From contig CAYSBJ010000003.1 in the NCBI GenBank assembly GCA_964429275.1, positions 129,337-193,336 of the forward strand: 64,000 bases of DNA. The letters run 5' to 3'. Of this stretch, positions 1 through 64,000 are shown one piece after another. Every line of letters begins with the position of its first letter. Positions within the stretch are counted from its first letter, which is position 1. Both the position numbers and the translations under genes were made by a program. This stretch comes from an uncultured Pseudomonadota bacterium. GTDB taxonomy: Bacteria > Babelota > Babeliae > Babelales > JAUPTZ01. Under the pieces are notes generated by a model. The model worked only from the letters and a program-made list of their open reading frames with translations, did not search any database and was not told where the DNA came from.

Positions 1-953
1 TTGACGTCTTTCAGCCCCTGCTCCTTACAGAGCGGGAGATTAATGCGGAAATACCGCTTAACATTCAGCACCTTGACTGGCACATGGGTGCCATTTTTGA
101 TTACGACATGGCGCGCCATAATGAAAGCGGCCTTGGCCAGTTTTTGCAGATTTGCCGAATAACTGAGCGCTGAACACTCCACACCGTCAAAAGAGCTAGC
201 AAACATAGTGACATGGTGTTGCGAGGCCAATTTTCCCAGGCCAGTGGCACAGCTGACTAGTCCATCATTTTCAAAATACATCATTGCATCATGGGTTGGG
301 AGTTTGCTCGCCACCATACTGAGGGCTTCGACAGTGTCATATATCGGCAGAATGGTAGCGCTCACGCCGTGTTCAGCAAAGGTTGCGGCCACTGCTTTGA
401 CCACTTTCTCATTATCATCTGGGCAGACCAGGTACGGTAGTAGCACTTTTTTGACTTGCGGTTTGGCGTGCAGCAGGAGGTCAGCGGCATTAAAGTTCTC
501 GTCAAAACCCTGGCTGGAGGCAATGCCGGTCACATACTTTTCCGGCTTATCAAGGGCGTTAATAATGCCGTAAGTGGTTGGGCTTGCGACACAGAAAAAG
601 ACGATTGGTTTGGTTGATTTTCGTTTGGCGGCTGCCTGAACCACGCATTGTGAGCAGGTAATGCAGGCTGCCAGAATGATGTCTGCCTTACTCTCAAGGG
701 CGGCGTTGCAGATGCTGCTGCAAGTGAGTGGGTCATTAACGGACGGAACGGCAAAGTCTTCCACGACAAACCGGTTGTCGGCAGCGATCTGTTTTTTTAG
801 TAGACCAACCACATGTTCATGAAAGGCGACAGACGGGCAGTAGACAATCCCAATTTTGAAGATGCGGGTTGGTCGTGTTTTGTAATAATAGATGCCACCT
901 GCGGCGAGGAGCAGACAGGTGAAGGCGAGAATGATTTTGAGGTTTTTGTTCAT
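1..953 (-). CDS. ABC transporter substrate-binding protein paralog (ABC_sub_bind / PF04392-like); C-terminus cut by window edge
   Basis: Absent from the ORF track because its stop lies beyond position 1. Manual translation from the ATG at 953 gives MNKNLKIILAFTCLLLAAGGIYYY...GLGKLASQHHVTMFASS...RYFRINLPLCKEQGLKDV. The frame is open to the edge and colinear with the 1080..2141 paralog. An N-terminal TM or signal segment is present. Confidence 0.7.
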   Translation of the reverse strand, partial: MNKNLKIILAFTCLLLAAGGIYYYKTRPTRIFKIGIVYCPSVAFHEHVVGLLKKQIAADNRFVVEDFAVPSVNDPLTCSSICNAALESKADIILAACITCSQCVVQAAAKRKSTKPIVFFCVASPTTYGIINALDKPEKYVTGIASSQGFDENFNAADLLLHAKPQVKKVLLPYLVCPDDNEKVVKAVAATFAEHGVSATILPIYDTVEALSMVASKLPTHDAMMYFENDGLVSCATGLGKLASQHHVTMFASSFDGVECSALSYSANLQKLAKAAFIMARHVVIKNGTHVPVKVLNVKRYFRINLPLCKEQGLKDV

Positions 954-976
954 AGTATTTCCTTTCAATAATTCTT

Positions 977-1054
977 GGATTGCCGCGCTTCGCTCGCAAC
1001 CGCCTTCGTTACTAGGGCCTGTCACGCCTGGGCACCTTTGGTGCGGCGGCGGAT
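977..1054. repeat. Palindromic repeat family copy (reverse orientation: arm GGATTGCCGCGCTTCGCTCGCAA plus CCGCC...GGCGGCGGAT module)
   Basis: This is the reverse complement of the module seen at 34836..34913 and 36428..36516 (CATCCGCCGCCGC...AAGGCG.GACA...CGAAGGCGGTTGCGAGCGAAGCGCGGCAATCC). It lies between two SBP paralogs. Confidence 0.7.
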
Positions 1055-1079
1055 CGCAGCTAGCGCTGTTTATTCACTT

Positions 1080-2141
1080 CTAAACAACCACACCGTCAAC
1101 AATAATGTGGTCATGAACCGCCGCAAAGCGTTCATCGCTTCTTATTCTTTGTACTACTGCTGGTATGTCTATATTGGCAAGATCTTGCTCCTGGCATAGT
1201 TTGGTGTTGATGATAAGATTGCGCGGCACTCTCTCTTGGCGTACTGGTATGTCGCCTGGCTTCTTTTTGTTAATCAAAATTTCTTTAGCTATTTCAAAGG
1301 CAATATCTGCTAGACAAGCTGGGTCGGCGGCGTAGCTGAGGGCGGAATCTTTAATGCCGTCGATTGAACCGGCAAGCATAGTTACGTTATGTTGAGAGGC
1401 TAGTTTTCCAAGGCCTGGTGCGTGGGGGCTGATCGCATCGCCCTCAAGGTATAAGAGAGCATTGTGGTTAGGTAGCAAACTAACAACTTTTGATAGGGTC
1501 TCTCCTAAGTGATTTATTGGGAGAAGTGTTATTTTTTGTCCAGAGTGTTTGCAGCTGCGTTGAAGTAATTTAGCCTGTGTATCGAGAGATTCGGCAACAA
1601 ATGTAGCGTAAGGGAGGAGTATAGTATTCACCTTTTGCTTTATTGAGCCTAATAGGTCGGCTGGACTGAAATCGTTTGCGAATGGTGAATTTGATTCTAT
1701 CCCAGTGGCATAACCTTCCGGTTTTTGAAGCGACTTAACAAGTTCGTGATTAATGACATCGGTGACTCCCATGAAAATAATGGGCTTAGTCGATTCCCGT
1801 TTTATTGCTGTGACAATAGCACTTTTCGAGCAATGAAGCCCCGTTGTTATAATTAAGTCAACGTCACTACTAATCGCTTCGTTACATGCAGAGTTAATCA
1901 TATTTAGGTCAAAAAAACCGCCAGCAGCCGTAAATTCTTTTATGATAAATCGTTTATCATGGCGTATTGTATCAATAAGTCGCGCGTTGACATATTCCGG
2001 AAAGGCACGAGTTGGTATGTACACGAGTCCTATGGTATATCGGCGGGGCTTAGAAATTTTTGAAATAGCGATGTAAGCAGTAGCCAAGAAGGTCAGGAGA
2101 AGAAGGAGTGTGAGAGAATATGTAGATTTCTGATGATGCAT
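1080..2141 (-). CDS. ABC transporter substrate-binding protein (ABC_sub_bind / PF04392-like)
   Basis: 353-aa ORF with an N-terminal TM segment (LTLLLLLTFLATAYIAI). The layout matches PF04392: DLIITTG..PIIFMGVTD..LVKSL..P.G.ATG ... ALSYAADP...KPGDIPV...NLIINTK. Confidence 0.8.
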   Translation of the reverse strand: MHHQKSTYSLTLLLLLTFLATAYIAISKISKPRRYTIGLVYIPTRAFPEYVNARLIDTIRHDKRFIIKEFTAAGGFFDLNMINSACNEAISSDVDLIITTGLHCSKSAIVTAIKRESTKPIIFMGVTDVINHELVKSLQKPEGYATGIESNSPFANDFSPADLLGSIKQKVNTILLPYATFVAESLDTQAKLLQRSCKHSGQKITLLPINHLGETLSKVVSLLPNHNALLYLEGDAISPHAPGLGKLASQHNVTMLAGSIDGIKDSALSYAADPACLADIAFEIAKEILINKKKPGDIPVRQERVPRNLIINTKLCQEQDLANIDIPAVVQRIRSDERFAAVHDHIIVDGVVV

Positions 2142-2229
2142 GGTGTATGCCTTTGTCTAACGTTACGGGGGAGTTCGTACGCCTGGAGTTGGGGAATTCC
2201 AAGCGTACGAACCATGTATGAAAATGGAT

Positions 2230-3204
2230 TTAGTTATCTTGCGATGATGATGTCCACAGCCTTATCGTAGCTGAGATTCCTTTCGATTTACAAATGCGCT
2301 CTAGTGATTCAACCGAGTAGCCAATTCTTCGCATCATATCAACGTTGATAATGAATTCCCGGTTATTCGGTACCATTTTAATTGGTATTTTTCCTAGCGG
2401 CATCTGCTCTTTTCGTGCAGTTTCTAGCTGTTGGTAAACTGCGGAACTTAGAGGGTTCAGATCGCCGCTATAAGTAATAGCTGCGCCACATGCCATGCTT
2501 GAGCTGGAACAACCAATTTGGGTGATACACTCTTCCCAGGCGATATATGCAATTGGTTTTTGTGCAACGCTACTAAAACAGCCGTCAAGAAGCAGAAAGC
2601 AAGAAACTTTTTTACGGTATTTTTCTACAAGCTCCATTAGCTGATCATAGTTACGCCCAATTGGTTCTATAAAAACTTCCATGCCTATGGCCGAGAGCTT
2701 TTGCTGCAGCTCTTTAGCCTGTATTTCTAAAATATTACTTTTGTACTCTGATAAATACGGAATAAATATGCTGGTTACATCCGGATAAAGAGCGCTAATT
2801 CCATTTACTAGATCTTCTGTTGAGCTTGGTTCAAAAGTAGCACCTGTAATGTTTTCTCCAGGATTTTCCAACGAATTAATAATCTCTTCCCCTACTGGGT
2901 CGAGTACGCCAGAGAAAAGGAGGGGGAAGTTATTGTGTTGCTTTGTAACTTCACTGGCGTACGCAGTGCATGTTAAGCCTATACTATAGACAACATCTAC
3001 CTCTTTTCGAGCAATCATTTTGTTTACACAACTTTTAATTTCATCTTCATTCATTGATGAAACACTGTAGATAGGCGTGTTGTAAACCCCTTGTAGCCCG
3101 TTTGAAACTTGATTGAGGAATTGATTTACTGCTGATATGTGGTACGGACGACCATGTACCATCAGTATGCCGATGCGGCATTTATCTTTTGGAATTAGCT
3201 TCAT
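2230..3204 (-). CDS. ABC_sub_bind-like periplasmic-binding-fold paralog with no obvious signal peptide
   Basis: 324-aa ORF colinear with the neighbouring paralogs (VDVVYSIGLTCT...FPLLFSGVLDPVGEEIINSL..PGENITG...ITYSGDLNP...IPIKMVPNNREFIINVDM). The N-terminus MKLIPKDKCRIGILMVHG lacks a hydrophobic leader. Confidence 0.7.
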   Translation of the reverse strand: MKLIPKDKCRIGILMVHGRPYHISAVNQFLNQVSNGLQGVYNTPIYSVSSMNEDEIKSCVNKMIARKEVDVVYSIGLTCTAYASEVTKQHNNFPLLFSGVLDPVGEEIINSLENPGENITGATFEPSSTEDLVNGISALYPDVTSIFIPYLSEYKSNILEIQAKELQQKLSAIGMEVFIEPIGRNYDQLMELVEKYRKKVSCFLLLDGCFSSVAQKPIAYIAWEECITQIGCSSSSMACGAAITYSGDLNPLSSAVYQQLETARKEQMPLGKIPIKMVPNNREFIINVDMMRRIGYSVESLERICKSKGISATIRLWTSSSQDN

Positions 3205-3236
3205 TGCTGTCCCTTTTTTTGTACGACTGTGTAACG

Positions 3237-4361
3237 TTAACTTAGTTTAATGGCACTGCTATCATCAGCGGCTTTCATGCGCAGGAGGGCGCGCAGGAGT
3301 GCCGTGAGCTTTACCCCTTGGCGTTCCATCGCATCAAGGTTATAGCGCATACCATCTTGTGCCGGGATTTGAAACGAAGGAACCACCTCGTTGCCAGCGT
3401 TCAAGAGCTCGTGGAGAAGCGGTACCATCGGATACACATAGGTATCCTCTGTTACGCCTGCGCCGATGCCGGCTCCTTCAAGTACTGAAGTTAACTCAGA
3501 GCTACAGAATAAGGTTTTGGTCTCTTCACAGAGCCTTTTTACCAGTTTGCGATGCTGGCCTACGGCAGGTTCATCAAGGGTGATGATAACCTGACAGCTC
3601 TTGAGTTGATTTTTAAGTTCACGTTCATACGCATCTTTAAAATCCCACAAATGAGTCACCACTTCGATACCAAGGTCGGACATCATTTTTTTGAGACGTC
3701 GATACTGGCCATCGAGTGATTTGTGCTGTTGTGGTTGATCTGATGGTGAATAGGCAATGCATACTTTCTTGATGTCGGGACAAATACCCCGCAAACCGTC
3801 GGCATATTCGGCAGCTGGCATTGGAGTGTTGTAGACCCCGGCAAGCCCCGGGCGCGGATTGAGAAAGACTCCATCCATGCCACCAGGTACGCAGAACAGT
3901 TGTGCTAATTTCAGATTCAACGCTCTGACCACATCATGTACCACTTCGGCTTCGGTATAACCGGGCGTGATGATAAACGAATAGCGCCCTCTATCAATAC
4001 CAGTTATTGCTGGATTTGATAGTAGAGCGCTTTGCATTACTATGTCGTCACCTTTTAGAACGATTGTGTCGATGTCGATTTGGGATCCGTGATAGACGGC
4101 CTCAAACTCCATGGCGAACTTTCGTTTTACGTTTACTGCGACTCGTCGATTTTCATCGGAGACTATCAACAACCCTCGGGCTTTGGTCCCCAGTGTGTGA
4201 AGACCAGTTTCGTGGTCTCCCTTAGAAAAAAGAGTCGATGGTTGTGTTACACATTGCAGTAGCTTTTTGAAAGCTCCTGTTCCTCTGTTGTTAAGCATAG
4301 TTAACCTCATATTTGGGGTAAATACCAAAGTCATCGCAGCTGATGTTAAAAGTACAGGCAT
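3237..4361 (-). CDS. Divergent ABC_sub_bind-like protein with an unrelated N-terminal half; start uncertain
   Basis: 374-aa ORF. The C-terminal half (IKKVCIAYSPSD...LFCSSELTSVLEGAGIGAGV...QIPAQDGMRYNLDAM) resembles the second lobe of the paralogs. The N-terminal roughly 190 aa have no recognisable match, and no signal peptide is evident. Confidence 0.5.
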   Translation of the reverse strand: MPVLLTSAAMTLVFTPNMRLTMLNNRGTGAFKKLLQCVTQPSTLFSKGDHETGLHTLGTKARGLLIVSDENRRVAVNVKRKFAMEFEAVYHGSQIDIDTIVLKGDDIVMQSALLSNPAITGIDRGRYSFIITPGYTEAEVVHDVVRALNLKLAQLFCVPGGMDGVFLNPRPGLAGVYNTPMPAAEYADGLRGICPDIKKVCIAYSPSDQPQQHKSLDGQYRRLKKMMSDLGIEVVTHLWDFKDAYERELKNQLKSCQVIITLDEPAVGQHRKLVKRLCEETKTLFCSSELTSVLEGAGIGAGVTEDTYVYPMVPLLHELLNAGNEVVPSFQIPAQDGMRYNLDAMERQGVKLTALLRALLRMKAADDSSAIKLS

Positions 4362-4710
4362 AACGGCTACGATGACCTATAACTAAAACACCCTCTACAG
4401 TAGGTCCCAAGATCACGGAAGTTTGTAACATGCTGTAAAGGATAGAAGAATTATGCTCCTGTTTCAGAAAAAAGCAAGTGGAAAAAAGTTGGTGCAGTAG
4501 TGAGAATTTGTTTTTTGGTGATAGAGAAATATGCTGGTGTTTCGATCGTGGCTCTGAGAGGAGGAATTGGCGCGTGCCGGGCCACCCTGGTTCGGGCTCT
4601 CGCAGGTATAAAATTAGATCTTACTTTGAGCGCCACAAGCAGAGGTAGCGGTACAAGGGATGCCCGCCACGCGACTTTGAAAGCGCAAGAGTTAAAGTTT
4701 TTGCTACGGG

Positions 4711-4754
4711 TGAAATGAGAAAAGAGGCTGGTGCAATTACTCACACCAGCCTCT
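4711..4754 (-). terminator. Rho-independent terminator downstream of topA
   Basis: Hairpin AGAGGCTGGTG / CACCAGCCTCT (4723..4733 and 4744..4754). On the minus strand it is followed by TTTCTCATTT. Confidence 0.6.
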
Positions 4755-4776
4755 TCTAGACTAAAACCCCGGAGGG

Positions 4777-7038
4777 CTATTCTTTAACAACATTCCCACA
4801 TTCTTTGTCAGGGCACGATAGCGTCTCAACGCCATCCTTTCCTTTGTTCACAATCATGTATGGCTGCGTACCACACTTTGAGCATGGGATCTCTTTAACA
4901 TCGTTAAACACGGCAAACTTACAGTTCGGGTAGCCGGTGCATCCCCAGAAGCTACCGCCACGCCAGGCGCGTTTGGCAATCTGGCTGCCGCATTTTGGGC
5001 AGGCCATTTTGAGTGTTTCTTGATGAATATGCTTACAGGCTGGGTAGCCAGAGCAGGAGATGAATGGGCCATATTTGCCAATACGTTTGACCATTTCTTT
5101 GCTACATTTTGGGCATTTAAGACCGGTGGTCTCTGGTTGTACTGGTTCGTTAGCTGTCAACATAATATTTCCTTGTTCGTCCCTCGTATAATTGCTCGTG
5201 AATGTGCAGTCGGGAAAACCCTCACATCCCACAAACTCGCCACTTCGTCCGAAGCGAATGTAGAGTGCTTTTCCACACTCCGGTTCTGGACAGGTGAGTT
5301 CGGTTTTCTGTGCTTCTTTTTTTCCGGGAGCGCCGCCAAATGCTTCAAGGTCTTTGCTGAATTTCTTGTAGAACTCTAGCAGTACCTTGTCGCGTTCAAT
5401 GGAACCCTCGGCGATTTTATCAAGCGACTGTTCCATGTTCGCGGTAAAGTCGACGTTAATAATATCGGGGAGATGGTGGGTGAGGAGTTTGTTCACCGAG
5501 CGCCCAAGTTCTGAGGGTGAAAACCGCTTGTTATCAACTGTGACGTAATTTCGTTTGATCAAGGTTGAAAGAATGGCGGCATATGTACTTGGACGACCAA
5601 TGTCTTTTTCTTTTAATTCTTTTACCAACGTTGCCTGTGTGTAACGTGCTGGTGGTTTGGTAAAGTGCTGTTTGCCTTCTCCTTTGTTCAGGTTGACTGC
5701 TTTACCGTCGGCAACTGATTTTGGAATGGTGGCTGATTTTTCCTCTTCATCTTCTTCTGCTAAGTAGACGTTCAAGAAGCCGTCGAACATAAGCGTAGAG
5801 CCGGTGGTACGAAATTCGTAGTCGCCGCCTTCAATTTGAACAGTACGTTGAAAAAATTCCGCTGCTTCCATCTGGCTCGCGACAAATCGCTTCCAAATAA
5901 GTTCGTATAACTTTGCTTGCTCGGTGCTCAAGTACGGGCCAACTTTGTCCGGGGTGTGGTTTACATCAATCGGACGAATAGCTTCGTGGGCGTCTTGGGA
6001 AGCCCCTTTCGCTTCGAATTGTCGCTCTTTGCTCGGGAGGTATTTACTGCCAAATGTATTTTTAATGTAACCCCGTACGTCAACCATCGCGGTTTCAGAA
6101 ATACGAAGAGAGTCGGTACGCATATAGGTGATAAGCGCTTCTGGATTGTCTTTATCGCGAAGGGGTAAACCTTCGTAGAGCTTTTGCGCTATTTGCATAG
6201 TGCGGTCAACCGAAAAACCAAGTTTATTAAATGCGTCTTGCTGAAGCGAGCTGGTCATAAACGGTGGCGCCGGTTGTTTCAGGCGCTTTTTGTCGGTGAC
6301 TTTGCTGATGGTATACGATGTTCCTTGCAGCTTGGCGATGATGGCATCGGCCCCTTCTTTGGTCGTAAGGTCCGGTTTTTTGCCTTTAATACGGGCAAGT
6401 TCTGCTTCGAATGTTTCACCGTCAATTACGAAAATACCGTGAATCGACCAGTATTCTTCTACTTTAAAGGCAACAATTTCATCTTCTCGCAAGCAGACCA
6501 GCATCAGGCCAACTGATTGCACGCGGCCAGCGGAGAGCCCCTTGGTAATTTTTTTCCATAAGATAGGGGATACCTCATAGCCTACCCAACGGTCAAGAAC
6601 CCGGCGGGCTTGTTGTGCATGCACTTTGTTTTCATCAATACTACGTTTGTCGGCAATAGCCTTTTCAACCGCGGGCTTGGTGATTTCGTTAAACGTTATA
6701 CGGTGAATAAGGCCTTTTTTGAGAACTTTTTCAATTTCTTGGCCGATGTGCCACGAAATGATTTCTCCTTCACGGTCAGGGTCAGAGGCCAAAAAGACTT
6801 CGTCGCAGGTGCGTGCTTGCTTGCAGATTTGGGAAATCGTATCGGCTTTATCTTCTAGCGGAACGTATTCGAGGTCAATATGGTTTTCCGGGGTTATGGT
6901 AACGCCAAGTTTATGTGGTGGCAAATCTTTGACATGGCCAAAGGTGGACATGATTTTGAATTCCTTGCCCAAAAACTTTCCAATCGTCTTGATTTTGGCA
7001 GGCGATTCAACAATAAGGAGTTTTGGCATGTATGGCAC
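4777..7038 (-). CDS. topA: DNA topoisomerase I
   Basis: 753 aa. It has an N-terminal TOPRIM (LLIVESPAKIKTIGKFLG), the active-site motif ITYMRTDS, and four C-terminal CxxC...CxxC zinc ribbons. Confidence 0.95.
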   Translation of the reverse strand: MPYMPKLLIVESPAKIKTIGKFLGKEFKIMSTFGHVKDLPPHKLGVTITPENHIDLEYVPLEDKADTISQICKQARTCDEVFLASDPDREGEIISWHIGQEIEKVLKKGLIHRITFNEITKPAVEKAIADKRSIDENKVHAQQARRVLDRWVGYEVSPILWKKITKGLSAGRVQSVGLMLVCLREDEIVAFKVEEYWSIHGIFVIDGETFEAELARIKGKKPDLTTKEGADAIIAKLQGTSYTISKVTDKKRLKQPAPPFMTSSLQQDAFNKLGFSVDRTMQIAQKLYEGLPLRDKDNPEALITYMRTDSLRISETAMVDVRGYIKNTFGSKYLPSKERQFEAKGASQDAHEAIRPIDVNHTPDKVGPYLSTEQAKLYELIWKRFVASQMEAAEFFQRTVQIEGGDYEFRTTGSTLMFDGFLNVYLAEEDEEEKSATIPKSVADGKAVNLNKGEGKQHFTKPPARYTQATLVKELKEKDIGRPSTYAAILSTLIKRNYVTVDNKRFSPSELGRSVNKLLTHHLPDIINVDFTANMEQSLDKIAEGSIERDKVLLEFYKKFSKDLEAFGGAPGKKEAQKTELTCPEPECGKALYIRFGRSGEFVGCEGFPDCTFTSNYTRDEQGNIMLTANEPVQPETTGLKCPKCSKEMVKRIGKYGPFISCSGYPACKHIHQETLKMACPKCGSQIAKRAWRGGSFWGCTGYPNCKFAVFNDVKEIPCSKCGTQPYMIVNKGKDGVETLSCPDKECGNVVKE

Positions 7039-7247
7039 CTAAGTAAAATAATAAAACAGGTTAGGTATTTTTTTACCATCTCTTGCAGGTTTGTCAACTT
7101 TGTACTGATTTTTATAGCGAAATGTTAGGTGCTTTTGCTATCTAGATACTAACGTATCTAAGTAAATTACATTAAATTGCGTGTGACGGAGCGGATACGA
7201 GATTATTTGCTGCTTTGTCAGCCATACATGAGAAAGGTTATCCAACT

Positions 7248-9347
7248 ATGTTCTACCTACGAGGCTTGTTAATCAGGTGTTTAGTCTTGGTTGGCTGTAT
7301 TTTTGTTTCTCTTCAGGCGGGCTTTGTCGAAAAAACCATTTCGGTAGTAGTTCAACAAGCACCAGTCGCTAATGCATCGGGAGTCTCTGCAGCGCGAGCT
7401 CCTTCTACTAAAACGATCACAGTAGGTGAGCTTTCTCTTTTTTCTCTTCGCCGTACTTCATTTTTGCTGTCGGGGTCGCAAGCTCCTGCTGCATTTATTG
7501 CACCTTATTATTATGCTACTACCGTTACTTACTATAATCAGGATGGAACTCAGTTTAAAATTGATGGAAAGCCGCTTACGGCAATTGCCTTTCTCGCGAT
7601 TGCTTATAAGGATGGGGCGTGGATGGACGTCAGTGGAGTACCGATAGACGGTAATGGGGTGCGCCGATTTCCATTCGGTATTGCTGCTAAATTTTCTGAT
7701 GATGCGGGGAAGATACCTTGGATGCAAGCCCTTTTTGGACCAATTCAATTGGATGCTTCTATGACTACTGCTTGTATGTTCGGGACGACTATTAAGCAAA
7801 CGGCCTTCTTGCCTGGAGATTCAGGAATATTTGCTAGGCTAGCTCGCATTTACCCGTTATCCGCTTTTGATTTGGAGATTTTAACAAGACCAGCCTTATT
7901 TTTTACACCCGAGGGAAGGTTGCTTGAGTCGATATGTACCGTGCCAGGAGATTTTTCTGAAGATCCTATTCCCGCAGACTTAGAGGTTTTGTCCTGGGGA
8001 AAAAATACTCTTCCGTCACTTAACGTTGATCTTGATTCTTCTTCCTCTTCTTCTACAGTTGAACTCCAAATTGCTATTCAGAGTGGGGATCCTAAGCCTT
8101 CGTATGTAAAATATAACATCCCCAAGGCTTCGGTGTATCAGGTGATGAAGCCATTTCCGTTTACGACTCCTGCTGGGAAAGTCAGTACAGTACGACAGTA
8201 TTATGCAAGCACCTTGTCCAATAACCAGATTGCTGTTGGTCCAGACCGTGGGCTGCCGCCATTTCAGTCCATGACATCTTTTTTTTGTGATATGCAGTTG
8301 TTTGACTATTATCTCAAGCTACCGAATGAATCTCCGGAAAGGGGGGCTCTATTTGTTGCATTACAGCAAAATGGCCCTGGACAATTTATTACAGCCCCGG
8401 TTACGGGCTGGTCGGCTAAGTTGAGCGCTGATTCTTCACAAATTTTAATTCAAGGGCACCCTTTGCTAAAGAAAGAAGGGCTTGCGCAGATGTATGTCTT
8501 GACTAGTTTAAAAGGCTCTCTTGCTGGCGGGTGCTCTTCTTTAAAGTGGAACCGGCCATTAATGGATTTTCAACAGTACTATTCCCTTTTGGGTAGTGAT
8601 GCAGCCGCAGACATTAGCAAAAAACAGAGCCTTTACCAGCAAATGCAGAGCCAGTATGTTGCAACGTGTGCAGTTGTAGCCGCAACAGAGCAATTTTTTG
8701 GCGGACAGGTTGCTTTTAATGTACGTTCACTCGATCAAATAGATACAATAACCCAAGGGCAAATCCAAGCAAATCCCCTATCGCTTGTGAGTTTTTGGGG
8801 AAATGCTCTCTATGGGAATGCGGGAGGTAAAATGCCCGCGGTGCTTCAAGATGGAAGCAAGACACCGGATGCACAAAAACAATGGGTCAACCCAGAAAAA
8901 ATGGGTGGCATGGTGCAAGTACGGTTTACAACAGTAAACCCTTCTATTGCGTATGATGGTGTGATGATTTTTCCTTCGTGGGTAGCTGCCGGTGGAGTAC
9001 CCTATTACCGTACTGATTTGATCTCTTCGGTTGCCCAGTTTTGGTTTATTCCTTCGGCTGGGATTGTTACTCAGCTTGCATTAACGTTTGATGCTACAAC
9101 AATTACCGGGGCAACAATTGCTACTGCGGATCAGGTCAAAAAACTTGCGGTTGGGACAAGTAATCCACTGAAAGCTTTTGCTGAGAAAGCAAATGATTTT
9201 TGGGGGTTAATCCCTTCGGCTGCTCCAGCTCAGGCAAAGAAGCAGGGGCTGAGTGATCTCCAGAAGACGCAGATAGGCTTAGGTGCTGGATTGGGTGTTG
9301 CGGGGCTTTTCGGTGCATACCAGATGTACAAGCGTTACCAAGATTAG
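7248..9347 (+). CDS. Hypothetical large exported or tail-anchored protein
   Basis: The long ORF runs 7215..9347, and the likely ATG is at 7248 (MFYLRGLLIRCLVLVGCIFVSLQAG, signal or TM). It contains a poly-Ser tract and a C-terminal hydrophobic segment, IGLGAGLGVAGLFGAYQMYKRYQD. I recognise no family. Confidence 0.55.
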   Translation: MFYLRGLLIRCLVLVGCIFVSLQAGFVEKTISVVVQQAPVANASGVSAARAPSTKTITVGELSLFSLRRTSFLLSGSQAPAAFIAPYYYATTVTYYNQDGTQFKIDGKPLTAIAFLAIAYKDGAWMDVSGVPIDGNGVRRFPFGIAAKFSDDAGKIPWMQALFGPIQLDASMTTACMFGTTIKQTAFLPGDSGIFARLARIYPLSAFDLEILTRPALFFTPEGRLLESICTVPGDFSEDPIPADLEVLSWGKNTLPSLNVDLDSSSSSSTVELQIAIQSGDPKPSYVKYNIPKASVYQVMKPFPFTTPAGKVSTVRQYYASTLSNNQIAVGPDRGLPPFQSMTSFFCDMQLFDYYLKLPNESPERGALFVALQQNGPGQFITAPVTGWSAKLSADSSQILIQGHPLLKKEGLAQMYVLTSLKGSLAGGCSSLKWNRPLMDFQQYYSLLGSDAAADISKKQSLYQQMQSQYVATCAVVAATEQFFGGQVAFNVRSLDQIDTITQGQIQANPLSLVSFWGNALYGNAGGKMPAVLQDGSKTPDAQKQWVNPEKMGGMVQVRFTTVNPSIAYDGVMIFPSWVAAGGVPYYRTDLISSVAQFWFIPSAGIVTQLALTFDATTITGATIATADQVKKLAVGTSNPLKAFAEKANDFWGLIPSAAPAQAKKQGLSDLQKTQIGLGAGLGVAGLFGAYQMYKRYQD

Positions 9348-9353
9348 TAAGGA

Positions 9354-21361: not shown

Positions 21362-21397
21362 AATGAGGGGTAACAATGCTTTGTATGCAGTTTAGCT

Positions 21398-21472
21398 GGA
21401 TTGCTTCGTCACTACGTTCCTCGCAAAAACGGCTTTCGCCGTCGCGTCATTGCGGGCGTAGCGCTGCAATCC
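21398..21472. repeat. Palindromic repeat family copy between batB and batC
   Basis: GGATTGCTTCGTCACTACGTTCCTCGCAA, then the hairpin ACGGCTTTCGCCGT, then CGTCATTGCGGGCGTAGCGCTGCAATCC. This is two arms in inverted orientation. Confidence 0.75.
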
Positions 21473-21474
21473 AT

Positions 21475-22590
21475 ATGAGTTTTTCTATATTATTTTTTCT
21501 AGTCTTTTTTATTGGCAGCGCGCACGCAAGCACGGCTCATTTCTTAGCAGAGCAGCTTGATAATCCGCTGAACCCGGTTACGAGCTATAATCTTGGTATT
21601 GCTGCTTTAGAGCAAAAACAGTATCCAGCAGCAGAGCGACATTTTTCATTGGCTGTTGATCTGTACGATCGCCAAAGTAATGCCATTGTGCCAGCCTATT
21701 TTTGTTGGGCAGATACAGCGGCGTTACAACTTTTGGGGATGCTGCATGAGCAAAAAGAGCTCAAGGGTGAAGCGTTAAATACCGCTATTAAGCGTGCGGT
21801 TGATGCGAGTAACCGTTACGGGAACGTATTAGTCTTTGATGCCGAACATCAAGCTGCTCGCGAACGTAAAAAAATTGTCGATCGCTTGCGTGCGCTTCTG
21901 GAGCAGCGTAAAAAGCAGCAGGAAGAGGAGAAGAAGCAGGAGCAGCAAGATAAGCAAGACAAGCAAAAAGGCGAGGATAAAAAAGATAAGAAAGATAAGT
22001 CAGAGCAGGACGAGCAGGATAAATCCCAAGATGAGAATCAACAGGGAGATGGTGAGCAAGACCAGCAGCAAAATGACGGCAAGGACTCTCAGGACGGTAA
22101 AGAAAACAAAAAAAATAAGCAAGGGGCCGATAAGAATAAGCAGTCAGGCACAGACCAGCAAAAGCAGACGAGCTCAGGTAAGGAGCGCAAGGAAGAAAAG
22201 CCTGGCAATGAAGAAAAAAAGCAATCTGGCCAGGAAGAAGAGGGCCAGGGAGCTGATGAGAAAGAGCAGTCTGCTGGTGCTGACAAAACCGAAGAAGAGA
22301 AGCCCGGCGATCAAGCACAGGGTATCGGCAATAGAGAAGATGAGCAGAAGCAGCAGCCGGCCGTAGGTGCGGCTGATGAAAATGTTTCTTCTGAGGAATC
22401 GCCACAAAATGGCCAGGAGATGGCTATTGCCGCGCCGCAGGAGTATGACGCAAATGCTGAAATGGTAAAAAAACGTGCACTTGTGCTTTTGGATCGCCTG
22501 CAACAAAATGAGGCTGCCTTGCAAAAAGAGCAGCTGCTTAAGAAAAGTGCTGCGCAGGTTGGTGAGAACAAACGCTATAATCAGTGGTAA
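21475..22590 (+). CDS. batC: BatC-like TPR protein with a long K/E/Q/D-rich low-complexity region
   Basis: ORF 21376..22590 begins inside the repeat, so the likely real start is MSFSILFFLVFFIGSAHAST at 21475 (signal peptide). A TPR-like segment is followed by about 170 aa of KKQQEEEKKQEQQDKQDK-type sequence. Confidence 0.55.
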   Translation: MSFSILFFLVFFIGSAHASTAHFLAEQLDNPLNPVTSYNLGIAALEQKQYPAAERHFSLAVDLYDRQSNAIVPAYFCWADTAALQLLGMLHEQKELKGEALNTAIKRAVDASNRYGNVLVFDAEHQAARERKKIVDRLRALLEQRKKQQEEEKKQEQQDKQDKQKGEDKKDKKDKSEQDEQDKSQDENQQGDGEQDQQQNDGKDSQDGKENKKNKQGADKNKQSGTDQQKQTSSGKERKEEKPGNEEKKQSGQEEEGQGADEKEQSAGADKTEEEKPGDQAQGIGNREDEQKQQPAVGAADENVSSEESPQNGQEMAIAAPQEYDANAEMVKKRALVLLDRLQQNEAALQKEQLLKKSAAQVGENKRYNQW

Positions 22591-22602
22591 AAATACGAGG
22601 AA

Positions 22603-24366
22603 ATGATGAATAAATATGCAAGTAAGCTGATTATTTTTGCGGTTTTGATAACGCACATGTCTGCAGTAAGCGCCGGGCTGCGGTTGCTGGTAAAAGGTGG
22701 GCTGCAAGGACGGCAGGAAGATACGGGCAATCCCGTTATGGTTATGTGCCAAGGGGATGATTATATTTTGCAGGTAGTGCGTGATGATGGTGATTTGGGC
22801 CAGGTTGCAATCTATGGAGCGCAGGACAGCGACAATTTTGAGCTGACACGTGGTGGCACCTCAAATAGCATGATTATGGAAAATGGACGGAGTACTTCCT
22901 CCGTAACGAATACTTACTACTTACGGCCATTGAAGGTGGGGACATTTAAACTGGGGCCAGCGGCTCTCGATGAGAATGGGCAGCAAATTGTGAGCAATGC
23001 GGTAGAAGTACGAGTTGTTGAGCCCGCAGCGTATGATCAATTTGCGGGTAAGCGCGGGGCTGCGCGGCAAGCGTTGGCCTGTTCTATTGATGTTGATACT
23101 CATGAAGTCTATGTTGGCCAACCGGTTACATTGACTGTTGTGATGGAAGATAACGGTCAGGTTATGGAGCGCGGGTTACAGCCGCCAGCTTTTGGTAAGA
23201 TGCAAGCGCAACAAGTAGGGAATCCAACGTCCTCACAAAAAGTGGTGAATGGGCAGCTTAAAGTGCTGACGCAGCAGGTCTATAGCTTGAGTGCTGATGT
23301 GCCAGGAACATATACCGTTGGGCCAGCAACCGGGGTCTTTGTTGTGCCAGAAAATGATAATCACGATCCATTTGCTGGTGGGCTCTGGGGAGGCTTTTTT
23401 GGGCCGCAGGGCAAAAAGCGTAGTGTGCGATCTAATAGTACAATCATTGCGGTTAAGCCCCTGCCGCTGAGCAAAATCCCTGTTGATGGTGTTGGCCAGT
23501 TTACGGGAGTAGCATTGCGCGCTGACAAACAGATTGTAGAGCTAAACGAACCAATTATGGTGACGTTTGCTGTTATAGGACGAGGCAACTTTGATGCAAT
23601 TACTGCGCCGACGTTACAGCTTCCAGAAACGATGGAAGTGTATCCGTCAACTGCTTCCTTTTCCCCTGACTTAGCGACGCCGCAAAAAGGGGTAAAGTCG
23701 TTTGAGTATGTGGTGCAGATTGGGGAGCCCGGGGTGCATGAAATTCCAGCACAGCGTTTTACCTACTTTGATACACAGGAGGGAGAGTACATAACTCTTT
23801 CTACTGATCCGGTGACGGTACAGGTCCGAAAGGCAAAGATTATCGCAACTGATCAGCCGGTAGAGCCTGTGGGGAAGGAATCAAAAGAGAAAAAACCTGA
23901 AGCACCAAAGATATATGATGGTGCTTCATTGCCTGTGATCCCGTGGTGGTGGGTCGTTTATTTTGCGCTGGCCATATTCTTTATTCTTATGCGTGATCTT
24001 TTGGTTCGTGGTGTATGGGAGCTGGTTGAATTTTTGGGCATAACCTCAGATACAAAGCGGCAGCGAGCTCGCCTACTTGTGCTTATCGATGCGCAGGAAG
24101 TGGGACAAATTCATGCCTTCTTTATTAAGTTTCTGGCACGTGCATGGGGTTGCGATACTGAGCAGATTGATGCGGAATACGTAAAGAGTCGCACTGCAGA
24201 TTGGGGCTGGGACATGGAGCACAGTGAAGGGTTTGCCGATTATATTGATCGGTGTAGTCAGGCTGCGTTTGCTCAACAGATGATGAAAGAGGCGGTAAAA
24301 ACTGAATTACTTGATAAAACACTGTATTGGTATGAGATGGTGGTGGCGCAGTTGAGTCAAAAGTAG
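22603..24366 (+). CDS. batD: BatD-like exported protein with a C-terminal TM
   Basis: 587 aa with a signal-like N-terminus and a late TM (IPWWWVVYFALAIFFILM). Its size and its position after batABC match BatD-type proteins. Confidence 0.5.
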   Translation: MMNKYASKLIIFAVLITHMSAVSAGLRLLVKGGLQGRQEDTGNPVMVMCQGDDYILQVVRDDGDLGQVAIYGAQDSDNFELTRGGTSNSMIMENGRSTSSVTNTYYLRPLKVGTFKLGPAALDENGQQIVSNAVEVRVVEPAAYDQFAGKRGAARQALACSIDVDTHEVYVGQPVTLTVVMEDNGQVMERGLQPPAFGKMQAQQVGNPTSSQKVVNGQLKVLTQQVYSLSADVPGTYTVGPATGVFVVPENDNHDPFAGGLWGGFFGPQGKKRSVRSNSTIIAVKPLPLSKIPVDGVGQFTGVALRADKQIVELNEPIMVTFAVIGRGNFDAITAPTLQLPETMEVYPSTASFSPDLATPQKGVKSFEYVVQIGEPGVHEIPAQRFTYFDTQEGEYITLSTDPVTVQVRKAKIIATDQPVEPVGKESKEKKPEAPKIYDGASLPVIPWWWVVYFALAIFFILMRDLLVRGVWELVEFLGITSDTKRQRARLLVLIDAQEVGQIHAFFIKFLARAWGCDTEQIDAEYVKSRTADWGWDMEHSEGFADYIDRCSQAAFAQQMMKEAVKTELLDKTLYWYEMVVAQLSQK

Positions 24367-24460
24367 GTGCGGCGAAGGCGGGCGTAGCGCGGCAATCGGG
24401 TCTGATTGGACGTATCGAAGTACTCTCGATTGCTTCGTCGCACATGCTTCTCGCAATGAC
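24367..24460. repeat. Palindromic repeat family copy between batD and batE
   Basis: GCGGGCGTAGCGCGGCAATCG ... spacer ... CGATTGCTTCGTCGCACATGCTTCTCGCAATGAC. Confidence 0.7.
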
Positions 24461-24480
24461 ATTAAACAAGCGAGGTTAAA

Positions 24481-25194
24481 ATGTATAAGAAGTTATTCTT
24501 AATTGGTTTACTAATGAGCGGCACTATTGCCATTGCTGCCGATGAAGGGGCAGATGCCCTCTATGCTCATGAAAAGTGGAGTGCGGCACTTGCGGCCTAT
24601 GAAAAAGAGGAAGATCCTACCCCTGGAATGTTGGTACGGATGGGAGACTGTGCGGTTCGGAGCAAGAACTATGCAACTGGGTTGCGGCATTGGTATCGAG
24701 CTGCTCGTGGATTGTATTGGCTTTCGTACTACGATATCGCAACGCGTATCTATGCCCTTGAGGCGGAGGTTGGTCTGCATTCCGTAACACCAACCCCATC
24801 CTGGTATGTGGCTACTTCTTGTGCGGCTATTCCACCATTAGTGTGGCAAGTCTGCTTATTGCTCCTTCTATTATTGGGTGCCTGGCGGGTGCGCCTTTGG
24901 TGGCAACATAAGTCATATGGTTTTCTGATGATTGTTTTCTTGGGAGTCCTTTTTTTTGGTGGGTTTGCCTGGTGGAGTATGGGGCATCGCAGCGCCGTTT
25001 CTGCTATTGTGATGCAATCAGTGACTCTCCGGACTGGCCCTGATGAGCGCTTTACTGAGCTGGGTAAAATAGCACCCCCGTCGCCGGTGCATAGCGCCGA
25101 TGTAGCCGCGCTTCCGAATGGTTTGCCGTGGTGTAAAATTACTGACGGCCAACGTCTTGGCTGGGCACCGCAATCATCACTGGTGATGGTCTAA
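24481..25194 (+). CDS. batE: BatE-like TPR / TM / SH3b-domain protein
   Basis: It has a signal, a TPR-like N-terminus, two TMs, and an SH3b-like C-terminus (VTLRTGPDERFTELGKI...WCKITDGQRLGWAPQSSL). Confidence 0.45.
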   Translation: MYKKLFLIGLLMSGTIAIAADEGADALYAHEKWSAALAAYEKEEDPTPGMLVRMGDCAVRSKNYATGLRHWYRAARGLYWLSYYDIATRIYALEAEVGLHSVTPTPSWYVATSCAAIPPLVWQVCLLLLLLLGAWRVRLWWQHKSYGFLMIVFLGVLFFGGFAWWSMGHRSAVSAIVMQSVTLRTGPDERFTELGKIAPPSPVHSADVAALPNGLPWCKITDGQRLGWAPQSSLVMV

Positions 25195-25306
25195 AAATAA
25201 AAAACATCGTTAAAACCCTTGTTTTTGCTCTCAAAGTTTTCGTATTGTAATTATAGAGTTTTGACACGAACTCTAAAGACATACGAGATATAAAGGAGCG
25301 TATACG

Positions 25307-25660
25307 ATGAAAAGCATGATTATTCGTCTGGCAGTTCTTGCCAGCGTAGCCGGAGCTTTGGGCTTTGTTGGTGGTTGCACCGAAAAACAAAAACGAACAG
25401 CGTTAATTGGCGGACTTATTGGCGGTGGCCTTGGTGCCGCTGTTGGTGCTGCTGCTTCAGGTGGTAGTGCTGGGTATGCATTGCTTGGCGGCGGTATTGG
25501 TGCTGCTGGTGGTGCGGTTGCTGGTGGTGCTTTAGCTTCTGATGACGATAAAGAATGTCGCACCTGCTCAAAGGGCAGAAAGTGTGTACGGTCTACGATG
25601 TGCTGCTGCGATGGTGAGCGCAAGAAAGTAAAAATTACTGCTGAGGACACGCAGTCATAA
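25307..25660 (+). CDS. Glycine-zipper lipoprotein with a Cys-rich C-terminal tail
   Basis: A lipobox-like ALGFVGGC is followed by GGLIGGGLGAAVGAAASGG...GGGIGAAGGAVAGG (glycine zipper, 17-kDa-antigen/SlyB-like). The tail is ECRTCSKGRKCVRSTMCCCDG. Confidence 0.6.
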   Translation: MKSMIIRLAVLASVAGALGFVGGCTEKQKRTALIGGLIGGGLGAAVGAAASGGSAGYALLGGGIGAAGGAVAGGALASDDDKECRTCSKGRKCVRSTMCCCDGERKKVKITAEDTQS

Positions 25661-25700
25661 TGTTCCTCTACTTATGTCGCCGTTATGGTGGCATACGTGA

Positions 25701-25729
25701 AAAAAGGGCGGATTTATTCCGCCCTTTTT
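25701..25729. terminator. Bidirectional hairpin terminator between convergent genes
   Basis: AAAAAGGGCGGA TTTAT TCCGCCCTTTTT. Confidence 0.65.
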
Positions 25730-25731
25730 TC

Positions 25732-26568
25732 TTATTCGGTCTCTTTCTCTCTGCAGGATTGCTGATGTGAGAGGTATTTCTGTGCGTACCAGTCAAACCA
25801 CTTTTGTTCTTTTTTGATTTCTTGCATTATATTTTCTTGTTCCTTTTTGGGGTATTCCGAGATTACACGGGTGCAGTTTTGCTGATGCTTATGAAAGGCT
25901 TCCCGATTGAACCACGTATCTCTTTTGTCTGCTGGCAGTCCTTTATAAATTAAACTCAGAAGGTTCCAGGCTTCTGGTAGGCGGTTATCAGTAGCAAGAG
26001 TCTGCAGAATACGAAGCGGGTGGTCTGCAGATTGTGGAGCATCGCAAGGCCACCACTCGTCAGAAGCGGGTGCGGTGTAGCTGAACGACGAAGTGAGTTT
26101 ATATACTGCTACAAGGAAACGTGCATAGACATTATCAAGATCCTTCAGTATTTCTGATGCGTAGAACTGATCATCAGATGGGTGGTTGCTTGGGACAAGG
26201 TGTCTCCTGCGATAGGATATTGCCGAACGTGATGATACGGGGTCGAAATTGTCTTCTAGATAATGGCTGGGATTCGCAAGAAGTCTTTTGATCCAGCTGT
26301 TGATTGCTGTTGTTGATTCAGGCGAGACCGGTGACCCTCCCTCGGTGGTGATAGTTTCTGCTGAAAGAGCGGCTTCAACTCTTAGTGGGCGCTGTTTGGG
26401 GTCTCTGGGGGCGATATCGCGCTCTAGTTCTGCAGCGGCTACTGTATTTTCTCTTCGCTTGTAACGATGTGATCGGGCAGCGTCGTCGCCTGAGCTAGCT
26501 GCATCCATCCCTATTATGCTTGTACCAGGGAGTAAGAATACGGTGAGCAAGAGTGTAAATAAAATCAT
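25732..26568 (-). CDS. Hypothetical secreted protein
   Basis: 278 aa with an N-terminal signal-like MILFTLLLTVFLLPGTSIIG. I recognise no family. Confidence 0.5.
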   Translation of the reverse strand: MILFTLLLTVFLLPGTSIIGMDAASSGDDAARSHRYKRRENTVAAAELERDIAPRDPKQRPLRVEAALSAETITTEGGSPVSPESTTAINSWIKRLLANPSHYLEDNFDPVSSRSAISYRRRHLVPSNHPSDDQFYASEILKDLDNVYARFLVAVYKLTSSFSYTAPASDEWWPCDAPQSADHPLRILQTLATDNRLPEAWNLLSLIYKGLPADKRDTWFNREAFHKHQQNCTRVISEYPKKEQENIMQEIKKEQKWFDWYAQKYLSHQQSCREKETE

Positions 26569-26640
26569 GCGATGTTCCTTTCGGCTTAATTTTTATAGGT
26601 AGCGGCGTTATTATCATAGTTACTTTAAGCATTTTGTCCA

Positions 26641-27816
26641 CTAAGCGGCTGCTAGCTCTGGAAAAGTGGCGTGGTCTCTGATGTACCTAAAGTGTTCTCG
26701 TGCTTCAGCAGAGCTGTTCATGAGGAAAGGGAAGAGCTCCCGTATGCCGAGGCAAGTAGGGATAGAGCGTTGTGTATCATTGCGATCATTGCGGGCGACG
26801 GCATAAAAGCTTTTAATGTGCCCTTGAAAAGCATTGGTATTGCCAATGGTCTGATAGATAGGGGCCAGAAATTGCTCGAAAACTTTTCTGTTTTCTCTGA
26901 TCCCCCAATTGTGAAGAATTAGCACGGGGTTTCTAATGCAGATCAGTTTTGTTTGATCGATAATATGTGCTTGCGTGGCCTGAGGAATTCCAACGAGGCG
27001 CCTCGATCTGATTTCCTCTTGCATATGTGCTGACAGGCCCCCCACCAAACGCCATTGCTGTCGAAAATCGAATGTTTCTTGGAGGGGGGCAGTGTTGCCT
27101 TCTGGGACGGTCTGAGTGAAATCGCGGTCGCCGTTTAATTCACGCCATGACCCCGCTTCACCTGGCCTATAAAGAATAGCGTGCGGTGATTCGATTTTAA
27201 AGCTATAGTCGTATGGCGGGGTAGATGAATGAAAGACTATGTCAACCCGTAACGCATACTGGCCCACTCTAGTAGGCTGTAAAATGTCGGTAGGTATTTT
27301 TACAATGAGGGCATATGGGTTGCCGGTTCCTTCTTCGGAGGATTCAACGCTTATCTGCCTGTGTATAATCCCGGTGGTGAGAAGGGCTTTTACAATCATA
27401 TTGATGCTTTGTTCCCTCGTTCCGTCTATAAACGCTCTTTTCCACGCTTCTTCAAATGGGCGTTGAATTTTGACAGTCTGGGAGTAAATTTCGGTGGACC
27501 CATTCCTTTTATGAAAGTCTCTAAGGGCGTCCCAATTAGCAAAGTCTGTTTCTAAATACCTCATTAACGGCGTGTCTTTCAGCTTGGCAAGTGCCTCTCT
27601 TTCTCTACCTGTTAAGTTGTATGGTGCCCCCACGATTGCTGCTTGGCGGGGAAGGTTTAAGTTTTGACCAAGAGTTTGTGGCGGCATTACACCGACGGCG
27701 AGTGGAGGTACAAGTTGCAAGGCTGCCGCCGCCGGCACTGCGTCTGCCGCTAACACCATGGAAATATTTGGGGCTAATCCAATATTTAGAAAGATAAGTA
27801 AAGTTCGTAAAAGCAT
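26641..27816 (-). CDS. Hypothetical secreted protein
   Basis: The ORF runs 26641..27954. The likely start is MLLRTLLIFLNIGLAPNISMVLA at 27816 (signal peptide). I recognise no family. Confidence 0.5.
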   Translation of the reverse strand: MLLRTLLIFLNIGLAPNISMVLAADAVPAAAALQLVPPLAVGVMPPQTLGQNLNLPRQAAIVGAPYNLTGREREALAKLKDTPLMRYLETDFANWDALRDFHKRNGSTEIYSQTVKIQRPFEEAWKRAFIDGTREQSINMIVKALLTTGIIHRQISVESSEEGTGNPYALIVKIPTDILQPTRVGQYALRVDIVFHSSTPPYDYSFKIESPHAILYRPGEAGSWRELNGDRDFTQTVPEGNTAPLQETFDFRQQWRLVGGLSAHMQEEIRSRRLVGIPQATQAHIIDQTKLICIRNPVLILHNWGIRENRKVFEQFLAPIYQTIGNTNAFQGHIKSFYAVARNDRNDTQRSIPTCLGIRELFPFLMNSSAEAREHFRYIRDHATFPELAAA

Positions 27817-27992
27817 GCGTATTCCTTGCGATTGGTTATGTTTTGTGGTGCCGTGCTCATGATGTTTGACGATGTAAATTAATCGATTGGTCTTTGCTTT
27901 TGCAACGGTCTGATCGCCCTGAGGCACGGCCATGCCCTTTTCTTTTACCTCCATTCCTGTAGACTGCTCTGATCTTTAAAAAGTTACTAAGT

Positions 27993-28763
27993 ATGGGGTT
28001 TTTTATGAGTATTGCTACGATGCCAGCGCGACTAAAAGTTGTGGGTCTGGCGGCTGCTATCGAAGAGATACGGATTTTGCAACAGGTGGATCTTGCTTTG
28101 CAGCCGGGAGAAGTGCATGCCATCATGGGGCCTAATGGTTCTGGTAAAAGTACGCTTGCTCAAGTGTTGATGGGGCACCCGTCATATACTGTGACTGGAG
28201 GTTCTATTTTTTTTGATGGCGAAGAAATTGGTGATGCGGCTACGCATTTGCGGGCACGCAAAGGGATGTTTTTGGCGTTTCAGTACCCGTACGAGATTGA
28301 GGGTCTGCCGCTGAAAGATTTGCTGCGAACGGCGTATAACGCCCGGTATGCAAATACGGAGAAGCAGATCGGAATAAAAGCGTTTCATGAGCTTTTGCAA
28401 CAAAAATTAGCGTTACTTGGACTTGACCCCTCCTTTGTGGAGCGGGGGGTGAATGCAGGATTTTCTGGCGGAGAGAAGAAGCAAGCGGAAACTTTGCAAT
28501 TGGCTGTGTTACAGCCGAAACTGGCAATTTTAGACGAGATTGACTCGGGATTAGACGTTGATGCACTACGCCGGGTGTGTAACGCTTTGGTGGCAGTAAA
28601 AAAAGAGAATCCTGATATGGCTATTTTGTTAATTACTCATTACAACCGGATTCTTGATTATATAGTGCCGGATAGAGTGCACATTATGAAAAAAGGGTGT
28701 ATTACACACAGTGGTGACTCGTCACTTGCGCAAGTGATTGAGCATGAGGGATATGGTGAATAG
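27993..28763 (+). CDS. sufC: Fe-S cluster assembly ATPase SufC
   Basis: GEVHAIMGPNGSGKSTL, FSGGEKK and LAILDEIDSGLD motifs. The start is uncertain, with candidate ATGs at 28005 and 28023. Confidence 0.9.
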   Translation: MGFFMSIATMPARLKVVGLAAAIEEIRILQQVDLALQPGEVHAIMGPNGSGKSTLAQVLMGHPSYTVTGGSIFFDGEEIGDAATHLRARKGMFLAFQYPYEIEGLPLKDLLRTAYNARYANTEKQIGIKAFHELLQQKLALLGLDPSFVERGVNAGFSGGEKKQAETLQLAVLQPKLAILDEIDSGLDVDALRRVCNALVAVKKENPDMAILLITHYNRILDYIVPDRVHIMKKGCITHSGDSSLAQVIEHEGYGE

Positions 28764-28765
28764 AA

Positions 28766-28792
28766 AAAGGGCTCCGAATTTCGGAGCCCTTT
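28766..28792. terminator. Bidirectional hairpin terminator
   Basis: AAAGGGCTCCGA ATT TCGGAGCCCTTT. Confidence 0.6.
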
Positions 28793-28815
28793 CGTCATTT
28801 TTATCGAGTTACGTC

Positions 28816-29103
28816 TTACTCTGCGTCGTCGTCAGAGCAAACTTCGCGTGAAGCTTCAGTAGTGATTGCTACTTCTTCTGAAACATCATCTGTTGTGACA
28901 AGGTCTGCAGTTGGGATAACTTCTGCACTAACGTCAACAGTGCCCTTGTTAGTGTCAACAGCTACTTCAAACAAAACGATATCGCGTTGCTCGACAGCCA
29001 TTTGTTCCATTTGCTCTACTTGTACTTGTTCCATTTGTTCTTCTGCTACAACTACTGATGCTGTAAGACCGGCCATTACAAGCGCGAGCATGATATTTTT
29101 CAT
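28816..29103 (-). CDS. Small acidic secreted protein
   Basis: 95 aa with the signal MKNIMLALVMAGLTASVVVA, then E/Q/V/D-rich sequence including EQMEQVQVEQMEQMAVEQ. It lies antisense between sufC and sufB. Confidence 0.45.
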   Translation of the reverse strand: MKNIMLALVMAGLTASVVVAEEQMEQVQVEQMEQMAVEQRDIVLFEVAVDTNKGTVDVSAEVIPTADLVTTDDVSEEVAITTEASREVCSDDDAE

Positions 29104-29327
29104 AATGATATCCCCTTCTTTGTGTTAAATAAACGGTATTGTACTTACCACCGAGACTATTACATATTCGAGTTTGGTAAGTCAAACAACTCGTTCATTT
29201 TTGCTCAAAAGCTTCCGACGCAGAGCCTTTTTTGTTTATTTAAAACTATGCTTATTGACCTTGTGCTTTTTTCGTAAACCCTGCATACTGCTTTGGCAGT
29301 TAAAATATCGCTAAAACAGGGCTTTCC

Positions 29328-30701
29328 ATGGCGCATGAGCAATTTAGTACACCAGAACTTTATCAATTTAAGTCAGAAAAGGGATTGAACGAGCAGATTG
29401 TTCGTGAGATATCAGCCCGTAAGGGGGAGCCTGACTGGATGCTTGAGTTTCGTTTGCAGGCGTTGCGGTACTTTGAAGAGCGCCCACTGCCGTCATGGGG
29501 TCCCGATCTTTCTTCCCTTGATCCGAATGATATTTACTATTACATCAAGCCAATTGAAGGCAAGCATTCTTCGTGGGAGGATGTCCCGGCCGATATCAAA
29601 AATACCTTTGACCGCCTTGGTGTGCCACAAGCAGAGCGAGAATATCTTGCTGGCTTGGGGGCGCAGTACGAGTCTGAAATGGTCTATCACCGGCTGCGGC
29701 AGGAGTGGGTTGATCAGGGAGTAGTCTTTTTGGATTGCGACTCGGGCCTTGCCCAGTATCCTGAATTATTTAAAAAGTATTTTGGCACGGTAATTCCGGC
29801 CAACGATAACAAATTTGCAGCACTGAACAGTGCGGTATGGAGTGGCGGTAGCTTTGTGTATATCCCTAAGGGAGTGCATGTCACGGCGCCATTACAGACT
29901 TATTTCCGTATTAACGCCGAACAAATGGGGCAATTTGAGCGCACGCTCATTGTTGCCGACGAAGGAAGCTTCGTACATTACGTTGAAGGATGTACGGCGC
30001 CAAGCTACCGGGGCAATTCGCTTCATAGTGCGGTAGTAGAAATTGTAGCTCTACCTGGGGCTCGTGTGCGGTATTCAACGATTCAAAACTGGTCGCGTAA
30101 TGTGTTTAACCTGGTGACAAAGCGGGCGGTTGCCTATGAAAATTCTATGGTTGAGTGGATTGATGGTAATTTAGGCAGTGGTGTAACCATGAAGTATCCG
30201 TGTGTTGTGCTGAAGGGGGAAGGGGCCCGGGCTGAAATTCTTTCGGTTGCGATGGCTTGTCACCCCAGCCAAGTGCAGGATGCGGGGGCCAAAGTTATTC
30301 ATTTGGCTTCACGTACAACGTCGCGTATTGTCTCCAAATCGATTAGCAGTAACGGGGGGCGGGCGAGTTATCGCGGCCTTGTTTCGGTCAGTCCGGTTGC
30401 GCATCACTGTAAAGTGAGCGTGCAATGCGATGCGCTTTTACTCGATGATAAATCGCGGTCTGACACCTATCCGACTATGAAGGTTTTTGCCCACGACAGT
30501 GATGTTTCTCATGAGGCGAGCGTTGGTAAAATTAGCGAAGAAAAGCTTTTTTATTTAATGAGCCGGGGAATTTCTGATGTGGAAGCCCGGACATTAATTG
30601 TGAATGGGTTTATTGAGCCGTTTGTGAAAGAGTTGCCGATGGAGTATGCCGTTGAAATGAACCGCTTGATTGCGATGGAAATGGAAGGAAGCATTGGATG
30701 A
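29328..30701 (+). CDS. sufB: Fe-S cluster assembly scaffold SufB
   Basis: 457 aa, with a typical SufB C-terminal region ([29 protein letters not shown]). Confidence 0.9.
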
Positions 30702-31348
30702 TTACGTATACTGCCAAGCCAGGGGAAGAGATACGCCTCAGAGAGATGGTATTAACGCCAGAGGGGCATGATATTCAGGTTGTGATACCGCAGGGGATTC
30801 GTGCCACCGTTGTTGACCACGCAGATGTTGTGGACGCAGCCATTACGCTCATCGTGCACCAAGATGCCGTAGTAACCTTTACTGGGCAATTGGCCTTGCA
30901 TGGTGCACAGCAGGTAACGCGGACGGTAACCATTCAGTGTGAAGGGCGTGGGAGCATGGCGGCTCTTGAGGTCTCTTGTCATACCCAGGGCAGCAGTCAG
31001 CTTTCACTGAAAACGTTTCAGAATCATACCGCTTCAAGCGCGATGAGCACCGTGCGTATTTTTGGCGTCAGTAGCCAGACTTCACGGGCGTCGGTGGCCA
31101 GCACGATCTTTATTGCGCCACATTTAGGGGGGGTGACAGCCCGTCAAGTACACAAACATTTGTTACTTGATCCGGGTGCCCGAGCGGTTTCCGTGCCTGC
31201 TCTTGATATTTTGTCCAACGATGTGTCTTGCAGCCATGGGTCGGCGATTACCCATCTTGATGCTGCGCAACTGTTCTACTTACAGGCCCGGGGATATGAC
31301 CTTGAAGCGGCAAGAGATACGGTAGTAAAAGCTTTTTTGCAATGTTGA
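30698..31348 (+). CDS. sufD: Short SufD-like protein (beta-helix core and C-terminus only)
   Basis: 216 aa with its start overlapping the sufB stop. The C-terminus [36 protein letters not shown] matches the SufB/SufD family. Confidence 0.7.
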
Positions 31349-31442
31349 GATTTTGACGTCTTAAAGAAATCGGTCTATGATTGTCCTGCTTATGTCACGT
31401 AAGTAGTACTGTTCAACCTATAGTCGTATAAGGAAGTATATC

Positions 31443-32507
31443 GTGTCAAATCTAATAAATAGAGATGAAATAGGATCCCTTGAGGGGGCGTTTACGCCAC
31501 GGTCACTTCTGTCATTGTCCATATTCGGTTTTCGTTTAAGTTGCCTCTTTGCTAGTTCTCGTAGAGCCAAAATGACAGGTAAGCGTGTTGCTATCATTAT
31601 ATTGCATCATGATAGTGCATGGGAGCGTCGAGCAGTAAAAGGTATTGTGGTAAGCATGATGAATTGTTATTCGCCAGAAGAACCGCCGTTATTTGATGTC
31701 TTTTCTGCTGAAAACTCTTCCCAACGCTTGAACGAAGAAATTATGCCGATCATTGAGCAAAACAAAAAACAATATGCGGCTATTATTACGAGTGGTCCGT
31801 GGGTGAGCTCAGGGGTTAAAACGTACATGACTGAGCATAAAATGACGTTGCCGCAAGTCTTTCTTGGTGTTCAAGATCCGGTTGGCGCTGGCCTTATTAA
31901 GAACTTTGAAATACCGCAAGCTGGTATCGTCGGGGTGAACAATGCTGCTGTTGACTATGATTATTGCGTGACGGTCTTAAAAGAAATTTTCCCTGTTATC
32001 AAAACAGTTCTGGTTCCGTATGATTCTACGACAACGCCGGATACCATGGACCTGGAAAAGCGCCGATTGGTTGATCGATTGAAGTACCGCGAGCTTGAAG
32101 TCCGTCTATTGCCGGTTGATGTAAATGGCGACGTTCCACGGCAGATAGCGCCGCATTTGGCTGGTGTTAATGTTTTGTGGACCGTTGAAGAGCCGTTGAT
32201 CCAGATGCATGCTAAGAAGCTTTCACGACTGTGTGGCGATTATTCTGTTCTTTTTTGTTCTGGTGAACTGGCTTCGGTGTTTCAGGGGGCTGATATTGGT
32301 TGGGGTGACTCAGGAAGCCTGCAAGGGCTGTATGCTGGGCAGCTTTGTTTTGCTGTTTCAATTGGGATACCGACCGTGCGTTTGAAGAATATTGAGGTTA
32401 TGAACTCAGCAACTACTCGCACTAACCCAAACTTTTCTGATGGTTGTGCGCTGAGTGATTCGGCTACTATTTTGATCCGTGACGTTATCCCGCTCGGATG
32501 GGAATAA
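31443..32507 (+). CDS. ABC_sub_bind / PF04392-like substrate-binding paralog (fifth copy); start uncertain
   Basis: Colinear with the paralogs at 1..4361 (KRVAIIILHHDS...AAIITSGPW...LPQVFLGVQDPVGAGLIKNF..PQAGIVGV...). An alternative ATG at 31572 would give no leader. Confidence 0.65.
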   Translation: MSNLINRDEIGSLEGAFTPRSLLSLSIFGFRLSCLFASSRRAKMTGKRVAIIILHHDSAWERRAVKGIVVSMMNCYSPEEPPLFDVFSAENSSQRLNEEIMPIIEQNKKQYAAIITSGPWVSSGVKTYMTEHKMTLPQVFLGVQDPVGAGLIKNFEIPQAGIVGVNNAAVDYDYCVTVLKEIFPVIKTVLVPYDSTTTPDTMDLEKRRLVDRLKYRELEVRLLPVDVNGDVPRQIAPHLAGVNVLWTVEEPLIQMHAKKLSRLCGDYSVLFCSGELASVFQGADIGWGDSGSLQGLYAGQLCFAVSIGIPTVRLKNIEVMNSATTRTNPNFSDGCALSDSATILIRDVIPLGWE

Positions 32508-32604
32508 AAAAGAGGTTTTGACAAAATTACCGTTCACAGTATACTTTCTGCTCGTTATGGGAAGATCGTTTACTAACTAACTGATTTCTGATCTGAAAGG
32601 TCAT

Positions 32605-33003
32605 ATGAAACAAAGTAGCACTATGCATCACGGGATTGGGCGTCGCAAAAGCGCAACAGCTCGGGTGTGGCTTAAAAATGGCAATGGAACTATTAGCGTT
32701 AATGGCCGTGATTATGCACAATATTTTGATACCGATGCGACTCGCCAAGGGATGCTGGCTGCACTGAATGTGACCGGTCAGATTAAAAAGTACGATATCG
32801 CGGCAAATGTACAAGGCGGCGGCCGTACCGGCCAATCCGATGCAATTAAGCTTGGAATCGCTCGTGCGTTACTAACAACAGATGAAAGCCTTCGTGGCGT
32901 TCTTCGTGAGAATGGTTTGTTGACAGTTGATTCACGCGTAAAAGAACGTAAAAAATACGGTCAAAAAGCAGCGCGTAAGAAATTCCAATTCGTTAAGCGT
33001 TAA
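32605..33003 (+). CDS. rpsI: 30S ribosomal protein S9
   Basis: GIGRRKSATARVWL, GGGRTGQSDAIKLGIARAL, and the C-terminus KKFQFVKR. Confidence 0.95.
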   Translation: MKQSSTMHHGIGRRKSATARVWLKNGNGTISVNGRDYAQYFDTDATRQGMLAALNVTGQIKKYDIAANVQGGGRTGQSDAIKLGIARALLTTDESLRGVLRENGLLTVDSRVKERKKYGQKAARKKFQFVKR

Positions 33004-33024
33004 TCGTTTACCGAGACAAAATTC

Positions 33025-33058
33025 AAGGCACAGTGGTTTATTCCATTGTGCCTTTTTT
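33025..33058 (+). terminator. Rho-independent terminator after rpsI
   Basis: AAGGCACAGTGG TTTATT CCATTGTGCCTT, followed by a T-run. Confidence 0.7.
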
Positions 33059-33136
33059 GTTTTCTCGCTTTTTCGCTGGCCAAAATCCTTGCTACCACAA
33101 CATACTTTTGGGCTATAGTAAAAGAGGGGGCTCTGT

Positions 33137-33784
33137 ATGTTTAAAATCTATTTCTTACCTTTTCTATTTCTTTTAACGGCCGTTGTGCCGCCGGTTCACG
33201 CTACTTCTGATGTCAGCCATCCTCGCGTATTTGATGCGGCTATCGTTACGGGTATCTCTGCTGGTTTAGCCTGGCTTTTCTTGCATCAGGTAGAGAAAAA
33301 CCTTCTGCGCCAGAACCGATCTCATTCTTCAGATTTTAAAAATATTCGATTCGCGGGACGTTTTTTGCGCCTTGTGAGCCTTTCTGGTTTGGGAACAGCC
33401 GGCTTTATGAAGCTGTTTATGTCCCAGCCGGTGCGAGTGGAGCCTCATTCTTTGGAGGTGGTTGAAAGCGATTTTGGTAGGGGTGGAGATGCTGTTGCAG
33501 TAGGTGAATCTGCTTTTGATAATCCTTCGGCTCTCACTACACAGAAAGCGAAAGGCCTTTCTATTAAGCCTATCAGGCCGAAAAAATTACCGAAGAGTCT
33601 CTTGCTGTTTACACAGAGCAATAAGAGCATGAAGAGCATGTCGATAGAGGATGAGACGCGGGCTCTTAAAAGACTTGAGCACTGGGATGATGGTTTGTTG
33701 GTGACACGAGCTGAGGATGAAGAACTTCAGCGCCTTGAGCGCAAAAGAGGCGAAGGGCACGAAGAGCGCAAGGTCATGGAATAG
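33137..33784 (+). CDS. Hypothetical exported or membrane protein
   Basis: 215 aa with the signal MFKIYFLPFLFLLTAVVPPVHA and one further hydrophobic segment. I recognise no family. Confidence 0.45.
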   Translation: MFKIYFLPFLFLLTAVVPPVHATSDVSHPRVFDAAIVTGISAGLAWLFLHQVEKNLLRQNRSHSSDFKNIRFAGRFLRLVSLSGLGTAGFMKLFMSQPVRVEPHSLEVVESDFGRGGDAVAVGESAFDNPSALTTQKAKGLSIKPIRPKKLPKSLLLFTQSNKSMKSMSIEDETRALKRLEHWDDGLLVTRAEDEELQRLERKRGEGHEERKVME

Positions 33785-33979
33785 GGCCCTTGAAATATTT
33801 TTTGCCACATCGATATATTTGTTTTGTGTCAAACCATTGCAAATATTTCTCCAAGTAATTATATTTGTAGTAGGCAAGATTAAGTTATGGTCTTGAATAG
33901 CACTCGATTTTGCCTTTGGTATTTCACCATTCCTAAAGAAATATCAAAGTTACGTATAACCAATAATAAGGGAATAATT

Positions 33980-34726
33980 ATGAAAAACAAAATGATGTTA
34001 TTACTGACGCTTATTGCGGCATCTTCTGGTGTTGTTGTAGCGAGTGATGCGGCTTCAAAAAGCGATGCGGCTCCAAAAAAGGCTGCATGGGTGGAAGGCG
34101 CTGATGCTCCAGCAGGCTACTTTAATCTTTACGGAGATAGCGACTTCGAAGCTGCAACTCCGCGTGAAGAGCTTCCGTTTCATAAACGTGCTGTTAACAA
34201 GCTTAAGAATCGTTATGATTTCTCAAACAAGAAGCGTTTTGCTCGTAATGTCACTGGTGACGTTATGAACGCTGGCGCTCTTGGTCTGTTGACTGCAGAT
34301 ATTTATAAACGTCGTAACAACGGCTTGGAATATTTGTTGAATAACACAGCTCTTGGTCAATCAGCGATCGGTAACAAGTACTTGCGCAAAAAATGGGCCC
34401 ATGTACTTGCATCTCTCTTGCAAACAATCGCCATTAACGAGGCTGCTGGTCTTGTATCTGGTGACGGTGGTCTTGCAAGTAATGGCGCTCGCTATGCTTG
34501 GGAGAAGGCTTTCGGCAAGAAAAAGAAACCTGCTTTGTTTGAAGAGAAAGCGACAGATGAAGACGATCAAGTTACTTACCCAGAACGTATGACGGCTGAA
34601 GACGCGGATGACCGTGATGATTCTATGATACTCGGTGTTGCGCCTCAAGATGAAGCTCGATACCAAGAAGCAATTGCTAAACTTCCTGCTGATAATAAAG
34701 CTCGTTTGGCATTGGCTCGTAAATAA
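33980..34726 (+). CDS. Hypothetical secreted protein
   Basis: The ORF runs 33887..34726. The likely start is the ATG at 33980 (MKNKMMLLLTLIAASSGVVVA), preceded by TAAGGGA. The C-terminus is acidic. Confidence 0.5.
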   Translation: MKNKMMLLLTLIAASSGVVVASDAASKSDAAPKKAAWVEGADAPAGYFNLYGDSDFEAATPREELPFHKRAVNKLKNRYDFSNKKRFARNVTGDVMNAGALGLLTADIYKRRNNGLEYLLNNTALGQSAIGNKYLRKKWAHVLASLLQTIAINEAAGLVSGDGGLASNGARYAWEKAFGKKKKPALFEEKATDEDDQVTYPERMTAEDADDRDDSMILGVAPQDEARYQEAIAKLPADNKARLALARK

Positions 34727-34755
34727 ACCTTTACTGGTTACTATTCACTACAAAG

Positions 34756-34785
34756 AAAAGACCTCAGGGAAACCTGAGGTCTTTT
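34756..34785 (+). terminator. Rho-independent terminator
   Basis: AAAAGACCTCAGG GAAA CCTGAGGTCTTTT. Confidence 0.7.
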
Positions 34786-34819
34786 CCCTTTTTACAACGA
34801 ATGTAGTTTAAAACATCAA

Positions 34820-34988
34820 GACCCGTCTTGCGGGTCATCCGCCGCCGCCCCTTTGGGGGCTAAGGCGAGACACGCTGTAGTCTCGAAGGCGGTTGCGAGC
34901 GAAGCGCGGCAATCCAGATTGTATGTAATATATCTAGGCAATTTTCTGCATTGCTTCGTTTCTCGCGATGACGACAGCTAACGCTGTC
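34820..34988. repeat. Full composite copy of the palindromic repeat family
   Basis: The order is: hairpin GACCCGTCTTGCGGGTC; CATCCGCCGCCGCCCCTTTGGGGGCTAAGGCGAGACACGC...CGAAGGCGGTTGCGAGCGAAGCGCGGCAATCC; spacer; CATTGCTTCGTTTCTCGCGATGAC; hairpin GACAGCTAACGCTGTC. Confidence 0.75.
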
Positions 34989-34994
34989 TCTCTT

Positions 34995-36350
34995 TCACCC
35001 TACCGGGAAAAGTTTTAAGAGTTGGTACACATTCTTGAATCGTTGGACATTGCTCCCGCTGGGGCATTGTTGCTCTTCTGAGACAAAAATGGTTTTGAGG
35101 CCGAAAGTATTGGCTTCTTTGATGCGTGATTCTACATAGCTTATTGGCTTAATGTGCCCGGTGAGGCTGATCTCTCCCAAGGCTACCGATTTTTCCGGGA
35201 GCGGGTGCTGAAAGAAGGAAGATAGCAGTGCTAAGGCGATTGCCAGGTCGCTTGCGCTTTCTTTGATGGAGCAGCCGCCGCTAACTTTAAAGAAGATATC
35301 CACACCGCTGAGGCCGACTTGCAGGTATTTTTCTAAAATGGCAGCGATGAGTGCTACGCGCTTCGGGTCAACCCCCGTTACAATGCGCTGAGGCATGGCA
35401 AATTTCGTTGGTACGCAGAGCGCCTGGAGTTCCAGGAGCAACGGTCGTGTGCCCTCAATGCTGCACGTTAGCGCGGAGCCGGGTGCGTGGGTGGCCTGGC
35501 TGAGCAGGTGGGCGTTAATATTTTGTACAGGCTGCAGGCCGCTCGGGGCCATTTCAAAAAAGCCAAGCTCATCAATGGTGCCAAAACGGTTTTTAACGGC
35601 GCGCAACATGCGCACTTGCCAGCGGTCCTCTCCCTGGAGGTAGAACACGCCGTCAACGATATGTTCAAGTAACTTTGGCCCAGCCATTTGCCCCTCTTTG
35701 GTAATGTGGCCGGTCACAATGACGGTAATGGTATGTTTTTTGGCCAGGGTCATGAGGAGAAAGCCGGCATATTTGAGGTGGCTTATGGAGCCAGGAACCG
35801 TTTGGCGGTCATCGTCTTGTACGATGCAGTTTTGAATGGAATCGATAATGAGGATGGCCGGTTTTTCCGCTTGGCCGGTGGCGATGATGGCTGCTAGGTC
35901 GGCACAGTCTGAAAAGCGCAGGCGCGGCGATGAAGTGATGCCAAGGCGGATGCCTCGTTGTTTGAGCTGGCTGCCGGATTCTTCAGAGGAAAAATAGAGC
36001 ACATCGTGCGACTGGGCCAGCGCTGCCGCTACTTGGAGGAGGAGGGTTGATTTTCCGATGCCGGGGTCGCCCGTTACGATGAGAAACGCGCCGGGCATAA
36101 GGCCGCCATCTCCCATGACGCGGTCCCATTCTTTGATGCCGCTTTGATAGCGTTCAATACGATTGTGGCCGCTTAATTCATCGAGCGGCACGACTGGGGT
36201 TGTTGCGGCCGCTGCACCAGTTGTCTGGCTTGCGGATGCTGAGTACGGTTCAAAAGAGTTCCAGGTTTTGCATTCCGGGCAACAACCGGCCCATTTTACG
36301 GCGATGTGGCCGCAGGTTGTGCATTTGTGTTGTGCGTTGTTTTTGGCCAT
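34995..36350 (-). CDS. radA: DNA repair protein RadA
   Basis: N-terminal zinc finger CTTCGH...CCPECKTW, Walker A GDPGIGKSTLLLQ, the KNRFG motif, and a Lon-protease-like C-terminal domain. Confidence 0.95.
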   Translation of the reverse strand: MAKNNAQHKCTTCGHIAVKWAGCCPECKTWNSFEPYSASASQTTGAAAATTPVVPLDELSGHNRIERYQSGIKEWDRVMGDGGLMPGAFLIVTGDPGIGKSTLLLQVAAALAQSHDVLYFSSEESGSQLKQRGIRLGITSSPRLRFSDCADLAAIIATGQAEKPAILIIDSIQNCIVQDDDRQTVPGSISHLKYAGFLLMTLAKKHTITVIVTGHITKEGQMAGPKLLEHIVDGVFYLQGEDRWQVRMLRAVKNRFGTIDELGFFEMAPSGLQPVQNINAHLLSQATHAPGSALTCSIEGTRPLLLELQALCVPTKFAMPQRIVTGVDPKRVALIAAILEKYLQVGLSGVDIFFKVSGGCSIKESASDLAIALALLSSFFQHPLPEKSVALGEISLTGHIKPISYVESRIKEANTFGLKTIFVSEEQQCPSGSNVQRFKNVYQLLKLFPVG

Positions 36351-36427
36351 GGGTTCCCCGTTTTTGCTTTGTTTTTATGTGGATTGCTATTTTTGTGTTT
36401 CTTCTATGGATTATAGACGGCTGACAG

Positions 36428-36605
36428 CCATCATCCGCCGCCGCACCTCTGGTGCTAAGGCGTGACACGCCGAAGTATCGAAGGCGGTTGCGAGGAACGT
36501 AGTGACGTGGCAATCTATTCTTACAATTGTTTTCTATTTTTACAATCTACATGGATTGCTTCGTCGGCTTCGCCTTCTCGCAATGACGCGCTTTTTGGGC
36601 GCGTC
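36428..36605. repeat. Repeat array unit 1 (CCGCC module, arm A, spacer, arm B, hairpin)
   Basis: CATCATCCGCCGCCGCACC...CGAAGGCGGTTGCGAGGAACGTAGTGACGTGGCAATCT; a 36-nt spacer; GGATTGCTTCGTCGGCTTCGCCTTCTCGCAATGAC; hairpin GACGCGCTTTTTGGGCGCGTC. Confidence 0.8.
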
Positions 36606-36662
36606 TGGATGAATTTTTAGGGAAGCCCACTCGTTACTGCGTGCTTCTTGTCTGAGTTATAT

Positions 36663-36792
36663 GACGGCGTTTAGCCGTCTTTGCGAGCGTAGCGCGGCAA
36701 TCCATTCTTATACTTGGTTTCTATTCTTACAATCTACATGGATTGCTTCGTCGGCTTCGCCTTCTCGCAATGACGTGCTCCAAGGACACGTC
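36663..36792. repeat. Repeat array unit 2 (short, MITE-like)
   Basis: Hairpin GACGGCGTTTAGCCGTC; TTTGCGAGCGTAGCGCGGCAATCC; spacer ATTCTTATACTTGGTTTCTATTCTTACAATCTACAT; GGATTGCTTCGTCGGCTTCGCCTTCTCGCAATGAC; hairpin GACGTGCTCCAAGGACACGTC. Confidence 0.85.
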
Positions 36793-36825
36793 TGTAGAAT
36801 ACTATGATTTTTTTTGTTTTTTATA

Positions 36826-37258
36826 GACGACGGAGTCGTCATTGCGAGGAACGTAGTGACGTGGCAATCCATCTTATATTCTCACTCATCCTACAATACT
36901 ATCAAACAAGTCATGCCATTCTGGATTGAAAGAAGTTATAAGGTCAACTTTCTTTTGACGAGAGCCTCCTTTGATTGCTTTCTCGCGCTCAATAGCACTT
37001 TTCATAGATGGACATTGTTCGTAGTAAACTAAAAGAGTACAACCATAGCGGGAGGTAAAACCTTTCTTGGGAAGGCCTTCTCTGTGTTGATACACTCGTT
37101 TTATGAGATTAGAGGTGACGCCGGTGTAGAGCGTACCGTTCTTTTGGTTAGTCATTATATAAACGACTGGGATTTTGGTCATTTGGTTATTACGTTTTTA
37201 TATGCTTTTACATGGATTGCTTCGCGGTGCTCGCAATGACGCGCTTTTTGGGCGCGTC
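36826..37258 (-). mobile_element. Candidate autonomous element: GIY-YIG nuclease gene bracketed by repeat arms A and B and their flanking hairpins
   Basis: Hairpin GACGACGGAGTCGTC, then arm A ATTGCGAGGAACGTAGTGACGTGGCAATCC (36841..36870), then a 343-bp core carrying ORF 36886..37182. Arm B GGATTGCTTCGCGGTGCTCGCAATGAC (37214..37240) and hairpin GACGCGCTTTTTGGGCGCGTC follow. The outer 11-bp inverted repeat is GTCATTGCGAG / CTCGCAATGAC. Confidence 0.55.
36886..37182 (-). CDS. Small GIY-YIG nuclease family protein (COG2827 / YhbQ-UPF0213-like)
   Basis: 98 aa: VVYIMTNQKNGTLYTGVTSNLIKRVYQHREG...YGCTLLVYYEQ...AIEREKAIKGGSRQKKVDLI. It has the GIY...YxG, R, H and E motifs. Confidence 0.85.
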   Translation of the reverse strand: MTKIPVVYIMTNQKNGTLYTGVTSNLIKRVYQHREGLPKKGFTSRYGCTLLVYYEQCPSMKSAIEREKAIKGGSRQKKVDLITSFNPEWHDLFDSIVG

Positions 37259-37285
37259 TGAATGAATACTATGACTTTTTTTATA

Positions 37286-37407
37286 GACGACGGAGTCGTC
37301 ATTGCGAGCGTAGCGCGGCAATCCATTCTTATACTTGGTTTCTATCTTTACAGCTTACATGGATTGCTTCGTCGGCTTTGCCTTCTCGCAATGACGACTT
37401 CGTCGTC
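37286..37407. repeat. Repeat array unit 4 (short, MITE-like)
   Basis: Hairpin GACGACGGAGTCGTC; ATTGCGAGCGTAGCGCGGCAATCC; spacer ATTCTTATACTTGGTTTCTATCTTTACAGCTTACAT; GGATTGCTTCGTCGGCTTTGCCTTCTCGCAATGAC; hairpin GACGACTTCGTCGTC. Confidence 0.85.
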
Positions 37408-37442
37408 CATAAAGGCTATGGGAATAATTTTAGTGTTACGTA

Positions 37443-37487
37443 AACGCGCGGTGAAGCGCGTCTTTGCGAGCGTAGCGCGGCAATCCA
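37443..37487. repeat. Solo arm A with hairpin, abutting the tdk stop
   Basis: ACGCGCGGTGAAGCGCGT followed by CTTTGCGAGCGTAGCGCGGCAATCC. No partner arm B is present. Confidence 0.7.
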
Positions 37488-37499
37488 TTCTATTCAGAC

Positions 37500-38117
37500 T
37501 TACCCCTGCCTTTGCAGCTCCTGCGCTTTTTTTGCATAAAAATCGACTGGGCGGTTAATGGAAAAACAGGTGCGGCATCGGGCTTCGTAGGAATCTTCTG
37601 CGCCGACTTGAATGAGTGGGTCATGCCAGTCAGCCGGTTTGCCGTTGACCAAGCGTTGCGTCCAGCGGGCGTCTTTGCCACATTGCATGCAAATAGCAGA
37701 AAGCTTATGCACGCTGTCAGCAAGGGTCATGAGGTGTGGCATAATGCCAAATGGCTGGCCGCGAAAATCGGTGTCCAGGCCGGCAGCGATAACGCGTACG
37801 CCGCGATCAACCAGCTCTTCGATAACGCTGAGAATATCGAGCGGGAAAAATTGTACTTCGTCGATGGCTACTACTTCAATGTCGAGAGGAATAGCAGCGC
37901 GCATGCTTTCTACATCATCAGCAGCGGCGGCTTCTAAAACGCGGCCAGCATGCGAATTGATGCAGGCGGTGTGAACCCGATTGTCGATACGGTGCTTGAT
38001 AGTAATAACTGCTTGCTTTGCATATTCAGCGCGGCGGACCAGGCGCATCAGCTCTTCGGTTTTGCCGGAAAACATGCAGCCGGCTACCACCTCGAGGGAG
38101 CCTTTTCTAGATTTCAT
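37500..38117 (-). CDS. tdk: Thymidine kinase (copy B)
   Basis: P-loop GCMFSGKTEEL, IDEVQFF, and zinc-ribbon cysteines CMQCG...CRTC. Its start ATG overlaps the stop of the upstream tdk (ATGA). Confidence 0.9.
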   Translation of the reverse strand: MKSRKGSLEVVAGCMFSGKTEELMRLVRRAEYAKQAVITIKHRIDNRVHTACINSHAGRVLEAAAADDVESMRAAIPLDIEVVAIDEVQFFPLDILSVIEELVDRGVRVIAAGLDTDFRGQPFGIMPHLMTLADSVHKLSAICMQCGKDARWTQRLVNGKPADWHDPLIQVGAEDSYEARCRTCFSINRPVDFYAKKAQELQRQG

Positions 38118-38752
38118 AAAAATATCCTTTGTTCTGGTCTTCTTTCTATGACAAAGCAGCTACGACAGCGGGGTTCATACGTTTCGGCTGCGCCGACAAG
38201 CATGAGCGGATCGTCATATTTTGCCGGTTCGCCGTTTACAATGCGCTGTGAGTAGTGGGAATTTTTGCCGCAGGCACCGCAGATCGCGTTGAGCTTGGTT
38301 ACGCTGTCGGCTAATGCCATGACCGTGGGCATAACGCCAAACGGTTCGCCGCGAAAATCAAGGTCAAGGCCGGCAACAACAACACGTTTGCCTTGTTCAA
38401 CCAAGCTGACGATAACTGGTACAATTTCTTTAGGGAAAAACTGGAGTTCGTCGATGCCAATAACGTCAATGGCGGGCGATGCGAGGTTTAAAATCTTTCG
38501 AATGCCTTGTGGCGTATTGTCGATGGGGTGTGCAGAGCGCTCTTGGCCATCGTGAGAGAGGATGCATTGGTGGTGTGCACGTGAATCAATGAGGTGCTTG
38601 ATAGTAAGAACTGTTTGCTTTGCAAATTCAGCGCGACGAAGACGTCGCATAAGTTCTTCTGTCTTACCAGAAAACATTGATCCGCAAATTACTTCAAGGC
38701 GGCCCGGGCTTTTTTTTGCCGGTACATATACGGCGTCGCGTGTGTCGGTCAT
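38114..38752 (-). CDS. tdk: Thymidine kinase (copy A)
   Basis: The ORF runs 38114..38854, and the likely start is MTDTRDAVY at 38752. Motifs GSMFSGKTEEL, IDELQFF and CGACG...CRSC are present. Confidence 0.9.
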   Translation of the reverse strand: MTDTRDAVYVPAKKSPGRLEVICGSMFSGKTEELMRRLRRAEFAKQTVLTIKHLIDSRAHHQCILSHDGQERSAHPIDNTPQGIRKILNLASPAIDVIGIDELQFFPKEIVPVIVSLVEQGKRVVVAGLDLDFRGEPFGVMPTVMALADSVTKLNAICGACGKNSHYSQRIVNGEPAKYDDPLMLVGAAETYEPRCRSCFVIERRPEQRIFL

Positions 38753-38893
38753 ATCGGTATCCCTGTTCTGAGAGTAGAGGAAAAACACTGAGGTGATAAC
38801 GACCTTGGGGTCATCATCGGCGCGTAGTCTATTCGAGAAACCCTTCCAAGGCAATGCTCTTGCCCCGAAAAAAGGGGCGACCTCGGAGGCATT

Positions 38894-39766
38894 TTAATCA
38901 AAACTGCTGGAAAGCTCCGCAATCTCCCGGGTAATAATATTTTGTCGTGACTTGTTGTAGGCCAGGTGGAGAGTCTCTAGATACTTGTGAGCGTTGTTGG
39001 TTGACTGATCCATGGCGATAAAACGAGCAGCATTTTCAGAAATTAAGTTGCTGAAGAGCGCAAAGATGATCTCGGTGTATAAGTACTGGCGGATCAGTGC
39101 GGAACCGAGGCGTTCGGGACTTTGTTCCCATAAATACTTTTCGCTGTCTTTGAGCGGCTCTATTTCCGGTTTTTCGTCTTCTTCCACTTCAGGCGGAAAT
39201 GGCAGCAGTTGCGCTTTGTGCGGAGTTTGAATGAAGAAGTTCTTGAGGTGAGTGTAGTAGATGGTTACGGAGGTATATGGTTCTTCTCTATTTAGGATAT
39301 GGTTGACGATGGAGTTGGTGAGCTTGTCGATAGAGTTGAGATTGTATTCCGGTATTTGGTCGACCACCGTGCCGTGTTGGCCTGACTGGAGGTAGGTGCA
39401 TGCCTTGCCGCCGATAGTGATGAAGGAGGGTTTGACGCTTTTAGTGGCGATTAGTGATCGCTCAAAAAAACGGATAATATTGTTGTTAAGACCGCCGCAT
39501 AAGCCCTTGGCGCTGGAGCATACTATAATAAGGTGCTGCGGCTTTGTGACCTCTGTGCCCGCTCGGTAGGCGGCCGGGATGATGGCTTGTTCTTGATGGA
39601 GAAGACTGGTGAGGGTCTTTGTTGCGGCGCGATAAGTGTTGAGCATGGCCCGCTGTTTTTCCAGCCGTGAGTAGAACGACATGGCAATCATACGCATGGC
39701 TTTGGTAATAGTTTGTGTTTTTTGAATCGTAAAGATTCGATTTTTTATCTGCGATAGCTGCGCCAT
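38894..39766 (-). CDS. atpG: F-type ATP synthase gamma-subunit-like protein with no adjacent atp genes
   Basis: The N-terminus MAQLSQIKNRIFTIQKTQTITKAMRMIAMS, the central KGLCGGLNNNI, and the C-terminus ENAARFIAMDQSTNNAHKYLETLHLAYNKSRQNIITREIAELSS are all typical gamma signatures. Confidence 0.8.
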   Translation of the reverse strand: MAQLSQIKNRIFTIQKTQTITKAMRMIAMSFYSRLEKQRAMLNTYRAATKTLTSLLHQEQAIIPAAYRAGTEVTKPQHLIIVCSSAKGLCGGLNNNIIRFFERSLIATKSVKPSFITIGGKACTYLQSGQHGTVVDQIPEYNLNSIDKLTNSIVNHILNREEPYTSVTIYYTHLKNFFIQTPHKAQLLPFPPEVEEDEKPEIEPLKDSEKYLWEQSPERLGSALIRQYLYTEIIFALFSNLISENAARFIAMDQSTNNAHKYLETLHLAYNKSRQNIITREIAELSSSFD

Positions 39767-39877
39767 GAGACCCAATCTTTCTTATTATTGCAAAGAGGTG
39801 CGAAATTGTTATGCTTCCAGGAAGAGTAGTGTACGCAACTTGTAGCATGAACTCAATCGCGATTGGTACTATTTCAT

Positions 39878-40513
39878 ATGATTTTATTAGTTGATGCCTA
39901 TAATGTTATTCGTTTTCTCTATCCAGGAGGCCGGCACGCCTATGAGGCGCAGGTCACCTGGTTTTTGTCAAAGCTGTCTGCCTACCGCAAGCTTAAGAAG
40001 AGTGATATTCAGGATATTATCGTTGTTTTTGATGGTGGAACGTTCTCACATAAAACCCGTGAAATAGTTGGCGGTCTGGTAGTTATGTATGCCGGCGTGC
40101 GCCGTAAAGCGGATGATGTGTTGGCGCAGTATGCCCAGGAACTGCGAGAGCGGGCGGTACTTATTAGCAATGACCGTGAGCTTGGGCGACGGGTGGCTGT
40201 CCATCGCTCAGCAATCATGGGTGTACATGAGTTTTGGCAGTTGGTGGTTGCTCTGACGGCAAAAGCGGAAGAACGTCCCTCAGGGGCCCATCGCTACGGT
40301 AACGTGGAGATTATAAAATATGAAGATGAGGCGGCTGATGAGGCGCTATGTGATGTAGATGCTCTTGATGGGTTGATGATTGAGGGAAGTATGACGGTTG
40401 CGGGTCAGGGGATTAAGGATGATAGTTCAAAAGGTCCTGGCAGCCGCACCAGTGGCTCTGCCGTGAGTAAAAGTGATAAAATGCGATCGATGCTTCGTAA
40501 GAAACTTGGGTAA
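39878..40513 (+). CDS. YacP/Rae1-like NYN-domain protein
   Basis: MILLVDAYNVI...IIVVFDGG...KADDVLAQYA...VLISNDRELGRRV matches the PF05991-type pattern. The ATG at 39878 lies within ORF 39863..40513. Confidence 0.6.
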   Translation: MILLVDAYNVIRFLYPGGRHAYEAQVTWFLSKLSAYRKLKKSDIQDIIVVFDGGTFSHKTREIVGGLVVMYAGVRRKADDVLAQYAQELRERAVLISNDRELGRRVAVHRSAIMGVHEFWQLVVALTAKAEERPSGAHRYGNVEIIKYEDEAADEALCDVDALDGLMIEGSMTVAGQGIKDDSSKGPGSRTSGSAVSKSDKMRSMLRKKLG

Positions 40514-40523
40514 AGGAGAGCAA

Positions 40524-41006
40524 ATGCATATGCGAGTTGAGTATCAGCTGACACAGATGGATCTGGTGGTTAGTGAGTTTGCAGCGGCGGTAGAGCCGGG
40601 AATGATCATAACGTTGGCGGGGCCGCTGGGAGCGGGCAAAACAACCTTCGCTCAACGTGTATGCGCTCTTTTGGGGGTGACTGGTCCAGTGGTGTCACCA
40701 ACGTATGCCTATTTAAATGTGTATGAAGTGGGGGATTTGAAGATTTACCATTTTGATCTGTATCGCATTAGTGGCATCGAAGAATTTGAGTCACTTGGCT
40801 TTGCCGGTTACCTGAACGATCCCAAGGGAGTTGTGCTGCTAGAGTGGGCGGAGCGGATTATTTCTTTACTTGCGCGCCCGGTTTATCGAAATCGTGTGGT
40901 GCCTGTTGAGTTGAAATATGTGGAGAAAAACCCCGATTTTCGCGAGGTTAGTTGGGGGTACTGTCCGGTGCTTGCGGTTCCTGGAAAAGAGCGATTTAAG
41001 AAGTAA
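40524..41006 (+). CDS. tsaE: tRNA t6A biosynthesis ATPase TsaE
   Basis: GPLGAGKTTFAQ and VVSPTYAY...HFDLYR motifs. The ATG at 40524 is preceded by AAAGGAGAG. Confidence 0.85.
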   Translation: MHMRVEYQLTQMDLVVSEFAAAVEPGMIITLAGPLGAGKTTFAQRVCALLGVTGPVVSPTYAYLNVYEVGDLKIYHFDLYRISGIEEFESLGFAGYLNDPKGVVLLEWAERIISLLARPVYRNRVVPVELKYVEKNPDFREVSWGYCPVLAVPGKERFKK

Positions 41007-41019
41007 GGCAAAAAAAGTT

Positions 41020-41047
41020 GTTGCATTCCGTGATAAAATCGGTATTA
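41020..41047 (+). promoter_or_regulatory. Putative sigma70-type promoter for the tRNA cluster
   Basis: TTGCAT (41020..41025), a 16-nt spacer, then TATTAT (41042..41047), about 55 nt upstream of tRNA-Tyr. Confidence 0.35.
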
Positions 41048-41104
41048 TATCCGCCTCTTGTTTCTTTGAAGTTTTGATTAATGCGTGTAAATAGAGAGTC
41101 TTGA

Positions 41105-41189
41105 GGGGAGATTCCCGAGCGGCCAAAGGGGACGGACTGTAAATCCGTTGGCTACGCCTTCACAGGTTCGAATCCTGTTCTCCCCACCA
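41105..41189 (+). tRNA. tRNA-Tyr (anticodon GTA), long variable arm
   Basis: Acceptor GGGGAGA/TCTCCCC, anticodon loop CTGTAAA, T-loop TTCGAAT, encoded CCA. Confidence 0.9.
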
Positions 41190-41361
41190 TTCGCCTTCGC
41201 TGCACTGTTGCTCGTCAAGCGAGCAACGACAGGCAGGCTGCGGCGTAACTGTGGCCCCAAAGGCACAGTAAAAATTGTGTCACCGTAGCATCTAACTGTC
41301 GTCAGTGCATCGCGAGCCGAAAGGTGAGCTGCGACGGCAAAGTGGTCGCTAAAAAAAATTC

Positions 41362-41438
41362 GCGGGAATAGCTCAATTGGCTAGAGCGACAGCCTTCCAA
41401 GCTGTAGGTTGCGGGTTCGAGTCCCGTTTCCCGCTCCA
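41362..41438 (+). tRNA. tRNA-Gly (anticodon TCC)
   Basis: Acceptor GCGGGAA/TTCCCGC, anticodon loop CTTCCAA, T-loop TTCGAGT, encoded CCA. Confidence 0.9.
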
Positions 41439-41518
41439 TTTGCCTCCGCACACGGATAAAACCGTGTGTCTACGGCGTAAGTTGGTCTCAAAGTACACGC
41501 AGATACTAAAAAATAGGC

Positions 41519-41594
41519 GCCGGCATAGCTCAGTTGGTAGAGCAACTGATTTGTAATCAGTAGGTCGCGGGTTCAAGTCCTGCTGCCGGCTCCA
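41519..41594 (+). tRNA. tRNA-Thr (anticodon TGT)
   Basis: Acceptor GCCGGCA/TGCCGGC, anticodon loop TTTGTAA, T-loop TTCAAGT, encoded CCA. Confidence 0.9.
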
Positions 41595-41967
41595 TCTTTC
41601 GCCTTTATGGCGCCGCAAGGCACGCCATAAAGAGACTTCAGCTGGTAGGCCATCCTTTTCGGGTGGGTTGTCGCTGAAAGCTGCGAAGTTGGGTCCTGGG
41701 GTTCCAGGAACTAAGAAGCCGTATGTGCTTTCTCTCAGCCGATCAAAGGCTAAGGGTGCATGCGAGCTCAGTTGCTTATGGTTCTCGCAAGAGAATCTGG
41801 GTAACGTCATTAAGGAAGACAGTAAAAGAAGCCGGAGGCGAGTAGCCGATAAAAAGTACGGTTCGTGTTTGCCTTTTTTGATAAATCATTTTATGATTGC
41901 TCATCACAGGTCTTATTCGAATCAGTTTTTCTCGGTTGCCGAGGCGGTTTTATGATTAAAGTATTAC

Positions 41968-42043
41968 GCCCACGTAGCTCAGTTGGCAGAGCACTTCCTT
42001 GGTAAGGGAGAGGTCACCGGTTCGAGTCCGGTCGCGGGCTCCA
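41968..42043 (+). tRNA. tRNA-Thr (anticodon GGT)
   Basis: Acceptor GCCCACG/CGCGGGC (one A:C mismatch), anticodon loop TTGGTAA, T-loop TTCGAGT, encoded CCA. Confidence 0.85.
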
Positions 42044-42079
42044 GATTTTGGTGGGGGTCAAATTCGTGGATAAGGCTGT

Positions 42080-42155
42080 AGGTCAGTAGCTCCAATGGTA
42101 GAGCAGCGGACTCCAAATCCGCGTGTTGGGGGTTCGAGTCCCTCCTGGCCTGCCA
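42080..42155 (+). tRNA. tRNA-Trp (anticodon CCA)
   Basis: Acceptor AGGTCAG/CTGGCCT, anticodon loop CTCCAAA, T-loop TTCGAGT, encoded CCA. It sits immediately upstream of secE, as in many bacteria. Confidence 0.9.
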
Positions 42156-42203
42156 TATTAAGTGTAGAGCAACCAACAATTAAACAAACAAGAGGTAATC
42201 GCC

Positions 42204-42401
42204 ATGGTCGGTACGTTTTCTAAGGCTCTTCTATTTTTGAAAGAGGTTGTCGGAGAAGTTAAAAAAATTGTGTGGCCGACCCGCTCTGAGTTAGTCGGTT
42301 CTTCTATAGTTGTTTGTTTGTTTGCGCTTTTCTGCGCAGTTATCCTTGGTCTGATGGATTCTGGATTTGCAACAGCGGTTAAATACGTTATTAATGGATA
42401 G
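42204..42401 (+). CDS. secE: Preprotein translocase subunit SecE
   Basis: 65 aa, containing EVKKIVWPTRSEL plus a single TM. It occupies the conserved position before nusG. Confidence 0.9.
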   Translation: MVGTFSKALLFLKEVVGEVKKIVWPTRSELVGSSIVVCLFALFCAVILGLMDSGFATAVKYVING

Positions 42402-42425
42402 TTGTTCAGGCTGAGGGTTGTTGAG

Positions 42426-42944
42426 ATGAAGCGGTGGTATGTGGTGCAGGTTTACACGGGATATGAAGACCGAGTAAAAGCTGATCTAGAAAAGCGAATA
42501 CAAGAAGAAAAAGCAGAAGAGTTGTTTGGCAAAGTCTTAGTGCCAAAGGGCGAAATGATAAGTATGTTCTCTGAGCAGGGAGCAGCAAAAGAAAAAATTT
42601 TTCCTGGCTATCTCCTGGTTCAAATGGAGATGGTGGGGGAGGCTCATCGAATAGTGGCAAACGTTCCTCGGTTTACCCGTTTTCTGGGTGGAGAGAGTCC
42701 GATGGCGTTGACCGATCGAGAAGTCGAACGAATTTTCTCGCAGATTGAAGGTGGATTGTCGGTTTCTGCCGATGCTACGCAATATGTTGTTGGTGGGGAA
42801 GTGCACATCACTGCTGGTCCATTTTCTGGATTTGCTGGGGTGGTTGAGCGGATTGATGATGAGCATGAGCGTGTTACAGTTATGGTGAGCATTTTTGGTC
42901 GGATGACACCAGTCGAATTAGGGTTTGATCAAGTTAAAGTGTAG
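42426..42944 (+). CDS. nusG: Transcription termination/antitermination factor NusG
   Basis: MKRWYVVQVYTGYE in the NGN domain and the KOW motif GGEVHITAGPFSGFAGVVERID. The ATG at 42426 lies within ORF 42402..42944. Confidence 0.95.
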   Translation: MKRWYVVQVYTGYEDRVKADLEKRIQEEKAEELFGKVLVPKGEMISMFSEQGAAKEKIFPGYLLVQMEMVGEAHRIVANVPRFTRFLGGESPMALTDREVERIFSQIEGGLSVSADATQYVVGGEVHITAGPFSGFAGVVERIDDEHERVTVMVSIFGRMTPVELGFDQVKV

Positions 42945-42953
42945 GGAGCAACA

Positions 42954-43376
42954 ATGGCCAAAGAGGTGAAAGCCAGACTAAAAATGCAGATTGCCGGCGG
43001 TAGTGCAACGCCAGCGCCACCAGTTGGTTCGGCGCTTGGACCGCAAGGTGTCAGTGCGATGGAGTTCTGTAAGCAGTTTAATGCGGCAACCGCTGATAGA
43101 CGTGGTCAAACATGTCCGGTTCACGTGACTGTGTATACAGATCGAACATTCGATTTCGTAATAAAAACTCCGCCAGCAAGCGAATTAATTCGTAAAAAAG
43201 CTGGAATCGAGAAAGGTGCGAGCAAAGTAGGCACTCAAGTTGTTGGTAAAATTTCGTGGGCAGCCATTGAAGAAATTGCCAAAATCAAGATGCCTGATTT
43301 GAACGCGCATACCTTAGAAGCTGCGTGCGCAATCATCGCAGGAAGTGCGCGTAGTATGGGTCTTATAGTTGAATAG
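42954..43376 (+). CDS. rplK: 50S ribosomal protein L11
   Basis: [24 protein letters not shown] is typical of L11. Confidence 0.95.
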
Positions 43377-43383
43377 GTGAGCA

Positions 43384-44076
43384 ATGGCGAATATTGGTAA
43401 GAAGCATAGACAAGCCCAAGAAAAGGTTGCCTTTACTGATCCAGTTGATTTTAAAGTTGCGCTAAAAGCTGTTGTTGATACAGCTCATGCAAAATTTGAC
43501 GAATCTGTTGATGTCGACATTGTGCTCGGTATTGATGCGGCAAAAGGTGAACAAAACGTTCGTGGAGCAGTAGTGCTTCCTAACGGTCTTGGTAAAAAAG
43601 TACGCGTGATTGCGTTTGTAAAAGGTGAGCATGAAGAAGAAGCCGTGCGCGCTGGTGCAGATGTAACAGGCGGCGACGATTTGGCAGACAAAATTCTCGG
43701 CGGATGGCTTGAATTTGATGCAGCAATTGCTACTCCAGATATGATGGGCGTAGTAGGTAAAGTTGCGCGTATTCTTGGACCTCGTGGTTTATTGCCGAAT
43801 AAAAAGGTTGGTACGGTTACTTTTGATGTAAAAGAAGTGATCGCCGAGCTTAAAAAAGGTCGTGTGAGTTATAAAAATGATAAAACCGGCGTGTTGCATG
43901 CTCCAGTAGGACGTGTATCGTTTGGTGTTGAGAAACTAGCCGAAAACTTGACTGCGTTGATGCGCGCAGTAGTCGCAAGCAAACCAGCAACCTCCCGCGG
44001 AACTTACATTAAAAAAGTGGTAGTTTCGTCGACGATGGGTGTTGGGGTATTAGTAGCAGTTGATGGGATTGTATAA
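43384..44076 (+). CDS. rplA: 50S ribosomal protein L1
   Basis: 230 aa, with the L1 pattern VRGAVVLPNGLGK...GPRGLLPNKKVGTVT. Confidence 0.95.
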   Translation: MANIGKKHRQAQEKVAFTDPVDFKVALKAVVDTAHAKFDESVDVDIVLGIDAAKGEQNVRGAVVLPNGLGKKVRVIAFVKGEHEEEAVRAGADVTGGDDLADKILGGWLEFDAAIATPDMMGVVGKVARILGPRGLLPNKKVGTVTFDVKEVIAELKKGRVSYKNDKTGVLHAPVGRVSFGVEKLAENLTALMRAVVASKPATSRGTYIKKVVVSSTMGVGVLVAVDGIV

Positions 44077-44087
44077 GGAGTTGAGCT

Positions 44088-44618
44088 ATGAACAGAAGTC
44101 AGAAAGAGCTTCTTGTTGCTGAATTAGCCCAGCAGTTACAAGGCGCGTCAGCGGCATTTTTAGTTAATTACCAAGGTTCATCGGTAAAAACGTTGCATGC
44201 ATTGCGTAAGCAATTGCGTACGCGTGATTCATCGTTGCGCGTAGCAAAAGCTCGTATTTTGAAGCTTGCTGTGTCAGCGGTGCCGGGTGGTAACGATTTT
44301 GCTCCGATGCTTAAAGAGCAAGTTGGCCTGGTTATTGCTGCTGGCAAAGATGTGAGCGGTGTGGCCAAGAACTTGGTTGATTTTGCTAAAGGTAACGAGA
44401 CCATAAAAGTCGTTTCCGGCTTTTATGAGGCACAAGTTTTGTCCACGGAGCAAGTTGTATACTTTGCTTCGCTTCCTTCTCGAGAAGTGTTGCTTGGACA
44501 ATTTTTGGGTACGTTACAGGCACCTATTGCGCATTTCGTTCGATTGCTCAATATGTTGATTGTACGATTACTGTATGTGTTGCAACGCATTGCTGAACAA
44601 AAGCAGCAAGCGGCGTAG
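44088..44618 (+). CDS. rplJ: 50S ribosomal protein L10
   Basis: 176 aa in the conserved position between rplA and rplL, with an L10-like N-terminus (KELLVAELAQQLQGASAAFLVNYQG). Confidence 0.9.
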   Translation: MNRSQKELLVAELAQQLQGASAAFLVNYQGSSVKTLHALRKQLRTRDSSLRVAKARILKLAVSAVPGGNDFAPMLKEQVGLVIAAGKDVSGVAKNLVDFAKGNETIKVVSGFYEAQVLSTEQVVYFASLPSREVLLGQFLGTLQAPIAHFVRLLNMLIVRLLYVLQRIAEQKQQAA

Positions 44619-44647
44619 TAGAAGTTTGAAATCTAGGGAGGCATGAT

Positions 44648-45022
44648 ATGTCAAAAGAATTAATAAAAGAAATCGGTAAGTTAAGCGTTATTGAACTTGC
44701 TCAGTTGATCAAAGATCTTGAAAACGAATTTGGTGTTTCTGCCGCTGCTCCAGTAGCAGTTGCAGCACCGAGCGCAGGCGCAGCAGCCGCTGCTCCAGTA
44801 GCAGCAGAAAAGAACGAATACAAAGTAGTTCTTAAAGATTCTGGCGCAGACAAGATTAAGGTTATTAAGGCATTGCGCAGCGTAACTACCTTGGCTCTTA
44901 AAGAAGCTAAAGACATGGTAGAAGGCGCGCCAGCAACCGTTGCTGAATCTGCTCCAAAAGAAGAAGCAGCAAAAATGAAGCAAGCGCTTGAAGAAGCGGG
45001 CGCAAAAGTTGAGCTTGTATAA
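44648..45022 (+). CDS. rplL: 50S ribosomal protein L7/L12
   Basis: An Ala-rich hinge and the C-terminal domain [27 protein letters not shown]. Confidence 0.95.
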
Positions 45023-45052
45023 TCTTACAAGTTTACTTAATTCAAATTAAAA

Positions 45053-45090
45053 AGCAGGTAGTGCCGCTATAATGGTGCTACCTGCTCTTT
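45053..45090 (+). terminator. Hairpin or attenuator between rplL and rpoB
   Basis: AGCAGGTAGTGCC GCTATAAT GGTGCTACCTGCT followed by CTTTT. A partial terminator at this position is known in the E. coli rplJL-rpoBC operon. Confidence 0.55.
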
Positions 45091-45177
45091 TCCATCCTCG
45101 CGGTGAATAGTGGTTTTCTATGTTGTAGGGTCGTGTGGGCAACATAGCGTTGGTGTACGGATTTTAGGAGCGCGTGT

Positions 45178-48100
45178 ATGTCTGGCAGTCAGAAAACGAC
45201 GGCGTTATTGAGAAAAAGTTTTGGGAAAATTCGGCAGGTTGTAAGCTTGCCTGACCTTATCGAAGTGCAATCAAAGTCATACAATGACTTCATTCAGTTT
45301 GATTTTTTGCCGAATGAAAGATCGTATATTGGTCTCGAGAAGGTTTTGAGAGATATTTTTCCGATTGATTACAACGGTCGCATAGCACTTGAGTATGTAA
45401 GCTATGAGATTGGTGAATGGGCATGCGTGTGCGGTGCGTTAACCGGTATAGAAAATCGTTATCGCTGGGTCGATCTAAAGACCAAAAAAGAAGGCAAAGG
45501 TCGCTTGTCAAAAGATGCAGGTGATCGTCGCTATAAATTGTGTAAAAAATGTTCATCTCGCGTAAGCATTAAGCTTCCGTATACCGTTGAAGAATGTCGT
45601 TACAGCGGTAAAACGTATGCGCTTCCACTTAAGGTGCGCATGCAACTTACTTCATGGGACGTGAATGATGAGACAAACGAACGTATAGTTCGTGATATCA
45701 AAGAGCAAGAAGTATTCTTTTGTGATTTGCCAGTTATGATCGATTTGCATGAAGATGCAGACGGACAGATTATGCTTGGTAACCAAGGAACTTTCTTGAT
45801 CAACGGTGTTGATCGGGTGGTGGTGAGTCAAATTCATCGTGCACCAGGGGTGGTGTTTTCTCTCAGTAAAAAAATTAAAGATTTCCGTGGTTATGCATAC
45901 CACGTTGCGCGATTGATCCCGTCGCGTGGTTCATGGCTTGATTTTGAATTTGATAGCAATGATTTGCTATATGTTCGTATTGATAAGAAAAAGAAAGTTC
46001 TCGCTACGACATTCTTGCAAGCGATTGGTTTTGCACGCGAGGAAATTCTTCCACTTTTCTATGAATACGATAGTGTAAAAATTACTAAAAAAGGTTTTGA
46101 GAGGCCGCTTTCAAAAGCCTTGATCGGTCAACGTCTTGAATCAGGAGCAATACCGGATAGTTTGGCAGACAAGTATTCTGTTGGACAACGTGTAACACAA
46201 GATATGCTTGATGCCTTGAAGGAAGCGGGTGTTAAGAGTTTAGCTGTTCGCGCAAATAGTGTGTTGAACCGTGTTGTCGCTAAGGACGTTGTTAATAGTG
46301 TTACTGGTGAAGTGCTTGTTGAACAAGGTAAGGCCCTTGATGCAGAAGCTGTAGAATTGATAATTGATTCTGGCGGAGTCTCTGAGCTTGAGCTTGTTCG
46401 GTCTGGTGGGTATGTAGTACCACCGTTTATGGCACTTACTCTCGGTGTTGATAAGGTAAATAATTACGCAGATGCACTCCGTGAAGTATATTATCGCTTG
46501 CGTCCTGGCGATATTCCAACCGTCCAGATTATGGAAGAGTATATTAAAAATATCTTCTTCAATCCGCGTTTTTACGACATGACCCTTGTTGGTCGTATTC
46601 GTACCAATCGTAAGTTGGGCCTAAAAATTGATGAAACAGTTACCTATCTTACAAAAGAAGATATCATAGCGACGATCAAATATTTGGTTCGTTTGCGCGA
46701 ATGTGGTGAAGGTGAATTGGATGATATTGACCACTTAGGTAATCGCTGCGTGCGTTTGGTCGGTGAGTTGATGGAAAATCAGTTGTATACTGGCTTTGCT
46801 CGTATTGAAAAAATTGTACGTGAACGTTTCCGGTTACAAGAAAATGCAGCTTCATTGATGCCGTATGATTTCTTGAACGTGAAGCCATTGGCCGCAGTAA
46901 TGCGTGAATTCTTTGGTACCGGTCAACTTTCACAATTTATGGATCAAACTAACCCGCTTGCAGAAATGGCGCATAAGCGACGTATCTCTGCTCTTGGACC
47001 TGGTGGTGTTACCCGTGAACGCGCGACGTTTGAAGTTCGTGACGTTCATGCTTCTCACTATGGCCGTATTTGTCCTATTGAGACACCTGAAGGTCAGAAC
47101 GTTGGTCTGATTTCTTCTCTTTCGACTTATGCGCGTGTAAATGAGCTTGGGTTCATTGAAACGACCTATCGTCCGGTTGTTGGTCTTGCAGTAAGCGATG
47201 AGGTTGTTTTCTTGGATGCGTTCCAGGAAAATGGCAAGAATATTGCACAAGCGGTAACCCCGGTTGATAAAAACGGCAAGCTTTCACAGGATAAAGTGCA
47301 AGTGCGTTGTGATGGTGATATTATTGCGATTGACGCTAAAGATGTTGACTATGTCGATGCTTCGCCGCGTCAGATGGTGTCGGTTGCTACTGCGTTGATT
47401 CCGTTCCTAGAGCACGATGACGCAAACCGTGCATTGATGGGTTCTAACATGCAACGGCAAGCTGTGCCATTGATTCGCTGTGAACCGCCATTGGTTGGTA
47501 CTGGTATGGAAAAAGATATTGGTGTATCGCAAGGGGTAGTATTAACTGCTCGTAATGCTGGTACCGTTGAGTATGTAACCGCTGATAAAATTGTGGTTCG
47601 GCTTGATGAAACAGGAAATGACGAACGCTGGTTCGCGCGTCCGGTTGATATTTATGAACTTAAAAAATATGGTCGTTCTAGCCATAACACGTGGGTTCAC
47701 CAGACTCCTATTGTGAGTGTTGGGCAGCGTGTGGCATTTGGTGATGTTCTTACCAATGGTGCCGCAACGCATTATGGAGAACTCTCACTTGGTTCGAACG
47801 TGATGATGGCCTTTATGCCATGGCACGGTTACAACTTTGAAGATGCTATTGTGGCAAGCAAGCGGTTGGTGGTTGATGATGTATTTTCATCGGTTCACAT
47901 TGAAGAGTTTGTAGTAGAAGCACGTGATACTAAGCTTGGTGCAGAAGAAATTACGAAGGATATTCCAAACGTAAGCGAAAAAGAGCTTGAAGCATTAGAT
48001 GATGACGGTATTGTTTATGTTGGCAGTCGCGTAAAGCCTGGCGACATTCTGGTTGGTAAAGTAACCCTGAAGGGTGACGTACAGGTATCTCCAGAAGAGA

Positions 48101-49455
48101 AGTTGCTTCGTGCGATATTTGGTGAAAAATCACGTGAAGTACGTGATACTTCGTTGAGAGTCCCACCTGGGATTGAAGCGACTGTTGTTGATGTGAAGAT
48201 TTTCTCACGTAGTGGTATTCGTAAGGATAAGCGCTATAAGGAAATCGTAGCTAAAGAAACAGCGAAAATTGAAGAGAATTACGCACATCAACTAAAGATT
48301 TTGCATGATGCAATTCGTACCAAGACTGAACAACTTCTGCAGCAGATAGATTCTAAGAAATATTCTGCATCTGTAGTTGCAAGCATGTCGATGAGCGATT
48401 TGCTTTCTGTTAGAGTTTCGAACAAAGATGTAGCAGACAAGATTGCGCGATACGAAGAAGTATTGCAAAGCCAAGAGCAAGTTATTGCAGCGTTAAAAGA
48501 AGAGCGCATCGCAAAGCTGCGTAAGGGCGATGACCTGCCATCTGGCGTTATTAAGATGGTGCGTGTATACGTTGCTATGAAACGTGCGTTGTCGGTTGGT
48601 GATAAAATGGCCGGTCGTCACGGGAACAAAGGTATTGTTTCACGTATCGTAAACGTTGAAGACATGCCATATATGAGTGATGGTACGCCTGTTGACCTTG
48701 TATTGAACCCGCTTGGTGTTCCTGGTCGTATGAACGTAGGGCAATTGCTTGAAACGTTGCTTGGTCTTGCCAGCAAAAAGATTGGTGCAAATCTTGCCGC
48801 GCAAATTAATGAGATGGCTTATACGGAAGTTAAGAACCGCCTTGTGAAGTTGTATGACAAGCAAACTATTGCAGGCATTGAAGAAATCGGTGGTAAGGAA
48901 GCAGTCGAACAATTGGCGCATGGTATTGCGCGGCATGGTATGCCGTACGAGACTCCGGTTTTTGACGGTGCTGATTACCAGACCCAAATTTCACCATTAC
49001 TTGCGGAACATGATTTGTCTCCTGATGGAACATATCAGTTATTTGACGGTTTGAGTGGCGAGGCGTTTGAACAAAAAGTAACGGTTGGTTGTATCTATAT
49101 GATGAAACTTAACCACTTGGCTGATGACAAGTTGCATGCTCGTTCTGTTGGACCGTACTCTCTTATTACGCAACAACCATTAGGCGGTAAAGCGCAATTT
49201 GGTGGCCAACGTTTAGGGGAGATGGAAGTATGGGCATTGTATGCACACGGTGCATCGTATACCTTGCAAGAGATGTTGACGCTTAAATCCGACGACGTAA
49301 ATGGTCGGGTGAAGGCATACGAATCGATTGTACGTGGTGATGAAGTACCAGAGCCCGGTATTCCAGAATCGTTTAACGTGTTAGTAAAAGAATTGCAGAG
49401 CCTTGGGTTGGCGGTGGAATTGTTTAGGACGAATAAGGAGCAAGTTGGTGAATAA
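45178..49455 (+). CDS. rpoB: DNA-directed RNA polymerase beta subunit, with a lineage-specific Cys4 insertion near the N-terminus
   Basis: 1425 aa with conserved blocks RGSWLDFEFD, GNRCVRLVGEL, NMQRQAVPL, YNFEDA and GHKGV-type GRHGNKGIVS. See the finding for the insertion at 45421..45579. Confidence 0.97.
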   Translation: MSGSQKTTALLRKSFGKIRQVVSLPDLIEVQSKSYNDFIQFDFLPNERSYIGLEKVLRDIFPIDYNGRIALEYVSYEIGEWACVCGALTGIENRYRWVDLKTKKEGKGRLSKDAGDRRYKLCKKCSSRVSIKLPYTVEECRYSGKTYALPLKVRMQLTSWDVNDETNERIVRDIKEQEVFFCDLPVMIDLHEDADGQIMLGNQGTFLINGVDRVVVSQIHRAPGVVFSLSKKIKDFRGYAYHVARLIPSRGSWLDFEFDSNDLLYVRIDKKKKVLATTFLQAIGFAREEILPLFYEYDSVKITKKGFERPLSKALIGQRLESGAIPDSLADKYSVGQRVTQDMLDALKEAGVKSLAVRANSVLNRVVAKDVVNSVTGEVLVEQGKALDAEAVELIIDSGGVSELELVRSGGYVVPPFMALTLGVDKVNNYADALREVYYRLRPGDIPTVQIMEEYIKNIFFNPRFYDMTLVGRIRTNRKLGLKIDETVTYLTKEDIIATIKYLVRLRECGEGELDDIDHLGNRCVRLVGELMENQLYTGFARIEKIVRERFRLQENAASLMPYDFLNVKPLAAVMREFFGTGQLSQFMDQTNPLAEMAHKRRISALGPGGVTRERATFEVRDVHASHYGRICPIETPEGQNVGLISSLSTYARVNELGFIETTYRPVVGLAVSDEVVFLDAFQENGKNIAQAVTPVDKNGKLSQDKVQVRCDGDIIAIDAKDVDYVDASPRQMVSVATALIPFLEHDDANRALMGSNMQRQAVPLIRCEPPLVGTGMEKDIGVSQGVVLTARNAGTVEYVTADKIVVRLDETGNDERWFARPVDIYELKKYGRSSHNTWVHQTPIVSVGQRVAFGDVLTNGAATHYGELSLGSNVMMAFMPWHGYNFEDAIVASKRLVVDDVFSSVHIEEFVVEARDTKLGAEEITKDIPNVSEKELEALDDDGIVYVGSRVKPGDILVGKVTLKGDVQVSPEEKLLRAIFGEKSREVRDTSLRVPPGIEATVVDVKIFSRSGIRKDKRYKEIVAKETAKIEENYAHQLKILHDAIRTKTEQLLQQIDSKKYSASVVASMSMSDLLSVRVSNKDVADKIARYEEVLQSQEQVIAALKEERIAKLRKGDDLPSGVIKMVRVYVAMKRALSVGDKMAGRHGNKGIVSRIVNVEDMPYMSDGTPVDLVLNPLGVPGRMNVGQLLETLLGLASKKIGANLAAQINEMAYTEVKNRLVKLYDKQTIAGIEEIGGKEAVEQLAHGIARHGMPYETPVFDGADYQTQISPLLAEHDLSPDGTYQLFDGLSGEAFEQKVTVGCIYMMKLNHLADDKLHARSVGPYSLITQQPLGGKAQFGGQRLGEMEVWALYAHGASYTLQEMLTLKSDDVNGRVKAYESIVRGDEVPEPGIPESFNVLVKELQSLGLAVELFRTNKEQVGE

Positions 49456-52400
49456 CAAGATTTTTGAGCGTTTTAAAGAGTACGTGAATACGGCTCATTT
49501 TAACGCACTTCGTATTAGCGTCGCATCGCCGGAGCGGATAACCGCTCTCTCATATGGTGAAGTAAAAAAAATTGAGACGATCAACTATCGTACCCTCAAG
49601 CCTGAGCGCGATGGCTTGTTCTGTGCCCGTATTTTTGGTCCACAAAAAGACTGGGAATGTAACTGCGGTAAATACAAACGCATGAAACACCGTGGTGTTA
49701 CCTGCGAAAAGTGTGGCGTAGAAGTAATTCAGGCACGAGTACGTCGTGAGCGCATGGGGCATATTAATCTGGTATCACCAGTGTGCCACATTTGGTTTTT
49801 GAAAGGTATTCCAAGCCATTTGTCCATGATTCTGAATATGACTGTTCGTGATCTTGAACGTGTGACGTACTTTGATAGCTATATCGTTATTAATCAAGGG
49901 AACTCGCCTTATTCGTTTAAAACACTGCTTACCAGCATGGAATACGACGATTATACCCGCGCAAATCCTGATGATATTGCGTTTAAAGCTGACATGGGCG
50001 CAGAAGCGATTAAAGAATTATTGTTGAAATTGGACCTTGAGTTTGAAGTACGTAAGCTTGAGCAGGAGCTTGAGCAAACAACTTCTATTGCGGTTCGTCA
50101 CAAGTACGGTAAGCGTCTGAAGGTGCTGTCTCGTATGCACAAGGCAAATATCAACCCGGCGTGGGTGGTAATGCATGTGTTACCGGTTATTCCGCCAGAC
50201 TTGCGTCCGTTGGTACCGCTCGAGGGTGGTCGATTTGCAAGCTCTGACTTGAACGATTTATATCGCCGGGTACTGAACCGAAATATTCGTCTTCGTCGCT
50301 TGATTGAACTTGATGCGCCTGACGTTATCGTAAAAAACGAAAAACGTATGTTGCAGGAGTCAGTTGATGCCTTGATCGATAACGGTCGTCGTGGTCAGCC
50401 GGTTCGTGGACAAAATAAGCGTCCGTTGAAGTCGTTGAGCGAAATGCTTCGTGGTAAACAAGGTCGATTCCGCCAAAACCTTTTGGGTAAACGGGTAGAT
50501 TACTCTGGTCGTTCGGTTATTGTGGTTGATCCAGAATTGCCGTTGGATAAATGTGGCTTGCCGAAATTAATGGCTCTTGAATTGTTTAAACCATACGTAT
50601 ACGTTGAATTGCAACGTCGCGAATTGGCACCAAACTTGCGCGTTACTAAAAAGATGGTTGAAGACATGGAACCTGAGGTGTGGGAAGCGTTGGAAACAGT
50701 TGTTTCACAGCGCCCAGTGCTTCTGAACCGTGCTCCAACATTGCATAGACTTGGTATTCAAGCATTTAATCCGATCTTGGTCGAAGGTAAAGCTATTAAG
50801 ATCCATCCGCTTGTTTGCGCAGCGTTCAACGCTGACTTTGACGGTGACCAAATGGCCGTGCACGTTCCATTGAGCATGAAAGCTCAAATGGAAGCAAAGA
50901 ACCTTATGCTTTCGACAAAAAATATTTTGTCTTCTGCAAATGGTAAGCCTATCATGGTTCCGTCACAAGATATGATTCTTGGATTGTATTATATTACCAA
51001 GGGACGTAAGAATGTTCCGGGCCAAGGGTTGTATTTTTCCGATATTGCTGAAGTTATTGCGGCATATCAACGCAAAGTTCTTGCCGTGCATGCTATTATC
51101 ACTGTTCGCCATGCTGGTGAAATGATTGAAACTACTGTTGGACGTGTGTTGGTCTATGAAACGATGCCAGTTGGTGCACCATTTGAATGGTGTAATCGCG
51201 CACTTAAGAAGAAAGACACAGTAAAATTGGTAGCACGCGTATATCGTCAATATGGTCAAGACGAAACCGTGGCATTCTTGGATAAAATCAAGAAGCTTGG
51301 ATTCTATAATGCAACGCAAGCCGGTCTTTCATTATCAGTGGACAATTTATTGATTCCAGTGGAAAAGAAAGAATTAGTTTCTAAAGCGCATAAGGAAGTA
51401 GAGCGAATTGAAAAGCTTTATGTTGACGGTGCTATTACCAATGGTGAACGTCATAACAAAGTGATTCAAACCTGGGCGCGTGCAACTGATGACGTTGCAA
51501 ACTTCATGATTAGTGCATTCCAAGAGCAAGATCGCCAAGAATATCTGAATGAAGCTGGAAATGTTGAGTCAAACTTTAACCCAGTATTCCTCATGCTTGA
51601 TTCCGGTGCGCGTAGTTCTAAACAGCAAATTCGTCAGCTGGGCGGGATGCGGGGCTTGATGGCAAAACCATCTGGTGAAATTATGGAAACACCAGTTCTT
51701 GCTAACTTTAAAGATGGCTTGAACGTGTTTGAATACTTTATTTCTACTCACGGTGCGCGTAAAGGTCTTTCTGATACTGCGCTTAAAACTGCTGACTCTG
51801 GTTATTTGACTCGTCGATTAGTTGACGTGGCACAAGACGTTGTAGTTACTGAACGTGACTGTGCCTCTCTTGGTTATGTTACGATGACTGACCTGCGCGA
51901 AGCAGGAGACATTCTGGAGCCTCTGGAAGCGCGTGTATTTGGGCGAGTAATTGCGCGAGATGTCCACGATCCGATTACCGGTGTCAAGGTCTTTTCACAA
52001 GGTGAATTGGCCACTCAAGAAGTGGTTGAAAGATTTCGTAGCTCAGCTGTTGCTGAGGTGCCGGTTCGTTCAACACTTATGTGTCAAGCTCGTCGCGGGG
52101 TATGTGTTGAGTGTTATGGTCTTGATTTATCAACAAGTAAGCGAGTTGAGATTGGCTTAGCAGTCGGTATTATTGCTGCACAGTCGATTGGTGAACCGGG
52201 TACGCAGTTGACTATGAGAACGTTCCATATCGGGGGTACTGCGTCTGGTCTTGTTGAGCAAAATATGCACAAGGCTACGGCGAGTGGTAAGATCGTTTTC
52301 AAGAACGTTGAGTTTGTAGTCGGTGTGGGTGGCCAGCACATTGTAGTTGGTCGCAAAGGTCGCATGATGCTCTTGGGGGAAGATGGTCGTGAACTCGACT

Positions 52401-53581
52401 CAATTCGTTTGGAGTACGGTGCAAACCTTTATGTTAGCGATCATCAATCGGTCAAAATGGGCGACAAGCTTGCTGAGTGGGACGCTAACAACAAAGTTAT
52501 TGTTGCTGACAAGGGTGGTATCGTTGCGTTTTCTGAGTTGATCGAAAATATTACGTATCAAGAGAAATTCGATGAAACGACTCGTAAGTCGCGTAAGGTT
52601 ATCTTGGAACGTAAAGAAGAAAAACGTCAGCCATGTATTACCTTGGTAAGTGAAGATGGTAGCGAAATTGCTCGTTACTACCTTCCTACGCAGGCAAACT
52701 TGTACGTTGAAGAAGGTGAACGCATTCTTCCTGGTACTGTTCTCGCGAAGTTGGGTCGTGAAGAGCAACGGACAAAGGATATTACCGGTGGCTTGCCGCG
52801 GGTTGCAGAATTGTTTGAAGCGCGTATTCCAAAAGATACCGCGATCATCAGTGAGGCGAACGGGGTAGTCCGCTTTGAAGGTTTATATCGTGGTAATCGT
52901 AAGATTGTTGTGCAGACAGATGAAGGCGAAATATTTGAATATAGCGTGCCACGCTCTAAGCACTTGAACGTAGAAGATGGAGATCGTCTTTCAGTTGGGG
53001 ATCCAATAACTTCTGGTACGATGAACGTTCATGATATTTTGCGTATTCTGGGGCCAGATGAGCTTCAAAAGTACTTGGTAAAGGAAATTCAGGAAATTTA
53101 CGCTTTGCAAGGGGTGATTATCAATGACAAGCACATTGAGCTGATAATTCGTCAAATGTTGAAAAAAGTTCGTATTGTGGATGCCGGTGATACTGAGTTT
53201 ATTGTTGGGGACCGAGTTGACAAAACTCATTTCCAGCGCGTGAATGAAGTGGTACAGGCTGAAGGCAAGAAAGTAGCTACAGCACGCCCTATTCTTATGG
53301 GTATTACCAAGGCGTCTTTGGGTACTGACAGTGTTATTTCGGCTGCATCTTTCCAAGAAACGACTCGGGTATTAGCCGAAGCCGCGATTGAAGGCAAGAT
53401 TGATTACTTGTATGGTTTGAAAGAGAATGTTATCATTGGTAAGTTAATCCCAGCTGGTACTGGGGTGGCTTCCTTTAGACTTAACCATCTTGGCGAGGAT
53501 GTTTCCCCTCTTGAGCGTCAAGCTCGAGAAGAGGAGCAACTTGAAATGAGCCTCGACGAGATCTCGCTTGATCGCGTGTAA
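49448..53581 (+). CDS. rpoC: DNA-directed RNA polymerase beta' subunit
   Basis: Zinc motif [23 protein letters not shown] and catalytic [12 protein letters not shown]. The probable GTG (49448) or TTG (49445) start overlaps the rpoB stop at 49453..49455. Confidence 0.97.
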
Positions 53582-53598
53582 TTAGGAAGAAGTGATAG

Positions 53599-53674
53599 GG
53601 GCGCGTAGCTCAATTGGCAGAGCGCTGCTTTGACGTAGCAGAGGCAAGTGGTTCGAATCCACTCGCGCCTACCA
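53599..53674 (+). tRNA. tRNA-Val (anticodon GAC)
   Basis: Acceptor GGGCGCG/CGCGCCT, anticodon loop TTGACGT, T-loop TTCGAAT, encoded CCA. Confidence 0.85.
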
Positions 53675-53828
53675 TCCACCTTCATCTATAATCTTGTGAG
53701 TTTCGAATTACGGCGCAGCCGCATATTGGTTGCAACGAAACGGACGTTTAGCTGTGAGGTTGGCGGTTAGCAGGGCAAGGATGAAGATAGTAATGAAAAC
53801 AACCGTAGTTTAAATAAGGTACATAAAG

Positions 53829-54056
53829 ATGATGATTACTAAAGAAGAAAAACAAGCGATTATAAAGAAGGCAGCAATTTCTGCTAACGATACTGGCTCG
53901 TGCCAGGTCCAAATCGCTTTGATCGATCGACGTATTGCTCAAATCTCGGAGCATTTGAAAAATTTCCCAAAAGATAAGCATTCACACTTTGGGTTGATTA
54001 AGTTGCTTGGCCGTCGTCGATCGTTTGCAAAATATTTAGCGCGCACAGCAAAATAG
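53829..54056 (+). CDS. rpsO: 30S ribosomal protein S15 (short form, 75 aa)
   Basis: NDTGSCQVQIALIDRRIAQISEHLKNFPKDKHSHFGLIKLLGRRRSFAKYL matches S15. It ends about 14 residues earlier than the 89-aa E. coli protein. Confidence 0.85.
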   Translation: MMITKEEKQAIIKKAAISANDTGSCQVQIALIDRRIAQISEHLKNFPKDKHSHFGLIKLLGRRRSFAKYLARTAK

Positions 54057-54168
54057 CTGCCAGTTCCAGTCAGGCCACTGCTGAACGTGCTTTTGAGCGT
54101 ACTATGCGTTTTACTTTGTAAAACGGAGTAGCGCGCATGTTTATAGTTTTTAATGAATAAGGTTATAC

Positions 54169-56274
54169 ATGAGTAAGACTTTTAAGTTGCCAGAAGCAGG
54201 CCTTGAGGTAGTGGTAGGCAAGTTTGCAGGCCAAGCCGATGGTGCTGCCTGGATGAAGTGCGGCGATAACGTGGTTTTAGCCACCGCTGTAATGGGTAAG
54301 GACGAACGGGAATTTATGGGGTTTTTGCCTCTAACCGTTGAGTATCGTGAAAAAACATCGGCCGCTGGTCGTATTCCTGGGGGATACATCAAGCGTGAAG
54401 GTCGCTTGAGTGATACTGAAGTATTAACATCTCGCGTGATCGACCGTACGATTCGTCCGCTTTTTCCTGCTGATTTCTTTAGCGAAATCCAGTTAATGGC
54501 GACTGTATATTCTGCTGACGGTCATTATCCGTTGTCGGTTATGTCGATTATTGGAGCTTCGATTGCTCTTGGATTGTCTCAAATGCCATTTCTCGGGCCA
54601 ATAGGCGCGGTTTTGGTTGGTCGCATTGACGGTAAGTTGGTGTTTAATCTTGGCCTTGAGCAAGATGTAACGTCAGATACACATATTCTCATTGCGGGCA
54701 ACCGTGATGGTATTTGTATGGTTGAAGGCAACTGTGAGCTACTCAGCGAAGCTGAAATGGTTGACTTGTTCTTAGCAGCTCACGAAGAAATTAAAAAACA
54801 AGTTGTCTGGCAAGATAGTATTATCGCCGAGTGCGGTAAGAAAAAGATGGAGACGACTGCTAAGTTTGATTGGCATCACCATCAAGCTCAGGTTGACGCG
54901 TGGGTTGCAGGAAATCAAGTTGGACAAGCAATGTTTGCGCCAAGCAAGCAAGAAGGCGTTGCGCAGTTAAAGGCGAAAAAAATTGCTTTTCACGAGGCAT
55001 TTTCTAAGCACCCTGAAGATCATGGTGTATCAACAGCCGTATTGAATTATATGTTCGAAACTGCCATGAAAGAGCAGCTTCCTGATCTTATCGTTGCTAA
55101 AGGCCATCGTTTTGACGGTCGTGGGATGGAAGATGTTCGTGCAATTAGCTCTGAAGTTTCTTTGCTACCCCAAGTGCACGGTTCTTCATTGTTTCAACGC
55201 GGTCAAACGCAAGCAATTGCGTGTGTAACATTGGGTACTGCTCAAGATGCACAAAAAGTAGAGCGCTTGGTTGAAGGTGTGCAAGAACGTCCGTTCATGC
55301 TTCATTATAACTTCCCACCATTCTCGGTTGGCGAAGCTCGTCCAGTGCGTAGCGTTGGCCGTCGTGAAGTTGGTCATGGATACTTAGCAGAAAACTCTTT
55401 TCTTAAAGTTATCCCAGCACAAACTGATTTTCCATACACTATTCGCGCTGTAGTCGACATTCTTGAATGTAATGGCTCTTCTTCGATGGCTACTGTGTGT
55501 TCGACAACGCTTGCGTTGATGGATGCTGGCGTACCGTTGAAGGAAATGGTTGCAGGTATTGCAATGGGCTTGGTTAAAGATTCATCTGACAATTACCATG
55601 TGTTGACTGACCTTCTTGGCTCGGAAGACGCACTCGGTCTTATGGATTTTAAAGTAACCGGTTCTGATAAGGGTATTCGCGCAATTCAGATGGATATTAA
55701 GGCTAAAAAAGGCCTTTCACGTGAATTGCTGCAAACCGCTTTGGAACGCGCAAAAACTGCTCGAGAATACATTTTGGACGAAATGCGTAAAACATTGAGT
55801 GCTCCGCGTTCAGAAATCTCTGACAAAGCACCAAAAGTAACTCAGTTGAGCATTCCAGTTGATAAAATTGGTGTGGTCATCGGGCCATCCGGCAAGGTTA
55901 TAAAGGAAATTATTGCACAAACTGATACACAGATTGATATCGAAGACGATGGATCCGTACGCATTTATGCAAAAGATTCGTCTGCTGCTCGCCGTGCTGA
56001 ACAATGGATTCGTGTGTTAGTTGGCGATATTCAAGATGGCGCAGTGTTTAATGGTGTTATTAAGCGTTTTGCTGAATTTGGTCTTTTTGTTGAGCTGGTT
56101 CCTGGTAAAGATGGTCTCTTGCATGTTTCAAGTATCGCAAAAGACAAGCAAAAAAATCTTACTCAGTTGTATCGGGTGAATGATGTACTTCGTGTGAAGG
56201 TGGTATCATCTGATCCTGAAACAGGGCGTATCAAATTGTTTGCCCCTGATTTAGCACCAGCTAACGAAAAATAA
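54169..56274 (+). CDS. pnp: Polyribonucleotide nucleotidyltransferase (PNPase)
   Basis: 701 aa with two RNase PH-like domains (FDGRGMEDVR, NGSSSMA), a KH domain (GVVIGPSGKVIKEI) and an S1 domain (GVIKRFAEFGLFVEL). Confidence 0.95.
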   Translation: MSKTFKLPEAGLEVVVGKFAGQADGAAWMKCGDNVVLATAVMGKDEREFMGFLPLTVEYREKTSAAGRIPGGYIKREGRLSDTEVLTSRVIDRTIRPLFPADFFSEIQLMATVYSADGHYPLSVMSIIGASIALGLSQMPFLGPIGAVLVGRIDGKLVFNLGLEQDVTSDTHILIAGNRDGICMVEGNCELLSEAEMVDLFLAAHEEIKKQVVWQDSIIAECGKKKMETTAKFDWHHHQAQVDAWVAGNQVGQAMFAPSKQEGVAQLKAKKIAFHEAFSKHPEDHGVSTAVLNYMFETAMKEQLPDLIVAKGHRFDGRGMEDVRAISSEVSLLPQVHGSSLFQRGQTQAIACVTLGTAQDAQKVERLVEGVQERPFMLHYNFPPFSVGEARPVRSVGRREVGHGYLAENSFLKVIPAQTDFPYTIRAVVDILECNGSSSMATVCSTTLALMDAGVPLKEMVAGIAMGLVKDSSDNYHVLTDLLGSEDALGLMDFKVTGSDKGIRAIQMDIKAKKGLSRELLQTALERAKTAREYILDEMRKTLSAPRSEISDKAPKVTQLSIPVDKIGVVIGPSGKVIKEIIAQTDTQIDIEDDGSVRIYAKDSSAARRAEQWIRVLVGDIQDGAVFNGVIKRFAEFGLFVELVPGKDGLLHVSSIAKDKQKNLTQLYRVNDVLRVKVVSSDPETGRIKLFAPDLAPANEK

Positions 56275-56276
56275 GT

Positions 56277-57005
56277 ATGAATAATACAACAAAGCAATTT
56301 GTTCGTAATGATGGCCGCACTTGTACTCAGGTGCGGCCAATTTCGTTAGCTTACGATCAATTTGGTTATGCAGACTGTTCTGTTCTCCTTAGTATGGGAC
56401 AAACCAGGGTATTGGCGTCAGTTACGCTTCAAGAAGGGGTTCCCTTCTTTCTTCGCAATAGTGGCAATGGATGGCTAACTGCCGAATACGCGATGCTGCC
56501 AACGGCAACCCGCGCGCGTACGCCTCGTGAGTCTGAGCATGGTAAAAAACAGGGCAGGAGCATTGAGATTGCTCGGCTCATTGGTCGTTCGTTTCGAAGC
56601 ATCATCAATTATAAAGATGTTGGCGAGCGGACCATTACCATAGACTGCGATGTATTGCAGGCTGATGGGGGGACCCGAGCTGCTTGCATTACGGCGGCAA
56701 GTTATGCTCTGCAGCGTGCCTTGCAATTATGGCAAGCAAAGGGGCTCGTGCCACTATCTGTTGTAATGCAGCCTATCGCCGCTCTCTCGGCTGGTATTGT
56801 GAGTAACCAATTGATGGTTGATCTGACTCAAAAAGAAGACAATAACGCCGCTGCTGACGTAACTTTTGTTTTAACTACATCTGGTGACGTAGTTGAAATG
56901 CAAGGGACAGGAGAGAAGCGTCCGCTCTCTTGGGAGTCCCTGGTCACTCTCAAAGAGATGACCGGCGAAGCAATTAAAGAATTGTTTGTTCTTAAAAGCG
57001 AATAA
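56277..57005 (+). CDS. rph: Ribonuclease PH
   Basis: RNDGRTCTQVRPISL, GWLTAEYAMLP and DCDVLQADGGTRAA motifs. Confidence 0.93.
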   Translation: MNNTTKQFVRNDGRTCTQVRPISLAYDQFGYADCSVLLSMGQTRVLASVTLQEGVPFFLRNSGNGWLTAEYAMLPTATRARTPRESEHGKKQGRSIEIARLIGRSFRSIINYKDVGERTITIDCDVLQADGGTRAACITAASYALQRALQLWQAKGLVPLSVVMQPIAALSAGIVSNQLMVDLTQKEDNNAAADVTFVLTTSGDVVEMQGTGEKRPLSWESLVTLKEMTGEAIKELFVLKSE

Positions 57006-57202
57006 ATATCGATTCTTACAGCTGTTTTAGCTTGATTCAGCGCCCAATTTTGTGATCATTGATGACCTGGGCATTTTTTGATTGATTTAAGTATATTTAG
57101 CCTCTTTTTTGTTGCTTTTGCTACCGTGATTTGCACTTATATGCTCTTGTTACGGCAAAATAGTTTGCGCGTGGCAGGGCATTCAACAAAAAGGGGACAG
57201 TG

Positions 57203-58228
57203 ATGGACATTCTAACACCTAACTATGGCTATTTCCTAGACGACTTGAAGAAGCGCGTTTATTCAGCTCGCCAGGCAGCGGTATTGAGCGTGAATAAAGA
57301 ACTTATCCTGCTGTATCATCACATAGGTCTTCAGGTTCTGGCTGCGCAGGCTAACCAGGGATGGGGGGTTCGAGTAGTTGATAGGCTTTCGCAGGACCTT
57401 CGGGCAGCCTTTCCAGAGATGAAGGGGTTTAGCGTCAGAAATATTAATTACATGCGCAAATTCGCAGTGGAATATCCGGATTTAGAATTTTTGCAGCAAC
57501 TGCTGCAAAAATTACCATGGTTTCATCTGACAGTTCTTCTGGATCGTGTTTCTAATAAACAGCACCGTCTTTTTTACGTAGAACAGGTGGCCGTTCATGG
57601 CTGGTCTCGCAACATGCTGCTGCGTCAGATTGAGAGCCGGCTGCATTTGCGCTCCGGGCAAGCGGTGACGAATTTTAAGGAACGGCTATCAACAGAACAA
57701 TCAAGCCTTGCTCAAGGGCTTATCAAGGATCCCTATATTTTTGATTTTCTTAGTATTGGTAAAGAAGCTCATGAACGTGAGATGGAGAAAGCTTTGGTTC
57801 ATCACATGGAGCGGTTTCTCGTCGAGCTTGGAGCAGGGTTTGCTTTTGTGGGGCGCCAGTACCATCTCGAGGTGGGTGGCCAGGACTTTTACATAGATCT
57901 GCTGTTCTATCATTTGAAGCTGCGCTGCTTTGTGGTAGTTGAGCTGAAGGATACAGATTTTAAACCGGAATATACGGGAAAAGTGAACTTCTACCTTTCT
58001 GCAGTGGATGACCTTCTAAAGCAATCAACTGACCAGCCATCAATTGGTATCATTCTTTGTCGGTCGAAAAATAACGTGGTCGCTGAATATGCTTTGAGGG
58101 ACATGGTTAAACCAGTGGGGTTGGCCGAGTATTATTTGGCCGAAGCTTTGTCTGGAGAGTTGAAGTCAGCCTTGCCCACTATTGAGGAGCTGGAGGATGA
58201 ATTGGCCAAGAGTTTGCCAAAAGAATGA
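57203..58228 (+). CDS. YhcG / DUF1016-family PDDEXK nuclease-like protein
   Basis: An N-terminal DUF1016-type helical region (YHHIGLQVL...GWGVRVVDRLSQDL...FSVRNINYMRKFA...LPWFHLTVLL) and a C-terminal PD-(D/E)xK core (FYIDLLFYHLKLRCFVVVELK). Confidence 0.7.
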   Translation: MDILTPNYGYFLDDLKKRVYSARQAAVLSVNKELILLYHHIGLQVLAAQANQGWGVRVVDRLSQDLRAAFPEMKGFSVRNINYMRKFAVEYPDLEFLQQLLQKLPWFHLTVLLDRVSNKQHRLFYVEQVAVHGWSRNMLLRQIESRLHLRSGQAVTNFKERLSTEQSSLAQGLIKDPYIFDFLSIGKEAHEREMEKALVHHMERFLVELGAGFAFVGRQYHLEVGGQDFYIDLLFYHLKLRCFVVVELKDTDFKPEYTGKVNFYLSAVDDLLKQSTDQPSIGIILCRSKNNVVAEYALRDMVKPVGLAEYYLAEALSGELKSALPTIEELEDELAKSLPKE

Positions 58229-58928
58229 GTTAGTGTGGTTTTTCGTTGGATTTTTAGTTTGGGGCTTTAGTTGCCAATCGGGGGTTGCTGGTTTTGATTG
58301 GCTTTTTCAATCGTTGAATCAAAGAATTGCGGACATTCAAAATCACACGATGCTTTTACAGAGCAATAAGCATCGTACGTTATTGTACCATGAGATTGGT
58401 AGGCAAATAGTTATGGTGCAGCTTAAGGAAGGCTGGGGCGCGAAGGTAATCGATCGACTCGCGCAGATGTTGCAGGAATGTTTTCCGAGGGTTTCCGGAT
58501 TCAGCATTCGTAACCTCAATTATATGCGTAAATTTGCGTGTGCATATCAAAGTCTTGAGCGTGAGCCAGAGATATTGCGGCTCCCATGGTTTCATATTGT
58601 GATATTGCTGGATAAGGTGGCTGATGAAGCGCACCGTCGTTTTTATGCGCAGCAAGCAATAGCAAACAATTGGTCCCGGAGAATGATGGTGTCTGCGATA
58701 GAGAAGCAATTGCACTTGAATGATCGTTTCTCTAAGGTTTCTTTGAAAGAGAATTTAGGTAGCACCGAGGACCCGAAAGCGGCTTTGCCAGGCTTTAAGG
58801 GCGCTCATGTCTCTCTGTATAAGTTGTTGATTCTGCCGTTAGCATCAGTTTTTGAGGTATTTGCTGATTTACTTGGTCTAAAATCATTGTTATTATGGCG
58901 TCGGCTATGCCGATATCGCCCCTTTTAA
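58182..58928 (+). pseudogene. Truncated DUF1016 paralog (N-terminal region only; nuclease core missing)
   Basis: Residues HRTLLYHEIGRQIV...GWGAKVIDRLAQML...FSIRNLNYMRKFA...LPWFHIVILL...NWSRRMMVSAIEKQLH are colinear with the first half of 57203..58228. The sequence then diverges and stops. The ORF start lies inside the upstream gene and is probably not real. Confidence 0.45.
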
Positions 58929-59102
58929 CTTTGGTCATCGAGTCGAAGAGCTAAGGGGCGATATTTTTTTATATGGATGTGATAGCATGATTTCTGTTGC
59001 TATCTAGTTTTGTAGCTTGCCCTCAAATAGCAGTTTTGGTACATGCACGATGGCGATTAGTCCTTTGACCTGTTATTTGGGTAGTTCGTTTTAGGAGAGA
59101 GG

Positions 59103-59543
59103 ATGTCTGGGGATCGGTTTAAAACGCCTTCGTTTGTAAATATTATTTTGCATCGTAGCGACATGATATGTTTGTTAAAGCGAGCTAGAACACCTAAATA
59201 TTTTCCTGGTATGTACGTTCTTCCTGGCGGGGGAGTTGATCAAAATGAGTCATTTACGGCTGCTGCGGCACGAGAAGCGCGTGAAGAGATAGGTATAGTG
59301 ATTATGCCATCATTCTTAAAGTGTGTTCATGTTTGTCATGTTGCTACCCCGGCAGGGCCCCTTATTGATGTGTATTTTGAGGCTTCTTCTTTTGAGGGGG
59401 AACCTTCTATTAGTGAGCCTGATAAATGCGATGAGGTTGCTTGGTTTTTATTGGATGCGCTTCCATTAAATCTTATTCCAGAGCATAAGCATGCGCTTGC
59501 AATGATTAAACAAGGGATTATGTTTAGTGAGTGGGGCTGGTAA
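59103..59543 (+). CDS. NUDIX hydrolase
   Basis: The Nudix box GGGVDQNESFTAAAAREAREEIGI is present. Confidence 0.8.
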   Translation: MSGDRFKTPSFVNIILHRSDMICLLKRARTPKYFPGMYVLPGGGVDQNESFTAAAAREAREEIGIVIMPSFLKCVHVCHVATPAGPLIDVYFEASSFEGEPSISEPDKCDEVAWFLLDALPLNLIPEHKHALAMIKQGIMFSEWGW

Positions 59544-60487
59544 CAGTGAACCAAGCAGTAGTACTTCAATCTATCGTTTCTTCATGGGAAAACCCTGGGC
59601 TTTCTCTTATCGTATGTAATCCTGAGCAATCTTCTCTCTTTTGGTATTATTTTCGAAAAAGTTATGCCCACAAAATGTTTTCTTTCCCTGCAAGTGTTGG
59701 TGATTTTTCCCAATGGAGTGGAGAACTTTCGCAATCCTTTCTAGGCACCGCACAGGTCTATTGGGGGATTCTTCCGCCTACCACAAGCAAGATGAACAAA
59801 GTCCGACAGATGGTTGTCCAGTATTTGAAAGGATATAGCGGTCCGCATGCAGTGTGGCTGCTAGTGAGCGAAGAACAGGTAGCTGAATTTGGTTCTTGTC
59901 GCAAAGTAATTGTGGCAAGCCAAACATCGATGCAAGAGCTTGGTTCTTACGCAACGCTACTTGGTTTTGAGCGAAGTGTAAAAGTTCTAGAAGCGTGCGA
60001 TCTGTCACGGAACAAAAGCTTTCTATCTCTTGATGAAGCAGTATTGTTATTGTTGCATGCGGGATATGTGCCAATGCGGCTGCCGGAGCAGTCAGCTGCT
60101 TTTCTTACTCGTTTGCTGCCGCAAGAACTTTCATTAGTGCAACTTGCAGAACTATTTTTTAAACGTGATTGGAAAACATTTCTTGAATTATGGGACGAGC
60201 GTTCAGTTATGTATGGCGACATGTTTTGGATTAGTTTCTGGGCTGAGCAGTTCTGGCGTGCGTATTGGGTGTGCTGGTATATGAAACGTGGGCAGCAGAC
60301 TCGAGCACGGAGCATGGGGTATAGACTACCAAATTATTTTATGGCGAGCGGTTGGCAGCAGGCAAATTTAATCGCTTTGCGGGCGCAATATGAACGTGTC
60401 GCTTTCTTCGATACCAACGTTAAAAAGGGTTCTTTTTTGAGTGCCCATGAGCTGATAACAGAGTTGGTAGCAATTACGGCTGGCTAG
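59531..60487 (+). CDS. Hypothetical protein, possibly a divergent DNA polymerase III delta (HolA)-like subunit
   Basis: 318 aa. The size, helical C-terminal half and housekeeping context are compatible with HolA, but I see no diagnostic motif. The start may be the GTG at 59546. Confidence 0.3.
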   Translation: MGLVTVNQAVVLQSIVSSWENPGLSLIVCNPEQSSLFWYYFRKSYAHKMFSFPASVGDFSQWSGELSQSFLGTAQVYWGILPPTTSKMNKVRQMVVQYLKGYSGPHAVWLLVSEEQVAEFGSCRKVIVASQTSMQELGSYATLLGFERSVKVLEACDLSRNKSFLSLDEAVLLLLHAGYVPMRLPEQSAAFLTRLLPQELSLVQLAELFFKRDWKTFLELWDERSVMYGDMFWISFWAEQFWRAYWVCWYMKRGQQTRARSMGYRLPNYFMASGWQQANLIALRAQYERVAFFDTNVKKGSFLSAHELITELVAITAG

Positions 60488-60584
60488 CGACCGAATATGT
60501 TTTTTCGTGTCGGCTTCTTGTATTTATTTCTCTCCTGTGTTAAAAAAGCCGCCTCTATATGCTGTATTTCATTTAAGGGTATCA

Positions 60585-60941
60585 ATGAGCGTGCTTGAAT
60601 ACATTAAGGAGGCTATGACCGATATGTCAAAGCAACAGCCGTTGACTGATTTATTAAAGAACACAGTGCGTCGTATGGTACGCAGTCTGGGCCAATTTGA
60701 ATCGGGAAACATTTATTCACTGCTTATTAACCAAGTTGAGAAAAACCTTATTGAGATCGTGCTCGAAGAGCAGCGTTATAATCACTATCACACCGCGCGT
60801 GTGTTGGGGATTGGGCGCAGCACTTTATACCGTAAAATGGAGTCGCTCAAGATTGATCCACGCCCGGTGTACCGTCGCATGGAGAAAACTGAAGATGCTA
60901 ATTTAAGGAAATCATTTCCTCTACGAGAGCAAAGTCGATAG
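60585..60941 (+). CDS. Fis-like small DNA-binding protein (HTH_8) with a C-terminal extension
   Basis: LLINQVEKNLIEIVLEEQRYNHYHTARVLGIGRSTLYRKMESLKI parallels E. coli Fis ([44 protein letters not shown]). The ATG at 60585 lies within ORF 60507..60941. Confidence 0.6.
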   Translation: MSVLEYIKEAMTDMSKQQPLTDLLKNTVRRMVRSLGQFESGNIYSLLINQVEKNLIEIVLEEQRYNHYHTARVLGIGRSTLYRKMESLKIDPRPVYRRMEKTEDANLRKSFPLREQSR

Positions 60942-60966
60942 GTTTTTATTTGTATATGAAATCACA

Positions 60967-60998
60967 AAAATGGGGGCGGTCAAAACCGCCCCCATTTT
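60967..60998. terminator. Bidirectional hairpin terminator between convergent genes
   Basis: AAAATGGGGGCGGT CAAA ACCGCCCCCATTTT. Confidence 0.7.
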
Positions 60999-61011
60999 TA
61001 ATTTATTAAAC

Positions 61012-61881
61012 TTACAGCTTTGCAAAAGTTGCTCGCTGGTGCTTAAAGCTATCAACCCATATGATGCGCTCTTTGAAGCCTGCTGCATCCAGAAGTTTTC
61101 CTATAGCTGCGGCCTGGGTGCTGCCATGTTCGAGAACGATTTGTGGATGCGGTGTTTTTGCTAAGCGGCCTGTAAGGTGCTTAGCTGATTGGGCAATAAT
61201 TTGTGCATACACTTCTAAGCCATTTTCACCGCCAACAAGCGCAAGCGGCGATTCCCAATCTTTTACATCTGGCGTAATTCGTTCCCATTCTCTTTTTGTT
61301 AGGTATGGGGGGTTGCTGATGATTAAATCAAACTGCTGATCATCAAGCCCTTTAAATACGTCGGCGTGCATGAAAGTAACGTTATATACGCTTAAGGCTT
61401 CTTGGTTTGTGCGAGCCAGTTTAAGAGCTTCACTATCAACATCAGTAGCTATTATTTGTACTGAAGGAAGGTGTGTTGCAAATGCTAGCGCTATTGCGCC
61501 AGTACCAGTACCAATATCAAGAATACGAAGGCCTTCTTGGTCTTTTAAATTAATGATTAGATTCCATACCAGCTCTTCGGTCTCATGGCGAGGAATAAGA
61601 AACGGCGCTTTGACTTTAATCTCAAGGCCACAAAAGGGAGCAGTTCCTAGAATATAGGCAAGTGGCTTGTGTTGTTGGGTGCGTTCATCAATGAAAGTAA
61701 AATACGCTTTTGAGTCTTCATCATTAACCATTTGTTCCAGTGCTGCAAGCAGAAATGGTAGCTTCGTTCGTAATGCGTGGCACAGAAGCCAACGCGCCTC
61801 TTGTTGAGCGCTTTTTTCATTACCAAGATATGCCGCGAGTCGCTGAGTTCCAAGGTCAAGTGTTTGTCTGGCTGTCATCAT
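61012..61881 (-). CDS. prmC: Release-factor glutamine N5-methyltransferase PrmC/HemK
   Basis: The SAM-binding motif ILDIGTGTGAIAL and the catalytic motif ISNPPYL are present. Confidence 0.9.
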   Translation of the reverse strand: MMTARQTLDLGTQRLAAYLGNEKSAQQEARWLLCHALRTKLPFLLAALEQMVNDEDSKAYFTFIDERTQQHKPLAYILGTAPFCGLEIKVKAPFLIPRHETEELVWNLIINLKDQEGLRILDIGTGTGAIALAFATHLPSVQIIATDVDSEALKLARTNQEALSVYNVTFMHADVFKGLDDQQFDLIISNPPYLTKREWERITPDVKDWESPLALVGGENGLEVYAQIIAQSAKHLTGRLAKTPHPQIVLEHGSTQAAAIGKLLDAAGFKERIIWVDSFKHQRATFAKL

Positions 61882-62765
61882 GATTTTAATAACTCCTCAA
61901 TAAAGATATTGCTTTCAAAAGGGGCAAGTGCATCAACTTGTTCGCCAAAAGTTATGTAGATAATTGGCAACCTAAGTTCATGTGAAATATTGAGTAAGAA
62001 ACCTGCTTTGCCAGTACCATCACATTTAGTGAGAACAAGGCCAGTCAATTCAGTTGTTTCATGAAATTGGCGGGCTTGTGCAATACAATTCTGTCCTAAC
62101 ATGCTATCAAGCACCAGCCATGTGTGGATGGTTGCTTCCGGCAGTCGCTTGTGAACGATGCGTTTGATTTTTGCCAACTCCTGCATAAGATGCGTTTTTG
62201 TTTGCAAGCGTCCAGCGGTGTCAATAATGAGGTGGTCAAATTTATTTTCAGCGAATTGAGTGCAGCCCTCAAAAACTACCGAAGAAGGGTCTTGGTTTGG
62301 TTTGCCAATATGAACACTCGCGCCACTTTGCGTTGCCCAAGCGGCTAATTGATCAGTTGCTGCAGCGCGGAAAGTATCTCCAGCTACGACAAGCACTTTT
62401 TTGTTAGCTCGTGTGTATTTGTGTGCTAATTTTCCTATAAAGGTAGTTTTGCCGCTTCCATTTATGCCAACAATTAATGAAATGATTGGCTGTTGTTCTT
62501 TAGCTGGCGGAGGAAGGAGTGATTGTAGATAAGCAACTAATAGATCATGGACTTGTTGTCCCGATAGAGATTGTGCCTTCATTTGCTCGGTTAAGTATGT
62601 AATGATTTTGTTAGTAATAACAGGGCCGGTATCAGCGGCCAATAAGATTACTTTTAGCTCTTCAAGCCATGCTTGGTCGATTGGTTTGCTTGTAAAAAGA
62701 CTAGCAAGTTTTTGGGTGACTGCTTGGTAGGCTTTATTTAGTTTTTCTTTTATAAATCCAAACAT
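61878..62765 (-). CDS. ftsY: Signal recognition particle receptor FtsY (short form, NG domain only)
   Basis: GINGSGKTTFIGKLA, DTAGR and TKCDGTGKAG motifs. At 295 aa it has no acidic A domain. It overlaps prmC by 4 nt and the upstream ABC ATPase by 1 nt. Confidence 0.9.
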   Translation of the reverse strand: MFGFIKEKLNKAYQAVTQKLASLFTSKPIDQAWLEELKVILLAADTGPVITNKIITYLTEQMKAQSLSGQQVHDLLVAYLQSLLPPPAKEQQPIISLIVGINGSGKTTFIGKLAHKYTRANKKVLVVAGDTFRAAATDQLAAWATQSGASVHIGKPNQDPSSVVFEGCTQFAENKFDHLIIDTAGRLQTKTHLMQELAKIKRIVHKRLPEATIHTWLVLDSMLGQNCIAQARQFHETTELTGLVLTKCDGTGKAGFLLNISHELRLPIIYITFGEQVDALAPFESNIFIEELLKS

Positions 62766-63499
62766 TATGTGGTGCTTTCTTTCATCAATGGAATGAGTTC
62801 GATACTTCGCGTATCGTCAGGGTGGATTTCGATTTCGTAGTAGTGATGTTCAGCATATTGGTTGACGAGCTCTTTGTCGTGGCAGATAACCAGGATGGTT
62901 AAATCTTTACTTGTTTTTAATAAGTCATGCAGGAAAGCCATTACCATGGAAGAGTTTTTGTCGTCAAGCGCAGCTGTTGGCTCGTCTAGTAATAGAATGC
63001 GAGCTGACTTTTGAAGTGCCATCAAAATAGAAAGAATTTGCCGTTGGCCCCCCGAAAGCATGCCGGCTGGCACGGTGTAGTCGATACCGAAGCGTGCAAC
63101 TAATTCTGGTATGTCTGTAGCGGGGACAAAGGGCGTTAATCCTGGATAGGTTGGCATCCCTGCAAGTTGCAAATTCTCGGGAAAAGTAAACTGGTCAGCG
63201 AGCATCTCATCAAATTTTTGCGGAGCGAGGCGGATATCATTGGAAAAATTGCGTCGCGATTCGACTTGAGAGAGATCATAGGTATGCCCATTAAGGATAG
63301 CCGTCCCGGTAACCGATTCAATAGGCTCAATTTTGCCGCGCAAGATTCTAAATAATGTTGATTTTCCTGCGCCGTTTCTACCTCGAATAAAGTTCATTGT
63401 GTTTTTCTTAAATGCGCAAGAAATATTCTTAAAAAAATGCTTGTCTTGAGTATGATCAAAGCTAAATGAAAGATTTTGTATAGACAAATAATTGCTCAT
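62765..63499 (-). CDS. ABC transporter ATP-binding protein (the type partnered with PF04392 binding proteins)
   Basis: Walker A GRNGAGKST, signature LSGGQRQILSILMAL, Walker B LLLDEPTAALD. Confidence 0.85.
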   Translation of the reverse strand: MSNYLSIQNLSFSFDHTQDKHFFKNISCAFKKNTMNFIRGRNGAGKSTLFRILRGKIEPIESVTGTAILNGHTYDLSQVESRRNFSNDIRLAPQKFDEMLADQFTFPENLQLAGMPTYPGLTPFVPATDIPELVARFGIDYTVPAGMLSGGQRQILSILMALQKSARILLLDEPTAALDDKNSSMVMAFLHDLLKTSKDLTILVICHDKELVNQYAEHHYYEIEIHPDDTRSIELIPLMKESTT

Positions 63500-63501
63500 T
63501 C

Positions 63502-64000
63502 TTATACCCCTAAGACCTGTGCTCGTAGACGCGAGTGGCGATACTTTGTGATCAATATAGCTGCAACAATTAAGGAGTTAACCATAGTAAAGTACTTAAG
63601 GTTAAAATTTACTTTAAGAAGCAGTTGAATAATGATGAAATAGGTTAGGCTTCCGACTAGTGGAACCCACATGGAGAATGGCTTGTCTCCCCCCACAATT
63701 GTTTTTCCTAGAATAATTGAATTGATACAAAAAAGTGCTTTCATAGAGCCCATGTTTACGTCGACAAAACCGCTTGCTTGAGCATCAAAGAAGCCGGCAA
63801 GGCCAGCAAGTCCATTTGCGATCATGACACCGGTAATAAATATGAAACGGGTGGAAACTCCATAATTTTCGAAAAATCTCGGGTTGTTGCCATAGACCGC
63901 AAGGCTTGTACCAAGCTTGGTGCGAAGGAAGAGGCTACCAAGTCCCATAAGAAGTAGCATTGTAATTACAAGTGACGGGAGCTCAGGATACTTTCTCAAG
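63502..64000 (-). CDS. ABC transporter permease (BPD_transp_2-like), N-terminus beyond the window
   Basis: The C-terminal part of a branched-chain-type permease (LAVYGNNPRFFENYGVS...IANGLAGLAGFF...). The TTG shown at 63999 is probably internal. Confidence 0.75.
   Translation of the reverse strand, partial: LRKYPELPSLVITMLLLMGLGSLFLRTKLGTSLAVYGNNPRFFENYGVSTRFIFITGVMIANGLAGLAGFFDAQASGFVDVNMGSMKALFCINSIILGKTIVGGDKPFSMWVPLVGSLTYFIIIQLLLKVNFNLKYFTMVNSLIVAAILITKYRHSRLRAQVLGV

Follow-up and report, generated by a model that had tools for sequence, protein, structure and literature searches.

Small hairpins pair with the CGTC tag of Ssn-related repeats in a Candidatus Dependentiae lineage

The repeat arms found in one lineage of Candidatus Dependentiae carry a small hairpin in which the CGTC tag of the arm is base-paired with a complementary segment located upstream. 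This pairing, which is the new part of the analysis, was observed in a 64,000-nucleotide stretch of bacterial DNA (GCA_964429275.1 CAYSBJ010000003.1:129337-193336), hereafter called the window, and in relatives. The upstream segment, or anti-tag, has the sequence GACG plus 2–3 nt and is located 9–17 nt upstream of the tag. It pairs with the tag plus 2–3 nt to form a 5–7 bp hairpin that abuts the hairpin of the arm. The complementarity is copy-specific, the loops are strand-asymmetric, the structures are restricted to this lineage, and two of them are located in a block that is absent from relative L134. We lean toward the interpretation that the arms are Ssn-related motifs (SRMs) with a resident ssn gene and that the hairpins would serve as a structured single-stranded DNA (ssDNA) flank that modulates Ssn cleavage.

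Repeat arms of a known family

The repeat arms are CGTC-tagged REPs, which correspond to the SRM (an NTS-like hairpin), and the element is already known. Arms with the pattern TTGCGAG N6-24 GCAATC occur 13 times in the window, compared with a chance expectation of 0.12. The layout is CGTC, then a stem that opens with ATT and closes with AAT, and finally C with a tail of CCA type, and the arms are arranged as inverted dimers. As described for CGTC-REPs, most arms of the window have CCA or CCAT after ATTGC...GCAAT; GCAAT-C, with the C directly 3′ of the palindrome, is kept in all 13. Among 123 dimers from many phyla, the tag before ATTGCGAG has C at a frequency of 0.71 followed by G, T, and C at 0.99 each, and GTCA/TGAC, in which GTC is directly 5′ of the palindrome, is conserved at 93–99%. 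The window arms also carry CGTC. No direct repeat extends beyond the termini in 111 of the 123 dimers, in contrast to the target-site duplications expected of MITEs of DDE insertion sequences.

The inner hairpins of the arms covary, with 5–8 bp stems of unrelated sequence held between invariant flanks. On the tag strand their triloops are GNA in 64 cases and the complementary TNC in 2, a bias that matches the published strand specificity of Ssn and gives indirect support to tag-strand cleavage here.

The published degenerate SRM string, HGTCWYN(0-2)YYVSBRHN(0-5)WNVSBRGN(0-2)RNCYNB, has no exact match in the window; the NTS consensus, used as a positive control, was matched. Short arms differ from the string by 1–2 substitutions and long arms by at least 4. 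The core of the repeats is ATTGCGAG...GCAAT, whereas the published core is ATTCCCGCG...CGGGAAT. Because the published string misses this core, string-based surveys may undercount the family. The Ssn/CGTC-REP system is extended here to this core and also to Candidatus Dependentiae, the host being a Dependentiae bacterium, which sets it apart from the published hosts. Rfam recovered only tRNAs from the whole window at the gathering score, and positions 34700–37600 gave only noise at E values up to 10, with no family match.

The CGTC-tagged REP superfamily includes Neisseria dRS3 and Rickettsia RPE-4 and RPE-6, and its members have CGTC, or the variants TGTC/CCTC, at one palindrome end (Di Nocera, De Gregorio and Rocco, BMC Genomics 2013, PMC3733652). 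Shared with the repeats described here are the CGTC tag at one end, the A-T-first stem, the unpaired 3-nt CCA tail, the inverted dimers with 20–100 bp spacers, the heterodimers of differing inner stems and loops, and the mosaic clusters. In contrast, inner stems and loops are more variable here than in families 1–4 (8–9 bp stems, 4–5 nt loops), and a GIY-YIG gene is located between arms where the earlier study found no dedicated enzyme (PMC3733652). The tag is unpaired in the published description, whereas 10 of the 19 tags of the Dependentiae lineage are paired along their full length. According to a published figure legend, the spacer between inverted CGTC repeats 20–23 bp apart has a small stem-loop at either end. 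The comparable order here is arm, hairpin, 25–57 nt spacer, hairpin, and arm; that paper did not connect the stem-loops with the site of cleavage by a nuclease.

A resident nuclease gene

An open reading frame between two inverted arms, both within 500 bp, encodes a 98-aa protein whose sole Pfam match is PF01541 (E = 3e-16, residues 6–78). The protein has 7269 homologues (∼60–68% identity across phyla), and the closest solved structure is UPF0213 protein 1ZG2, at an E value of only 9e-5. Putative catalytic residues in the translation are Y8 (VYI), Y19 (LYTG), and E65/E67 (IEREK), with a spacing like that of catalytic Y6/Y17/E64 in N. meningitidis SsnA. Flanking by arms on both sides is also found in Tisiphia and in L141, and the same arms adjoin the gene in 8 of 8 homologue loci inspected (seven taxa).

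Ssn proteins were described as the first site-specific nucleases acting solely on ssDNA and are under development as tools (Chenal et al., Nat Commun 2025, PMC11893778). They are single-domain GIY-YIG proteins of ∼94 aa (≤150 aa), which the 98-aa protein fits, and the family is defined by CDD cd10448 or by a blastp E value < 1e-10 to N. meningitidis SsnA CAX49033.1 (PMC11893778). Likenesses include the single domain of ∼94–98 aa with its Tyr, Tyr, Glu catalytic spacing, the inverted CGTC-ATT...AAT-C hairpin repeats on both sides of the gene, and the multiplication of these oriented hairpins in intergenic clusters. By domain, layout (NTS-ssnA-NTS), and residue spacing, the open reading frame is identified as a putative resident ssn homologue.

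The arrangement also resembles REP/REPIN/BIME elements with their RAYT (TnpA-REP) Y1 transposases and the IS200/IS605 elements. In each system an enzyme gene is located between inverted hairpin repeats, nonautonomous inverted dimers occur without target-site duplication in mosaic arrays of alternating orientation, and a hairpin is recognized as ssDNA and cleaved a short distance from its foot. However, the gene encodes a GIY-YIG protein rather than an HUH/Y1 transposase and the tag is CGTC rather than GTAG, which led us to reject REP/RAYT (REPIN) membership. Furthermore, transposition by Ssn is only putative.

Copy-specific hairpins at the tag

Features of the window are collected in Table 1, which includes all nine hairpins listed by a sequence-only reading of the same DNA, each confirmed at the position given there, and two that it lacked. 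In the window, 9 of the 13 arm ends carry a perfectly paired stem of ≥5 bp that starts no more than 2 nt from the arm, and the background for stems of ≥6 bp is 3%; the arm end at 24457 has no flanking hairpin. When the window and relatives L124 and L138 are taken together without selection, 10 of 19 tags have a flush, perfectly paired stem of ≥6 bp. This number increases to ∼15 of 19 if an offset of 1–3 nt or one mismatch is tolerated. Exchange of the 8 tag-proximal nucleotides between copies reduces the proportion to 11%, and therefore the complementarity is specific to each copy. These values bear out the proposal that stems change between copies yet stay complementary.

The sequence-only reading also noted that GAC and GTC are constant at the outside of each hairpin and are shared with the element. 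The repeat's own tag indeed makes up one half of every stem. The constancy is real, but it reflects the tag that this repeat family conserves at its end and is not an independent feature of the hairpins.

Table 1. Hairpins, repeat arms, and nuclease gene in the window
Feature	Position	Strand	Remarks
Mini-hairpin GACCCG-TCTTG-CGGGTC	34820–34836	+	3′ GTC is tag of next repeat; inside block 34795–35002
Mini-hairpin GACAGC-TAAC-GCTGTC	34973–34988	-	Loop GTTA on arm strand
Weak hairpin GAC-GGCT-GAC-AGCC-ATC	36416–36432	+	-2.7 kcal/mol; upstream of second module M copy
Mini-hairpin GACGCGC-TTTTTGG-GCGCGTC	36585–36605	-	-8.1 kcal/mol; L124 orthologue differs by CT-to-TC change
Mini-hairpin GACGGC-GTTTA-GCCGTC	36663–36679	+	
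Mini-hairpin GACGTG-CTCCAAGGA-CACGTC	36772–36792	-	
Mini-hairpin GACGAC-GGA-GTCGTC	36826–36840	+	In 32-nt exact duplicate of 37277–37308 (D7)
Mini-hairpin GACGCGC-TTTTTGG-GCGCGTC	37238–37258	-	Duplicate of 36585 (D4)
Mini-hairpin GACGAC-GGA-GTCGTC	37286–37300	+	Duplicate of 36826
Mini-hairpin GACGAC-TTC-GTCGTC	37393–37407	-	Loop GAA on arm strand
Mini-hairpin ACGCGC-GGTGAA-GCGCGT	37444–37461	+	1 nt offset from tag end; -7.5 kcal/mol; absent from sequence-only reading
Mini-hairpin ACGGC-TTTC-GCCGT	21429–21442		Between tag-to-tag arms; absent from sequence-only reading
Module M, 55 nt (CCGCCGCCGC...GAAGGCGG)	34839–34892	+	Between tag GTCAT and repeat core; no Rfam match
Module M, second copy	36435–36487		
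SRM arm TTGCGAG-CGAAGCGCG-GCAATCC	34893–34916	+	
Degenerate partner arm	34950–34972	-	ATTGCTTCGTTTCTCGCGATGAC on + strand
SRM arm (TTGCGAGGAACGTAGTGACGTGGCAATC)	36488–36517	+	After module M copy 36435–36487
SRM arm	36553–36584	-	GGATTGCTTCGTCGGCTTCGCCTTCTCGCAAT on + strand; orthologous to radA-adjoining arm of L124
SRM arm T-TTGCGAG-CGTAGCGCG-GCAATCC	36680–36704	+	Within 33-nt perfect direct repeat with 37459–37491 (D3)
SRM arm	36740–36771	-	
SRM arm	36841–36871	+	3′ side of nuclease gene
ssn-like gene, 98-aa single-domain GIY-YIG nuclease (putative)	36886–37182	-	Translated ORF
SRM arm	37214–37237	-	5′ side of nuclease gene; CGTCATTGCGAGCACCGCGAAGCAATCC on gene strand
SRM arm	37301–37325	+	
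SRM arm	37361–37392	-	
Solo SRM arm	37463–37487	+	Abuts tdk 3′ end; L124 has different arm type at orthologous position
SRM arm and module M	978–1052	-	Arm 978–999, module M 1000–1052
SRM arm	24428–24456	-	No flanking hairpin; partner arm degenerate
Tag-to-tag arm pair	21398–21473		Hairpin 21429–21442 in between

A structured flank with a proposed role in Ssn cleavage

Characterized Ssn nucleases bind the hairpin only as ssDNA and only on the strand that reads 5′-CGTC-ATT...AAT-C (PMC11893778). Their cut lies within the variable flank, a few nucleotides to the 5′ side of the tag, and both cleavage and binding depend on the GTC located 5′ and the C located 3′ of the palindrome (PMC11893778). 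The idea that the mini-hairpins form a recognition or cleavage structure fits these properties, because the cut falls a few nucleotides upstream of the tag, exactly where the mini-hairpin is located. In the published system the 5′ flank is nonconserved and variable and was regarded as unconstrained (PMC11893778), whereas here it forms a hairpin with the tag. DNA folding predicts two abutting hairpins, of which the mini-hairpins alone contribute -4 to -8 kcal/mol. In all 10 flush hairpins, a hypothetical cut 3 nt 5′ of CGTC would hit either the loop or the boundary between loop and stem, with the position transferred from Neisseria SsnA, for which the published text gives ∼3–6 nt 5′ of the tag, and with homologues differing in this respect. 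Moreover, of the 11 distinct hairpins, 8 have loops of the form G...A when read on the arm (tag) strand, and 3 lack this form.

If the hairpins influence Ssn, they presumably act as ssDNA on the strand recognized by the enzyme. They would sequester the GTC needed for cutting and, by analogy with the known cut site, would bring the bond to be cut into a loop or next to one. The most likely effect would be to limit or to position self-cleavage of the resident repeats. A more specific and quite tentative proposal is that the anti-tag hairpins are a cis gate on a site-specific ssDNA nuclease. The tag would be base-paired whenever the repeat is single-stranded, and thus Ssn-bound resident repeats would be protected, or would be cut only in the loop upon melting. 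Such a self-protection or dosage device might have evolved in one intracellular lineage. If the modulation is real, the systematic folding of the flank onto the tag that determines cleavage suggests that Ssn can be tuned in cis, either by the cells or by the repeats themselves. A gate of this kind would represent the first regulator of Ssn cleavage found in nature and would provide a rule for designing Ssn substrates that can be switched. Should the hairpins be inert, the locus is simply another mosaic REP cluster.

REPs have generally been proposed to act as terminators or 3′-UTR stabilizers, and passages of PMC3733652 report them as RNA-level 3′-UTR elements enriched downstream of genes. The hairpins at 34820 (- strand) and 34973 (+ strand) do pass a lax terminator-like scan. 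However, only these 2 of ∼12 pass, the other ∼10 lack the T tract that follows the GC-rich stem of intrinsic terminators, and hairpin orientation alternates with the arms rather than with the flanking genes. GNA triloops closed by C-G are noted for the stability they confer on DNA, as in the d(GCGNAGC) mini-hairpin, which also counts against action in RNA. Given in addition that SsnA does not bind RNA (PMC11893778), we consider an RNA role improbable.

Another explanation is that the hairpins are repair scars, created when fold-back or template-switch synthesis after an Ssn nick 5′ of the tag copies the tag-proximal nucleotides in reverse as an anti-tag. The stems reach only 2–3 bp past CGTC, approximately the tag-to-cut distance reported for Neisseria SsnA, and the hairpin occurs specifically at the single position with known nuclease action. 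Simple fold-back synthesis, however, does not predict loops of 3–9 nt of unrelated sequence, the anti-tag is not followed by a partial inverted arm copy, and such palindromes are not in excess in other lineages with Ssn. Scars of this type therefore strike us as a very doubtful source of the hairpins.

Lineage restriction and mobility

The mini-hairpin is specific to this Candidatus Dependentiae lineage and is not a trait of the CGTC-REP/SRM family. The same architecture is present with different stems in two diverged relatives, L124 and L138. In contrast, 497 arm ends from other taxa (225 from genomes and 272 from metagenomes) have such hairpins only at background frequency.

A 208-nt block (34795–35002) that includes two hairpins is missing from relative L134, and the one empty site available (CCCTTTTTA|TCCCGCCGG) has no palindrome. 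Because L134 lacks both the block and a palindrome at this site, the hairpins appear to be part of the repeated unit and to move with it. This result contradicts the suggestion, made from the sequence-only reading, that the repeat inserts preferentially beside preexisting GAC...GTC palindromes. In addition, half of every stem is contributed by the repeat, the hairpins on the two sides of the unit differ from each other, and arm ends of other taxa have no excess of hairpins. Targeting of palindromes, already disfavored, is thus scarcely credible.

Mosaic structure of the array

Independent observations are few: there are ∼11 distinct hairpins across three genomes, and several copies are recent duplicates. 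Two stems are located in longer exact or near-exact duplications of 32 nt (D7) and 38 nt (D4), and a 783-nt block is bounded by the 33-nt perfect arm repeat (D3). One hairpin type can be found next to different arm types, and the reverse is also true, which indicates shuffling of modules. The spacers that separate hairpins share homology among themselves and with the spacer of the relative.

The duplications, module shuffling, and homologous spacers speak for the view that the hairpins are functionless by-products of mosaic array growth through duplication, unequal crossing-over, and gene conversion between arms, with complementarity maintained by palindrome-templated, intra-strand template-switch mutation rather than by selection. 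We judge this explanation unlikely. Template-switch correction is strand-symmetric and would not yield the G...A asymmetry of the loops, which disfavors mutational upkeep alone, and the flush anchoring to the tag is also left unexplained. The diversity of stems in the three genomes argues against it as well, and the arm arrays of Tisiphia and Sphingomonas are equally repetitive yet have no such excess of hairpins.

The claim that selection acts on the hairpin as a recognition or cleavage structure is therefore upheld in part, by the strand-asymmetric loops and the published Ssn biochemistry. Stepwise covariation did not hold up: the stems look like replacements of whole modules shuffled by recombination, not like successive compensatory substitutions. 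Hairpins, arm cores, spacers, and module M may be reshuffled in this manner by recombination at conserved cores. The 55-nt module M, another copy of which is on the - strand at 1000–1052, separates the hairpin-bearing tag from the core in three arms.

Repeat arms and an associated nuclease gene

The window belongs to a Candidatus Dependentiae bacterium, the name given for its radA and tdk clusters. The arm TTGCGAG-N6-24-GCAATC, one half of an inverted repeat, occurs 13 times in the window against a chance expectation of 0.12, and 10 of these copies are clustered (Table). Each unit is ordered as mini-hairpin (a small GAC...GTC stem-loop), arm A, spacer, arm B, and second mini-hairpin. Arm A reads GTCATTGCGAG...GCAATCC, and arm B is its inverted copy, GGATTGC...CTCGCAATGAC. 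The arms are separated by a ∼30-nt spacer or, in one unit, by an open reading frame (ORF) for a 98-aa single-domain GIY-YIG protein, and AT-rich spacers of 25–57 nt set neighboring units apart. According to DNA folding predictions, the mini-hairpin and the arm's own hairpin form two abutting stem-loops.

Homologues of the nuclease number 7269 and are ∼60%–68% identical across phyla. At each of the eight homologue loci inspected (Sphingomonas mesophila, an ENA contig, Candidatus Tisiphia, two Dependentiae relatives, Berkiella, Methylophaga, and a JGI contig), the gene has the same arms next to it. Among the matches listed, tblastn detected no GIY-YIG gene in 120 arm-selected genome loci, and most arms are therefore distant from the gene.

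Ssn-related motifs (SRMs), a generalized form of the Neisseria repeat NTS, flank genes of ∼94-aa single-domain GIY-YIG proteins of the cd10448 type (PMC11893778). Binding of the repeat hairpin by the Ssn nucleases requires single-stranded DNA and is limited to the tag strand (Chenal et al. 2025, PMC11893778). This binding depends critically on the C that follows the palindrome, and cleavage depends critically on the three nucleotides that precede the palindrome. In Neisseria, Ssn action restricts transformation by NTS-bearing DNA, and the likeness of NTS-ssnA-NTS to IS200/IS605 and REP/RAYT was pointed out by the authors (PMC11893778). The window arms and ORF match this description feature by feature and are assigned on those features, although the published degenerate SRM string is not matched by the ATTGCGAG-type core. 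The system of arms plus nuclease is already known, and the hairpin on its cleavage flank is a variant. A YhbQ/UPF0213 label for the ORF was dropped because the 1ZG2 match is weak and the repeat-flanked proteins are cd10448 (PMC11893778).

The CGTC-tagged REP superfamily was defined by Di Nocera et al. (2013; PMC3733652) by its CGTC tag, A-T pairs opening the stem, CCA tail, and inverted dimers. Its members include Neisseria dRS3, Rickettsia RPE-4/-6, and Bradyrhizobium repeats, among others; CGTC-1/-4 were equated with RPE-6/-4 at the DNA level, and no dedicated enzyme was found (PMC3733652). A passage of that paper mentions small stem-loops at the spacer ends of A. tumefaciens CGTC-3 dimers. 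Neither the arms, the hairpins, nor module M (described below) matched an Rfam family at gathering or permissive thresholds, and literature searches with the literal arm sequences returned nothing relevant. Translations of the arms compared with NCBIfam and Pfam gave no match to Rickettsia palindromic-element protein domains.

In 123 inverted dimers (among the matches listed), the ends (C)GTCA...TGAC(G) are 93%–99% conserved and conservation stops beyond them; no target-site duplication or longer terminal inverted repeat was found around these listed dimers. The sequence-only reading had described the outer GAC/GTC of the mini-hairpins as constant. These nucleotides are constant, but the dimer ends identify them as the terminal tag of the family rather than a separate feature.

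The interior of the arm is a hairpin enclosed by invariant ATTGC-GAG and CGAA-GCAAT. The inner stems (5–8 bp in the examples) are wholly different between copies, and this variation is clean covariation. Across phyla, in loci L001–L120 and L142–L261 among the matches listed, 64 inner triloops are GNA (GAA, GCA, GTA, or GGA) when read on the tag strand and two are of the complementary type. This asymmetry fits the reported recognition by Ssn of single-stranded DNA in one orientation.

Positions of the features discussed
Feature	Locus	Position	Strand
Ten clustered arms	window	34893-37485	
Remaining three arms	window	978; 21399; 24428	
Nuclease gene	window	36886-37182	-
Two further mini-hairpins	window	37444; 21429	
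GGATTGCT copies bounding the interrupted arm	window	36383-36390; 36551-36558	
30-nt arm GATTGCTTCGTCGGCTTCGCCTTCTCGCAA	window	36554-36583; 36741-36770	
Arm identical to GATTGCTTCGTCGGCTTCGCCTTCTCGCAA	L123 (Candidatus Tisiphia)	ending 2642	
33-nt direct repeat CGTCTTTGCGAGCGTAGCGCGGCAATCCATTCT (D3)	window	36676-36708; 37459-37491	
Extra block relative to L134	window	34795-35002	
Repeat block between radA and terminator	window	34795-34997	
Thymidine kinase paralogues	window	37500-38117; 38114-38854	-; -
Module M	window	34839-34892; 36435-36487	
Module M	window	1000-1052	-
Module M	L138	8974-9032	
Dimer with hairpins at both ends	L045	near 5746	

Copy-specific pairing of the mini-hairpins with the tag

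All nine mini-hairpins reported in the sequence-only reading were recovered at the positions it gave, and the window contains two more. Nine of the 13 window arm ends have a perfect stem of 5 bp or more that begins no more than 2 nt from the arm; stems of 6 bp or longer are seen at 3% of background positions. The window and two relatives together supplied 19 tags, taken without selection; perfect stems of 6 bp or more hold 10 of these flush, and ∼15 count as paired once an offset of 1–3 nt or a single mismatch is tolerated. When the 8 nt nearest the tag are swapped among copies, the flush-stem figure drops to 11%, which indicates that pairing is copy-specific. The earlier claim that the stems vary yet stay complementary is thus borne out. 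About 11 of the hairpins are distinct, and two stems are recent duplicates (D4 and D7). Within the Dependentiae lineage, the observation holds and is statistically solid.

On the Ssn strand, each hairpin consists of a 5′ anti-tag (GACG plus 2–3 nt), a loop, 2–3 nt plus the CGTC tag, and ATTGCGAG. The GTC that is paired is the one critical for cleavage in the Neisseria work. Because the stem extends only 2–3 bp past the tag, cleavage 3 nt 5′ of CGTC would strike all 10 flush hairpins either within the loop or where loop meets stem; this cut position assumes that the 28-nt oligonucleotide of the paper is the full NTS, where the text permits ∼3–6 nt. The mini-hairpin loops have the form G...A on the Ssn strand in eight of 11 distinct hairpins and in none on the opposite strand, mirroring the asymmetry of the arms' own loops. 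The paired GTC, the predicted cut site at the loop, and the strand-asymmetric loops are three links between the hairpins and the nuclease. A rival explanation for hairpins at this location is that they are repair scars at cut sites.

Distribution of the mini-hairpins

One genome per species was scanned with GGATTGCTTCG-N6-24-CTCGCAATGAC, which gave at least 120 loci, and the matches listed include Alpha- and Gammaproteobacteria, Bacteroidia, Chloroflexi, Patescibacteria, Helicobacter, and others. A second arm variant was scanned in metagenomes, the sample again being the matches listed. Among these matches, stems of at least 6 bp adjoin 3.1% of 225 genome arm ends (background 2.8%) and 1.8% of 272 metagenome arm ends (background 2.2%), and the positives are mostly trivial tag-to-tag junctions joining two arms. 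Flank hairpins are thus common in the Dependentiae lineage but at background frequency elsewhere, and relative to the matches listed the mini-hairpin is confined to this lineage. A strain with ∼88%–90% DNA identity (L124/L134) carries GACGCG..CGCGTC and an imperfect GACAAC..GTCGTC. Another relative (L138), whose nuclease is 83% identical, carries GACGAC-TGGC-GTCGTC and ACGCCC-GATTTTA-GGGCGT.

One dimer of a different lineage, in Candidatus Limimorpha (Bacteroidales), carries a tag-pairing hairpin at either end, GACGC-TCC-GCGTC and GACGCG-AAG-CGCGTC. On the tag strand, these loops do not read G...A.

Probable gain, loss, and reshuffling of repeat units

The radA 3′ flank and the tdk–radA spacer were compared with L134 by blastn. 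At the former, a window block of hairpin, module M, arm, spacer, degenerate arm, and hairpin is replaced by 5 nt in the relative. The empty site, CCCTTTTTA|TCCCGCCGG, has no GAC..GTC palindrome and the hairpins lie inside the block, and they therefore belong to it. Preferential insertion at pre-existing GAC..GTC palindromes, which the sequence-only reading offered as its alternative, is contradicted by this one site.

Here the repeat block has radA on one side and a bidirectional terminator on the other. The relative's radA stop codon is TAA and overlaps the terminator T tract; the window gene stops at TGA, and its C-terminus reads PVG instead of PAG.

The tdk–radA spacer is 1070 nt in the window versus 119 nt in the relative with the same anchors, where it holds just an arm, a hairpin, a 57-nt spacer, a hairpin, and an arm. 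The perfect direct repeat CGTCTTTGCGAGCGTAGCGCGGCAATCCATTCT of an arm bounds a 783-nt block, absent from the relative, in which the nuclease gene lies together with two repeat units. This arrangement suggests that the block was gained or lost by recombination at the arm. At the tdk end, arm types and hairpins differ between the two strains at the same position. Different arms and hairpins at one site, the extra blocks, and hairpins shared by different arms together point to an array that grew and was reshuffled by recombination at conserved cores, not by stepwise compensatory substitution. A rival explanation is that the hairpins are inert by-products of such array growth.

Other features of the array were also observed. 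The arm at the radA start is broken after GGATTGCT and resumes at a second GGATTGCT; the intervening 168 nt comprise a hairpin, module M, an arm, and a spacer, and reflect either insertion into the arm or unequal exchange between arms. The arm GATTGCTTCGTCGGCTTCGCCTTCTCGCAA is identical, including its variable inner stem, to one in a Rickettsiales endosymbiont, Candidatus Tisiphia, a hint that intracellular bacteria may exchange the repeat or the nuclease. The two tandem thymidine kinase paralogues have overlapping stop and start codons, an arrangement kept in the relative strain.

Possible role of the mini-hairpins

From the published biochemistry (PMC11893778), the resident Ssn would bind each single-stranded arm and cut just 5′ of the tag. 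The anti-tag hairpin is proposed here to modulate this cleavage step. Since duplex DNA is no substrate for Ssn and cleavage requires the GTC, the most likely effect is that the hairpin limits or positions cleavage of the cell's own repeats. Alternatively, the scissile bond may be presented in the hairpin loop. The hairpins could instead act at the RNA level, but only two are terminator-like, and a terminator function is not supported. The proposal of selection on the hairpin as a recognition or cleavage structure is partly supported, by copy-specific pairing and strand-asymmetric loops. The idea now has a concrete biochemical meaning.

A nested module

Module M is a GC-rich segment of 55–57 nt, consisting of CCGCCGCCGC, a small hairpin GCACC-NNN-GGTGC, and TAAGGCG...GAAGGCGG. 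It is located between tag and palindrome in the window and inside the arm loop in L138, and among 266 loci (among the matches listed) it is restricted to the Dependentiae lineage. Module M looks like an element nested within an element.

Follow-up and report, generated by a model that had tools for sequence, protein, structure and literature searches.

A GIY-YIG nuclease gene among CGTC-tagged hairpin repeats of a Candidatus Dependentiae genome, very probably a variant Ssn locus

The spacer between radA and tdk of a Candidatus Dependentiae genome was analysed within a stretch of 64,000 nucleotides (the window) of a 211-kb contig. The spacer contains nine modules of the form CGTC(A/T)TTGCGAG-N9..17-GCAATCCAT, arranged as four inverted doublets and one solo arm (Table 1). 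Five modules are on the + strand (at 36488, 36676, 36837, 37297 and 37459) and four on the - strand (at 36551-36588, 36738-36775, 37212-37241 and 37359-37396). The motif TTGCGAG-N10..18-GCAATC was matched 7 times in the window, against 0.02 matches expected from shuffles. An earlier note on this DNA had counted five copies of a composite unit, which is close; the count obtained here was four doublets, the solo arm and a truncated remnant. The intact 98-aa GIY-YIG ORF that it had placed inside one long-core copy was confirmed by ORF calling and a Pfam match.

Table 1. Genes, repeat modules and tag hairpins in the window.
Feature	Position	Strand	Basis or detail
radA	34995-36350	-	Boundary gene of array
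tdk	37500-38117	-	Other boundary gene of array
ssn gene, single-domain GIY-YIG nuclease, 98 aa	36886..37182	-	ORF call, Pfam
Truncated module remnant (..GCAATCCACATA) by radA start	36376..36395	-	Repeat-family comparison
Gene-less doublet 1	36483..36588	.	+ arm 36488-36515, 38-nt spacer, - arm 36551-36588
Gene-less doublet 2	36676..36775	.	Short + arm, 38-nt spacer, long - arm
Gene-bearing doublet	36837..37241	.	345-bp core around GIY-YIG ORF
Module downstream of ssn gene, long class, CGTCATTGCGAG-GAACGTAGTGACGTG-GCAATCCAT	36837..36872	+	ssDNA fold
Module upstream of ssn gene, short class, CGTCATTGCGAG-CACCGCGAA-GCAATCCAT	37212..37241	-	ssDNA fold
Gene-less doublet 3	37297..37396	.	Short + arm, 38-nt spacer, long - arm
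Solo module adjoining tdk	37459..37488	+	Module search and comparison with relatives
Tag hairpin GACGAC-GGA-GTCGTC, pairs CGTC tag	36826..36840	+	Fold
Other tag hairpins	36585-36605, 36664-36679, 36772-36794, 37238-37258, 37286-37300, 37393-37407, ~37448-37462		Fold
Dispersed solo module	975..1004	-	Tag displaced by nested repeat at 1000-1052
Dispersed pair, tags face to face	21396..21474	.	- arm 21396-21431, + arm 21445-21474
Dispersed doublet	24371..24461	.	Degenerate + arm ~24371-24400, - arm 24425-24461
Dispersed doublet, ~205 bp, between radA stop and radA terminator	34795..35002	.	Arms 34893-34914 (+) and 34949-34968 (-)

In the gene-bearing doublet, the downstream module lies 13 nt from the ssn stop codon and the upstream module ends 29 nt before the ssn ATG. 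Both begin with CGTCA and are inverted on the two sides of the gene, which is the layout of the Ssn family. The tag of the + arm of doublet 1 is displaced by a nested repeat. Doublet 3 together with its tag hairpins (37286-37410) folds as ssDNA into one long hairpin (-34 kcal/mol, z=-8.2). The linkers between the array doublets are duplicated as well (32 nt at 100%, 38 nt at 97% and 19 nt at 95%), and the steps of the array are regular, at 161-162 nt. A promoter and terminator scan of the array gave counts near the shuffle level, with no convincing promoter upstream of the ssn gene inside the unit. Rfam scans of the window returned tRNAs only at the gathering threshold and chance microRNA-like matches only under permissive settings. 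The repeat family is dispersed beyond the region covered by the earlier note, with further modules at 978, 21399, 21450, ~24376, 24428, 34893 and 34949. Besides the four doublets of the array, the window holds three further pairs. Every module is intergenic (between ORFs), and several lie directly 3' of stop codons.

Modules have the form CGTC-ATTGCGAG-(variable mini-hairpin)-GCAAT-CCA and were computed to fold as ssDNA: an outer stem of 5 bp leads through an internal loop to an inner stem of 3-4 bp, which is capped by a loop of 3-4 nt, and the inner segment measures 9-17 nt. The consensus of 311 instances was C81 G95 T95 C97 A92, then TTGCGAG..GCAATC, then C84 A86 G74, where the T after A92 was fixed by the search motif. 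The third pair of the outer stem covaries, being T-A in 283 instances, C-G in 16, G-C in 9 and A-T in 1, with only 3 mismatches. The variable GAC..GTC mini-hairpins described in the earlier note are real: CGTC is paired into a tag hairpin of variable sequence in seven of the eight tagged modules of the window, and in 20/236 modules in other loci.

The 98-aa protein matched Pfam PF01541 (E=3e-16, residues 6-78) and no other domain. It was 54% identical over 93 aa to the SsnA orthologue of N. gonorrhoeae (94 aa; tblastn E=4e-24 against 7.3 Gb, pairwise blastp E=2e-36). This orthologue, taken from a chromosome filed as a plasmid, was used as the SsnA reference; the characterised SsnA is that of N. 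meningitidis. With this reference, the protein falls within the homology threshold of Chenal et al. (2025), E < 1e-10 to Neisseria SsnA. Residues Y8, Y19 and E67 align with the catalytic Y6, Y17 and E64 of the orthologue, whose gene is set among 16 NTS copies, and are invariant in 24 homologues. The only hit in NCBIfam was TIGR01453, a model for group I intron endonucleases, and this match was weak and below the cutoff (E=0.0011). The protein had been described as YhbQ-type GIY-YIG; the fold assignment stands, while 'YhbQ-type' is imprecise, given the identity to Neisseria SsnA and the weak matches of the solved UPF0213 structures with the family profile (PDB 1zg2 and 1ywl, E=3e-6 and 1e-3). 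The closest homologue (83% identical) has a different gene neighbourhood.

Linkage of gene and hairpins was assessed at 80 loci of the closest homologues, with 81 genes from many phyla. The exact core arm motif was present <=150 nt from the gene in 69 of the 81, which bears out the proposal that gene and arms belong together. Up to 500 nt from the gene there were ~2.8 modules per kb, and beyond that distance ~0.1 per kb (>20-fold); the hairpin class of the window is the dominant one around these homologues. Arm-gene-arm was the commonest layout (25/81). A simple model in which the gene is the cargo of a doublet was rejected as a general one, because 11/81 genes lie between two doublets and not inside one. 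At locus L007, two paralogues 54% identical to each other are present, one with the ATTGCGAG class on its flanks, the other with SRMs of the published type. Among 19 homologous loci on viral contigs, only one had the present hairpin class beside the gene, which gives no evidence for a phage route.

The pairing of such a nuclease with CGTC hairpins, which the earlier note took to be undescribed for this nuclease family, was published in 2025 as the Ssn family, a family of small GIY-YIG proteins whose genes are flanked by NTS/SRM hairpins (Chenal et al., Nat Commun 2025; PMC11893778). The finding in the window is therefore a rediscovery. Chenal et al. assigned the family with CDD model cd10448 (GIY-YIG_unchar_3), noted the NTS-ssnA-NTS layout and drew an analogy to IS200, REP and BIME elements; the nuclease as mobiliser of the repeats was raised in that paper only as a hypothesis. 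The comparison with REP/RAYT systems made in the earlier note is apt. For both binding and cutting, SsnA accepts only ssDNA, and only one of the strands, with the cut just upstream of the hairpin; RNA is not bound. Cutting depends most on the three nucleotides that precede the stem, and binding on the C that follows it (PMC11893778). Characterised members do not cut dsDNA, and the only function shown, in Neisseria, is modulation of natural transformation (PMC11893778).

The window locus is very probably an Ssn locus, with a predicted small single-domain GIY-YIG ssDNA endonuclease encoded among its cognate CGTC-tagged hairpins of the NTS/SRM type. CGTCATT...AATCCAG is common to the modules and the NTS sequence CGTCATTCCCGCGMAVGCGGGAATCYRG. 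The locus is a further Ssn example with a variant hairpin and not a new kind of system; new are the Dependentiae host, a hairpin class outside the published pattern, and a relative at ~90% identity without the array and without the 205-bp doublet. The published SRM pattern, HGTCWYN(0-2)YYVSBRHN(0-5)WNVSBRGN(0-2)RNCYNB, which is a search tool and not the definition of the family, had 0 matches in the window and 0/316 among instances of the present class (6 with one mismatch allowed), against 9 matches in a Neisseria locus used as positive control. Since the pattern misses this class, specificity must differ in detail from that of published Ssn enzymes, and since the class is dominant around the closest 80 homologues, surveys based on the pattern undercount.

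By homology with SsnA, modules would most likely fold when a DNA strand is exposed in replication, repair or DNA uptake. Each would form the outer stem ATTGC/GCAAT (5 bp), an internal loop that is small and rich in purines (GA on the 5' side, variable on the 3' side) and the variable inner mini-hairpin. The nuclease would bind the hairpin on one strand only, where it would recognise CGTC, unpaired and 5' of the stem, together with the C that follows the stem, and would cut a few nucleotides upstream of the CGTC tag. In the lineage of the window, the predicted cut would lie within the tag-hairpin loop or next to it. Because the arms of a doublet are inverted, one site per strand would be open to cleavage, at the unit's outer edge. 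The specificity for single strands and for one strand, and the cut position, are those we infer from Chenal et al. (2025). In the host, the cut could serve to spread the repeats, to restrict incoming ssDNA or to stimulate recombination.

A fuller version of the Ssn-locus explanation, and not a strict rival to it, is that the nuclease mobilises the repeats in the manner of a REPtron, the gene doublet being autonomous and the gene-less doublets non-autonomous, MITE- or REPIN-like, and spread in trans. We consider this possible but doubtful. That arm-gene-arm is the commonest layout, and that the closest homologue has a different neighbourhood, argue for it, the genes lying between doublets against it. 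GIY-YIG enzymes are hydrolytic and, to our knowledge, do not form covalent intermediates as HUH transposases do, so that rejoining would need host functions. Presence or absence at syntenic sites, a comparison that the earlier note had proposed, gave two differences from the relative at ~90% identity, which lacks both the gene-bearing array of 1,070 bp and the separate 205-bp doublet. Units have been gained or lost between close relatives. The 205-bp doublet is cleanly present in the window, while at the same site in the relative L085 it is missing and the empty site holds no repeat. This difference favours mobilisation, but it may instead be a deletion in the relative, as the comparison had no outgroup, and no target-site duplication could be recognised where the doublet is cleanly inserted. 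The solo module by tdk is also present in L085-L089, with a different inner hairpin, and relatives have a complete module at the site of the truncated remnant.

Likeness of gene-less and gene-bearing units beyond their arms is a further argument for mobilisation. The short units had been read in the earlier note as internal-deletion, MITE-like derivatives of the long one. An ungapped, end-anchored comparison of short spacer and long core was not significant (P ~0.3), while a gapped comparison gave P ~0.002, with the short spacer aligned mostly on the leftmost 32 nt of this core and not on both ends. At the Thiobacillus locus L060, gene-less units have both ends in common with the gene unit. 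A systematic comparison of short and long units across loci was partly confounded by nested doublets and a conserved tail. Together these alignments lend modest support to the part of that proposal by which the short units would derive from the long unit by deletion. Mobilisation by the nuclease would also fit the report that no transposase was found for CGTC repeats (Di Nocera et al., 2013; PMC3733652), but the only Ssn function shown is the modulation of natural transformation (PMC11893778).

That published phenotype is in keeping with a nuclease that serves the host, for instance by cutting incoming or exposed ssDNA, and does not move repeats, the radA–tdk array having grown by tandem duplication and unequal crossing-over. 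The duplicated linkers (32, 38 and 19 nt) and the regular steps would be expected from such growth, and recombination between direct repeats could turn the window array into the 200-bp spacer of the relative. Left unexplained are the copies scattered over unrelated sites, the 205-bp doublet cleanly inserted between stop codon and terminator, with its repeat-free empty site, and the bracketing of the gene by its sites across phyla; we regard this account, too, with some scepticism.

If a free-standing homing endonuclease gene had entered repeats that were already there, as its target and not its product, and had copied itself into doublet spacers by break repair, this would account for the resemblance of the long-core ends to the short spacer. 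GIY-YIG is also a classic homing-endonuclease fold, as the weak TIGR01453 match recalls. This is nevertheless quite improbable, as the protein is a single domain without a DNA-binding module, characterised family members do not cut dsDNA (PMC11893778), and the gene is found between doublets as well as inside them. That the hairpins are RNA-level elements (terminators or mRNA stabilisers, roles known for REP-type repeats) with an incidental nuclease gene is hardly credible despite their intergenic positions, several just past stop codons, since chance falls far short of explaining the gene linkage seen in many phyla, SsnA does not bind RNA (PMC11893778) and no Rfam family was matched. The hairpins may have a secondary RNA role.

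The pairing of a small GIY-YIG nuclease with CGTC-tagged repeats answers the question of their enzyme, left by Di Nocera et al. (2013; PMC3733652). Only tentatively would we propose the small GIY-YIG nuclease as the long-missing mobilising enzyme of these REPs, with host repair spreading gene-less doublets, the gene-bearing doublet autonomous, and gene-less doublets, some nested elements and tag hairpins as footprints. The basis for this proposal is the clean insertion polymorphism, the shared unit ends and the cognate nuclease-hairpin pairs, and the two differences from the relative at ~90% identity are concrete sites that bear on unit mobility. Compensatory changes in the outer stem, and paralogues each with their own hairpin class, support co-evolving nuclease-site pairs, which will be relevant if Ssn enzymes become programmable ssDNA cutters.

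Among known systems, the GIY-YIG homing endonucleases (I-TevI and the Seg proteins of phage T4) have the same catalytic fold and genes in selfish-looking DNA, but they have a separate DNA-binding domain and cut dsDNA, whereas the window protein is the catalytic domain alone. The UPF0213/YhbQ proteins (PDB 1zg2, 1ywl) are of similar size, and the COG2827 grouping was that of the earlier note; we know of no hairpin association for them. Literature searches on COG2827, YhbQ and UPF0213 returned nothing relevant, and a search combining GIY-YIG with repetitive extragenic palindromic returned nothing. Set beside MITEs, the short and long window copies have their arms in common, their spacers resemble the ends of the long core only in gapped alignment, and no clear duplication is seen at the clean insertion. 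The REP/RAYT systems (REPtrons, REPINs, BIMEs) also have the gene of an ssDNA-hairpin nuclease flanked by inverted copies of its repeat, many dispersed intergenic gene-less doublets, and a conserved unpaired 4-nt tag beside the stem; the window enzyme is a hydrolytic GIY-YIG protein and not an HUH (Y1) tyrosine transposase, and its tag is CGTC and not GTAG. We know of no strand-transfer chemistry for the GIY-YIG fold.

Judged by their sequence, the window repeats fit most features of the CGTC-tagged REPs, families CGTC-1 to CGTC-4, for which no associated enzyme was found (Di Nocera, De Gregorio and Rocco, BMC Genomics 2013; PMC3733652). They carry an unpaired CGTC tag at the 5' end, their stem opens with A-T followed by T-A and their tail is close to CCA (311 instances), and in the window they are mostly inverted dimers, often of two unlike units, and intergenic. 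The outer stem ATTGC/GCAAT resembles that of CGTC-3, as inferred from the encoded peptide VIAGLDPAIH. Published stems are uninterrupted (8-9 bp, with 4-5-nt loops), and those of NTS are likewise simple, at 8-9 bp, whereas those of the window have a 5-bp outer stem, an internal loop and a variable second stem. The Ssn system differs from that of the window, which is known from sequence alone and belongs to an intracellular Dependentiae bacterium, in the hairpin core (ATTGC-GAG-(variable mini-hairpin)-GCAAT in the window, ATTCCCGCG-loop-CGCGGGAAT in NTS) and in the CGTC tag, usually paired in a tag hairpin in the window lineage and unpaired in the published model. With the Ssn system, represented by N. 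meningitidis SsnA, the window has in common a single-domain GIY-YIG protein of ~94-98 aa with aligned catalytic Y, Y and E, inverted hairpins that bracket the gene and share CGTCATT...AATCC(A/Y)RG, and repeats both dispersed and clustered between genes.

The 1.15-kb spacer between radA and tdk contained nine copies of one module, which reads CGTC(A/T)TTGCGAG-N9..17-GCAATCCAT on its own strand. The modules alternated in strand (five plus, four minus) and were arranged as four inverted doublets with CCA tails inward, a solo arm beside tdk and a truncated remnant beside radA. Three of the four doublets had an AT-rich spacer of 38 nt, and one carried the GIY-YIG ORF. The window had 7 occurrences of the core pattern, where 0.02 were expected. 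The earlier note had described a GIY-YIG gene amid hairpin repeat units at this site, and was confirmed because the modules, the doublets, an intact ORF and the excess over chance were all found. Coordinates are collected in the table. A mechanically called ORF (21376-22590) starts within a module pair (region 21376-21475); translation probably begins at the ATG near 21476 instead, and these modules would then lie between two same-strand genes.

Features of the GIY-YIG locus and its repeats (window coordinates unless a locus is named)
Feature	Position	Strand	Remarks
radA	34995-36350	-	
tdk	37500-38117	-	
Gene-bearing doublet	arms 36837-36872 and 37212-37241		core 345 bp
GIY-YIG ORF	36886-37182	-	intact, 98 aa, within the 345-bp core; Pfam GIY-YIG E=3e-16
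Dispersed modules	978, 21399/21450, 24376/24428, 34893/34949		all intergenic
Tag hairpins	36585-36605, 36664-36679, 36772-36794, 36826-36840, 37238-37258, 37286-37300, 37393-37407		
Second repeat	36435-36487 (+), 34839-34892 (+), 1000-1052 (-)		degenerate trace ~24366-24384; comparison locus L081 ~8975-9035

A search of 5.8 billion proteins yielded over 7,000 homologues, each 95-100 aa long. Aligned homologues from very different bacteria were 61-69% identical to the window protein; one was closer (83%) and lay in another gene neighbourhood. 80 genome loci carrying 81 homologue genes were fetched from Alpha-, Beta- and Gammaproteobacteria, Bacteroidota, Elusimicrobiota, Armatimonadota, Patescibacteria and Babeliales. 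The exact motif TTGCGAG-N6..24-GCAATC was located within 150 nt of 69 of the 81 genes, and most loci without it had compensated variants (ATGGC/GCCAT, ATCGC/GCGAT or ATAGC/GCTAT). Module density was 2.8 per kb up to 500 nt from the gene versus about 0.1 per kb at 1-5 kb. Arm-gene-arm was the commonest layout (25 of the 81 genes), and 11 genes lay between two complete doublets, as in Bradyrhizobium (L043). Gene and hairpins belong together.

Modules were folded as single-stranded DNA, each giving an outer stem (ATTGC/GCAAT), a small purine-rich internal loop (5' GA, 3' variable) and, innermost, a mini-hairpin whose sequence varies and which has either a 3-bp stem and 3-nt loop (GCG-TAG-CGC, GGC-GAA-GCC) or a 4-bp stem and 4-nt loop (ACGT-AGTG-ACGT). 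An entire doublet could also form a single long hairpin (-34 kcal/mol, z=-8.2). The flanks were strongly conserved in the 311 instances gathered from the window and from related loci (C81 G95 T95 C97 A92 before TTGCGAG; C84 A86 G74 after GCAATC). Pair 3 of the outer stem covaried, with T-A in 283 (73 loci), C-G in 16 (9 loci), G-C in 9 (3 loci), A-T in 1 and only 3 mismatches, which is good evidence that the outer stem forms. In the window and in L011, L016, L026, L042, L043, L053 and L054, doublets usually combined a short arm (inner segment of 9 nt, often containing GCGNAGC) with a long one (inner segment of 15-17 nt), so that perfect palindromes are avoided; a preference for unlike dimer partners was also recorded by Di Nocera et al. 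2013 (PMC3733652). Doublets in tandem stepped by a similar 161-167 nt in three unrelated lineages (window 36681/36842/37302/37464; L043 4522-5858; L060 5345-5650), split differently between spacer and linker (38+60, 25+85 and 98+18 nt).

In the window lineage the CGTC tag was itself paired into a mini-hairpin in seven of eight tagged modules, with sequence varying from copy to copy. Such pairing was rare elsewhere (20 of 236 modules of other lineages versus 8 expected). The second repeat of the table, CCGCCGCCGCACC..GGTGC.AAGGCGTGACACGCC..GAAGGCGG, was 53-54 nt long and comprised two small hairpins enclosed by an outer CCGCC/GGCGG stem. In three window modules it sat precisely at the junction of the tag (..TCAT) with TTGCGAG, and in a relative it lay within the loop of an arm; it could be a nested element targeting modules or a module subfamily.

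The earlier note had suggested that the short units are internal-deletion derivatives of the gene-bearing one. When the 38-nt spacers were compared with the long core without gaps and anchored at the ends, the match was not significant; gapped alignment scored above shuffles (P about 0.002), matching the short spacer almost wholly to the core's left 32 nt (16 nt past the stop codon plus the last gene codons) and then to the final CATG. The Thiobacillus locus L060 has gene-less units whose spacer is 98 nt long; these and the gene unit shared about 20 nt at each end. The gapped score and these shared ends indicate that the two kinds of unit are related beyond their arms; the case for derivation by deletion is modest.

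The host was assigned to Candidatus Dependentiae because its RadA shares a cluster, at 90% or more, with a protein bearing this name. Contigs of a relative (L085) had 88-90% nucleotide identity and the same gene order. Both carried two tandem thymidine kinase genes with overlapping ends (the second at 38114-38854, minus strand, in the window), and a region with five clustered tRNA genes (41105-42152) was kept at about 85% identity. The relative's tdk-radA spacer was 200 bp, with an arm at either end and a linker of 80 nt; where the window has 1,070 bp (36389-37458, including the gene), the relative has 118 bp, a difference that could also come from recombination between direct repeats. Linkers were duplicated inside the array too (repeat families D2, D4 and D8), so local tandem duplication contributed to it. 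A cleaner case was window 34795-35002: in the relative the radA stop codon runs straight into its terminator, and in the window the two are separated by a doublet of some 205 bp, tag hairpins included. No clear target duplication was visible there. Either gain in the window lineage or loss in the relative could account for these differences. Both genomes had a module at the tdk-side site (37459-37488; L085 4508-4540), but its inner hairpin class differed, short CGTAGCGCG in the window and long GAACGTAGTGACGAA in the relative, which suggests replacement or gene conversion, not point mutation.

The Ssn family of single-domain GIY-YIG proteins (about 94 aa), nearly coextensive with CDD model cd10448, was described with hairpins flanking its genes, named NTS in Neisseria and SRM generally (Chenal et al., 2025; PMC11893778). 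A gonococcal orthologue of SsnA was taken from an N. gonorrhoeae chromosome filed among plasmids (PLSDB records NZ_CP119140.1 and NZ_CP119142.1, 2.17 Mb, are mislabelled chromosomes). It had 94 aa, with Y6, Y17 and E64 as published (PMC11893778), and 16 NTS copies within 3.3 kb around its gene. The window protein shared 54% identity with it across 93 aa (pairwise E=2e-36), with Y8, Y19 and E67 aligned to its catalytic residues. CGTCATT...AATCCAG is common to the window module and NTS. The published degenerate SRM pattern gave 9 sites on the Neisseria locus, no match in the window and none among 316 instances of the window hairpin class, because the cores differ: NTS has an uninterrupted ATTCCCGCG stem, and the window class has a second stem in addition to ATTGC-GAG. 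The SRM pattern serves for searching and does not define the family; with the SsnA homology and shared flanks the locus was classed as a member of the Ssn family whose cognate hairpin is a variant. One Gammaproteobacteria contig (L007) carried two ssn paralogues, 54% identical (1261-1620 and 4906-5321), each with its own hairpin class, published-type SRMs (ATCCCGC..GCGGGAT) on both sides versus ATTGCGAG..GCAAT, which supports cognate nuclease-hairpin pairing. Their C-terminal motifs were LKEWKRKWK and IKGGSRKKK.

N. meningitidis SsnA binds the hairpin solely as single-stranded DNA and solely on one strand, and cuts a few nucleotides upstream; three pre-stem bases are chief for cutting and a post-stem C for binding (PMC11893778). 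The window locus is very probably an Ssn nuclease with cognate single-stranded hairpin sites, which would cut 5' of the CGTC tag once that strand is exposed; by homology the predicted cut would fall in or beside the tag-hairpin loop. The cut might spread the repeats, as the earlier note proposed, a tentative reading; Chenal et al. themselves liken NTS-ssnA-NTS to an insertion sequence, IS200/IS605, REPs and BIMEs (PMC11893778). Equally tentatively, it might serve the host, the repeats growing by recombination; in the cell, SsnA modulates natural transformation (PMC11893778). Homing on double-stranded DNA and a purely RNA-level role of the hairpins are both unlikely, SsnA acting on neither dsDNA nor RNA (PMC11893778).

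Among known repeats, 'CGTC-tagged REPs' (Di Nocera et al., 2013; PMC3733652) carry an unpaired CGTC tag and a CCA tail, have a stem opening A-T then T-A, occur mostly as inverted dimers, and 'apparently lack a dedicated transposase'. The window repeats fit in tag, tail, stem start and dimers, but not in the uninterrupted 8-9-bp stem. The earlier note knew of no description of such a pairing for this nuclease family; it had already been published as Ssn (Chenal et al., 2025; PMC11893778), and a literature search for later Ssn papers found none. The earlier note had, correctly and with care, rediscovered a system in print since 2025.
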